From a virus (lineage: Duplodnaviria > Heunggongvirae > Uroviricota > Caudoviricetes), in IMG/VR virus record IMGVR_UViG_2675903654_000014, positions 1 through 4,062 of that record: 4,062 nt of DNA; one strand, given 5' to 3'. The translations under genes and the position numbers were made by a program. Under the pieces are notes generated by a model. That model had not been told where the DNA came from. It made no database searches and worked only from the letters and a program-made list of their open reading frames with translations. Within the stretch, counting starts at the first letter, position 1; each line of letters starts with the position of its first letter. This document shows, in pieces, positions 1 through 4,062 of this stretch.

Positions 1-227
1 GGGAAGGCTGGGCCATACTCCTCCGGCAGAAGCAGAAAAAGCTTATTATGCTTCCATCGGAAACGATGATCTGGCAGCCTGAGTTCACAGATAAAACACT
101 CTCCAGGAAACCCGGGGCGGTTCAAAACGCCCATGATTTTACAGGCTTTTGATACGTTGCTGAGTTCTTCAGCCAGATTGAGCAAACCGGCTTTGTGTTT
201 GATAACGGGATTGGTAGTATGAAGCAT
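1..227 (-). CDS. Partial CDS (start in window, runs off the left edge): putative DNA-binding protein with HTH-like N-terminus and a CxxC...Hx5H motif
   Basis: ATG at 227-225 on minus with GAGGT Shine-Dalgarno 8 nt upstream; frame open for 75 codons to position 1 with no stop. Translation begins MLHTTNPVIKHKAGLLNLAEELSNVSKACKIMGV, then ...GECFICELRLPDHRFRWKH. Absent from the ORF track because it is edge-truncated. Confidence 0.4.
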   Translation of the reverse strand, partial: MLHTTNPVIKHKAGLLNLAEELSNVSKACKIMGVLNRPGFPGECFICELRLPDHRFRWKHNKLFLLLPEEYGPAF

Positions 228-287
228 GAGAGTTACCTCGTGTTTTGTATAAGGATTCGACACCCATATCAAAACCGGTAACTCTCA
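227..287 (-). promoter_or_regulatory. Fold-back inverted repeat predicted to sequester the SD and AUG of the left HTH ORF
   Basis: Perfect 11-bp arms TGAGAGTTACC (227-237) and GGTAACTCTCA (277-287) separated by 39 nt. On the minus-strand RNA the downstream arm contains the last two G of the SD and the A of the AUG. Confidence 0.35.
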
Positions 288-350
288 ACCTTTCAAGGCT
301 CAGTGTCAGATCAAGTCGCGACTAATACACTCAATTCCATCATAAACTTC

Positions 351-479
351 TCAGTTGTTAGCTTTTGCCGAACTGGAAAGCGCCTGTTTAAACTCACTGA
401 AGCTGAGAGCTTCTTCGCCTTCGGCAAGGCCTTCGAAGTATTCTTCGTAAGCCTTTTTCATGATTGTGTCGAAATCCAT
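351..479 (-). CDS. Small hypothetical protein, 42 aa, acidic and probably helical
   Basis: ATG at 479-477 on minus with GGTGA SD 5 nt upstream; stop TGA at 353-351; lies 10 nt downstream of the 48-aa ORF stop. Translation MDFDTIMKKAYEEYFEGLAEGEEALSFSEFKQALSSSAKANN. The overlapping plus-strand track ORF 303..533 is F/L-rich with a GTG start and looks like its antisense shadow. Confidence 0.45.
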   Translation of the reverse strand: MDFDTIMKKAYEEYFEGLAEGEEALSFSEFKQALSSSAKANN

Positions 480-489
480 ATCACTCACC

Positions 490-636
490 TTAGTTTCTTT
501 CCAACCAGCGACGTGCGCCAGCTTCGGTTTTAAACGATTTGCTTTTGGTATACGTCATGGCGGTGAATGTGCCGTCCTGATTGGGAAACACGCCACATAC
601 CAGAGATTCGTTGTTGCCAAGATCGATAGTATCCAT
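490..636 (-). CDS. Small hypothetical protein, 48 aa
   Basis: ATG at 636-634 on minus with GAGG SD 5 nt upstream; stop TAA at 492-490. Translation MDTIDLGNNESLVCGVFPNQDGTFTAMTYTKSKSFKTEAGARRWLERN. The track extends this frame to a TTG at 699 that has no SD; the internal ATG is preferred. Position next to the repressor resembles the tiny ydaG/ydaF-type ORFs of Rac-like prophages (size and position only). Confidence 0.45.
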   Translation of the reverse strand: MDTIDLGNNESLVCGVFPNQDGTFTAMTYTKSKSFKTEAGARRWLERN

Positions 637-816
637 GTTGACCTCATTTCCCCTTAACGCCGGGTGGCGGAACGTTTTATCTACTGCGCTTTGTATCAAT
701 CAACAACTGCCGTCATGTTCGTATGCCTCAGGCTGGCTACTTAGCCCTGTTCAGTGGCTGGATAACTCGAGGTATTGTCCAGCCGTTCTCTGGTGGGGCG
801 TTGTTTGGATATGCTT

Positions 817-845
817 ATTAAACACAATGCGTTTTCTTATGTCAA
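817..845 (-). promoter_or_regulatory. Leftward sigma70-type promoter (PL-like): TTGACA, 17-bp spacer, TTTAAT
   Basis: On the minus strand, perfect -35 TTGACA (plus 840-845) and -10 TTTAAT (plus 817-822) with a 17-bp spacer. It lies just downstream of the repressor terminator and is oriented toward the small ORFs. Confidence 0.5.
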
Positions 846-858
846 CACGAAATGTGTT
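844..858. promoter_or_regulatory. Candidate operator (OL-like) 15-bp palindrome AACACGAAATGTGTT overlapping the -35 of the leftward promoter
   Basis: Inverted half-sites AACAC / GTGTT; related to the two palindromes in the repressor-cro intergenic region (1373-1387, 1419-1433). Confidence 0.4.
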
Positions 859-885
859 TTGTGGTGAGTGTCATATGATGATGGT

Positions 886-911
886 ACAAAAAAGCCCGCT
901 GATAGCGGGCT
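886..911 (-). terminator. Rho-independent terminator for the repressor gene
   Basis: 8-bp GC-rich stem AGCCCGCT (893-900) / AGCGGGCT (904-911) with a 3-nt loop, followed on the minus strand by UUUUUGU (plus A-run 888-892). It is 30 nt downstream of the repressor stop and is not a terminator in the plus orientation. Confidence 0.55.
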
Positions 912-941
912 GATTGGCATATTACTGTGATAGCAAGATCA

Positions 942-1361
942 TTACTCCGGTGGGGGATTATCTTTAAGCCTGCCTCTCAAATATTTTTCTACATACTCAT
1001 CGATTTCTTTTAGCCGGACTTCAAATAGCTCAATCATTCGTTGTTGTTCTGAGCCAGGTAGCTGGTTAAACAACTCAAGAAGTTTTCGTTGGGATTCATT
1101 TAACCACAATTCAGAAGATTCCTGTTCTCCAAATAGGAGCTCAGGAGGAGATATGCCAAGTGCCTTTCCCAATACGACAGCGTCATGCACTCCAACATTT
1201 CTGCTGCCCGCCTCATAGTTACCTATACGCGATTGCGTCCATCCGCAGATTTCAGCAAGTTTTCCTTGAGATAAACCAAGCTTCTGCCTGCGCTCTTTAA
1301 GACGCATTGCAATTTTGTCATTGAGCCTACTAGCGGCAATTTTTTCGTTTTCTTTTTCCAT
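942..1361 (-). CDS. Prophage repressor, XRE-family HTH (CI/RacR-like), 139 aa, no S24 peptidase domain
   Basis: Track ORF with ATG at 1361 and AAGGA SD 4 nt upstream. HTH segment LGLSQGKLAEICGWTQSRIGNYEAG; C-terminal part is helical and charged with no Ser/Lys peptidase motif. Divergent from a Cro-like gene, as in lambdoid immunity regions. Confidence 0.85.
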   Translation of the reverse strand: MEKENEKIAASRLNDKIAMRLKERRQKLGLSQGKLAEICGWTQSRIGNYEAGSRNVGVHDAVVLGKALGISPPELLFGEQESSELWLNESQRKLLELFNQLPGSEQQRMIELFEVRLKEIDEYVEKYLRGRLKDNPPPE

Positions 1362-1372
1362 TGCATCCTTGT

Positions 1373-1387
1373 ATCACGAATCGTGAT
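1373..1387. promoter_or_regulatory. Candidate operator: perfect 15-bp palindrome ATCACGAaTCGTGAT in the repressor 5' leader
   Basis: 7-bp perfect arms around one central base; lies 2 nt upstream of the repressor SD on its mRNA. Confidence 0.4.
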
Positions 1388-1408
1388 TTACATAAAACAC
1401 AAAACAGC

Positions 1409-1439
1409 TTGACCATATAACACAAGGTGTGTTTAAAAT
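1409..1439 (+). promoter_or_regulatory. Rightward promoter (PR-like) for the cro-like operon
   Basis: -35 TTGACC (1409-1414), then -10 TTTAAA (1432-1437, 17-bp spacer) or TAAAAT (1434-1439, 19-bp spacer); followed by GGAGG SD (1447-1451) and ATG at 1458. Confidence 0.45.
1419..1433. promoter_or_regulatory. Candidate operator (OR-like) 15-bp palindrome AACACAaggTGTGTT overlapping the PR spacer and -10
   Basis: Perfect 6-bp arms AACACA / TGTGTT with a 3-nt centre; same half-site family as 844-858. Confidence 0.4.
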
Positions 1440-1457
1440 TGTCATCGGAGGTTTTCA

Positions 1458-1700
1458 ATGAACAAAATTTCAACATATCGAAAACAGCTTGGGCTGTCTC
1501 AAAGACAACTTGCTGTTCAGTTAGGGTGGATACAAAGCCGACTGGCAAATTACGAAGCAAATTTTCGTACCCCTGGACTAGAGGAGTGCAGAAAAATTGT
1601 TTCTACCCTTAATCGGCTTGGCGCTCATTGTGGACTTGACGATGTATTCCCCCCAGACGGTAAGCATAGCGAAAACAGCATAGGAGCGGTTGATTCATGA
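1458..1700 (+). CDS. Cro-like XRE-family HTH regulator, 80 aa
   Basis: Track ORF with ATG at 1458 and GGAGG SD 6 nt upstream. HTH LGLSQRQLAVQLGWIQSRLANYEAN is about 60 percent identical to the repressor HTH over 30 residues. First gene of the rightward operon; its stop overlaps the next start (ATGA). Confidence 0.8.
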   Translation: MNKISTYRKQLGLSQRQLAVQLGWIQSRLANYEANFRTPGLEECRKIVSTLNRLGAHCGLDDVFPPDGKHSENSIGAVDS

Positions 1701-1707
1701 AAATCAG
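1690..1707. promoter_or_regulatory. Inverted repeat TTGATT-N6-AATCAg spanning the cro stop / ydaT-like start
   Basis: TTGATT (1690-1695), 6-nt spacer, AATCAG (1702-1707); 11 of 12 positions palindromic. Confidence 0.4.
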
Positions 1708-2119
1708 GCATGAGCACATCGAATCAGTGTTGTTAGCCCTGGCAGCCGAAAAAGGGCAGGCGTGGGTCGCTAACGCAATTACTGAAGAATATCTGCGCCA
1801 GGGGGGCGGCGAATTGCCCCTGGTACCAGGCAAGGACTGGAATAATCAGCAGAACATCTATCACCGTTGGTTAAAAGGTGAAACGAAAGCGCAAAGGGAA
1901 AAAATTCAGAAACTGATCCCTGCGGTTCTGGCAATTCTTCCGCGCGAGCTGCGTCACCGACTCTGCATCTTCGATACCCTGGAACGCCGTGCATTACTGG
2001 CGGCGCAGGAAGCGTTGAGTACGGCAATTGATGCGCATGATGATGCAGTCCAGGCCGTTTACCGGAAAGCACATTTCAGCGGTGGTGGGTCGCCCGGCGA
2101 TTCTGTCGTAGTGCATTGA
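1697..2119 (+). CDS. ydaT: YdaT-like protein (CII-functional-analogue / putative toxin family of Rac-type prophages), 140 aa
   Basis: Track ORF; ATG at 1697 overlaps the cro-like stop (ATGA). Translation MKIRHEHIESVLLALAAEKGQAWVANAITEEYLRQGGGELPLV... matches my recollection of YdaT in sequence and length (140 aa). Position after cro equals that of lambda cII. Confidence 0.75.
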   Translation: MKIRHEHIESVLLALAAEKGQAWVANAITEEYLRQGGGELPLVPGKDWNNQQNIYHRWLKGETKAQREKIQKLIPAVLAILPRELRHRLCIFDTLERRALLAAQEALSTAIDAHDDAVQAVYRKAHFSGGGSPGDSVVVH

Positions 2120-2133
2120 TTGAAATTAATCGT
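2116..2133. promoter_or_regulatory. Inverted repeat TTGATT-N6-AATCgt overlapping the ydaT-like stop codon
   Basis: TTGATT (2116-2121), 6-nt spacer, AATCGT (2128-2133); 10 of 12 positions palindromic; same half-site as 1690-1707. Confidence 0.35.
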
Positions 2134-2164
2134 GCCGGATTGTTTTGTTCGGTATCAGTTAAAT

Positions 2165-2183
2165 GTAACGCTGCGAGCGTTAC
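2165..2183. repeat. 19-bp dyad repeat copy 1, GTAACGCTgcgAGCGTTAC, just upstream of the initiator SD
   Basis: Perfect 8-bp arms; the AAGGTGA SD follows immediately and the ATG is at 2197. Confidence 0.6.
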
Positions 2184-2196
2184 AAGGTGAAAACAA

Positions 2197-2979
2197 ATGG
2201 CTTCAAACTGGATAAAGCTCGAGGTTATTACGCCGGATAAGCCGGAAATATTCAGGCTTGCTGAGATTCTGAATATTGATCCAGATGCCGCATTAGGGAA
2301 GGTTATTCGCTTCTGGGCATGGGCGGATCAACAAATGATAGACGGTAATGCAGATTGTAACGCTCGCGGCGTTACAAAAAGTGCAATAGATCGCATCACT
2401 TTTATGGCTGGTTTTGCTGATGCGTTAATTCAGGTTGGATGGCTGATCGAAAATGACGGTGGGCTTTCTCTACCTAACTTTGAACGTCATAACGGGAAAA
2501 GCTCTAAAAAACGGGCGGTTACAAACGAGCGAGTAACAAAAATACGCGAACTGCAACGAAAAGGTAACGCTGCCAGCGTTACACAAACGGATCAAAAAGC
2601 GTTACCAGAGGAAGAGGAAGATATAAATACTGATCTCCCCCTAAATCCCCCTCGCCAAAAACGAGCGTCTAAAAAATTCGAGCCGGAGGCTATCGAGCTG
2701 CCTGACTGGTTGCCGGAAACACTCTGGCATGAGTGGTTTCAGTTCAGGCAGGCATTGCGAAAACCGATTCGAACGGAGCAGGGCGCTAACGGGGCGATAC
2801 GGGAACTGGAAAAATTCCGTCAGCAGGGTTTTACACCTGAGCAGGTGATTCGACACAGCATCGCCAATGAATACCAGGGCTTGTTCGCACCGAAAGGTGT
2901 TCGGCCTGAGACGTTGCTCCGACAGGTTAACACCGTCTCGTTGCCGGACAGTGCGATCCCGCCAGGCTTCAGGGGGTAA
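2197..2979 (+). CDS. Replication initiation protein, YdaU / DUF1376-like (lambda O functional analogue), 260 aa
   Basis: Track ORF with ATG at 2197 and AAGGTGA SD. Sits immediately upstream of a DnaC-like gene, the usual initiator / helicase-loader pairing. Contains internal dyad repeats. Family assignment is from memory of DUF1376-type prophage proteins and was not searched. Confidence 0.75.
   Translation: MASNWIKLEVITPDKPEIFRLAEILNIDPDAALGKVIRFWAWADQQMIDGNADCNARGVTKSAIDRITFMAGFADALIQVGWLIENDGGLSLPNFERHNGKSSKKRAVTNERVTKIRELQRKGNAASVTQTDQKALPEEEEDINTDLPLNPPRQKRASKKFEPEAIELPDWLPETLWHEWFQFRQALRKPIRTEQGANGAIRELEKFRQQGFTPEQVIRHSIANEYQGLFAPKGVRPETLLRQVNTVSLPDSAIPPGFRG
2357..2375. repeat. 19-bp dyad repeat copy 2, GTAACGCtcgcgGCGTTAC, inside the initiator CDS
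   Basis: Perfect 7-bp arms; encodes the peptide CNARGVT. Confidence 0.6.
2518..2537. repeat. Degenerate, inverted-order relative of the dyad repeat (GTTAC-N10-GTAAC)
   Basis: GTTAC (2518-2522) and GTAAC (2533-2537); encodes AVTNERVT. An isolated half-site AGCGTTAC is at 2598-2605. Confidence 0.35.
2564..2582. repeat. 19-bp dyad repeat copy 3, GTAACGCTGcCAGCGTTAC, inside the initiator CDS
   Basis: Perfect 9-bp arms around one central base; encodes GNAASVT. Confidence 0.6.
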
Positions 2980-2985
2980 TGGACC

Positions 2986-3710
2986 ATGAAAAATATTGCG
3001 ACAGGCGGTGTTCTTGAACGTATCCGTAAGCTGGCTCCGCAGCATGTAACCGCGCCGTACCGGACTGTGGACGAGTGGCGAGAGTGGCAGCTTGCAGAAG
3101 GGCGAAAACGTAGCGAGGAGATCAACCGCCTGAATCGTCAGTTGCGGGTGGAAAAAATTCTGAATCGCTCAGGCATCCAGCCGTTGCATCGTAAATGCTC
3201 GTTTGCAAATTACCAGGTGCAGAACGACGGCCAGCGATACGCGTTNNNNNNNTGATGACCGGGGGTACAAATTTTGCGTTCAGCGGAAAACCTGGTACCG
3301 GGAAGAACCACTTAGCGGCAGCTATCGGAAATCGCCTGCTGAAAGATGGCCAGACAGTGATTGTGGTTACTGTGGCTGATGTTATGAGTGCCCTGCATGC
3401 CAGCTATGACGACGGACAGTCAGGCGAAAAATTTTTGCGGGAACTGTGCGAAGTGGATCTGCTGGTTCTTGATGAGATTGGCATTCAGCGCGAGACGAAA
3501 AACGAGCAGGTGGTACTGCACCAGATTATTGATCGACGGACAGCGTCGATGCGTAGCGTGGGAATGCTGACAAATCTGAACTATGAGGCCATGAAAACAT
3601 TGCTCGGTGAGCGGATTATGGATCGCATGACCATGAACAGCGGACGCTGGGTGAATTTTAACTGGGAGAGCTGGCGTCCGAATGTCGTCCAGCCAGGAAT
3701 TGCGAAGTAA
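2986..3710 (+). CDS. DnaC-like replicative helicase loader (AAA+ ATPase; YdaV-like), interrupted by a 7-N gap
   Basis: N-terminal part [20 protein letters not shown]...[26 protein letters not shown] and C-terminal part ...[20 protein letters not shown]...[10 protein letters not shown]...[22 protein letters not shown] align by eye with E. coli DnaC (Walker A GKPGTGK, Walker B LLVLDE). ATG at 2986 with GGGGG SD; stop TAA at 3708-3710. The two halves sit in different frames across the N-run at 3246-3252. Confidence 0.8.
3246..3252. other. Run of 7 ambiguous bases (assembly gap or masked sequence) inside the DnaC-like gene
   Basis: nnnnnnn in the sequence; flanking coding frames differ, and by alignment to DnaC about 11 residues are missing. 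Confidence 0.9.
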
Positions 3711-3732
3711 TTTTTACCGGGAGAAAAATTTA

Positions 3733-4062
3733 ATGGAGACTGTTTTTGACGCACTGAAAGCAATGGGAAAAGCCACATCCATAGAACTTGCTGCGCGACT
3801 TGATATCAGTCGTGAAGAGGTACTGAACGAGCTGTGGGAACTGAAAAAAGCTGGTTTTGTTGATAAAACCGCGTACACCTGGCGCGTGGCTGAAAACAAC
3901 GTTCAGCAGGAACAGTCAGCGCAGGCAGAACTGCCGGAAGAAACCACCACAGCAACAGTAGCGAAAATCTCAGAGTGCGATTTAACCGCAACGATTGAAC
4001 AACGCGGACCACAAACGGCTGATGAGCTGGCTACATTGTTTGATACCACATCACGCAAAGTG
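3733..4062 (+). CDS. Partial CDS (5' end; runs off the right edge): hypothetical protein with two winged-helix-like segments
   Basis: ATG at 3733 with GGGAG SD 9 nt upstream; frame open for 110 codons to the window end. Translation [56 protein letters not shown]...[29 protein letters not shown]. Absent from the ORF track because it is edge-truncated. Confidence 0.55.

Follow-up and report, generated by a model that had tools for sequence, protein, structure and literature searches.

We put at roughly 60% the probability that the inverted repeat near the left edge of the 4,062-bp stretch of DNA analyzed here (hereafter the window) is the base of a translational-control hairpin belonging to an insertion sequence (IS) of the IS481 family, of which the window carries a dead copy. 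The element is a 1.2-kb IS, and the 3' strand of the hairpin at its left end holds the last two G residues of the Shine-Dalgarno (SD) sequence, the spacer and the start codon of the transposase gene. Occlusion of IS transposase initiation by the inverted repeat, the central idea of a preliminary description of this DNA, is well supported by the comparison of relatives given below. The layout suggests, by analogy with IS10, that control is probably two-layered, combining fold-back of the messenger with a candidate antisense RNA. This kind of mechanism is known; the instance in a clade of the IS481 family is new, and the sequence family is already present in Rfam, where it is not linked to this role.

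The window is identical to sequence of Escherichia coli strain Z1323CEC0019 (NZ_CP148401.1), where it lies in a Rac/Qin-like prophage. Its minus strand carries ydfB (351-479), a ydfA-like gene (DUF1391; 490-636) and a repressor-like gene (942-1361), and its plus strand carries a cro-like gene (1458-1700), ydaT (1697-2119) and replication genes from 2197 onward. Positions 1-124 (plus strand) are the right end of IS1203, an IS3-family element, according to the PGAP annotation of the identical genome record; the IS1203 transposase coding sequence (CDS) runs to 82 and its terminal repeat (...CCCGGGGCGGTTCA) ends at 124. IS1203 cuts the IS481-family element at 124/125, homology to ylbG-type sequence beginning at 125, and the minus strand from 125 to 329 is the left end of this element (the first 205 bp of a 1201-bp IS, element position 1 being window position 329). 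This segment is 100% identical to positions 1-205 of an intact 1201-bp copy in the same strain (NZ_CP148401.1, 986,472-987,672), a copy that carries the target duplication TTTAATG. The left terminal inverted repeat (303-329, minus strand; TGTATTAGTCGCGACTTGATCTGACAC) corresponds to the right end of intact copies read as its reverse complement, and independent copies (in the window, at K-12 ylbG, and as relics beside betA and yafV) share homology as far as 329, where the minus strand reads TGTATTAGTCGCGAC....

What remains of the transposase gene is 34 codons (126-227, minus strand; MLHTTNPVIKHKAGLLNLAEELSNVSKACKIMGV), encoding the N-terminal winged helix-turn-helix (HTH) and annotated as a C-terminally truncated pseudogene. 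Thirty-two of the 34 codons are identical to the start of K-12 YlbG, and the longer K-12 homologue (123 amino acids) matches Pfam HTH_29 (1.8e-20) and, as its best profile match, the NCBIfam IS481 transposase model NF033577 (2e-25, profile positions 2-112), at a score of 89.9 bits that is below the full-length cut-off of 224 because the K-12 homologue retains only the N-terminus. The preliminary description had called this open reading frame an HTH gene, had suspected a transposase, asking whether terminal inverted repeats exist, and had assumed translation from the ATG at 227-225. All three views hold: the HTH assignment is borne out by the Pfam match, the family is IS481, with defined ends and 7-bp duplications in intact relatives, and the ATG is the start used in all intact relatives. 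Given the complete identity to an intact copy and the rarity of full-length copies in E. coli genomes, we read the element in the window as a recent IS481-family insertion that was later cut after codon 34 by IS1203. Because the transposase is cut there, the hairpin in the window has no gene left to regulate in cis; the hairpin and a candidate antisense promoter (193-329 in all) remain whole.

Intact relatives, found on plasmids and chromosomes, are 1200-1215 bp long and encode a 346-amino-acid transposase annotated as IS481 family. Their terminal inverted repeats are imperfect and about 27 bp long, with ends that start with TGT and agree at 18-22 of 26 positions, and their insertions are flanked by 7-bp target duplications (AATAAGG, CCTTACC, CTTTATT, GCTAATG and TTTAATG). 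A full-length copy is present in 77 of 5,426 complete E. coli genomes, and fragments are present in 3,600; the chromosome of the source strain has seven places that match the IS, intact copies among them. For the comparative analysis we sampled relatives at 14 plasmid and 80 genome loci, with 74-86% amino-acid identity, from Mixta, Serratia, Klebsiella, Vibrio, Shewanella, Acinetobacter, Neptuniibacter, Undibacterium, Arsenophonus, Gallibacterium, Burkholderia and Roseibium, among others. The K-12 ylbG pseudogene belongs to the same IS group (96% identity over 125-329) and has the same hairpin, which scores 85 bits with the covariance model built in this analysis. The window copy inserted recently and is identical to an intact element; ylbG is older, a relic located elsewhere on the chromosome, beside mnmH, with 123 codons kept and with CAGTAT rather than TAGTAT at the position of the candidate antisense -10 hexamer.

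The arms of the repeat lie where the preliminary description had placed them, at 227-237 (plus strand TGAGAGTTACC) and 277-287 (plus strand GGTAACTCTCA); they are fully complementary over 11 bp and 39 nt apart, and an imperfect extension brings them to 222-237 and 277-292 (16 nt, 88%). This was the single inverted repeat found in the 4062-bp window (seed 8, length at least 10, distance at most 120). Read on the minus strand, the direction of the transposase gene, the 5' arm of the outer stem is 277-287 (UGAGAGUUACC), as defined by sequence, repeat search and covariation, and the 3' arm is 227-237 (GGUAACUCUCA). The 3' arm spans G237 and G236, which are the last two bases of the SD sequence GAGG (236-239, minus strand), then the 8-nt spacer, and finally A227 of the ATG (227-225); relatives keep AAGG or GAGG at this position. 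A perfect 11-bp inverted repeat with a loop of 3-60 nt is present in 6% of 2000 dinucleotide shuffles of the window, so that the repeat by itself would be just mildly out of the ordinary; it gains its significance from comparison, through conservation with compensatory changes in relatives.

The 11-bp arms are real but form only the base of a bigger, three-tier hairpin (225-287, minus strand; about -27 kcal/mol) that had previously been missed and that is recovered by folding, by a covariance model and by covariation. When the minus-strand RNA is folded from the end of the IS, positions 287-277 pair with 237-227 to form an outer stem of 10-11 bp, a middle stem joins GUUUUG(AUA) to (UAU)CAAAAC, and an apical stem (GGGU/AUCC) closes the loop GUCGA at 261-257. 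The covariance model matches the window at 225-286 with 94.7 bits. The hairpin is roughly 60 nt in size and buries the last two G residues of the SD sequence, the spacer and the A of the AUG; in all 57 of 57 distinct leaders the minimum-energy fold of the leader's own sequence has the same architecture, ending at the start codon.

Folding of the two predicted transcript forms agrees with the proposal that the SD and AUG region pairs with an upstream segment, as does covariation across relatives. In a 330-nt read-through RNA of the window (480 to 150) the pairs of the outer stem have a mean probability of 0.95, so that the start region would be occluded, whereas a 73-nt RNA from 262, which lacks the 5' strand, has just -4.4 kcal/mol of local structure compared with about -27 kcal/mol for the hairpin. 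The fold of the whole leader has a modest z-score (-1.59 for 140 nt), and support for the structure comes from elsewhere than the energy of a single sequence. No U-run follows the hairpin in the window sequence, and it is therefore not an intrinsic terminator; the terminator-like matches in a scan of 100-700 (115-132 and 419-438) are unrelated to the repeat.

In a MAFFT alignment of 51 sequences, 96.1% of the cells of the outer stem are paired, compared with about 19-44% when the 3' partner is slid; both sides have changed in 7 of the 11 pairs, and none of 500 shuffles reaches the observed pairing. MAFFT with RNAalifold gave the outer stem alone, because the 3' half of the inner stems was misaligned, and we therefore judged the inner stems by a covariance-model alignment and by a comparison of each sequence's own halves with swapped halves. 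The covariance-model alignment (48 distinct sequences, 20 pairs) has 97.6% of cells paired as against 25-56% when slid, with 11 of the 20 pairs and 53 cells changed on both sides, and a covariation of 0.178 as against 0.017-0.068. All three tiers covary, with double-sided changes in 5 of 10 outer, 4 of 6 middle and 2 of 4 apical pairs. Such an alignment is biased towards the structure, and the alignment-free comparison of own with swapped halves serves as an independent check: own halves fold to -25.5 kcal/mol and swapped halves to -21.4 kcal/mol for the entire hairpin, and to -10.9 and -8.3 kcal/mol for the inner stems alone, with 0 of 5000 permutations reaching the observed value in either case.

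Individual relatives illustrate the compensation. The 5' and 3' arms are AGAAAGUUACC and GGUAACUUUCU in Acinetobacter, GAGCGUUACC and GGUAACGCUC in Methylophilus, GAGAGUUUCC and GGAAACUCUC in Gallibacterium, GGAGGUUACC and GGUAACCUCC in the relative that we label L095, GAGGGUUACC and GGUAACCCUC in Roseibium/L098, and AAAAUUACC and GGUAAUUUU in Arsenophonus. Pairing is retained even in a Burkholderia copy with a GTG start (CGGGGUUAC and GUAACCCCG), where the GUG itself is paired. These comparisons show, at the level of sequence, that pairing of the left arms is selected and has been held by compensatory substitutions across many genera.

The repeat probably also encodes an antisense RNA, to judge from features of the opposite strand, so that fold-back would be half of the control. 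On the plus strand, a candidate -10 hexamer TAGTAT (215-220) is the reverse complement of codons 3-5 of the transposase gene, and a candidate -35 hexamer TTGTGT (193-198), 16 nt away, is the reverse complement of codons 10-12. The synonymous sites of codons 3-6 are frozen among 64 distinct CDS (CAT 100%, ACT, a four-fold site, 98%, and AAC 98%), as are largely those of codons 10-12 in the same set (AAA 100%, CAC 86%, AAA 94%), and four-fold sites outside the frozen blocks have entropies of 1.3-2.0 bits. The string TAGTATG occurs in 60 of 75 copies, and the combination TTGTGT-16-TAGTAT is below the threshold of the promoter scanner. The predicted outward start, at about 227-230, is where a match to the Rfam family RF02349 (psRNA2, 'Proteobacterial sRNA') begins. 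The match (230-388, plus strand; E 8e-8) scores 37.2 bits, under the gathering score of 65, and we accordingly treat the window sequence as a diverged homologue and not as a formal member; only 230-329 of it is inside the IS. The consensus of RF02349 is the reverse complement of a Burkholderia-type left end, and its annotated structure includes the hairpin and the terminal repeat. A Burkholderia glumae relative (L015) scores 144.6 bits with this model, the match ending 2 nt from its GTG start, seven other relatives score 33-58 bits and K-12 scores 31.1 bits. We found no link in Rfam or the literature between psRNA2 and control of IS481-family transposases, and no account of the origin of psRNA2 in the literature available to us.

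These observations can also be taken to mean that selection on the repeat acts mainly through the stem-loop of an outward small RNA (psRNA2, an analogue of RNA-OUT) that would pair with the transposase leader and block its translation in cis and in trans, the sense fold-back being incidental. We hold this to be unlikely, although it has points in its favor: the Rfam family is defined on the antisense strand and its match in L015 stops so near the start codon, the other members of the clade that were tested match it as well, synonymous sites are frozen at both predicted outward promoter hexamers, and an antisense RNA from 228 folds the same stem (pair probabilities 0.83-1.00). An outward promoter has moreover been mapped by 5'RACE in IS481 of Bordetella pertussis; this Pout, located within the 5' portion of the transposase region, opposes a weak inward promoter, Pin, and its transcripts overlap those of Pin by 19 nt and enter neighboring genes (PMC11774165).

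Against it stands, first, the strand on which the structure is better formed. In 43 of 50 sequences the structure folds more stably as sense than as antisense RNA (mean difference 2 kcal/mol), and the apical stem has a G.U pair, conserved in 42 of 48 rows, that turns into an A.C mismatch on the antisense strand. The energies and the G.U count are suggestive of folding on the sense strand, to which covariation alone is blind; the advantage comes largely from this one shared G.U pair, and the strand test is not decisive since the sequences are related. Second, the MG1655 Cappable-seq data that we examined, for the plus strand up to about 1 Mb, list no transcription start site (TSS) within 528,315-529,667 (U00096.2), an interval that we take, from approximate gene coordinates cross-checked against an allA TSS, to include the K-12 ylbG relic; this null result is weakened by the relic's -10, which is CAGTAT instead of TAGTAT. 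ylbG is absent from the supplement of Romero et al. (2014), and Urtecho et al. name it just as a landing-pad locus. Third, the psRNA2 model takes in about 84 nt beyond the IS, and RF02349 may be a computational family. Since IS10 uses one repeat for both functions, the weak part of this alternative is the word 'only', and a fold-back hairpin that doubles as the stem of an antisense RNA remains the reading that we prefer.

Fold-back inhibition of the IS10/IS50 type also supposes a transposase messenger that starts between the arms and so escapes the hairpin. The preliminary description had proposed a promoter with -35 TTGAAA (291-296, minus strand) and -10 TTTGAT (268-273, minus strand). The hexamers and their coordinates are right, the spacer is 17 nt, and both hexamers are conserved in place (TTGAAA at a fixed position in 43 of 56 distinct relatives, with variable flanks, and TTTGAT in 48 of 56), but the promoter fails a consensus scan: no sigma-70-like site was called on either strand of 100-700, the pair TTGAAA-17-TTTGAT being passed over because it has T in place of A at -11 (position 2 of the -10). 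The predicted start, 7 nt past the -10, is at about 261 (element position 69), the first base of the apical loop. A native transcript that starts in the loop is plausible, though the candidate promoter is non-canonical. There is precedent in the IS481 prototype, whose weak Pin, mapped by 5'RACE, has the -35 TGGAAA and an equally non-canonical -10, TTCACT (PMC11774165). Sense transcripts that include the 5' strand would fold the hairpin of about -27 kcal/mol and keep ribosomes off, and transcripts reading through from outside (here from the prophage ydfA-ydfB operon) would certainly be among them. Transcripts from the weak internal promoter would start at the apical loop and have a 34-nt leader without the 5' strand, left with the weak local structure (-4.4 kcal/mol) alone.

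Should the native mRNA instead start upstream of the 5' arm (in or beside the terminal repeat, for example, or at a junction promoter created when the element circularizes), every transposase mRNA would contain the hairpin, and translation would be permanently low. IS200 itself works in this way: an inverted repeat of about 70 nt at its left end, in the tnpA 5'UTR, sequesters the SD sequence, and this stem-loop and the antisense sRNA art200 are redundant layers acting on 30S binding (PMC4513863). The IS481-clade hairpin resembles that of IS200 in being an SD-sequestering stem-loop at the left end; in IS200, however, the native mRNA begins at about nt 40 and includes the stem-loop, whereas for the present element the native start is a prediction. 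IS200 also uses a distinct terminator against impinging transcription, and it is an HUH (Y1) element whereas the element here is a DDE element. The lack of a canonical promoter between the arms fits such an arrangement, as would a minor hairpin enclosing TTGAAA, located 5' of the main hairpin and inside the terminal repeat, that seemed to covary by eye and would make sense if RNA covered this region. We do not claim this second hairpin: its stability is low (0 to -5 kcal/mol, mean z -1.3) and it is missing from about one-quarter of the sequences, and TTGAAA is better read as a conserved hexamer than as part of it. With TTGAAA and TTTGAT kept in sequence and spacing beyond the needs of pairing, and with no better promoter in the upstream region, we consider it improbable that all native transcripts carry the hairpin, and we favor a start within the loop.

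Selection on the arms could in principle act on DNA. Directly beyond the right terminal repeat the element has GTTACCnGTTTT...GGTG[TC]C, which the 5' half of the hairpin, including its conserved apical GGUGUC, resembles with a shift of about 20 bp, and the variable bases after GTTACC agree at both ends of a given element. This agreement between the ends suggests recognition by the transposase at the DNA level, which would account for the strong conservation of the 5' strand of the hairpin, and part of the conservation of the 5' half is probably due to protein binding on DNA. That the arms are wholly of this kind (subterminal repeats around GTTACC to which the transposase or some host protein binds, their complementarity reflecting the repetition of sites) is nonetheless highly improbable. 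The left arms covary at positions for which the right end has no counterpart (GAGA/UCUC changing to AAAA/UUUU, GAGG/CCUC, GGGG/CCCC and GAGC/GCUC), and they are still complementary in relatives with a diverged right-end copy (GTCCCC in L094, ATTACC in L095, GTTATC in L098 and GTTCCC in L067). Sequences of the middle and apical stems differ widely among relatives yet covary, in elements whose HTH region is still more than 75% identical, and G.U pairs are present in the hairpin alignments. From the covariation of the arms and inner stems and the drift of the right end we conclude that complementarity of the left arms is selected in its own right, as RNA pairing would have it. A functionless chance repeat, for which the frequency in shuffled windows could be cited, has next to no probability, being already refuted by a position relative to the start codon that is the same, with compensatory changes, in about 50 distinct relatives.

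Fold-back and antisense control of transposases are well known, with IS10, IS50, IS200 and ISPpu9 as examples, and fold-back inhibition of IS10 read-through transcripts was reportedly described by Davis, Simons and Kleckner in 1985. The likeness to IS10 is that one transposase-proximal repeat would have two uses, as a fold-back over the ribosome-binding site (RBS) and AUG in read-through RNA and as the stem of an antisense RNA with its loop opposite the 5' terminus of the short native mRNA. Under this scheme the same repeat would form the stem-loop of an outward antisense RNA (psRNA2) starting at about the start codon and driven by TTGTGT-16-TAGTAT within codons 3-12, and this RNA would be complementary over the entire short leader, in the manner of RNA-OUT and RNA-IN of IS10. 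The predicted sense/antisense overlap is about 34 nt, next to the 35 nt quoted for IS10 (PMC4513863). The two systems differ in that they belong to unrelated families (IS4 and IS481) with no sequence similarity and that here both promoters and both RNAs are predicted from sequence, the antisense promoter lying within codons 3-12. IS481 itself is of the same family and has a weak inward promoter and an outward one, with overlapping transcripts; the transposases are distantly related, however, the overlap predicted here is longer (about 34 as against 19 nt), and PMC11774165 describes no conserved hairpin that occludes the RBS. The likeness to psRNA2 lies in the reverse complement of the hairpin and terminal repeat, and the difference lies in the sub-threshold score of the window and the inclusion of flanking sequence in the model.

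For the prophage, the practical message of the window is that 125-329 is the vestige of a recently truncated IS, with no prophage gene under its control. The sole live possibility in the window would be residual outward antisense transcription from 193-329. It is doubtful that the dead fragment still makes an RNA-OUT-like RNA. Were it to do so and repress intact copies in trans, a dead IS end would act as a copy-number brake on them; were the transcript to read out, its plus-strand RNA would be antisense to ydfB-ydfA and run toward the repressor gene, and it might influence early-gene expression of the prophage, much as Rfi2 from IS481 acts on fim2 in B. pertussis.

The wider meaning concerns the IS481 family, in which, to our knowledge, studies of post-transcriptional control have until now dealt mainly with IS481 itself. 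The orphan Rfam family psRNA2 may be re-read as the antisense face of an IS end, which is relevant to the annotation of small RNAs and also bears on the near-universal ylbG relic of E. coli. A large and widespread clade of the family, in Enterobacterales, Vibrio, Shewanella, Acinetobacter, Burkholderia, Roseibium and others, has a conserved, covarying hairpin that would occlude the RBS of its transposase, and the IS10-like layout has apparently evolved independently in this unrelated IS family.

The flanks of the repressor-like gene (942-1361, minus strand) carry AACAC-N5-GTGTT palindromes at 821-835, 844-858 and 1419-1433 of the window; two are exact and the other has one mismatch. They are located 5' of ydfA and within the promoter region from which the repressor and cro genes diverge. 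None of 200 shuffled sequences reached the three matches found in the window, and these palindromes are probably operators. Directly 3' of the repressor-like gene is a GC-rich hairpin with A-runs and T-runs at its sides (AAAAAGCCCGCTGATAGCGGGCT..., 890-915; spotted by eye only), a likely bidirectional intrinsic terminator between this gene and ydfA-ydfB.

A second palindrome, GTAACGC-N5-GCGTTAC, occurs three times, perfectly in each case and at a spacing of about 200 bp (2165-2183, 2357-2375 and 2564-2582; chance expectation 0.00), just upstream of and within the replication-protein gene (2197-2979). We regard these palindromes as candidate origin or iteron sites. The ydaV/DnaC-like ATPase gene was listed as two open reading frames because seven consecutive N (3246-3252) split it; the genome record that matches the window has the gene whole, at 747 bp.

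At the other end of the window, the IS3-family element IS1203 (its right end, 1-124) meets the IS481-family fragment at 124/125 (genome stretch L001, region 3829-6124), and in the genome a recE-like PD-(D/E)XK nuclease gene at the far side of IS1203 is also truncated. That the IS481-family fragment is cut on one side of IS1203 and the recE-like gene on the other suggests an insertion of IS1203 followed by an adjacent deletion that took away part of the prophage along with the bulk of the IS481-family element. An intact copy of the same element is present in the source strain (1,201 bp; NZ_CP148401.1 986,472-987,672, which is 401-1601 of locus L100); it interrupts the chromosome at the nanQ end and is flanked by a duplication of 7 bp, TTTAATG. 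The source-strain chromosome has seven places matching the element; full-length copies are rare (77 of 5,426 complete Escherichia coli genomes), and the element therefore looks recently active in this strain.

Among the relatives of the element (L006-L098), the right terminal repeat is followed by two subterminal motifs, GTTACCnGTTTT and GGTG[TC]C (for example, L006 2548-2599), which recur in the left-end hairpin, in its 5' half, and are probably transposase-binding sites. The left-end copies lie about 20 bp (roughly two helical turns) further inward than the right-end ones, with an inserted TTGAAA segment between them and the left terminal repeat. The Rfam 'sRNA' family psRNA2 (RF02349; 1281-1478 in L015, a Burkholderia glumae relative) corresponds to the antisense strand of an IS481-family left end and also takes in about 84 nucleotides of flank outside the element; psRNA2 looks like an insertion sequence end, not a free-standing sRNA gene.

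Follow-up and report, generated by a model that had tools for sequence, protein, structure and literature searches.

Does the leftward transcription unit that opens beside the repressor gene of this prophage encode real proteins, and, if so, to which operon does it belong and what might its products do? The DNA analysed (the window) is a stretch of 4,062 nucleotides in which two very short open reading frames (ORFs) lie on the minus strand behind a promoter overlapped by a palindrome. The window corresponds to the immunity region of a Rac-type prophage, and with a probability of roughly 0.9, the segment considered here opens the leftward early (PL-type) operon of this lambdoid E. coli prophage, with ydfA (DUF1391) and ydfB as its two ORFs. 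Both are real genes that already bear these names; what the initial annotation had observed is correct, and the feature is known and ordinary. The annotation of the 100% identical record NZ_CP148401.1 places the prophage next to ttcA, with intR, xisR, ralR, and recT, as in Rac. DNA resembling the ydfA region is found in 4605 of 5426 complete E. coli genomes (~85%), often in multiple copies, and the homologous Qin operon has been under study since the 1980s (PMC5069750, PMC10448788).

Two short genes, ydfA and ydfB

The first ORF runs on the minus strand from an ATG at 636 to a TAA at 490 (490–636) and encodes 48 amino acids, preceded at a distance of 5 nt by the Shine–Dalgarno (SD) sequence GAGG (645–642). 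It matches the Pfam family DUF1391 (PF07151, the YdfA/YdaF family) with 99.1 bits (cut-off 27.3; E = 1e-28) over profile positions 1–47 of 48, belongs to PHROG 751, and has the RefSeq entry WP_032353028.1, "DUF1391 family protein". The second ORF, on the same strand, extends from an ATG at 479 to a TGA at 351 (351–479) and encodes a 42-amino-acid YdfB homologue; its SD, GGTGAG (489–484), stands 4 nt before the ATG and beside the ydfA stop codon. It is 86–95% identical, at 98–100% coverage, to clusters named "protein YdfB", matches PHROG 2061 (E = 1.4e-25), and has the RefSeq entry "ydfB: protein YdfB" (WP_072171937.1). The two tightly spaced ORFs, their lengths, the 10-nt gap, and the separate SDs are thus all as the initial annotation had described them, whereas its statement that annotation misses these proteins and that no domain can be recognised in them is not supported, since RefSeq/PGAP annotates both at exactly the same locus in NZ_CP148401.1. 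The gap is usually 1 nt in other alleles; the 10 nt seen here result from a single TCA-to-TAA change at codon 49, peculiar to the ydfA allele of the window, which makes the protein 3 amino acids shorter than the usual 51.

Chance alone produces many ORFs of such length (the window contains 60 of at least 25 amino acids), so the case for two genes comes from conservation and not from the ORFs themselves. In ydfA, pN/pS is 0.13, and variable sites are distributed over the three codon positions as 8/9/32; in ydfB, pN/pS is 0.25–0.32, against about 1.0 in the other two frames, at low divergence (pS about 0.1) and with many singleton changes. Out-of-frame values for the two genes together range from about 1 to 3.8. 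The ORFs have 335 and 110 protein clusters, respectively, in a database of 5.8 billion sequences, and the comparison of alleles shows the start codons and SDs of both to be conserved. Both ORFs are under purifying selection. Conservation with synteny and coding constraint, two of the points raised for checking at the outset, came out in favour of the genes: ydfA is the first gene in 87 of 87 loci, ydfB follows directly in about half of them, and wherever ydfB is present (46 of 46 loci), it stands immediately after ydfA. That the pair might be non-coding leader or spacer sequence left open by chance, a reading for which the abundance of such short ORFs in the window could be cited, is so improbable in the face of the DUF1391 match, the third-position excess, the frame-specific constraint, the cluster numbers, and the conserved starts that it can be set aside.

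Names and labels require some care in this family. Some phage records wrongly label YdfA as "head-DNA stabilization protein D", and a chance match in the PDB echoes this label. YdfA was considered as a head decoration protein and rejected, as the PDB sequence search gave only a chance-level match (E = 0.42). Similarly, the "ydfA" of the IbfA abortive-infection paper is an unrelated IncI-plasmid gene of the same name.

Promoter, operators, repressor, and leader

By direct reading and pattern search, the minus strand carries a PL-type promoter with a -35 hexamer TTGACA (840–845), a 17-nt spacer, and a -10 hexamer TTTAAT (817–822); the promoter reported earlier is thus present at 845–817, as is the overlapping palindrome at 844–858. 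The pattern TTGACA-N17-TWTAAT, with at most one mismatch, has one match in the window against 0.07 expected, and at least one match occurs in 15 of 200 shuffles; the exact pattern alone has a chance of ~7% of occurring in a window of this size. The promoter is missing from a stricter consensus scan because the second base of its -10 is T instead of A, at a position where A is highly conserved. Its register is shared more widely: at least 10 alternative immunity modules, placed upstream of the same leader, keep a TTGAC(A/T) or TTTAC hexamer in the same position, and the window -10 aligns in register with TATAGT in the promoter of K-12 Rac, as it does with -10-like hexamers in other modules. The mosaic junction between these modules and the shared leader lies near the predicted transcription start. 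The window promoter corresponds to Qin dicBp and λ PL.

Two putative operators flank the -35. OL2, at 844–858, is a perfect 15-bp palindrome AACACGAAATGTGTT (AACAC-N5-GTGTT) that overlaps the upstream edge of the -35, and OL1, AACACAATGCGTTTT at 821–835, has one mismatch and covers the spacer and 2 nt of the -10; their centres are 23 bp apart. Putative operators of the same family also lie between the repressor and cro genes (1373–1433), namely, ATCAC-N5-GTGAT (1373–1387) and AACAC-N5-GTGTT (1419–1433). With at most one mismatch, AACAC-N5-GTGTT has three sites in the window against 0.17 expected, a number reached in none of 200 shuffles, and all three sit at the two promoter regions. The OL2 half-sites are invariant in 10 near-identical relatives, the changes falling in the central N5, and the variable positions of OL1 likewise fall in the central spacer. 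Operators that overlap the promoter and recur at the divergent repressor/cro promoters are what a PL-type unit would have, as is the succession on the minus strand of the end of the repressor gene (942), a terminator (911–893), and the promoter (845–817).

The repressor itself (942–1361, minus strand; RefSeq WP_000410105.1) is a DicA-like protein of 139 amino acids, in which HTH_3 is the only Pfam domain. It scores 57.2 bits against the NCBIfam DicA model (NF007257), below the cut-off of 101. It has the architecture of DicA, that is, HTH_3 with a C-terminal extension and no peptidase domain, but belongs to another specificity group. The intrinsic terminator 3' of its gene (893–911, minus strand), consisting of an 8-bp stem with six GC pairs followed by TTTTTT, may insulate the promoter from read-through.

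Transcription is predicted to start near A810, giving a 5' leader of ~174 nt (637–810, minus strand). This leader is common to prophages with different promoter/operator modules, at 76–100% identity. The lower value (~76%) approaches the identity at synonymous sites of ydfA (pS 0.27), so mostly no special explanation is needed. A conserved RNA structure was not found by RNAalifold in 15 diverse leaders (covariation term +0.14, a single pair with changes on both sides), the predicted fold of the window leader is no more stable than those of its shuffled versions (minimum free energy z = -0.30), and an Rfam search of the leader gave no match; a nut-like site, a riboswitch, and a small RNA in the leader were ruled out on these grounds. 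The leader also contains a residual upstream ORF of six codons, MTAVVD* (696–716, minus strand), behind an invariant GAGG-N9-ATG. In other lineages, this ORF has 18–24 codons or is fused in frame to ydfA, and its variability accounts for the "long" YdfA gene calls of 77–83 amino acids. A TTG-initiated frame of 69 amino acids (699–490) was rejected as the real YdfA, since its extension is unconserved, and the upstream ATG frame ends after six codons in the window lineage and is absent from Qin-type loci.

Taken with the Qin and Rac precedents, the sequence suggests how the unit would work. In the lysogen, the DicA-like repressor would bind the two AACAC-N5-GTGTT operators, covering the spacer and -10, and keep the promoter off, while the terminator after the repressor gene would stop read-through. 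The repressor lacks an autocleavage domain, and derepression would thus be expected through an antirepressor or repressor instability, not through RecA-stimulated cleavage. Upon derepression, transcription would begin near position 810, and YdfA would be made after the ~174-nt leader, followed by YdfB from the ribosome-binding site beside the ydfA stop codon, possibly by coupling.

A truncated relative of the Qin and Rac operons

The left end of the window (1–336) is occupied by insertion sequences: IS1203/IS629, of which the right end is present (1–125), has inserted into the 5' portion of a transposase gene of the IS481 family (126 to ~336; minus-strand start codon at 227), as indicated by the NZ_CP148401.1 annotation and IS481 matches. 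Homology with other ydfB loci stops at about position 347; all that lay downstream of ydfB has been lost to the IS481 fragment and IS1203/IS629. The IS elements now follow ydfB directly, and division-inhibitor or recombination genes, which would further mark a PL-type operon, do not follow in the window. Relatives with the same promoter module carry kilR-ydaE-racC, and STEC308 carries ydfC-kilR-ydaE-recE, so the absence of such genes here is secondary. The description of the locus as an operon of two therefore stands only in part: the two genes are co-oriented, but an operon of this pair alone is an artefact of the insertions. With the operon truncated and ydfA carrying a premature stop at codon 49, the unit may be decaying. 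An Rfam psRNA2 match at 230–388 (37 bits against a gathering score of 65) lies mostly in the 5' leader of the IS481-family element and extends ~38 nt over the 3' end of ydfB in antisense; it was dismissed as unrelated to the operon.

In most relatives, a division-inhibitor module, either dicF-dicB or kilR, comes after ydfA, and the intact phage Tritos has the order cI / ydfA ydfB ydfC DicF dicB ydfD exoVIII xis int. The initial placement of the ORFs in a leftward early unit, where lambdoid phages keep takeover, kil, or exclusion genes, is borne out by their PL-type position directly downstream of the repressor gene, in which relatives have dicF/dicB, kilR, and sieB.

The dicBF operon of the cryptic Qin prophage in E. 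coli K-12, dicBp-ydfA-ydfB-ydfC-dicF-dicB-ydfD, is the first of the closest known systems. It shares with the window the order repressor, promoter, ydfA, and ydfB on one strand with a divergent cro-like gene, homologous ydfA and ydfB, a short HTH repressor without a cleavage domain, and a PL-like promoter with operators that also occur in the repressor–cro intergenic region (PMC10448788). The Qin dicBp is PL-like and DicA-repressed, its transcript begins upstream of ydfA, and ydfA mRNA is visible on northern blots; deletion of dicA derepresses the operon 22-fold, and DicA, which has no cleavage site, is antagonised by Rem (PMC10448788). The window differs in its immunity specificity (a repressor of 57 bits against the DicA cut-off of 101, and AACAC-N5-GTGTT operators), in sharing with Qin only ~40 nt around the ribosome-binding site upstream of ydfA, in its integration at the Rac site beside ttcA, and in the loss of ydfC, dicF, dicB, and ydfD through the IS insertions.

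The cryptic Rac prophage of K-12 occupies the same chromosomal site as the window prophage, with intR, xisR, ralR, and recT in the flanks and ydaS/ydaT/ydaV-like genes to the right. Its early-left operon reads racR / ydaG-ydaF ... kilR-ydaE-racC-recE-recT, in which ydaF is a DUF1391 paralogue 87.5% identical to the window ydfA over 48 amino acids. The leaders are homologous (~76% identity), and the promoter register is equal (TTGACA-17-TATAGT in Rac). Depletion of RacR derepresses ydaF and ydaG ~40-fold (PMC6765115). The window, however, lacks ydaG and sieB, has ydfB, which is absent from K-12 Rac, and possesses a repressor and operators unlike those of RacR.

With lambda PL/OL, the window shares a leftward promoter beside the repressor gene, several operators about two helical turns apart (23 bp in the window) that overlap the promoter hexamers, and, downstream, a set of accessory, kil, and recombination genes ending in xis and int. 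Unlike lambda, it lacks an N gene, nothing resembling a nut structure could be detected in its leader, its repressor lacks the S24 peptidase domain, and its first genes, ydfA and ydfB, have no lambda counterpart. A lambda N/nut module was accordingly rejected, on the 15 diverse leaders without a covariation-supported helix, the z of -0.30, and the match of YdfA to DUF1391 only.

Possible roles of YdfA and YdfB

Searches for function gave little. Fold searches with YdfA and YdfB returned no significant match and no function, NCBIfam has no model for either peptide, and PADLOC, which covers defence and not anti-defence, gave no meaningful match (AbiEi, E = 0.047, 11 bits). The best we can tentatively infer is that YdfA and YdfB may be non-toxic accessory early proteins that bind other proteins, such as host or phage-defence factors or proteins of the switch.

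One or both might be counter-defence or host-takeover proteins that inhibit a host factor, with the acidic YdfB (pI 4.3, net charge -5.5) perhaps mimicking nucleic acid or sequestering a cation, a reading that we hold possible but tentative. It fits the location of the genes in the part of the early-left operon that varies in its accessory content, with sieB, kilR, dicB, and ralR-type genes as neighbours, the patchy presence of ydfB and its narrow taxonomic range, as in accessory genes, the charge of YdfB, and the non-toxicity of both proteins by the Qin precedent; however, neither PADLOC, given its scope, nor the search for structural matches to known inhibitors connects them with such a role, and the sole phenotype is a match in an overexpression screen for oxidant resistance (PMC8228696).

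Regulation of the phage switch or of early transcription, for instance, through cIII-like stabilisation of YdaT, the cII analogue, or through strengthening or relief of repressor action at PL, is rather unlikely, though it deserves consideration. The invariable place of ydfA as the first gene after PL is one that lambda gives to a regulator, the authors of one study raise the possibility that something encoded by the dicBF operon helps to maintain DicA repression (PMC10448788), and both proteins are predicted to be small helical or beta-alpha structures suited to protein binding. Against this, Pfam, NCBIfam, PHROG, and fold searches linked neither protein to N, cIII, or families that bind DNA or RNA, the leader lacks a conserved hairpin usable as a nut-like site, and more distant DUF1391 genes occupy non-switch contexts in phages Bas97 and CGphi29.

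A more specific proposal starts from the predicted structure of YdfB, helix(3–16)-loop-helix(27–40) with a pLDDT of 85.5. Its segment E-G-E-E-x-L-S-F-x-E-F aligns with the D-G-D-G-x-I-S-F-x-E-F of EF-hands, loop position 12 is Glu (the invariant E29), the second helix would begin at loop position 10 in the model, and the YdfB profile weakly matches EF-hand proteins from three independent families (PDB profile E 0.014–0.6). Loop position 1, however, is Leu (at least 90% conserved) instead of Asp, position 6 is Glu instead of Gly, and the motif would be single and not one of a pair. With these two canonical positions failing, no Pfam EF-hand match in 19 family members at E up to 5, and an hhalign probability of only 33%, YdfB was rejected as an EF-hand. 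A bolder idea, in which YdfB would be a single, degenerate EF-hand-like peptide that forms dimers and binds either a host protein or a divalent cation, and would make up with YdfA an unrecognised class of non-toxic early effectors (counter-defence or switch tuning) that accompanies Rac/Qin-type division-inhibitor modules, is improbable and is offered as speculation.

Finally, YdfA and YdfB occupy a kil-type gene position, are tiny and tightly coupled, and ydfA always stands ahead of division inhibitors, as might be expected if they were themselves kil-like host-killing or division-blocking proteins or a toxin–antitoxin pair. Yet deletion of dicF and dicB from the induced Qin operon relieves growth inhibition (PMC5069750), Rem-driven derepression in a dicB dicF double mutant proceeds without it (PMC10448788), and a filamentation screen assigns the Qin effect to dicB/dicF (PMC6206680). 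As the Qin operon is no longer toxic when dicB and dicF have been removed, kil-type toxicity is improbable for YdfA and YdfB. Moreover, about half of the loci with ydfA lack ydfB, so the two genes do not form an obligatory pair; a type II toxin–antitoxin pair was rejected on this ground and on the Qin precedent (PMC5069750), and the reading as a whole is very unlikely.

As a discovery, the locus carries little weight: these genes, their arrangement, and the kind of control are known from Qin and Rac, and both ORFs are picked up by standard pipelines. The analysis adds several points of possible use to experiments: the operator motif of this immunity type, AACAC-N5-GTGTT, the junction between module and leader, codon-level selection on both ORFs, a variable upstream ORF, and a weak EF-hand-like signature in YdfB. 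The role of YdfA and YdfB, with ydfA always ahead of the toxic dicF/dicB or kilR modules, is a question that the field already recognises.

Identity of the two genes and selection on their reading frames

The first of the two minus-strand reading frames (ORF1) runs from an ATG at 636 to a TAA at 490 and encodes 48 aa, with a GAGG 5 nt ahead of the ATG; the second (ORF2) runs from an ATG at 479 to a TGA at 351 and encodes 42 aa, with a GGTGAG 4 nt ahead of its ATG, adjoining the ORF1 stop. Chance alone often produces ORFs of this size, and the window has 60 that are 25 aa or longer, so whether the two are genes must be judged by comparison. ORF1 scores 99.1 bits with Pfam DUF1391 (cut-off, 27.3) with the whole model covered, also matches PHROG 751, and by these matches is a member of the YdfA/YdaF family. 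No Pfam or NCBIfam model matched ORF2, which falls in PHROG 2061 (E = 1e-25) and is, at full length, 86–95% identical to proteins named "protein YdfB" by NCBI. RefSeq names both at the same locus (WP_032353028.1, "DUF1391 family protein"; WP_072171937.1, "ydfB: protein YdfB"), and the initial annotation was therefore wrong in holding that the ORFs escape annotation pipelines and carry no domain.

Conservation, proposed there as a check on the pair, was found: 4605 of 5426 complete E. coli genomes contain similar DNA, at a median of two places per genome, and ydfA is the first gene of its operon in 87 of 87 loci. Coding constraint was likewise borne out in a set of alleles taken from the window, the annotated E. 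coli loci, and 80 IMG/VR loci that a YdfA search had retrieved. Among 39 distinct ydfA alleles, variable sites are distributed 8/9/32 over the three codon positions, and the mean pN/pS is 0.13 vs. 3.8 and 2.4 in the two wrong frames, so ydfA is clearly under purifying selection. For ydfB, pN/pS is 0.32 among 22 distinct 129-nt alleles and 0.25 for the first 34 codons of all alleles, vs. 1.0–1.15 in the wrong frames; ydfB is under purifying selection too, on thinner evidence (pS of approximately 0.1 and many singletons).

The usual ydfA/ydfB junction is TGA-T-ATG, with the ydfB Shine–Dalgarno (SD) sequence lying within ydfA. The 10-nt gap in the window is due to a TCA-to-TAA change at ydfA codon 49 (490–492), found among 85 sequences only in the window and an identical RefSeq copy, which shortens the product from 51 aa to 48 aa by three residues that lie outside the Pfam core. 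In 14 IMG/VR loci, ydfB runs beyond codon 34 into ORFs of approximately 100–200 aa, most of 191 aa; PHROG 35040 matches their YdfB part, and the extension looks of low complexity. These ORFs may be deletion-generated fusions, not a real longer protein.

Both families are narrow. In a 5.8-billion-sequence database, YdfA forms 335 clusters and YdfB 110, essentially all from Escherichia, Shigella, Salmonella, and Citrobacter, and out of 1.8 billion an exhaustive YdfB profile search recovered just 81 representatives, with few exceptions shorter than 100 aa. The genes are carried by sequenced phages as well as cryptic prophages: DUF1391 occurs in 19 phage records (e.g., Tritos, HannyBb, mEp460_ev081, and PhiR42_1), with more distant copies in Serratia, Pantoea, and Salicola phages, and YdfB occurs in four. 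Several GenBank phage records (ON470580, ON470583, PV340562, and others) call the DUF1391 product "head-DNA stabilization protein D," a label that looks like a propagated mis-annotation because the local similarity of YdfA to head decoration proteins is at chance level (PDB 1td0, E = 0.42).

A truncated early-left operon

The closest known systems are the Qin dicBF operon and the Rac early-left operon of the cryptic E. coli K-12 prophages, and the positional reasoning that had placed the pair at an early-left site was sound. In Qin, the dicBF operon opens with ydfA and ydfB (dicA, ydfA ydfB ydfC dicF dicB ydfD), and in Rac the paralogue ydaF is placed after racR and ydaG. The intact phage Tritos has the order cI, ydfA ydfB ydfC DicF dicB ydfD exoVIII xis int, and STEC308 has ydaG-ydfA-ydfB-ydfC-kilR-ydaE-recE-recT. 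Across the 87 loci, ydfB directly follows ydfA in about half and ydfC is variable, and a division-inhibitor module is nearly always found downstream of ydfA where the locus DNA extends far enough. This module is either dicF + dicB + ydfD or a dicF-like RNA + kilR + ydaE + racC, and loci sharing the promoter module of the window have the kilR set. In many kilR-type IMG/VR loci, a dicF-like sequence lies in the interval from ydfA to kilR, and the K-12 Rac locus has the annotated sRNA KilS at the corresponding place (2406–2503 of that locus). These sequence likenesses suggest a division-inhibitor sRNA common to dicB-type and kilR-type operons.

In the window, similarity to other ydfB loci ends approximately 4 nt beyond the ydfB stop codon, and IS sequence follows directly; the apparent two-gene operon is therefore a truncated remnant. 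The elements are nested: an IS481-family transposase gene, present with its 5' part (126 to approximately 336), is interrupted by an IS1203/IS629 right end (1–125), and both stand in place of ydfC and the division-inhibitor genes; a truncated recE-like pseudogene lies past them in the record. An Rfam psRNA2 match at 230–388 was rejected as sub-threshold (37 bits vs. a gathering score of 65); most of it falls on the IS481 leader.

The plus strand carries a cro-like HTH gene (1458–1700) followed by a YdaT-family gene (1697–2119), a replication-initiator-like gene (2197–2979), and a ydaV/DnaC-like ATPase gene (2986–3710). The last contains seven N (3246–3252) that split it in the ORF list; they represent masking and not mutation, as ydaV is intact, at 747 bp, in the identical RefSeq record. 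Just before and inside the initiator-like gene, a perfect 19-bp dyad, GTAACGC-N5-GCGTTAC, occurs three times (2165–2183, 2357–2375, and 2564–2582) at a spacing of approximately 200 bp; none are expected by chance, and 200 shuffles yielded none. The dyads resemble origin iterons, or binding sites for the initiator, within the initiator gene, and lambda O is likewise an initiator gene with such sites inside. Taken as a whole, the window is a Qin/Rac mosaic whose immunity specificity is its own and which insertion sequences have degraded.

Promoter, operators, and leader

Direct inspection found the promoter, palindrome, ORFs, SDs, and 10-nt gap of the initial annotation all present. The PL-type promoter on the minus strand consists of TTGACA (845–840), a 17-nt spacer, and TTTAAT (822–817); TTGACA-N17-TWTAAT has this single match in the window vs. 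0.07 expected, with at least one in 15 of 200 shuffles. The -10 has T at its second base, where A is usual, and a stricter consensus scan omits the promoter for this reason. At its upstream edge, the -35 is overlapped by a perfect 15-bp palindrome, AACACGAAATGTGTT (844–858), and a second copy with one mismatch (821–835) spans the spacer and two -10 bases; their centres are 23 bp apart, a lambdoid operator geometry. The window has three AACAC-N5-GTGTT sites with at most one mismatch vs. 0.17 expected (0 of 200 shuffles reached three), the third site (1419–1433) lying between the repressor and cro genes together with a related perfect palindrome, ATCAC-N5-GTGAT (1373–1387). The half-sites are invariant in ten near-identical relatives of the module, with substitutions confined to the central N5 or between sites.

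Among 41 loci with the common ydfA leader, at least 10 unrelated promoter/operator modules lie upstream, in all of which a hexamer reading TTGAC(A/T) or TTTAC and a second, -10-like hexamer keep the same register, including TTGACA-17-TATAGT in K-12 Rac. Homology returns approximately 8–10 nt past the -10, so the mosaic junction between "immunity" and "early-left" segments lies at about the transcription start, predicted near A810.

The repressor gene (942–1361, minus strand; 139 aa) has HTH_3 as its sole domain, with no peptidase domain, and reaches 57 bits with the DicA model (cut-off, 101); it is DicA-like in architecture but differs in specificity. A strong intrinsic terminator after it (911–893; 8-bp stem, six GC pairs, and T-run) would stop its transcript from entering the operon. 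In a lysogen, the repressor would hold the promoter off, by analogy with published Qin and Rac work carried over to the present immunity type. The Qin dicBp is PL-like, with a 22-fold rise upon dicA deletion, and its polycistronic transcript begins upstream of ydfA, whose mRNA is seen on northern blots; DicA has no RecA cleavage site, the antirepressor Rem counteracts it, and the switch flips spontaneously in approximately 1% of cells (PMC10448788). In Rac, depletion of RacR raises ydaF and ydaG approximately 40-fold, and kilR too (PMC6765115; PMC11014345).

The leader of approximately 174 nt (810–637) is 76–100% identical across immunity types, roughly equal to the ydfA synonymous-site level (pS 0.27). 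Conserved structure was not found in it (covariation term +0.14, with one pair changed on both sides; MFE z-score -0.30), and an Rfam search gave no match. Its one invariant block is GAGG-N9-ATG, whose ATG (716–714) opens an upstream ORF of six codons in the window (MTAVVD*; block and ORF together span 696–729, minus strand) and 18–24 in other lineages. In 19 loci this ORF is joined in frame to ydfA, which accounts for the "long" DUF1391 database proteins of 77–83 aa. The block is wholly absent from Qin-type loci, and the conserved YdfA product is therefore the 48–51 aa core.

Possible roles of YdfA and YdfB

The literature gives no function for YdfA or YdfB (PMC5069750; bioRxiv 10.1101/2024.09.21.614188). 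Growth inhibition is relieved when the Qin operon is induced without dicF and dicB (PMC5069750), and Rem-driven derepression is harmless in a dicB dicF double mutant (PMC10448788), which argues that neither protein is a killer. AlphaFold predicts three beta-strands and a C-terminal helix for YdfA (pLDDT 70) and a helix-loop-helix for YdfB (pLDDT 85.5), which is strongly acidic (pI 4.3, net charge -5.5). Fold searches returned nothing significant, no solved relative was found, and PADLOC had no match for them. The best guess is that they are non-toxic accessory early proteins working by protein binding. Counter-defence or host modulation is a tentative, rather unlikely role for them, and regulation of the phage switch is a doubtful one.

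The extended YdfB family profile gives weak but repeated matches to EF-hand proteins, including two multi-EF-hand proteins matched via repeated stretches (E of approximately 6e-4 in a 1.8-billion-protein library) and eight of 10 PDB hits in three EF-hand families (E 0.014–0.6). EGEExLSFxEF in YdfB resembles the EF-hand motif DGDGxISFxEF, and the second predicted helix begins at loop position 10, which also holds for EF-hands, but Leu is nearly invariant at loop position 1 and Glu occupies position 6, no family member is matched by Pfam EF-hand models, and hhalign against calmodulin EF-hands gave 33%; membership was rejected in favour of resemblance only.

The feature is already known and annotated.

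Follow-up and report, generated by a model that had tools for sequence, protein, structure and literature searches.

Three related 15-bp palindromes lie around a short repressor gene in a prophage of Escherichia coli, and the question raised by this locus is whether they are operators and, if so, of what kind of switch. An earlier note on this DNA had proposed an OL/OR-type arrangement similar to that of phage lambda, in which one repressor would control both early promoters and its own gene. Judged from position, conservation, geometry, the encoded proteins and covariation, all of which support that proposal at the level of sequence, the palindromes are very probably the binding sites of the repressor and of a Cro-like protein in an ordinary lambda-style switch of a Rac-like prophage.

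The stretch of DNA analysed, referred to here as the window, is 4,062 nucleotides long and corresponds to the immunity region of a Rac-like prophage of E. coli, with a 100% match to an E. coli chromosome beside intR/xisR at ttcA. Its genes are ordered ydfB–ydfA–repressor / cro–ydaT–rep–ydaV, a layout like that of dicC–dicA–ydfA–ydfB in Qin, and encode a DicA-like short repressor, a Cro-like protein, the CII analogue YdaT and replication proteins; the repressor and Cro-like genes are divergent, with 96 bp between them. At least 153 complete genomes of E. coli carry this immunity type, among them those of O145:H28 and O157:H7 STEC, and closely related forms occur in Salmonella and other Enterobacterales. 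The features discussed below are collected in the table.

Table. Coordinates of predicted regulatory sites and genes in the window (strand left empty for sites without one).
Feature	Position	Strand	Remarks
PL −10, TTTAAT (probable)	817–822	−	17 nt downstream of TTGACA at 845–840
OL1, weak/half putative operator, AACACAATGCGTTTT	821–835		PL spacer/−10; 1 mismatch to pattern
PL −35, TTGACA	840–845	−	from sequence
OL2, strong putative operator, AACACGAAATGTGTT	844–858		exact palindrome; overlaps PL −35
Intrinsic terminator after repressor gene	893–911	−	8-bp stem with 6 G–C pairs, then T run
Repressor gene, 139 aa	942–1361	−	N-terminal HTH_3, C-terminal helical region
PRM-like −10 hexamer, TACAAG (inferred)	1368–1373	−	6 nt before repressor ATG
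O3 (OR3 equivalent), putative operator, ATCACGAATCGTGAT	1373–1387		exact palindrome; arms invariant; offset in relatives −26/−27
O2 (OR2 equivalent), half-degenerate putative operator, AACACAAAACAGCTT	1396–1410		overlaps PR −35
PR −35, TTGACC	1409–1414	+	from sequence; same register as lambda TTGACT
O1 (OR1 equivalent), strong putative operator, AACACAAGGTGTGTT	1419–1433		exact palindrome; PR spacer to −10; offset in relatives −72/−73
PR −10 region	1432–1439	+	TTTAAA (1432–1437) or TAAAAT (1434–1439)
Cro-like gene, 80 aa, HTH_3	1458–1700	+	Pfam; recognition helix GWIQSRLANYE
YdaT-operator-like inverted repeat, TTGATTCATGAAAATCAG	1690–1707		cro/ydaT junction; candidate site, PRE-like leftward promoter
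YdaT (CII analogue) gene	1697–2119	+	Pfam YdaT_toxin

The three palindromes of the earlier note (OL2, O3 and O1 in the table) are present where it had placed them, and the A-CAC...GTG-T pattern that it drew from them holds, all three being exact matches to AWCAC-N5-GTGWT. A repeat finder joined them into one family, and the 25 kb of matching prophage contains the same three exact sites and no others. One could suppose that such sequences are chance occurrences, promoter-associated sequence or weak transcript hairpins, with no dedicated binding protein, but the window holds three matches where 0.03 are expected, and three or more were reached in none of 200 dinucleotide-preserving shuffles. All three palindromes can thus be taken as real, while the list of them was incomplete: O2 and OL1, each with a single good arm, lie exactly 23 bp from strong ones, which brings the predicted operators to five (O1, O2, O3, OL1 and OL2).

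The centres of O3, O2 and O1 are 23 bp apart in the right cluster. O1, as had been claimed, occupies the rightward promoter, filling the spacer after TTGACC and reaching TTTAAA. The register of the PR −10 is ambiguous, with TTTAAA giving a 17-bp spacer and TAAAAT one of 19 bp; TAGAAT/TAAAAT is favoured since Salmonella relatives carry TTTAGAAT at that position. The TTGAC of the PR −35 is kept in most related loci. The left arm of O2 is invariant and its right arm variable in relatives, where a good GTGTT arm stands at this position instead. O3 had been described as an element of the repressor leader, a placement that we would revise: the site is better read as the equivalent of OR3, and probably falls inside the core of a weak PRM-like promoter, in its spacer. 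Throughout the repressor family a TA.AA. hexamer abuts O3 at 6–7 nt from the ATG, represented here by TACAAG without the conserved final T. A transcript from this weak promoter may be leaderless, although the presence of AAGGA, resembling a Shine-Dalgarno motif, ahead of the repressor ATG speaks for a leader on at least some transcripts.

The left cluster comprises two sites, not three, set on TTGACA-17-TTTAAT on the minus strand. The proposed position of OL2 at the leftward −35 holds, with a 2-nt overlap of the perfect TTGACA, and its centre is 23 bp from that of OL1; at the same distance on either side of the pair, nothing convincing as a third site was found at 798–812 or 867–881. Relatives have a strong palindrome at the place of OL2 downstream of the repressor gene, with 0 of 10 arm columns variable and a variable centre, while OL1 has one invariant arm (821–825) and one variable arm (831–835). 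The promoter itself is similarly constrained, with none of the six columns of the −10 variable among 32 distinct related PL regions and TGTCAACAC kept in nearly all related PL regions; the string TTATGTCAACAC at the PL −35 is common to lambda OL2/PL. PR and PL both escaped a simple promoter scan of the window, which requires an A at position 2 of the −10 that neither hexamer has, so that the promoter assignments rest on the conserved −35 hexamers and on the register shared with lambda and VT1-Sakai.

Conservation was assessed in about 70 distinct related loci, with repressors 57–100% identical, drawn from the best 80 of 541 IMG/VR matches in an alignment-based scan of viral contigs; a single-protein scan of genome contigs gave 5 loci, and the Salmonella relatives are at 84% and 61% identity. 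Most of the approximately 70 loci carry CAC-N5-GTG palindromes at −26/−27 and at −72 to −76 from the repressor ATG, and a left palindrome at about +80 to +140 after the repressor stop. Among 27 distinct OR regions, variable columns number 0 of 25 in the arms, 7 of 15 in the centres and 25 of 56 elsewhere (Fisher 3e-4 for arms against centres and 1.4e-5 for arms against other columns), and among the 32 distinct PL regions 0 of 15, 9 of 10 and 29 of 51, respectively; many of the compared loci are closely related, and these counts are therefore not fully independent. The centre of O1 is a clear example, as four of its five columns vary, with two to four bases each, between invariant arms. Within E. 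coli, diversity is 0 in the arms, 0.041 in the non-arm intergenic positions and 0.020–0.027 at third codon positions; diversifying selection on the operator centres was considered and rejected, the intergenic value being only about 1.5–2 times the synonymous one.

Part of this conservation could be promoter constraint, given that arms of O2, OL1, OL2 and O1 touch promoter hexamers, and for O2 and OL1 the sole conserved arm partly overlaps promoter elements, so that their conservation could partly reflect the promoter. Against promoter constraint as the whole explanation, invariance is just as complete in O3 and in the promoter-distal arms, changes in the arms between classes of repressor track residues of the HTH, and the same motif forms the operators of lambda, which are experimentally established, and of VT1-Sakai, where they are a putative annotation. 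The 15-mers can also form small hairpins, but at −2.7 to −4.3 kcal/mol the folds are marginal, and the sites stand on both sides of divergent promoters; the RNA-hairpin reading was rejected on these energies. Taken together, a chance, promoter or hairpin origin with no dedicated binding protein is highly improbable, and operators remain the preferred interpretation.

The proteins encoded on either side of the right cluster are consistent with such operators. Judged by its sequence, the repressor is a DicA/GfoR-type short protein with no LexA/S24 autocleavage domain: Pfam places HTH_3 at residues 21–75 only and gives no match to Peptidase_S24, and the protein is 29% identical to DicA over its full length (residues 14–135 of 139 aligned). 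The AlphaFold model is all-helical (pLDDT 87), with C-terminal helices at 89–99 and 103–133, and sequence and fold searches of the PDB matched only the generic HTH domain and nothing in these C-terminal helices. The HTH is 58% identical to that of mEp213 CI, a similarity that stops at residue 80, and only weakly similar to lambda CI (31% over 75 residues), with Q32, Q43 and S44 nevertheless matching the lambda LSQ and QS motifs (LGLSQ...QS). Most related loci pair the repressor with a homologue of the Cro-like protein. Over 42 residues this Cro-like protein matches the HTH of the repressor at 45% identity; the two recognition helices are near-identical, and both begin with Gln-Ser, as does that of lambda CI. 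In the structure of the lambda repressor–operator complex, Gln44 contacts the A at position 2 and Ser45 contacts the G of base pair 4.

Position 2 of the operators varies together with the first residue of the recognition helix: QS repressors go with A, SGSS repressors with C or T, and A-S repressors, alongside an Arg-containing Cro, with G, although with three helix classes this covariation represents few independent events. The same comparison bears on the possibility that the Cro-like protein is the main or sole ligand of the palindromes and that the 139-aa repressor recognises some other sequence in the region. Cro has the lambda-like QS helix, and the SGSS class of pPE4 and Salmonella retains this Cro alongside another repressor and other outer operator bases, which means that Cro can serve more than one operator variant. 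However, this pattern, in which the outer bases follow the repressor class and Cro is constant, is that expected if the repressor reads them; the recognition helix of the repressor is nearly identical to that of Cro, and the intergenic region has no other conserved repeated motif. Binding by Cro alone or in the main is therefore very unlikely. Recognition by a host global regulator such as a CRP-like protein, in place of the phage proteins, is scarcely credible: the TCAC and GTGA tetramers recall CRP half-sites, but the motif is restricted to the immunity region and covaries with the phage repressor class, and the CRP-like reading was rejected on arm orientation and spacing (TGTGA-N6-TCACA for CRP, while the arms here run CAC-N5-GTG outward-in).

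We therefore consider it highly likely, on the sequence evidence, that the palindromes are the operators of a lambda-type bistable switch in this ttcA-integrated, Rac-like prophage. In the scheme that we infer, which covers binding, order of occupancy, cooperativity, promoter starts and the route of induction, a dimer of the DicA/GfoR-type repressor would bind each 15–17-bp dyad of the form T-A-(A/T)-C-A-C-N5-G-T-G-(T/A)-T-A. Repressor on O1, in the PR spacer and −10, and on the weak O2 at the PR −35 would switch off transcription of cro, ydaT and the replication genes, and repressor on OL2 at the PL −35 and on the weak OL1 in the PL spacer and −10 would do the same for the ydfA/ydfB-type leftward operon. 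The weak sites would probably be filled cooperatively from the neighbouring strong ones, and occupancy of O3, within the PRM-like spacer, would turn down repressor synthesis. The Cro-like protein, whose recognition helix is almost identical, presumably acts at these sites too, in another order of preference.

The earlier note also suggested that the repressor gene may need activation or an upstream start, which fits both the weakness of the PRM-like promoter and an inverted repeat at the cro/ydaT junction with one mismatch to TTGATT-N6-AATCAA (0.03 expected). This repeat coincides in location with the footprinted OM site of CP-933P (PMC9986795), and a YdaT-activated PRE-like promoter at this junction would offer a second route to repressor expression. 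The YdaT gene belongs to PHROG 163, CII-like activator (E = 1.5e-36), and its product is a distant match to the CP-933P YdaT structure 8bt1. As the repressor has no S24 peptidase domain, induction would be expected to depend on an antirepressor, as it does in Gifsy and Qin, and not on RecA-stimulated cleavage. No antirepressor was identified among the genes in the 25 kb of prophage, and there is no LexA box (CTGT-N8-ACAG) in the same 25 kb, which leaves the induction route a predicted one. An ORF6N-domain gene is annotated downstream in the prophage.

Perhaps predictably, with a half-site of the TATCAC type as in lambda and a spacing that is nearly lambda's, the finding is well supported but unsurprising and leaves the current understanding of such switches unchanged; its value is that an uncharacterised type of immunity now has a predicted operator map, made up of five sites, the two early promoters and one promoter each of the PRM-like and PRE-like kind. 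The lambda 17-mers start 13, 36 and 60 nt from the repressor start codon and those here at 13, 36 and 59; the half-site core TATCAC/TAACAC is the same, lambda OR2 is an exact match to AWCAC-N5-GTGWT and, as the counterpart of O2 at offset 36, overlaps the PR −35 in the same way, and lambda likewise has a second operator cluster at PL. The PRM register is also comparable (GTGA-TAGATT-TAACGT-ATG in lambda, GTGA-TACAAG-GATGCA-ATG here). Unlike lambda, the repressor has 139 aa, a helical C-terminus and no S24 peptidase domain, there are two OL sites, O2 and OL1 are half-degenerate, YdaT stands in place of CII, and the operator centres are A/T-rich and variable where those of lambda are of the CGC type.

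Several prophages have a similar layout with different operators. CP-933P has divergent repressor and cro-ydaT operons about 96–97 bp apart, as here; there, PaaR2 and YdaS were footprinted on the 97-bp intergenic region, operators were found at PL and the repressor mRNA is leaderless (PMC8630535), PR, PRM and PL are all under control of repressor and Cro (PMC8630535, PMC9986795), and the ydaS/ydaT junction holds PRE and an operator for YdaT (PMC9986795). Its operators are 18-bp repeats of the GTTTAGTAA type, unlike those here, its YdaT is only distantly related, and the paaA2-parE2 toxin–antitoxin genes that follow PaaR2 are absent from our locus. Qin shares the gene order and has ydfA-ydfB, 93% identical in DNA, downstream of the leftward promoter. 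Qin and Gifsy (GfoR/GfhR/GtgR) encode short non-cleavable repressors homologous over their full length to the one described here (PMC10448788, PMC3121763), with operators at the divergent and leftward promoters, as here. DicA represses dicBp and dicCp (PMC10448788), and the antirepressors are Rem in Qin and GfoA and others in Gifsy (PMC10448788, PMC3121763). However, Qin operators are of the TTAG...CTAA type, and DicC is unrelated to our Cro-like protein.

Operators of the same family occur in the immunity types of mEp213, mEpX1 and the Stx1 phage VT1-Sakai, whose CI HTH domains are 49–58% identical to that of our repressor and whose Cro proteins are homologous. In mEp213 and VT1-Sakai, three plus three sites of the same CAC-N5-GTG 17-mer type occupy the same places, and the VT1-Sakai record (AP000400) already lists such a 3+3 set as putative operators; a limited literature search found nothing on the operators of mEp213 or H-19B. 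The half-site common to lambda, VT1-Sakai and mEp213, together with a repressor that is not RecA-cleavable, raises the possibility of repression in either direction between the prophage and lambdoid phages of this operator family, whether resident in the same cell or superinfecting it. We regard such cross-repression as unlikely; among its partners would be Stx1 phages of the O145 and O157 strains harbouring the prophage, and, if true, it would join phages that respond to different induction triggers in a single immunity network. The repressors of mEp213, mEpX1 and VT1-Sakai differ from the one here in having a LexA/S24-type cleavable C-terminal domain, and these phages have three good sites per side. 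One DNA-binding and operator module is common to RecA-cleavable CI proteins (mEp213, VT1-Sakai) and to short repressors of the antirepressor type. This sharing is a clean illustration of how domains are shuffled between phage switches, and it may provide a basis for cross-immunity; here an mEp213/VT1-Sakai-like DNA-binding module is joined to a short DicA-like C-terminus.

The earlier note had proposed that three palindromes of the form A-CAC...GTG-T flank the repressor gene as operators of the OL/OR type, and all three 15-mers are present (OL2, O3 and O1 in the table). A[AT]CAC-N5-GTG[AT]T has three matches in the window against 0.03 expected, a number reached by 0/200 shuffles, and 25 kb of the source prophage yield no other exact match. 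A fourth putative operator, OL1, surfaces once mismatches are allowed in the pattern search, and a fifth, O2, was spotted by eye; the site centres lie 23 bp apart on both the left (828/851) and the right (1380/1403/1426). At the rightward and leftward early promoters, PR and PL, alike, one site terminates within the -35 hexamer and the second occupies the spacer and extends into the -10, in equal register on both sides. A consensus promoter scan of the window called neither PR nor PL because both -10 hexamers lack an A at position 2, and the two assignments therefore rest on homology. The exact 11-mer AAAACAGCTTG occurs twice, across O2 and the PR -35 (1401-1411) and within the cro coding sequence (1481-1491), which may be chance.

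Features of the immunity region and its surroundings (window coordinates)
Feature	Position	Strand	Detail
ydfB-like gene	351-479	-	
ydfA-like gene	490-636	-	DUF1391
PL	-35 845-840; -10 822-817	-	TTGACA, 17 nt with OL1, TTTAAT
OL1 (putative)	821-835		AACACAATGCGTTTT
OL2 (putative)	844-858		
Intrinsic terminator	893-911	-	
Repressor gene	942-1361	-	HTH_3, 139 aa
O3 (putative)	1373-1387		
O2 (putative)	1396-1410		AACACAAAACAGCTT
PR	-35 1409-1414; -10 1432-1437	+	TTGACC, 17 nt with O1, TTTAAA
PR, alternative -10	1434-1439	+	TAAAAT, 19-bp spacer
O1 (putative)	1419-1433		
Cro-like gene	1458-1700	+	HTH_3, 80 aa
Candidate YdaT site	1690-1707		TTGATTCATGAAAATCAG
ydaT	1697-2119	+	CII-like activator
Inverted repeats	2164-2184, 2356-2376, 2563-2583		(T/G)GTAACGC-N5-GCGTTACA
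Replication initiator gene	2197-2979	+	
DnaC/IstB-like ATPase gene	2986-3710	+	broken by seven-N run, 3246-3252

Relatives were gathered by a protein search, which found the repressor family across the Enterobacterales at 55-100% identity, by a viral-contig scan with the family alignment (best 80 of 541 IMG/VR relatives) and by a genome scan (5 loci), giving a compared set of about 70 loci distinct in upstream region, protein or both. Relative to the repressor ATG, nearly all of these have CAC-N5-GTG palindromes at positions -26/-27 and -72 to -76, and most have a further one about 80-140 nt beyond the repressor stop codon; the aligned relatives share one promoter and operator architecture. 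The E. coli and Salmonella subgroup, whose repressors are 84-100% identical, provides 27 distinct OR regions; in these, no column of the good arms (the conserved 5-bp palindrome arms) varies (0/25), against 7/15 in the centres and 25/56 elsewhere (Fisher 3e-4 and 1.4e-5, respectively), and in 32 distinct PL regions the corresponding counts are 0/15, 9/10 and 29/51; many of the compared loci are closely related, and these columns do not count independent events. At O2 and OL1 of related loci the degenerate arms vary while the good arms are invariant, and the E. coli group has a nucleotide diversity of 0 in the arms, against 0.041 for the remaining intergenic DNA and 0.020-0.027 at third codon positions. 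Invariant arms around variable centres are the pattern that would be expected of a dimeric protein whose contacts fall on the outer bases, with the centre unconstrained. A further site, CTCACAT(A/C)TAGTGTT, lies by the cro ribosome-binding site, about 99 nt ahead of the repressor ATG, in compared loci L008, L009, L058-L066 and L070; it is limited to this Citrobacter-type subgroup and has no counterpart in the window.

When lambda repressor is bound to its operator, the position-2 adenine is contacted by Gln44, and Ser45 touches the base-pair-4 guanine; aligned with lambda CI via LGLSQ....G.(T/G)QS, Q32, Q43 and S44 of the window repressor correspond to the lambda LSQ and QS motifs. The helix-turn-helix of the Cro-like protein (GWIQSRLANYE) is near-identical to that of the repressor (GWTQSRIGNYE; 45% identity over 42 residues), and shared sites are therefore expected, as in lambda. 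Within the family, the base at operator position 2 appears to track the first recognition-helix residues: it is A where repressor and Cro both carry QS, mostly C or T where the repressor has SGSS and Cro keeps QS, and mostly G where the repressor has A-S and an Arg replaces the Gln of Cro, although with just three helix classes this is suggestive rather than statistical. In PP818812 (‘Actinobacillus phage vB_Apl-pPE4’, 4248-5396; a host label that looks odd beside the E. coli-like sequence), the Cro protein is identical to that of the window and the cro-ydaT DNA 96% identical, while the repressor, with an SGSS helix, is just 62% identical and its operators carry CTCAC/TTCAC. In IMG/VR, a Salmonella group likewise combines SGSS repressors and CTCAC/TTCAC operators with the Cro recognition helix of the window, so that a single Cro helix serves two repressor/operator classes.

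Pfam finds only the HTH domain in the window repressor and no S24 peptidase domain, which groups it with the short, non-cleavable repressors of the DicA/GfoR/GtgR type. An AlphaFold model (35 relatives; pLDDT 87) is all-helical: five helices form the HTH domain and two more, 89-99 and 103-133, come after it. PDB fold and sequence searches gave matches confined to the HTH domain. Short repressors of this type are inactivated by antirepressors (PMC3121763, PMC10448788), and we infer a similar induction route here; within 25 kb of the prophage no LexA box was found and no antirepressor gene was recognised.

The earlier note had placed 1373-1387 in the repressor leader and found no convincing sigma-70 promoter for that gene. 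The first point probably does not hold, as a TA.AA. hexamer resembling the -10 of the repressor's own promoter, PRM, abuts the right arm of O3 family-wide, 6-7 nt before the repressor ATG, with TTGAG. 17 nt further upstream in many relatives. Lambda PRM has the same arrangement and the lambda cI transcript starts at the AUG, and the CP-933P repressor mRNA has been demonstrated to be leaderless (PMC8630535). TACAAG, the window hexamer, is a weak one with no final T, which would fit a promoter requiring activation, a need reported for DicA and PaaR2 (PMC10448788, PMC8630535). Leadered transcripts would be served by an AAGGA motif that directly precedes the ATG. For these, a candidate source in repressor establishment is a PRE-like (leftward establishment) promoter region at the cro stop/ydaT start, where 1690-1707 has one mismatch to TTGATT-N6-AATCAA (0.03 expected), the footprinted YdaT operator of CP-933P, whose PRE lies at the same junction (PMC9986795). 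Because YdaT of the window is only distantly related to that of CP-933P, the site is a lead, not a result.

Window 700-1750 is 100% identical to part of an E. coli chromosome, and at least 153 complete E. coli genomes, O145:H28 and O157:H7 strains among them, carry it in full; the best match places it in a prophage integrated beside ttcA with intR/xisR, the Rac position. The N run seems to reflect masking or a gap in the assembly rather than biology; in the matching RefSeq genome ydaV is intact, at 747 nt. Of the three near-identical inverted repeats, spaced about 190-210 bp, one lies just upstream of the initiator gene and two within it; their cores are 2-mismatch matches in the operator-pattern search, and a probable role for them is as origin or initiator-binding sites. 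The Qin prophage shares the gene layout (dicC-dicA-ydfA-ydfB), and its repressor, DicA, has 29% identity to the window repressor over the whole length. Its ydfA-ydfB in K-12, downstream of dicBp, has 93% DNA identity to window 347-677, while the two elements differ in the type of repressor, Cro-position protein and operators, which reads as mosaic exchange at the immunity-region boundary.

The window was also aligned with the annotated lambda immunity region. With base one of the reversed start codon as the reference, the 17-mers start at 13, 36 and 60 in lambda and at 13, 36 and 59 in the window; lambda OR2 (TAACACCGTGCGTGTTG) and window O2 (AAACACAAAACAGCTTG) both finish in the TTG of the PR -35; and TTATGTCAACAC is common to OL2/PL of both. 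The window half-site T-A-(T/A)-C-A-C is the lambda consensus half-site, lambda OR2 matches the A-CAC...GTG-T pattern exactly and OL1, OL2 and OR3 with one mismatch each, and on the repressor strand lambda GTGA-TAGATT-TAACGT-ATG stands against window GTGA-TACAAG-GATGCA-ATG. As far as sequence comparison reaches, the OL/OR interpretation is supported, and the element appears to be a lambda-type switch, its putative operators homologous to those of lambda in sequence and layout, with a DicA/Gifsy-kind repressor: an uncharacterised switch, not previously known, within a well-known kind. The operator type is already in the public record, there joined to a different C-terminal domain. In mEp213 the same motif forms three sites at OR and three at OL (within 1431-1492 and 2226-2286), and the LexA/S24-type CI has 58% identity to the window repressor in its HTH domain, and the Stx1 phage VT1-Sakai (AP000400) has three plus three annotated "putative operators" of the same kind (1717-1781 and 3645-3713), a homologous Cro and a cleavable, S24-type CI with 49% identity in the HTH. 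Common HTH domains and CAC-N5-GTG operators with differing C-termini show domain shuffling between induction modules. The less ordinary point is this single operator and HTH module common to cleavable and non-cleavable repressors, which might allow cross-immunity between the window prophage and phages of the lambda, mEp213 or VT1-Sakai type.

Follow-up and report, generated by a model that had tools for sequence, protein, structure and literature searches.

Results

The region encodes a repressor, a Cro-like protein and YdaT

The window is a 4,062-nucleotide stretch of a Caudoviricetes record in IMG/VR (IMGVR_UViG_2675903654_000014, positions 1 to 4,062). From the sequence, the analysis establishes which genes and domains are present, gives the operator and box motifs and their statistics, and shows cross-phage conservation and mosaic boundaries. 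Three intact ORFs make up the region under study: a leftward repressor gene and a rightward pair that encodes a Cro-like protein and YdaT (Table 1). The same three CDSs are annotated by PGAP in NZ_CP148401, a genome 99.8% identical to the window, so these are real genes and not chance ORFs. The functional unit extends left beyond the repressor gene to about position 817, taking in the repressor terminator, two further operators and a promoter that points left. An Rfam search produced no match at the gathering score.

The matching prophage in NZ_CP148401 (99.8% identity) is located at ttcA and carries intR, xisR, ralR and recT. The cassette also occurs, with an intact kil/recE left arm, in strain ML35. 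At 95% identity or more it was found in 153 of 5,426 complete E. coli genomes of diverse serotypes, with ydaT in every case; these carriers (about 3% of the total) include O157:H7, O145, O111 and O55:H7 strains. The prophage in the closest genome is defective and has IS1203 insertions and head-gene deletions, and part of the circuit may therefore be vestigial. Overall, the region is probably the lysis/lysogeny control of a Rac-family prophage that is common in E. coli, and its known parts are put together in a new but ordinary way.

Table 1. Genes and predicted regulatory features of the switch, in window coordinates
Feature	Position	Strand	Description
PL-like promoter	817–845	-	-35 TTGACA (845–840), 17-nt spacer, -10 TTTAAT (822–817); consensus match only
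Operator OL2 (predicted)	821–835	.	AACACAATGCGTTTT; 1 mismatch to AACAC-N5-GTGTT; overlaps PL-like -10 and spacer
Operator OL1 (predicted)	844–858	.	AACACGAAATGTGTT; perfect palindrome; overlaps PL-like -35
Intrinsic terminator of repressor gene	886–911	-	AGCCCGCT-ATC-AGCGGGCT then TTTTTT
Repressor	942–1361	-	139 aa; HTH_3 about 14–80, linker, DicA-type two-helix C-terminal domain about 89–134
Repressor C-terminal domain motif			LLELFNQLPGSEQ; within about residues 89–134
Operator OR3 (predicted)	1373–1387	.	ATCACGAATCGTGAT; perfect palindrome, symmetric variant half-site; adjoins repressor RBS
Weak operator OR2 (inferred)	1396–1410	.	AACACAAAACAGCTT; good left half-site only; overlaps PR-like -35
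PR-like promoter	1409–1437	+	TTGACC, 17 nt, TTTAAA (alternative TAAAAT 1434–1439); consensus match only
Operator OR1 (predicted)	1419–1433	.	AACACAAGGTGTGTT; perfect; between PR-like -35 and -10
Cro-like HTH_3 protein	1458–1700	+	80 aa; HTH_3 match 39 bits (Pfam)
Speculative reverse promoter inside cro	1472–1500	-	GAGACA, 17 nt, TATGTT; weak consensus match
Speculative PRE-like reverse promoter	1677–1703	-	TTTTCA, 15 nt, TATGCT; -35 inside YdaT box
YdaT box	1690–1707	.	TTGATTCATGAAAATCAG = TTGATT-CATGAA-AATCAG; 1 mismatch to TTGATT-N6-AATCAA
ydaT	1697–2119	+	140 aa; CII-analogue transcription factor by homology

The repressor is a short protein of the DicA type

A Pfam search of the repressor returned HTH_3/HTH_31 alone (residues 18–80). 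Peptidase_S24 was absent even at E ≤ 10, and mEp213 CI, the positive control in the same search, scored 88.6 bits. With 139 residues and an HTH_3 domain only, the protein has the make-up of the short repressors (about 130–160 aa, N-terminal HTH, no S24 domain or cleavage motif). A preliminary description had proposed that the repressor lacks an autocleavage domain and that RecA-stimulated self-cleavage is thereby excluded as the induction route. Both statements are borne out: the S24 peptidase is missing, and derepression therefore cannot go via RecA-stimulated autocleavage.

The HTH domain is 58% identical to that of the S24-bearing mEp213 CI. The repressor ends about 75 residues earlier than that protein, and its C terminus aligns with DicA instead. 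BLASTP aligned both domains with DicA (29% identity over 129 residues, E 2e-15), and the motif LLELFNxLPxSEQ is common to the two C termini (C-terminal helix pair LLxLFxxLPxSE). The score against the curated DicA subfamily model NCBIfam NF007257 was 57.2 bits, below the cutoff of 101. Judged by sequence, the protein is a homologue of DicA and not its orthologue: a short repressor of the DicA type whose HTH and operators follow the mEp213 pattern. No homology to RacR was found by BLASTP (E 2.0), and a profile search of PDB sequences gave no match to the C-terminal domain below E 0.1. The AlphaFold single-sequence model of the repressor had a mean pLDDT of 64, with values of 56–65 in the C-terminal domain.

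The Cro-like protein shares 54–55% identity with the Cro proteins of mEp213, mEpX1 and VT1-Sakai and is unrelated to DicC. It gave no BLASTP alignment with YdaS and no match to Pfam YdaS_toxin (PF15943), against which the K-12 YdaS control scores 107.7 bits.

Repeated palindromes overlap two candidate promoters

The palindrome AACAC-N5-GTGTT occurs nine times when up to two mismatches are allowed, against 1.78 expected, and nine sites were reached in none of 200 shuffles. Five predicted operators were assigned, three in the 96-bp divergent region and two just past the terminator of the repressor gene, with a centre-to-centre spacing of 23 bp for OL2–OL1, OR3–OR2 and OR2–OR1. The motif, the spacing and a 3+2 or 3+3 placement in the divergent region and just past the repressor gene are also present in Chris1 and mEp213. 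OR3 is conserved in pPE4, Chris1 and mEp213, and a good site is present in mEp213 where OR2 lies here.

The -35 TTGAC and -10 TTTAA of the PR-like promoter are conserved in Chris1 and mEp213. The PL-like candidate has the same design and precedes a DUF1391/YdfB-like left operon; Chris1 and mEp213 have operators at the equivalent position. On the minus strand of 1362–1457, no convincing -10/-35 pair was detected for a PRM-like maintenance promoter. The predicted arrangement, with repeated palindromes over divergent promoters and a second set at the leftward promoter, appears to be that of a lambda-like tripartite operator switch.

YdaT and its box form a conserved module

The product of the third gene matched Pfam PF06254 YdaT_toxin with 43.3 bits, above the curated cutoff of 21, and PHROG 163 "CII-like transcriptional activator" with E 1.5e-36. 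It is identical to K-12 Rac YdaT at 133 of 140 positions (95%), which confirms its earlier placement in the YdaT family. Homology to YdaT proteins of solved structure extends over the full length of the protein (residues 1–140; PDB: 3c4r, E 2.5e-7; PDB: 8bt1, E 1.7e-6), and the DNA-contact residues H56, R57 and W58 and the tetramerisation-helix residues L107 and A110 are all conserved. The preliminary description left open whether YdaT is a toxin, a CII-like regulator or both, and published work, including studies of 2021–2025, has largely settled the matter. As a tetramer, YdaT binds DNA and acts as a transcription factor that switches on the repressor gene; it is no bona fide TA toxin, and the toxicity of K-12 YdaT overexpression involves activation of host rcsA (PMC8630535, PMC9986795, PMC11879457, PMC5917428). 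In K-12 the YdaT box was footprinted and the reverse promoter that feeds racR was activated 29-fold (PMC11879457); in CP-933P the equivalent box was also footprinted (PMC9986795) and PRE is activated by YdaT (PMC8630535, PMC9986795). By homology to these K-12 and CP-933P proteins (PMC11879457, PMC8630535), the YdaT studied here would bind DNA and activate leftward transcription of the repressor gene.

The YdaT box contains both the stop codon of cro and the start codon of ydaT, and it is where the conserved ydaT module begins on its left side. It is kept in 80 of 80 related IMG/VR loci representing six unrelated cro contexts, and homology among these contexts starts exactly at the box. The gene upstream of ydaT copies with at least 98% identity belongs to six unrelated sequence types and at least four Pfam families. 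The ATGA overlap noted earlier is present (cro stop TGA 1698–1700, ydaT ATG 1697–1699), but its reading as a sign of a coupled regulator/effector pair does not hold; the overlap results from the conserved YdaT box TTGATTCATGA, which occupies the mosaic junction. Because the box sits where homology among the cro contexts begins, we regard the overlap as a by-product of the box sequence. It is 4 nt here, whereas other cro types have a 17-nt overlap with ydaT or a 22-nt gap, and translational coupling as a designed feature was rejected because of this variation.

A YdaT-dependent leftward promoter could not be located among two weak candidates, neither of which is conserved across the cro contexts. 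The match at 1500–1472 is 190 bp from the YdaT box, the same distance as K-12 PracR4, but this weak match is treated as a possible coincidence, to which a rough estimate gives a low probability. The -10 of the 1703–1677 candidate is not conserved in other cro contexts. Additional YdaT sites in the divergent region were discounted, as 3-mismatch matches were not above chance (7 versus 2.8 expected), and a 2-mismatch site at the ydaT stop (2116–2133) was set aside because it is missing from K-12.

Search for an inducer

Short repressors of the DicA/Gifsy type are relieved by antirepressors (Gifsy, PMC3121763; DicA/Rem, PMC10448788). The preliminary description had called for an antirepressor or another signal; antirepressors are on record for repressors of this class, but none could be assigned to the 139-aa repressor. 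A search of the 44-kb prophage locus for perfect matches to the LexA-box core CTGT-N8-ACAG found none and so gave no support for LexA control. No local ORF had BLASTP similarity to Rem. This includes the syntenic 70-aa ORF beside hok (L001 28522–28734) and the ORF6N "anti-repressor" (L001 30520–31101), neither of which is supported by this search as a Rem-type antirepressor. The only signal is a weak match to PHROG 340, the Rem family, in the C terminus of the ORF6N protein (E 8.8e-5). Its gene follows a Q-like gene and a terminator in the late region and therefore looks late-expressed and not like an obvious inducer. Nor was a GfoA-type antirepressor identified.

Discussion

These data make it likely that a Rac-family lambdoid prophage at ttcA uses this region as its immunity switch, in the manner of lambda CI/Cro/CII. 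In this model, in which we infer binding, promoter use, the direction of the YdaT effect and the induction route, the 139-aa repressor would occupy the AACAC-N5-GTGTT operators over the PR-like and PL-like promoters as an oligomer. The PR-like promoter would drive cro-ydaT and the replication genes and the PL-like promoter the DUF1391/YdfB-like left operon, so that repressor binding would silence both the rightward and the early-left transcripts. The Cro-like protein, of the mEp213 Cro family, may compete for the operators of the repressor. Tetrameric YdaT, as a CII analogue, would bind the TTGATT-N6-AATCAG box that covers the start codon of ydaT itself and would stimulate leftward transcription, antisense to cro, into the repressor gene, favouring the establishment or restoration of repression. 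Derepression would most probably occur through a small antirepressor, as in Gifsy and DicA/Rem, or by stochastic switching.

The names given to YdaT (Pfam YdaT_toxin, PGAP "toxin YdaT family protein") suggest instead an addiction module of the toxin-antitoxin or "toxin-repressor" kind, with YdaT, alone or with the Cro-like protein, as a dedicated toxin that an essential repressor keeps silent. RacR depletion in K-12 is indeed lethal through expression of ydaS/ydaT (PMC5700373, PMC5700377), and expression of K-12 YdaT, 95% identical to the protein studied here, causes filamentation and death (PMC11879457). However, structural work describes YdaT as an HTH/POU protein that forms tetramers and binds DNA at a defined operator (PMC9986795, PMC11879457), YdaT of CP-933P is non-toxic and YdaS/YdaT do not form a TA pair (PMC8630535), and the genetic context favours Cro and CII roles (PMC5917428). 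The absence of a fixed partner upstream of nearly identical ydaT genes is unexpected for a cognate antitoxin, and the Cro-like protein does not match YdaS_toxin. We consider a dedicated toxin quite improbable. Direct inactivation of the repressor by RecA-stimulated autocleavage, as in a classical SOS switch of the lambda CI type, is extremely improbable: although the HTH domain and the Cro partner are closest to the S24-bearing LexA-family CI systems of mEp213, mEpX1 and VT1-Sakai, the repressor has no peptidase domain and ends in a DicA-like C terminus, and Gifsy repressors of the short class stay uncleaved when the prophage is induced (PMC3121763).

The condition of the prophage bears on whether the switch works at all. 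In the closest genome IS1203 lies 3' of the left operon, recE is truncated, an HTH pseudogene is truncated and the terminase gene is followed directly by tail fragments; in ML35 the portal gene is truncated too. These lesions would be expected if the ORFs and motifs were a non-functional remnant, not yet decayed, in a decaying cryptic prophage. We think this unlikely, as the three ORFs are intact and the cassette is conserved across the 153 carrier genomes, the operators, promoters, terminator and YdaT box are intact at the sequence level, and activity has been demonstrated for the equivalent cryptic switches of Rac, Qin and CP-933P (PMC11879457, PMC10448788, PMC8630535). An immunity switch of the CI/Cro/CII kind remains our preferred reading.

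The presence of ydaT and its box behind at least six unrelated cro genes raises a more tentative idea, which we hold as possible but doubtful: ydaT and the 18-bp box may be a portable lysogeny-establishment cassette bounded on the left by its operator and, in parallel, the DicA-type C-terminal domain may be a common receiver of one antirepressor. If so, YdaT would raise repressor synthesis independently of the neighbouring cro sequence, possibly from a promoter in or beside the box or by tetramer-mediated looping to the divergent region. A common receiver in otherwise heteroimmune Rac-family repressors would make cross-induction of heteroimmune prophages possible. The S24 and DicA-type C-terminal domains on one HTH/operator chassis, in mEp213 and this prophage, are a matched pair for induction mode, and the clean modular boundaries suit designed swaps on the choice that prophages make between SOS and antirepressor induction. 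The same boundaries help annotation, in which "toxin YdaT" is better read as a CII-like regulator. No established principle is overturned; a third repressor/Cro specificity, predicted from sequence, is added to the experimentally studied YdaT-type switches of Rac K-12 and CP-933P.

Comparison with known systems

The racR-ydaS-ydaT module of Rac in K-12 (Wons et al., 2025, PMC11879457; Krishnamurthi, 2017; Bindal, 2017) has the same integration site, prophage family and gene order: a short repressor, a divergent cro-type gene, ydaT, ydaU, ydaV and ydaW. The Rac layout claimed in the preliminary description stands for the order short repressor/cro/ydaT but not for homology to RacR and YdaS; ydaT alone is common to Rac, with 95% identity and the same YdaT box over the ydaT ATG. 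RacR and YdaS are unrelated in sequence to the repressor and Cro-like protein described here, and operators and immunity specificity therefore differ from those of Rac K-12. Other differences are the box half-sites (TTGATT..AATCAG here, ATGATT..AATCAA in Rac K-12), the 4-nt cro/ydaT overlap in place of a 22-nt gap and the replacement of the N-terminal half of YdaU.

The paaR2/ydaS/ydaT system of CP-933P in E. coli O157:H7 (Jurenas, 2021, PMC8630535; Prolic-Kalinsek, 2023, PMC9986795; PDB: 8bt1) likewise combines YdaT as a CII analogue with analogues of Cro and of CI, the latter lacking a peptidase. The site TTGATT-N6-AATCAA lies where its cro-type gene and ydaT adjoin, and the system shows bistable switching. 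Its YdaT is a full-length homologue, yet with only about 30–35% identity; its repressor is of a different family and is followed by the paaA2-parE2 toxin-antitoxin pair, which is missing here.

Repressors of the DicA/Gifsy type, which are controlled by antirepressors (Lemire, 2011, PMC3121763; Ragunathan, 2023, PMC10448788), share a length of about 135 aa, an N-terminal HTH, a short helical C-terminal domain with LLELFNxLPxSEQ and the lack of an Ala-Gly/S24 cleavage region. A further parallel with Qin (dicA-ydfA-ydfB) is the DUF1391-YdfB left operon behind the repressor gene, whose promoter is repressed there and predicted to be so here, but identity to DicA is only 29% and DicC is unrelated to the Cro-like protein.

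The predicted DNA recognition resembles that of mEp213 (also mEpX1 and VT1-Sakai), where the repressor HTH is 58% and Cro 55% identical, the operators have the same half-sites (AACAC/ATCAC-N5-GTGTT/GTGAT) at 22–24 bp spacing in the divergent region and beyond the repressor gene, and the PR -35/-10 layout is the same. The CI of mEp213 carries an S24 domain, in place of which the present repressor has a DicA-type C-terminal domain, and where mEp213 uses a lambda-type CII with a TTGC-N6-TTGC PRE, this prophage has YdaT.

A short repressor without an autocleavage domain

The 139-aa repressor matched HTH families over residues 18–80 and nothing else. Peptidase_S24 was not found in it even at E ≤ 10, and the control in the same run, mEp213 CI, scored 88.6 bits. 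This bears out the preliminary description, in which the repressor lacked an S24 autocleavage domain and its induction could not proceed by self-cleavage; that route is therefore excluded. No similarity was found between the repressor and RacR or between the Cro-like protein and YdaS or DicC, and the YdaS_toxin Pfam model did not match the Cro-like protein (K-12 YdaS, 107.7 bits).

By alignment, the repressor is evolutionarily a two-part chimera that joins an mEp213-CI-type HTH to a DicA-type C terminus. Over residues 12–80, identity is 58% with the HTH domain of mEp213 CI and 49% with the CI proteins of mEpX1 and VT1-Sakai, all three of which are S24-bearing, LexA-family repressors; the Cro proteins of these phages are 54–55% identical to the Cro-like protein. 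From about residue 85 on, the repressor aligns with Qin-prophage DicA (29% identity overall, E 2e-15), with which it shares an LLELFNxLPxSEQ helix. The NCBIfam DicA model scored 57 bits, below its cutoff of 101; the repressor is therefore homologous to DicA without being a DicA orthologue. Single-sequence AlphaFold predicted, at low confidence, two helices in the C-terminal part, one short and one long, behind a disordered linker, and no solved structure similar in sequence to this domain was found.

A variant cassette was seen in PP818812.1 (locus L004, 3176–3905) and in locus L010, with a Cro 100% identical to the window's, a repressor 60–62% identical, a divergent intergenic region and a recombination junction at the cro start. 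Matches confined to the cro part of the cassette were seen in about nine complete E. coli genomes, which probably carry this variant. PP818812.1, named "Actinobacillus phage vB_Apl-pPE4" in its record, has Rac-type recE, kil, ydaT and replication genes and about 95% DNA identity to the window over the 25% covered, in three pieces; its stated host may be wrong, or an E. coli prophage may have been in the sample.

Candidate operators and promoters

The repressor probably binds AACAC-N5-GTGTT candidate operators, assigned mainly because they are conserved across phages. Allowing ≤2 mismatches, 9 sites were found in the window against 1.78 expected, a count reached in 0 of 200 shuffles and one that takes in the three unrelated GTAACGC palindromes in ydaU. 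Counting the half-site, the three site centres in the divergent region lie exactly 23 bp apart, and the two left sites are also spaced 23 bp. OR1 sits between the −35 and −10 elements of the rightward promoter, and OL1 and OL2 overlap the leftward promoter, located just beyond the strong intrinsic terminator of the repressor gene. Citrobacter phage Chris1 shows the same motif, spacing and placement, as does mEp213, there with a full 3+3 set; the Chris1 repressor is 66% identical to the window's and likewise has a DicA-type C-terminal domain. No PRM-like maintenance promoter was identifiable by consensus.

The cro gene also contains a direct repeat (1474–1493, CATATCGAAAACAGCTTGGG; 1665–1684, CATAGCGAAAACAGCATAGG; 85% identical, 191 bp apart), which may be due to chance; AAAACAGCTTG recurs at 1401–1411 in the intergenic region.

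Features of the window, with candidate regulatory sites
Feature	Position	Strand	Remark
IS1203 copy, end	about 1–82
HTH pseudogene	126–227	minus	truncated
YdfB-like gene	351–479	minus
DUF1391 gene	490–636/699	minus
OL2	821–835		AACAC-N5-GTGTT, one mismatch
OL1	844–858		AACAC-N5-GTGTT, perfect
PL-like promoter	845–817	minus	TTGACA-17-TTTAAT
Terminator	911–893	minus
Repressor gene	942–1361	minus	139 aa
OR3	1373–1387		symmetric variant, ATCAC-N5-GTGAT
OR2	1396–1410		weak half-site
PR-like promoter	1409–1437	plus	−35 TTGACC, −10 TTTAAA
OR1	1419–1433		AACAC-N5-GTGTT, perfect
Cro-like gene	1458–1700	plus	80 aa
YdaT box	1690–1707		TTGATTCATGAAAATCAG
ydaT	1697–2119	plus	140 aa
GTAACGC palindromes	2164–2183, 2356–2375, 2564–2583
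ydaU-like gene	2197–2979		replication initiator
ydaV	2986–3710		DnaC-like; broken by masked N-run
DUF1627/ydaW-like gene	right end, after ydaV		start only

YdaT and the box at a mosaic junction

The 140-aa protein proved to be a YdaT family member, as proposed from the sequence: it scored 43.3 bits against Pfam YdaT_toxin (threshold 21), matched PHROG 163, "CII-like transcriptional activator" (E 1.5e-36), aligned over its whole length with both solved YdaT structures (3c4r and 8bt1), and is identical to K-12 Rac YdaT at 133 of 140 positions. H56 and R57, which mutagenesis of K-12 YdaT showed to be needed for DNA binding, and L107 and A110, likewise needed for tetramerisation (PMC11879457), are intact.

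Wons et al. reported that the K-12 YdaT footprint, ATGATTCATGAAAATCAA, covers the ydaT ATG and that a reverse promoter feeding racR needs this box to be activated, by up to 29-fold (PMC11879457). The site bound by CP-933P YdaT, TTGATT-N6-AATCAA, lies at the ydaS/ydaT border beside a PRE-like promoter that depends on YdaT (PMC8630535, PMC9986795). The window's box has one mismatch to the consensus. When the window, K-12 Rac and the phages vB_EcoS-666R9 and Rac-SA53 were aligned, four unrelated upstream sequences met exactly at its first base; between K-12 and the window, homology extends no further than the ydaT stop. Among 80 IMG/VR loci with ≥98%-identical YdaT, the upstream 260 bp formed six unrelated clusters (45, 16, 11, 7, 1 and 1, window counted), and the box was kept in 80/80, as TTGATT..AATCAG (71), GTGATT..AATCAG (7), ATGATT..AATCAA (1) or TTGATT..AATCAA (1). 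The six types of partner repressor are all 129–158 aa, HTH-only and without S24, five with the DicA-type C-terminal motif; their Cro partners fall into at least four Pfam families.

The overlap of the Cro stop and ydaT start as ATGA is present (1697–1700), but its reading as a coupled regulator/effector pair did not hold. Cro frames enter the shared box and end at the first in-frame stop codon, with a 4-nt ATGA overlap in two cro types (C terminus ..VDS*) and a 17-nt overlap in three (..IHENQA*); in K-12, a 22-nt gap separates the cro-type gene from ydaT. Because the frames stop at the box and the overlap differs among cro types, ATGA is a by-product of the box sequence, and a conserved coupling device was ruled out. 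ydaT has a Shine-Dalgarno of its own (AGGAG, 10 nt 5' of the start). A second box-like sequence (2116–2133, TTGATTGAAATTAATCGT, two mismatches) overlaps the ydaT stop codon and is missing in K-12 Rac, the sequences diverging there.

Prophage context and distribution

E. coli strain Z1323CEC0019 is 99.8% identical to the window over the full 4,062 bp. Its counterpart lies inside a lambdoid prophage assigned to the Rac family because it adjoins ttcA and carries intR, xisR, ralR and recT. An IS1203 insertion (window 1–227; 18869–20227 in the 44-kb prophage locus, L001) cuts the HTH gene short, leaving the pseudogene, and stands between the PL-like operon and recE/recT; kil and sieB, present in K-12 and ML35, are absent from the IS1203-bearing strain. 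A sub-threshold match to Rfam psRNA2 (RF02349; 230–388, plus strand; 37.2 bits against a gathering score of 65, E 1.1e-6) covers the whole model and sits between the HTH pseudogene and the YdfB-like gene. In ydaV, 7 N at 3246–3252 stand for 29 bases (AAGCCAGGCGAAATCCATCGCCGATGAAC in NZ_CP148401), so the gene is artificially split into two ORFs.

Residues 1–137 of the ydaU-like protein are unrelated to K-12 YdaU, and its C-terminal half is 80% identical. [quoted passage not shown]

The repressor-cro cassette (800–1700; ≥95% identity, ≥80% coverage) was present in 153 of 5,426 complete E. coli genomes. All copies were chromosomal, and all of these genomes but one had a single copy. ydaT followed it in 40/40 sampled rows, including O157:H7, O145, O111 and O55:H7 strains.

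Discussion

A lambda-like bistable switch is the best-supported model. The repressor would hold OR and OL, keeping the cro-ydaT-replication and left operons off; Cro would compete with it for the same sites; and YdaT, as a CII analogue on its box, would raise leftward transcription into the repressor gene. Two weak candidates for the YdaT-dependent leftward promoter, neither conserved, are 1703–1677, which overlaps the box, and 1500–1472, which lies 190 bp from the box, exactly as K-12 PracR4 does, and could be coincidence.

The preliminary description left YdaT as toxin, CII-like regulator or both; the CII role gained support and that of dedicated toxin did not. In K-12, RacR depletion is lethal via ydaS/ydaT expression (PMC5700373, PMC5700377). 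Jobling argued that YdaS and YdaT are Cro and CII analogues, harmful if overexpressed, rather than dedicated toxins (PMC5917428), and later work showed the same (PMC8630535). Activation of host rcsA is involved in the toxicity of K-12 YdaT (PMC11879457), and the window's YdaT, which shares its recognition helix, could plausibly affect the host in the same way. IS1203 interrupts the left arm in the closest genome, which lacks kil; in ML35 an identical repressor and Cro stand next to an intact kil/recE arm and a ydaU of the K-12 type. Given these differences, the harmful derepressed function would be strain-dependent.

The Gifsy short repressors have LexA-controlled antirepressors, GfoA and GftA, and Lemire et al. 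explicitly place DicA and RacR with these repressors (PMC3121763); Rem is the antirepressor of DicA (PMC10448788). No cognate antirepressor was found for the window's repressor: the 44-kb locus has no CTGT-N8-ACAG LexA-box core without mismatches, and BLASTP gave no Rem-like ORF. The only lead to a candidate is an ORF6N "anti-repressor" gene (L001 30520–31101; also 27691–28272 in locus L007; PHROG 2379, E 1e-90), the C-terminal 50 residues of its product weakly matching PHROG 340, the family containing Rem (E 8.8e-5). It appears to be late-expressed because it lies downstream of a Q-like DUF1133 gene and a terminator-like hairpin.

The repressor/Cro specificity of the window appears uncharacterised in searchable papers. 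The layout is recurrent, since isolated phages, among them mEp237, Chris1 and several Klebsiella phages, also pair YdaT-type CII genes with short DicA-like repressors, and the combination of short repressor, cro and YdaT is already characterised in two systems.

Follow-up and report, generated by a model that had tools for sequence, protein, structure and literature searches.

What role could be played by two inverted repeats that lie exactly on the start and the stop codon of one prophage gene? The question is raised by a 4,062-bp stretch of DNA (the window), which represents the part of a Rac-like lambdoid Escherichia coli prophage that encodes immunity and replication functions. The window showed 99.9% identity to a prophage of E. 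coli CD45, in which int, xis, ralR, recT, recE and kilR were also aboard. The initial annotation had placed TTGATT-N6-AATC repeats on the start and the stop of a ydaT-like gene, and the sequence and the ORF coordinates bore this out. Site 1 (TTGATTCATGAAAATCAG, 1690-1707) spans the ATGA overlap between the stop codon of a cro-like gene and the ydaT ATG. Site 2 (TTGATTGAAATTAATCGT, 2116-2133), a candidate accessory YdaT site, holds the ydaT stop codon.

A cI-like HTH repressor gene (942-1361, minus strand) was identified as an ORF with an HTH_3 match. It is followed by a terminator-like intrinsic hairpin with a T-tract (893-911, minus strand), which was revealed by the promoter/terminator scan and is likely the end of leftward transcripts. 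On the plus strand, a cro-like HTH gene (1458-1700), likewise an ORF with an HTH_3 match and with its stop TGA at 1698-1700, overlaps ydaT (1697-2119, PF06254), which starts with the ATG at 1697-1699 and stops with the TGA at 2117-2119. Further along were found the ORF of a YdaU/O-like replication initiator (2197-2979), a DnaC-like loader gene whose ORF is broken by a run of N (2986-3710) and, at the window end, only the 5' part of a DUF1627 gene.

TTGATT-N6-AATC occurred twice in the 4-kb window against 0.03 copies expected, and none of 200 shuffles gave two or more. With the full consensus of 12 bases and up to two mismatches, two matches were found in the window (0.35 expected), a number that was reached by 12 of 200 shuffles. 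A motif count across the prophage had been proposed in the initial annotation; in the near-identical prophage (41-kb region scanned), the core GATT-N6-AATC was limited to sites 1 and 2 and a third box upstream of xis. Across phage and prophage sequence totalling 241 kb, the core was counted 20 times against 3.7 expected; eight of these copies are start-codon or xis boxes, two are site 2 and ten are unexplained. The sole box-like match in the cI-cro intergenic region (1383-1400, GTGATTTACATAAAACAC) had three mismatches, and a match that loose is to be expected by chance. Neither an IHF nor a DnaA consensus was matched by eye at site 1 or site 2.

The window YdaT matched PF06254 ('YdaT_toxin') with 43.3 bits (cutoff 21, E = 5e-11) and gave full-length matches to PDB 3c4r and 8bt1, the phmmer match to 8bt1 being weak. 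It shares 95% amino-acid identity with YdaT of the K-12 Rac prophage, and likewise 95% in the C-terminal region, whose long helix would serve for tetramerisation. Both H56 and R57, the DNA-contacting residues of the recognition helix in Rac YdaT (PMC11879457), to which a conserved Arg corresponds in CP-933P, are kept in the window protein, and the R-W motif was invariant in an alignment of 20 YdaT sequences. The fold of YdaT combines a POU-type HTH with a four-helix-bundle tetramer, and the CP-933P protein is a 222-symmetric tetramer by which two duplexes could be held (PMC9986795). For Rac-type and CP-933P YdaT, about 30% protein identity is reported in the literature.

The binding motif that the initial annotation had named for CP-933P YdaT is real. 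EMSA, ITC and DNase I footprinting established that the target of this protein is an inverted repeat, TTGATT-N6-AATCAA, situated where ydaS and ydaT meet (Prolic-Kalinsek et al. 2023, PMC9986795), and the predicted promoter PRE933P of the same prophage responds to YdaT (Jurenas et al. 2021, PMC8630535). Rac YdaT was footprinted with DNase I in 2025 on ATGATTCATGAAAATCAA over the ydaT ATG, which was named the YdaT-box (Wons et al., PMC11879457). When this box was mutated, the 29-fold YdaT-dependent activation of a leftward reporter was lost and so was the activation of racR, and the Rac and CP-933P proteins cross-activate (PMC11879457).

Site 1 carries the inverted repeat nTGATT-N6-AATCAn, with one mismatch to the consensus at a variable outer position. 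Like its Rac ortholog, it covers the ydaT ATG where cro(ydaS) and ydaT meet. Of its 18 bases, 16 are the same as in the Rac box, the CATGAA spacer among them; the outermost two bases alone differ (A1 and A18 in Rac, T1 and G18 in the window). Since the window YdaT is 95% identical to that of Rac, and the orthologous site was footprinted and mutated there, site 1 is a known YdaT-box. Judged by sequence, it is the ortholog of the footprinted and mutationally validated Rac YdaT-box, a kind of site that has already been published. The window YdaT would be expected to bind it, by analogy, from its 95% identity to Rac YdaT and the cross-binding between Rac and CP-933P.

YdaT-family loci were gathered from species genomes (10 loci) and from IMG/VR viral contigs, the latter giving most of the comparative power. 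The set included the Rac type, the CP-933P type, a 145-aa E. coli type and the Klebsiella, Raoultella, Lelliottia and Salmonella types, and 272 loci had a recognised ydaT ORF. The repeat nTGATT-N6-AATCA(A/G) was present over the ydaT ATG in all 272 loci, across several genera, with left-half exceptions reading GGGATT in eight loci and CTGAAT in one. To the left of the box stand many mutually unrelated cro/ydaS modules, and homology between the prophages starts at the box. The right half-site falls within the conserved codons M-(K/E/Q)-I-(K/R), so part of the conservation of the box is due to coding. Codon 3 was always ATC and codon 2 was always A-ended across the 272 loci, which points to constraint at the DNA level as well. 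Site 1 is nothing new in kind; what it confirms is that the published YdaT-box accompanies ydaT across many immunity types.

Both repeats had been read in the initial annotation as autoregulatory sites, that is, operators for ydaT which bracket its start and stop. Site 1 does cover the ydaT ribosome-binding region and ATG, site 2 covers the stop, and a tetramer could bridge the two. Against this, a Rac ydaT'-lacZ fusion stayed flat across a gradient of YdaT induction with either the wild-type or the mutated box (PMC11879457), what the box has been shown to do is to activate leftward transcription of the repressor, and site 2 is missing from most ydaT loci. Autoregulation is therefore not upheld for these sites, and it is held to be improbable.

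The position of site 1 where lambda has PRE, which had been remarked on together with a minus-strand TATGCT that would place the box near -42, stood up to comparison. The hexamer is present (1663-1668, minus strand), 21 nt from the box, and is the predicted -10 of a YdaT-dependent leftward PRE-like promoter; its spacing is supported by conservation. TAnnnT was searched on the minus strand beyond the box, at offsets 0-79, in 21 upstream types sharing less than 70% identity. It was found at offset 20-21 in 20 of the 21 types (offset 21 in 14, offset 20 in six), and the lone remaining type has CAAAAT instead. At any other offset, TAnnnT occurred in 0-2 of the 21 types. The enrichment gave a binomial P of about 1e-17 even with the types collapsed to about 13 groups. 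The offset-21 hexamer reads TATGCT in the window and TACAAT in the CP-933P type, and the Rac box-adjacent hexamer is TATGAT. The same geometry of box and -10 was observed in Klebsiella phage Kp4882-1 and in the distant phi80-type CII phages mEp237 and HK639, with the box 48 nt inside a longer gene.

In addition, the published PRE933P-gfp primers were mapped onto the CP-933P-type locus. The YdaT-responsive fragment amounts to 120 bp, composed of 18 nt, the box and 84 nt that contain TACAAT at offset 21. With only 84 nt beyond the box in a fragment that still responds, the induced promoter must adjoin the box. In the window the -35 position reads AACCGC, which is a poor -35, and a consensus promoter/terminator scan of 850-2300 found no promoter at site 1 or site 2; the PRE-like promoter would be too weak for such a scan, as expected of an activator-dependent promoter. 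Transcription would start near 1656, about 7 nt past the hexamer. The box would then extend from about -51 to -34, centred at -42.5 or -41.5, which is the layout of a class II activator, as for lambda CII at PRE. Binding and box-dependent activation have been shown at the orthologous box elsewhere, and from the sequence we infer the adjacent -10 and the start in the window. On comparative grounds the PRE analogy, with the box near -42, is well supported.

A different location follows from the model of the Rac authors, who assigned the activation to the predicted promoter PracR4, about 190 bp from the box (PMC11879457). Were this general, the YdaT-dependent promoter would be distal, inside cro/ydaS, and the box-adjacent TAnnnT would be irrelevant. 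The Rac reporter with the natural 190-bp distance was indeed activated 29-fold (PMC11879457). However, PracR4 comes from a BProm/EcoCyc prediction, without a start mapped under YdaT induction, and the reporter construct also holds the box-adjacent TATGAT, so that the Rac data are compatible with an adjacent promoter. Moreover, TAnnnT at 20-21 nt is kept across upstream cro modules that are not related to each other, and the CP-933P fragment with 84 nt beyond the box is still YdaT-responsive. There is thus little likelihood that the promoter is distal.

The spacing of 20-21 nt, fixed in nearly all the YdaT-bearing phages compared, speaks for YdaT as a class II activator whose promoter adjoins the box. 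This conserved spacing is the most useful product of the analysis, for the location of the YdaT-dependent promoter is now directly testable, and the assignment published for Rac, with a promoter at 190 bp from the box, should be tested again by mapping of the start site. The third box, which precedes xis and also the RalA sRNA, showed the same -10 geometry in two different xis modules, and this recurrence suggests that there is a small regulon of the CII kind.

The following mechanism is proposed. A YdaT tetramer would bind the inverted repeat which straddles its own start codon and, from about -42, would recruit RNA polymerase to an otherwise silent promoter with a poor -35 and with TATGCT (1663-1668, minus strand) as its -10. 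The leftward transcript would cross cro in antisense, continue through the cI-like repressor gene and end at the terminator at 893-911. The cI-like gene is presumed to be the target of this transcript by analogy with the activation of racR in Rac. The logic of lambda PRE would in this way be reached with an unrelated protein and an inverted, not a direct, repeat. Site 2 might be held by the second face of the tetramer, so that ydaT would lie in a 426-bp loop, or it might serve as a roadblock in front of the replication genes. Taken jointly, the reading of site 1 as a YdaT-box with PRE-like activation and of site 2 as most likely a weaker accessory YdaT site is considered fairly probable.

The standing of site 2 is lower than that of site 1. 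Its left half is perfect and the core GATT-N6-AATC is intact, while the right half reads AATCGT, with its two outer bases off the consensus; position 17 is G, against A in all 272 start boxes. The His codon and the TGA stop supply four of the six bases of the left half. Among the 266 loci whose sequence extends 400 bp or more past the ydaT stop, site 2 was found in 59, of which 54 had the core intact and five had a GATC variant (AATC changed to GATC), and all of these belong to one downstream junction type. Hence site 2 is not conserved wherever ydaT is. No box was found within 400 bp past the ydaT stop, or inside ydaT, in about 15 other junction types. Site 2 is also absent from K-12 Rac, where ydaT ends with GTT CAT TAA and a different ydaU module follows, and no box was found at the ydaT stop of the CP-933P type.

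The last codons of ydaT, GTG CAT TGA or GTT CAT TAA, track the downstream module, thus site 2 belongs to the left end of the replication module. This module was carried by 681 of 1,508 matching E. coli genome records (about 45%). Among the matches listed from the 1,508 E. coli genomes at megablast identity, it did not occur without this ydaT, so the module and ydaT are inseparable for asking about the presence of site 2. Distant homologs of the replication gene (about 68% nucleotide identity) in the ydaT-less phages TL-2011b, ST11-OXA245phi3.2 and BUCT554 had no box and are preceded by a small unrelated gene. The absence of a box beside them is uninformative on the function of site 2.

Two origins or uses of site 2 were tried and set aside. 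One is a degenerate duplicate of the ydaT start region, for which the flanks share only scattered identities beyond the box in a by-eye ungapped comparison. Another is the -35 of a constitutive rightward promoter, for which no acceptable -10 was seen by eye at 16-18 bp and none was found by the scan.

Site 2 might itself be an activator site, either for a rightward promoter of the O-like and DnaC-like genes or for an oop-like RNA running leftward, antisense to the 3' end of ydaT. In lambda, Po/oop lies between cII and O, and site 2 sits between the analogs of these two genes, with TATCAG located 19 nt to the right of the box. That hexamer, however, is without the key final T and at the wrong spacing. 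No TAnnnT was present at offset 20/21 in either direction, the offsets reading GGGCGA/GGCGAC leftward and ATCAGT/TCAGTT rightward, and the consensus scan of 850-2300 found no terminator at site 2. An activator role at site 2 is accordingly very improbable. As for an oop-like RNA in particular, no minus-strand -10 and no minus-strand terminator were found in the 3' end of ydaT, and there was no Rfam match, and this candidate was rejected.

Site 2 should not be treated as equivalent to site 1, as the initial annotation had done, because it is confined to one downstream module, is absent from both studied prophages, has a variable core and is without the promoter geometry. It is a lineage-specific candidate site, not a second copy of the site 1 device, and any function that it may have cannot be general or essential to YdaT systems. 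It could even be no operator at all, but a fortuitous or hitch-hiking sequence at the left end of one module, helped by CAT-TGA, with site 1 alone being of importance. The restriction to one junction type (59 of 266 loci), with absence from about 15 others and from both experimentally studied prophages, speaks for this, as do the tolerated AATC to GATC change in five loci, the missing promoter geometry, a conservation no better than that of the surrounding intergenic bases and the orphan cores elsewhere in phage genomes (10 in 241 kb). On the other side, the TTGATT-N6-AATC match is exact, two exact matches appeared in none of the 200 window shuffles, and, with the ten unexplained copies as background, the chance of meeting one core in the pooled junctions (about 600 bp) is roughly 0.02; by this rough p = 0.02, site 2 is unlikely to be due to chance. 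In addition, the tetramer has a free second DNA-binding face (PMC9986795), and Rac YdaT also binds much poorer sites in vitro, such as TGAATT-N6-AATATA at rcsA and the intergenic operators (PMC11879457). A non-operator site 2 is thus a serious possibility, though it is given somewhat less than an even chance.

A perfect, rare core, together with the binding of Rac YdaT to far poorer sequences, makes binding of YdaT to site 2 in vitro likely. If site 2 has a function, it would most plausibly be that of an accessory anchor for the second face of the tetramer, by a loop or a roadblock; this is put forward only tentatively and is held to be less likely than no function at all. In its most specific form, the tetramer at the start box would capture the stop box in a 426-bp loop of ydaT, by which occupancy of the PRE-like promoter would be stabilised and rightward transcription from PR would be kept out of the replication genes; this version is rather unlikely. 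If true, the loop would exist in the sub-lineage with this module, and one protein would couple the establishment of the repressor to the shut-off of replication. CP-933P has a single strong site, and the weak flanking OL/OR sites within about 95 bp were judged too close for looping (PMC9986795). The stop-codon box would then be the second site that the structural paper on CP-933P said its tetramer lacks. Site 2 matters only if it is bound by YdaT; the tetramer, which is known to hold two duplexes, would then have its first naturally occurring pair of sites.

Among known systems, the Rac prophage of K-12 is the closest. Like the window it has the box over the ydaT ATG in a Rac-like prophage with recET, kilR and ralR, and activated leftward repressor transcription would be an expected likeness. 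The cI/cro modules of the window are unrelated to racR/ydaS, and the intergenic operators and PracR4 of Rac are without counterpart in the window. The promoter published for Rac lies 190 bp from the box, whereas the comparative data obtained here place it beside the box. CP-933P shares with the window the PF06254 family and the TTGATT-N6-AATCAA consensus, which forms its OM operator at the ydaS/ydaT junction, and its YdaT-dependent leftward promoter is within a 120-bp fragment. It differs by its weak flanking OL/OR sites and by having no box at the ydaT stop.

In the loops of LacI (O1-O2/O3) and lambda CI (OL-OR), a tetrameric or octameric repressor with two DNA-binding faces joins a strong site to a weaker auxiliary one at a distance of a few hundred bp. 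The likeness to such looping is limited to the hypothetical role of site 2, and the auxiliary site is not conserved in the YdaT family.

In lambda, CII is a tetrameric activator encoded just right of cro. PRE is a leftward and otherwise silent promoter that overlaps the 5' end of cII, the CII site overlaps its -35 region, and its transcript is antisense to cro and makes repressor. None of the lambda CII sites is known to lie in the interval from cII to O. A search of the Q gene and its surroundings in phage vB_EcoS-673R7 found no PaQ-like box. The system of the window does not belong to the lambda CII family, since its protein is a PF06254 member and its site is an inverted repeat; CII recognizes the direct repeat TTGC-N6-TTGC as an asymmetric dimer of dimers, whereas YdaT has 222 symmetry. 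By analogy ydaT is a functional analog of cII, and YdaT with the YdaT-box is here a functional analog of CII/PRE, not a family member. The two systems share an activator encoded right of cro and a leftward promoter, predicted for the window, over the 5' end of the activator gene, and the box upstream of xis/int in Rac-like prophages parallels lambda PI.

The DnaC-like (ydaV-type) gene was broken by seven N at 3246-3252 of the window and was read as two ORFs (2986-3255 and 3195-3710); this N run is an assembly gap and not a biological feature. For the neighbouring O/YdaU-like replication gene, a palindrome of 20 bp, GTAACGC-N5-GCGTTAC, was found to occur three times in the window at spacings of 192 and 207 bp. 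One copy (2164-2183) was located immediately upstream of the ribosome-binding site and the other two (2356-2375 and 2564-2583) within the gene, and they may be binding sites of the replication initiator, serving as origin or in autoregulation.

Two further palindromes, ATCACG-AAT-CGTGAT (1372-1386) and AACACA-AGG-TGTGTT (1418-1432), were revealed in the cI-cro intergenic region, and both are probably CI/Cro operators. The sole match to the YdaT-box (the inverted repeat TTGATT-N6-AATCAA) in this region was weak, with three mismatches (1383-1400), and it overlapped the first of these palindromes. In addition, a repeat of the form CATA(T/G)CGAAAACAGC(T/A)T(G/A)GG occurred both early in cro (1474-1493) and at 1665-1684, where it took up the spacer that separates the YdaT-box from the PRE-like -10. 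The two copies shared 85% identity over 20 nt, the significance of which is marginal, and a related element, AAAACAGCTTG (1401-1411), lay between cI and cro and overlapped the likely -35 of PR.

Directly 3' of the candidate YdaT-box at the ydaT stop, the plus strand could form an RNA hairpin (2132-2154) with a 9-bp stem and z = -3.1 to -4.1. Three intergenic positions were polymorphic among the related loci (2134, 2138 and 2140), all of them within the hairpin stem, and the variants changed G-U pairs into Watson-Crick pairs. A classical terminator was ruled out because no U-tract followed the hairpin.

Orphan boxes were also observed elsewhere: a perfect TTGATTTTCTGGAATCAA in the nin region of HK639 (L279, 42241-42258), in the interval from gene 61 to ninB; CTGATTCGCGTAAATCAG within a DUF1627 pseudogene of K-12 Rac (L276, 16488-16505); and ATGATTATTATAAATCAG in Klebsiella phage Kp4882-1 (L280, 27255-27272). 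None of these three had a TAnnnT hexamer at the 20/21-nt offset, and they may be additional non-activating YdaT/CII-like sites or chance matches.

Outside the window, a third YdaT-box, TTGATT-(T/A)TTAAT-AATCAG, was identified in the xis to rcbA/ralR interval of the E. coli CD45 prophage (L001, 13726-13743), K-12 Rac (L276, 6873-6890) and phage vB_EcoS-673R7 (L277, 1569-1586); it is not mentioned among the YdaT sites in the available part of the Rac YdaT footprint paper (PMC11879457). TAnnnT hexamers were present at offset 20/21 on both of its flanks. The rightward one was TATAAT or TACAAT, and the start predicted from it would fit the RalA sRNA, a 179-nt antitoxin which is reported to lie entirely inside ydaC on the opposite strand (PMC4041452). 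The leftward one was TATATT or TAACAT, with the xis ATG 17-25 nt further on, and it was retained across two different xis modules. The third YdaT-box together with this leftward hexamer before xis parallels PI of lambda.

Follow-up and report, generated by a model that had tools for sequence, protein, structure and literature searches.

Dispersed dyads conserved at the nucleotide level inside a prophage initiator gene: probable initiator-binding sites of an embedded, lambda-like origin

A replication initiator gene in a Rac-type prophage of Escherichia coli carries, within its coding sequence and just upstream of it, three near-identical 19-bp dyads that, judged from comparisons of homologous loci, are under strong nucleotide-level selection across several bacterial phyla. 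We infer, with reasonable but far from complete confidence, that these dyads are the cognate sites of the prophage's own initiator and that they form part of an origin embedded, as in lambda, in the initiator gene.

RESULTS

Three dyads in and upstream of the initiator gene

The window (the whole 4,062-nt stretch of DNA analyzed here) is a Rac-type E. coli prophage, 99.8% identical to an E. coli prophage at the Rac site (ttcA-intR). A gene for a DicA/RacR-like repressor on the minus strand (942-1361) is followed by genes for a cro-like HTH protein (1458-1700) and YdaT (ydaT, 1697-2119), by the plus-strand gene for the 260-aa replication initiator (2197-2979), by plus-strand ydaV (2986-3710), and, from 3733 onward, by the gene for YdaW/DUF1627. 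The gene directly downstream of the initiator thus encodes a helicase loader, YdaV being an IstB/DnaC-like ATPase and the putative partner of the initiator C-domain; a run of N's at 3246-3252 breaks its reading frame in the window. A 77-bp gap between the ydaT stop codon (2119) and the initiator ATG (2197) houses the first of the dyads.

The dyad in the window has the formula GTAACGCT-N3-AGCGTTAC (19 bp), and the three near-identical palindromes listed in the first-pass annotation were all recovered by exact search. Copy 1 (GTAACGCTGCGAGCGTTAC, 2165-2183) has no mismatches and is noncoding, copy 2 (GTAACGCTCGCGGCGTTAC, 2357-2375) lies at +160 of the initiator gene and has a single mismatch (A>G at 2368) that is fixed in its lineage, and copy 3 (GTAACGCTGCCAGCGTTAC, 2564-2582), again without mismatches, lies at +367. 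Start-to-start spacings, estimated previously at about 190 to 210 bp, were measured as 192 and 207 bp. Each dyad can be extended to a total of 21 bp as T/G-GTAAC...GTTAC-A (2164-2184 in the case of copy 1), and copy 1 lies 14 nt upstream of the ATG-proximal AAGGTG, the initiator ribosome-binding site. At 23 bp after copy 3 comes what is left of another tandem site (2587-2605), with only its right arm intact; this arm is the half-site that had been pointed out at 2598-2605 (+401), and it matches AGCGTTAC exactly.

Three dyads are far more than chance would supply: the expectation was 0.01 per window, and three matches were reached in none of 200 shuffles. An exact search of the rest of the window found no further site with 3 or fewer mismatches. 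The first-pass annotation had proposed counting the motif more widely as a check on enrichment, and a search for the core GTAACG-N7-CGTTAC with up to 1 mismatch, run over a 44-kb part of the matching E. coli chromosome that takes in the entire prophage and host flank, returned these three places only. One candidate was dropped. The element at 2518-2537, described earlier as a degenerate relative of the dyad, has more than 3 mismatches and everted arms (GTTAC...GTAAC), and homologues read CTTACA (RALTN) at this position; it looks like a by-product of a conserved KKRA(V/L)TNxRV peptide. DnaA boxes with fewer than 2 mismatches were absent from 2100-2700, and DnaA boxes were not enriched, the observed count being reached in 5 of 200 shuffles.

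Residues 1 to 260 of the initiator, its full length, match PHROG 2509 ("replication initiation protein"; E = 3.8e-87), the C-terminal half also matches PHROG 678 ("replication initiation O-like"), and a 97%-identical protein is named "phage replication initiator YdaU family protein" in RefSeq. These matches place it in the PHROG 2509/YdaU family, the function of which is an annotation. The family comprises about 6,940 clusters at 50% identity, has epsilon15, CP2, and phiPSA1 among its members, and occurs in phages and prophages of Pseudomonadota, Planctomycetota, and Verrucomicrobiota. Pfam and NCBIfam returned no hit to the initiator, even at E = 10, and supplied no name for its N-domain (about aa 16 to 91); we assign this domain a winged-helix-like fold with modest confidence. 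Beyond it lie a basic helix (aa 103 to 120), a disordered acidic linker that separates the folded domains (disordered segment, aa 96 to 158), and a YdaU/O-like C-domain (about aa 160 to 225). The protein segment encoded by copy 2 is a surface loop, of low confidence, in the N-domain, and that encoded by copy 3 belongs to the disordered linker; together, copy 3 and the half-site encode aa 123 to 137, within the linker.

Selection acts on the DNA rather than on the encoded peptide

Copies 2 and 3 are translated in the same reading frame, as C54-N-A-R-G-V-T60 and G123-N-A-A-S-V-T129, so that the initiator carries a repeated NAxxVT peptide; the first-pass annotation had described this peptide, as well as the noncoding state of copy 1, and had argued that selection was on the DNA. 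The converse possibility is that the repeat is a selected protein motif or an internal duplication and that the palindrome is incidental, and the peptide does occur twice in most family members. To separate the two readings, we turned to homologous loci. An exact-palindrome scan of viral contigs returned 121 loci, 117 of which encode a homologue of the N-domain that overlaps the motif (33 to 98% amino acid identity), most of them with a second copy about 200 bp away; the other four contigs were L059, which is cut at the contig edge, L104, L058, and L071. Because this sample was ascertained on the motif itself, samples were then drawn by protein alone, with peptide patterns outside the motif, from viral contigs and from one genome per species. 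A Pseudomonas-type member, and not the window protein, was at the center of the genome sample, and the comparative samples are phylogenetically nonindependent and dominated by a Pseudomonas lineage.

All 75 unique viral loci selected in this way have a dyad at +148 (no more than 1 mismatch) and a second at about +355. At least one dyad is kept by 34 of the 37 protein-selected genomic loci, the GC contents of which range from 44 to 68% and the hosts of which include Pseudomonas, Stenotrophomonas, Serratia, Pectobacterium, and Rahnella, the Planctomycetota Novipirellula, Stieleria, Roseiconus, and Pirellula, and the Verrucomicrobiota Akkermansia and Terrimicrobiaceae. The position homologous to that of copy 2 is +148/+160, where most of the 37 genomic loci have a dyad, and that homologous to copy 3 falls between +337 and +391 in relatives. 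The palindrome has thus been retained as the protein diverged. The first-pass annotation had named a conserved peptide with a palindrome destroyed by synonymous changes as the outcome that would refute its reading, and this outcome was not observed.

Codon usage within the dyads points the same way. Third-position entropies in GGT AAC GCT / AGC GTT are 0 to 0.11 across 68 ungapped sequences, compared with 0.86 for the spacer codon (CCN) and 1 to 1.9 for other fully conserved 4-fold codons. Translation of the dyad also makes use of two frames, one giving GNAxSVT (183 sites) and the other VTxxAL (37 sites), and the dyad lies on the strand opposite an unrelated open reading frame at L042/L117 and in noncoding DNA as copy 1 of the window. 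Some family members lack the first peptide altogether and still have the N-domain. Since synonymous sites are frozen, the spacer is free, and the same DNA is used in two reading frames, we conclude that the DNA is selected rather than the peptide, and we give a protein-level explanation of the repeat practically no credence. Close E. coli relatives (96 to 100% identity) contain too little variation to have power on this point: variable positions make up 5/48 of their arms and 50/438 of the background, so that the arms show no extra conservation, and the 3-nt spacers are the most variable part (6/9 positions).

Conservation of DNA could also reflect a structure formed by the transcript or by single-stranded DNA, such as a terminator, an attenuator, an RNase III site, or a hairpin controlling translation of ydaU/ydaV. 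Each dyad does fold into a stem of 8 to 9 bp (z-score, about -3 to -3.6), copy 1 precedes the ribosome-binding site, and a consensus scan placed a terminator-like site at copy 3, on the minus strand. What has been kept, however, is the sequence and not the pairing. Among 125 distinct site sequences, in which arm positions 2 to 6 are almost invariant and define the core GTAACG-N7-CGTTAC, we counted 123 one-sided changes and 6 noncomplementary double changes against a single compensatory one, and common variants (GTTAG, AACGTTAG) break the stem. Direct arrays of half-sites, described below, are unable to pair; from one subfamily to another, the entire dyad is replaced by a different sequence; and the marks of a terminator or structured RNA (a compensatory stem, a T-run on the coding strand, a match to a known Rfam family) were not found. 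A hairpin function is therefore highly improbable. One-sided changes, stem-breaking variants, direct arrays of half-sites, and the lack of an Rfam match argue instead for sequence-specific recognition of duplex DNA.

If a protein recognizes the dyads, they might serve purely as autoregulatory operators that repress or roadblock ydaU-ydaV, with the true origin elsewhere. Copy 1 is directly upstream of the initiator gene, all three full sites are palindromic, and Rep dimers of iteron plasmids (pSC101 RepA, F RepE, and R6K pi) are known to autorepress through inverted repeats. The distribution of copies among relatives does not favor this reading. Only 32 of 196 unique relatives, most of them Enterobacterales, have a copy upstream of the gene (no more than 150 bp from the start codon and 192 to 204 bp from the first in-gene copy), whereas the in-gene copies (+148 and +355) are universal. 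A consensus scan found no sigma-70-like promoter overlapping copy 1, and transcription of ydaU may come from the cro-side promoter. Moreover, arrays of half-sites and a homopurine tract mirror ori-lambda and have no obvious role in repression. We regard a purely regulatory function as unlikely. Inter-site distances of 189 to 252 bp in the comparative set are dominated by one lineage; no clean pattern of helical phasing was seen in them, and we have accordingly built no claim of looping on these distances.

Half-sites and a homopurine tract follow the dyad in linker-coding DNA

The DNA that encodes the linker has a recurrent layout. In relatives, it contains from zero to several left half-sites (GTAACG) with a 12-nt period and then a full dyad, which is often followed 11 to 23 bp on by a second dyad or by right half-sites; in some relatives, full sites occur as a tandem pair at 23 bp or half-sites as an array at 12 nt. 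Directly after these sites comes a homopurine tract, (GAGAA)n or (GAGGAA)n. The corresponding element in the window is a 15-nt homopurine run on the plus strand (AGAGGAAGAGGAAGA, 2607-2621, +410) that encodes EEEED and is followed by an AT-rich 13-mer (TATAAATACTGAT, 2622-2634). The longest purine run at this position has a median length of 20 nt in 196 relatives; in control windows, the longest purine run has a median of 8 nt and a 99th percentile of 15 nt. The sequence CGTTACC leads directly into a purine run 97 times in the 106 unique protein-selected loci, and in every case TTA is in frame as a Leu codon. Arg codons within the EEKRRE-coding tract are all AGR (46/46 and 144/144), compared with 13% and 28% elsewhere in the genes, and it is for this reason that we take the purine tract to be a DNA element in its own right. 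The tract is common to subfamilies that have different dyads. The first-pass annotation had not mentioned it.

The element at 2607-2634 is a candidate for an unwinding or loading element. Such a role is a guess, because in GC-rich relatives the tract next to the sites is homopurine and is not AT-rich.

Linker-coding DNA is also where initiators are reassorted: the N- and C-domains of these proteins have been shuffled independently between phages. Copy 3 sits at the boundary of this shuffling, and some E. coli variants carry an insertion of about 115 aa right after the purine tract. Both facts would suit dyads that are recombination junctions, used in module exchange or as homing or site-specific targets, and that have no part in replication. 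Copy 2, however, lies in the middle of the N-domain, away from the junction, and a subfamily-specific two-copy pattern with half-site arrays fits a DNA-binding protein better. We consider a recombination function very unlikely.

The dyad changes with the initiator subfamily

Genes whose N-domain belongs to a sister subfamily again contain two copies of a dyad, of a different sequence. The dyad GTCCGC-N7-GCGGAC was found in 76 of 76 unique protein-selected viral loci of this kind and nowhere else within ±1.5 kb; in epsilon15, BUCT711, RPZH6, and phiPSA1, its two copies are at +65 and at +341 to +377. Ralstonia phage Raharianne has GTAGACG-N6-CGTCTAC at +153 and +368. No shared dyad was returned by an exact-arm search of Vibrio phage 1.211.A and Cobetia phage Carin1. 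A putative recognition helix, GFADALIQVGW, is kept across subfamilies that have different dyads.

A protein other than the initiator might bind the dyads, the candidates being the CII-like YdaT, the DicA/RacR-like repressor, Cro, and a host factor. YdaT is the most obvious of these, as ydaT is immediately upstream and YdaT binds inverted repeats (PMC9986795). Its motif, however, is TTGATT-N6-AATCAA (PMC9986795), look-alikes of which occur in the window at 1690 and 2116, flanking ydaT and off the dyads, and the YdaT sites mapped in Rac are at the racR-ydaS region and the ydaT start (PMC11879457). Homologues of YdaT, of the repressor, and of cro are missing from most loci that keep the dyad (YdaT has homologues at 19/53, 0/52, and 2/29 loci, and those of the repressor and of cro are less frequent). 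Hosts span four phyla, and the dyad follows the initiator subfamily and not the host. Recognition by another protein is thus decidedly unlikely.

No neighboring gene is constant at dyad loci, and even the initiator C-domain is exchangeable; together with the switching of the dyad with the subfamily, this supports the link between dyad and initiator. The window has, inside the initiator reading frame, two full dyads and a half-site that co-vary with the subfamily of the encoded protein, and on the simplest reading dimers of the N-domain would bind them. The literature that we searched, coverage of which was incomplete, contained no description of these dyads and no binding, footprint, or replication data for any member of the family.

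DISCUSSION

The first-pass annotation had offered three functions for the dyads, namely, a differently organized lambda-type origin, autoregulatory sites of the initiator, and DNA looping. The first of these is the best fit, as copy 3, the half-site, and the tract mirror ori-lambda; autoregulation and looping are possible as extra roles for copies 1 and 2. We favor an embedded origin because of the logic that it shares with lambda, in which the N-domain and its sites form one cassette set on a loader-specific C-domain.

A mechanism consistent with these observations would run as follows. Dimers of the winged-helix-like N-domain would recognize GTAACG-N7-CGTTAC. The origin core would extend over 2564-2634 and comprise copy 3, the half-site at 2598-2605, and the homopurine/AT-rich stretch at 2607-2634, with copies 1 and 2 as auxiliary sites about 200 bp apart, copy 1 being operator-like. 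Bound dimers would probably make up a single initiation complex by bridging the DNA between them or wrapping it, and the C-domain would recruit YdaV (DnaC-like) and host DnaB to the opened purine tract. Copies 1 and 2 may also damp read-through transcription of ydaU-ydaV and so contribute to autoregulation. The NAxxVT and EEEE/EEKRREE peptides would then be largely by-products of DNA elements that are accommodated in tolerant loops and linkers.

More tentatively, and with somewhat less than even confidence, we suggest that these features amount to a distinct origin architecture that is distributed across a very large and apparently undescribed family. In such an architecture, two or three dimer sites about 200 to 300 bp apart would flank the coding sequence for the DNA-binding domain of the initiator itself, a homopurine (GAGAA)n element would serve for opening or loading, and the initiation complex would bridge or wrap about 200 to 400 bp rather than assemble on a compact array of iterons. 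The 12-nt core GTAACG/CGTTAC is kept in nearly identical form across phyla, and the peptides GNAxSVT, SAxxAD, and EEKRREE would be read-outs of the DNA.

If the dyads are initiator sites of this kind, they provide a sequence rule for locating the origin and the initiator operator in thousands of unannotated temperate phages and prophages, among them epsilon15, SPN1S, CP2, phiPSA1, and prophages of Akkermansia and planctomycetes. The lambda principle of an N-domain-plus-sites cassette on a loader-specific C-domain would then operate in an unrelated protein family and between Rac-type prophages, and the modules would be candidates for orthogonal mini-replicons with at least three specificity classes. 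The locus is also a case of overlapping codes in which a DNA site and a homopurine tract dictate amino acids in tolerant loops and linkers, and in which the synonymous-site evidence is unusually clear. The dispersed spacing raises the question of whether the origin is opened via looping or wrapping.

The closest functional parallel is lambda O with ori-lambda. Both systems place the origin (a proposed one, in the case of the window) inside the initiator gene, where the coding sequence passes from a DNA-binding N-domain to a loader-binding C-domain; both have internally dyad-symmetric sites of about 19 bp, a purine-rich stretch beyond the last of these sites, and a helicase-loader gene directly downstream. 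Even the offsets are nearly equal: in annotated lambda, the iterons occupy +348 to +433 of O and an 18-nt purine run lies at about +452, some 20 nt after iteron 4, and in the window copy 3 is at +367, the half-site is at +401, and the purine run is at +410. The two systems differ in the protein, as the window initiator has no detectable similarity to O (BLASTP E > 1) and no match to Pfam Phage_rep_O, and in the arrangement of the sites. Lambda has four tandem iterons 20 to 24 bp apart, whereas the window has one full site and a half-site in the linker and two further full sites 207 and 399 bp upstream of copy 3; with spacings of 192 and 207 bp and a half-site at 23 bp, it does not present at least three tandem iterons about two helical turns apart. 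The tract of the present system is homopurine (GAGGAA/GAGAA repeats) and not simply AT-rich. We know of no characterized lambdoid origin with a site spacing of about 200 bp.

The K-12 Rac prophage (YdaU-YdaV, oriJ) has the same integration site and the same order of repressor, cro-like gene, ydaT, initiator, ydaV, and ydaW; the C-domains of the two initiators are 80% identical, and in both cases repeats are found in linker-coding DNA. The N-domain of K-12 YdaU, in contrast, is DUF1376, which is unrelated to the N-domain of the window protein, and the latter has no DUF1376 match. In place of dyads, K-12 has A(A/G)CAGATGTTCAA repeated five times in direct orientation, with four of the copies 12 to 33 bp apart in the equivalent linker. 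The oriJ module of DUF1376 plus direct repeats is thus absent from the window, and because both the N-domain and the repeats differ, we view the window as carrying an alternative N-domain-plus-sites module.

Embedded origins and dual-use half-sites have precedents outside the lambdoid phages. In Bacillus phage SPP1, the replisome organizer G38P binds repeated boxes in its own gene (oriL), beside an easily melted region, and a second origin, oriR, is far away; the protein family and the box sequence differ from those of the window, and a distant extra dyad that might be compared with oriR was seen in L042/L117 only. The initiators of iteron plasmids (pSC101 RepA, F RepE, and R6K pi) have winged-helix DNA-binding domains and use the same half-site as inverted repeats, bound by dimers at an upstream operator, and as direct arrays at the origin. 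Relatives of the window show both the inverted and the direct arrangements of half-sites. Iterons of plasmids lie outside rep, however, whereas the window sites are embedded in coding sequence and shape the protein, and we detected no sequence relationship between the two. The module described here is best regarded as lambda-like in kind, and it differs from lambda by its dispersed dyads, its homopurine tract, and its conservation across phyla.

Possible constraint beyond the first dyad

Among the initiator-family loci that encode the Pseudomonas-type N-domain (L122 to L201), synonymous sites are frozen not only in the first GTAACG-N7-CGTTAC dyad but also directly past it, at codons 57 to 59 (AAA AAG TTA), where the leucine is always TTA. 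The synonymous site of Val66 is likewise frozen, as GTT, inside the half-site-like sequence GGCGTTA. The constrained DNA in these loci may therefore be wider than the 19-bp dyad.

Variants of the initiator carry an insertion of ~115 amino acids directly after the acidic, purine-tract-coded linker. These variants comprise homologue P0013 and about 45 similar proteins of 376 to 380 amino acids from E. coli and Salmonella. The insertion includes ...REYPVPERGDGCGGRIDIVVTD...GIELD..., a sequence resembling a PD-(D/E)xK nuclease motif; a Pfam search of the insertion gave no match. It may represent a mobile nuclease-like insert at the predicted origin.

Other features of the window

The repressor-cro intergenic region contains two palindromes, ATCACGA-A-TCGTGAT (positions 1373 to 1387) and AACACA-AGG-TGTGTT (1419 to 1433), and a related AACAC/GTGTT pair lies near this region, at ~820 to 859. 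All three probably serve as operators, either for the DicA/RacR-like repressor or for cro, and none is related to the GTAACG dyads.

The YdaT operator has been described as TTGATT-N6-AATCAA (PMC9986795). Look-alikes with 1 and 2 mismatches flank ydaT, one at its start codon (1690 to 1707) and the other at its stop codon (2116 to 2133). The former agrees with a YdaT footprint that has been reported for the beginning of the ydaT gene of K-12 Rac (PMC11879457). Two such look-alikes were reached in 12 of 200 shuffles, and their standing as candidate YdaT sites is suggestive only.

Downstream of the initiator gene, ydaV is broken in the window by a run of 7 N (3246 to 3252). The matching chromosome has 29 bases in place of this run (4,084 nt in total versus 4,062 nt for the window) and an intact ydaV of 747 nt across it; thus, the open reading frames at 2986 to 3255 and 3195 to 3710 are a single gene. 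At the left edge, the window begins inside the transposase gene of IS1203 (IS3 family), the 3' end of which occupies positions 1 to 82. The IS1203 insertion truncated the early-left region of the prophage, and recE-like and HTH pseudogenes are annotated beside it. Positions 230 to 388, in the ydfB/DUF1391 region, matched psRNA2, an sRNA family of Rfam, below the threshold (37 bits versus a gathering score of 65; E value, 1e-6).

Dyads outside the usual initiator gene and comparison with known origins

Viral contig L104 is the one clear case of a dyad array separated from the usual initiator. At positions 6440 to 6500, it carries a full dyad with additional GTAACG half-sites on its flanks, at the end of a 72-amino-acid open reading frame (…GNANSNAVSVTKSELE) and just upstream of another gene, the product of which showed no N-domain similarity and no Pfam match. 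The palindrome of contig L058 adjoins a terminase gene and, like that of contig L071, lies on a contig without an N-domain match. Contigs L042 and L117 have an extra perfect dyad ~4.5 kb from the initiator gene (L042, 1368 to 1386; L117, 1561 to 1579), within an unrelated 116-amino-acid open reading frame on the opposite strand, where it is translated as IVTLAALLE. This dyad could be a distant second binding site, for which oriR of SPP1 offers a parallel.

In ydaU of E. coli K-12 Rac (L248, 2761 to 3063), A(A/G)CAGATGTTCAA occurs five times, once at +141 of the gene and four times at +352 to +430 (spacings of 33, 33, and 12 nt); these repeats are candidate oriJ iterons. The single outlying repeat lies ~200 bp upstream of the linker array, a layout again like that of the window dyads.
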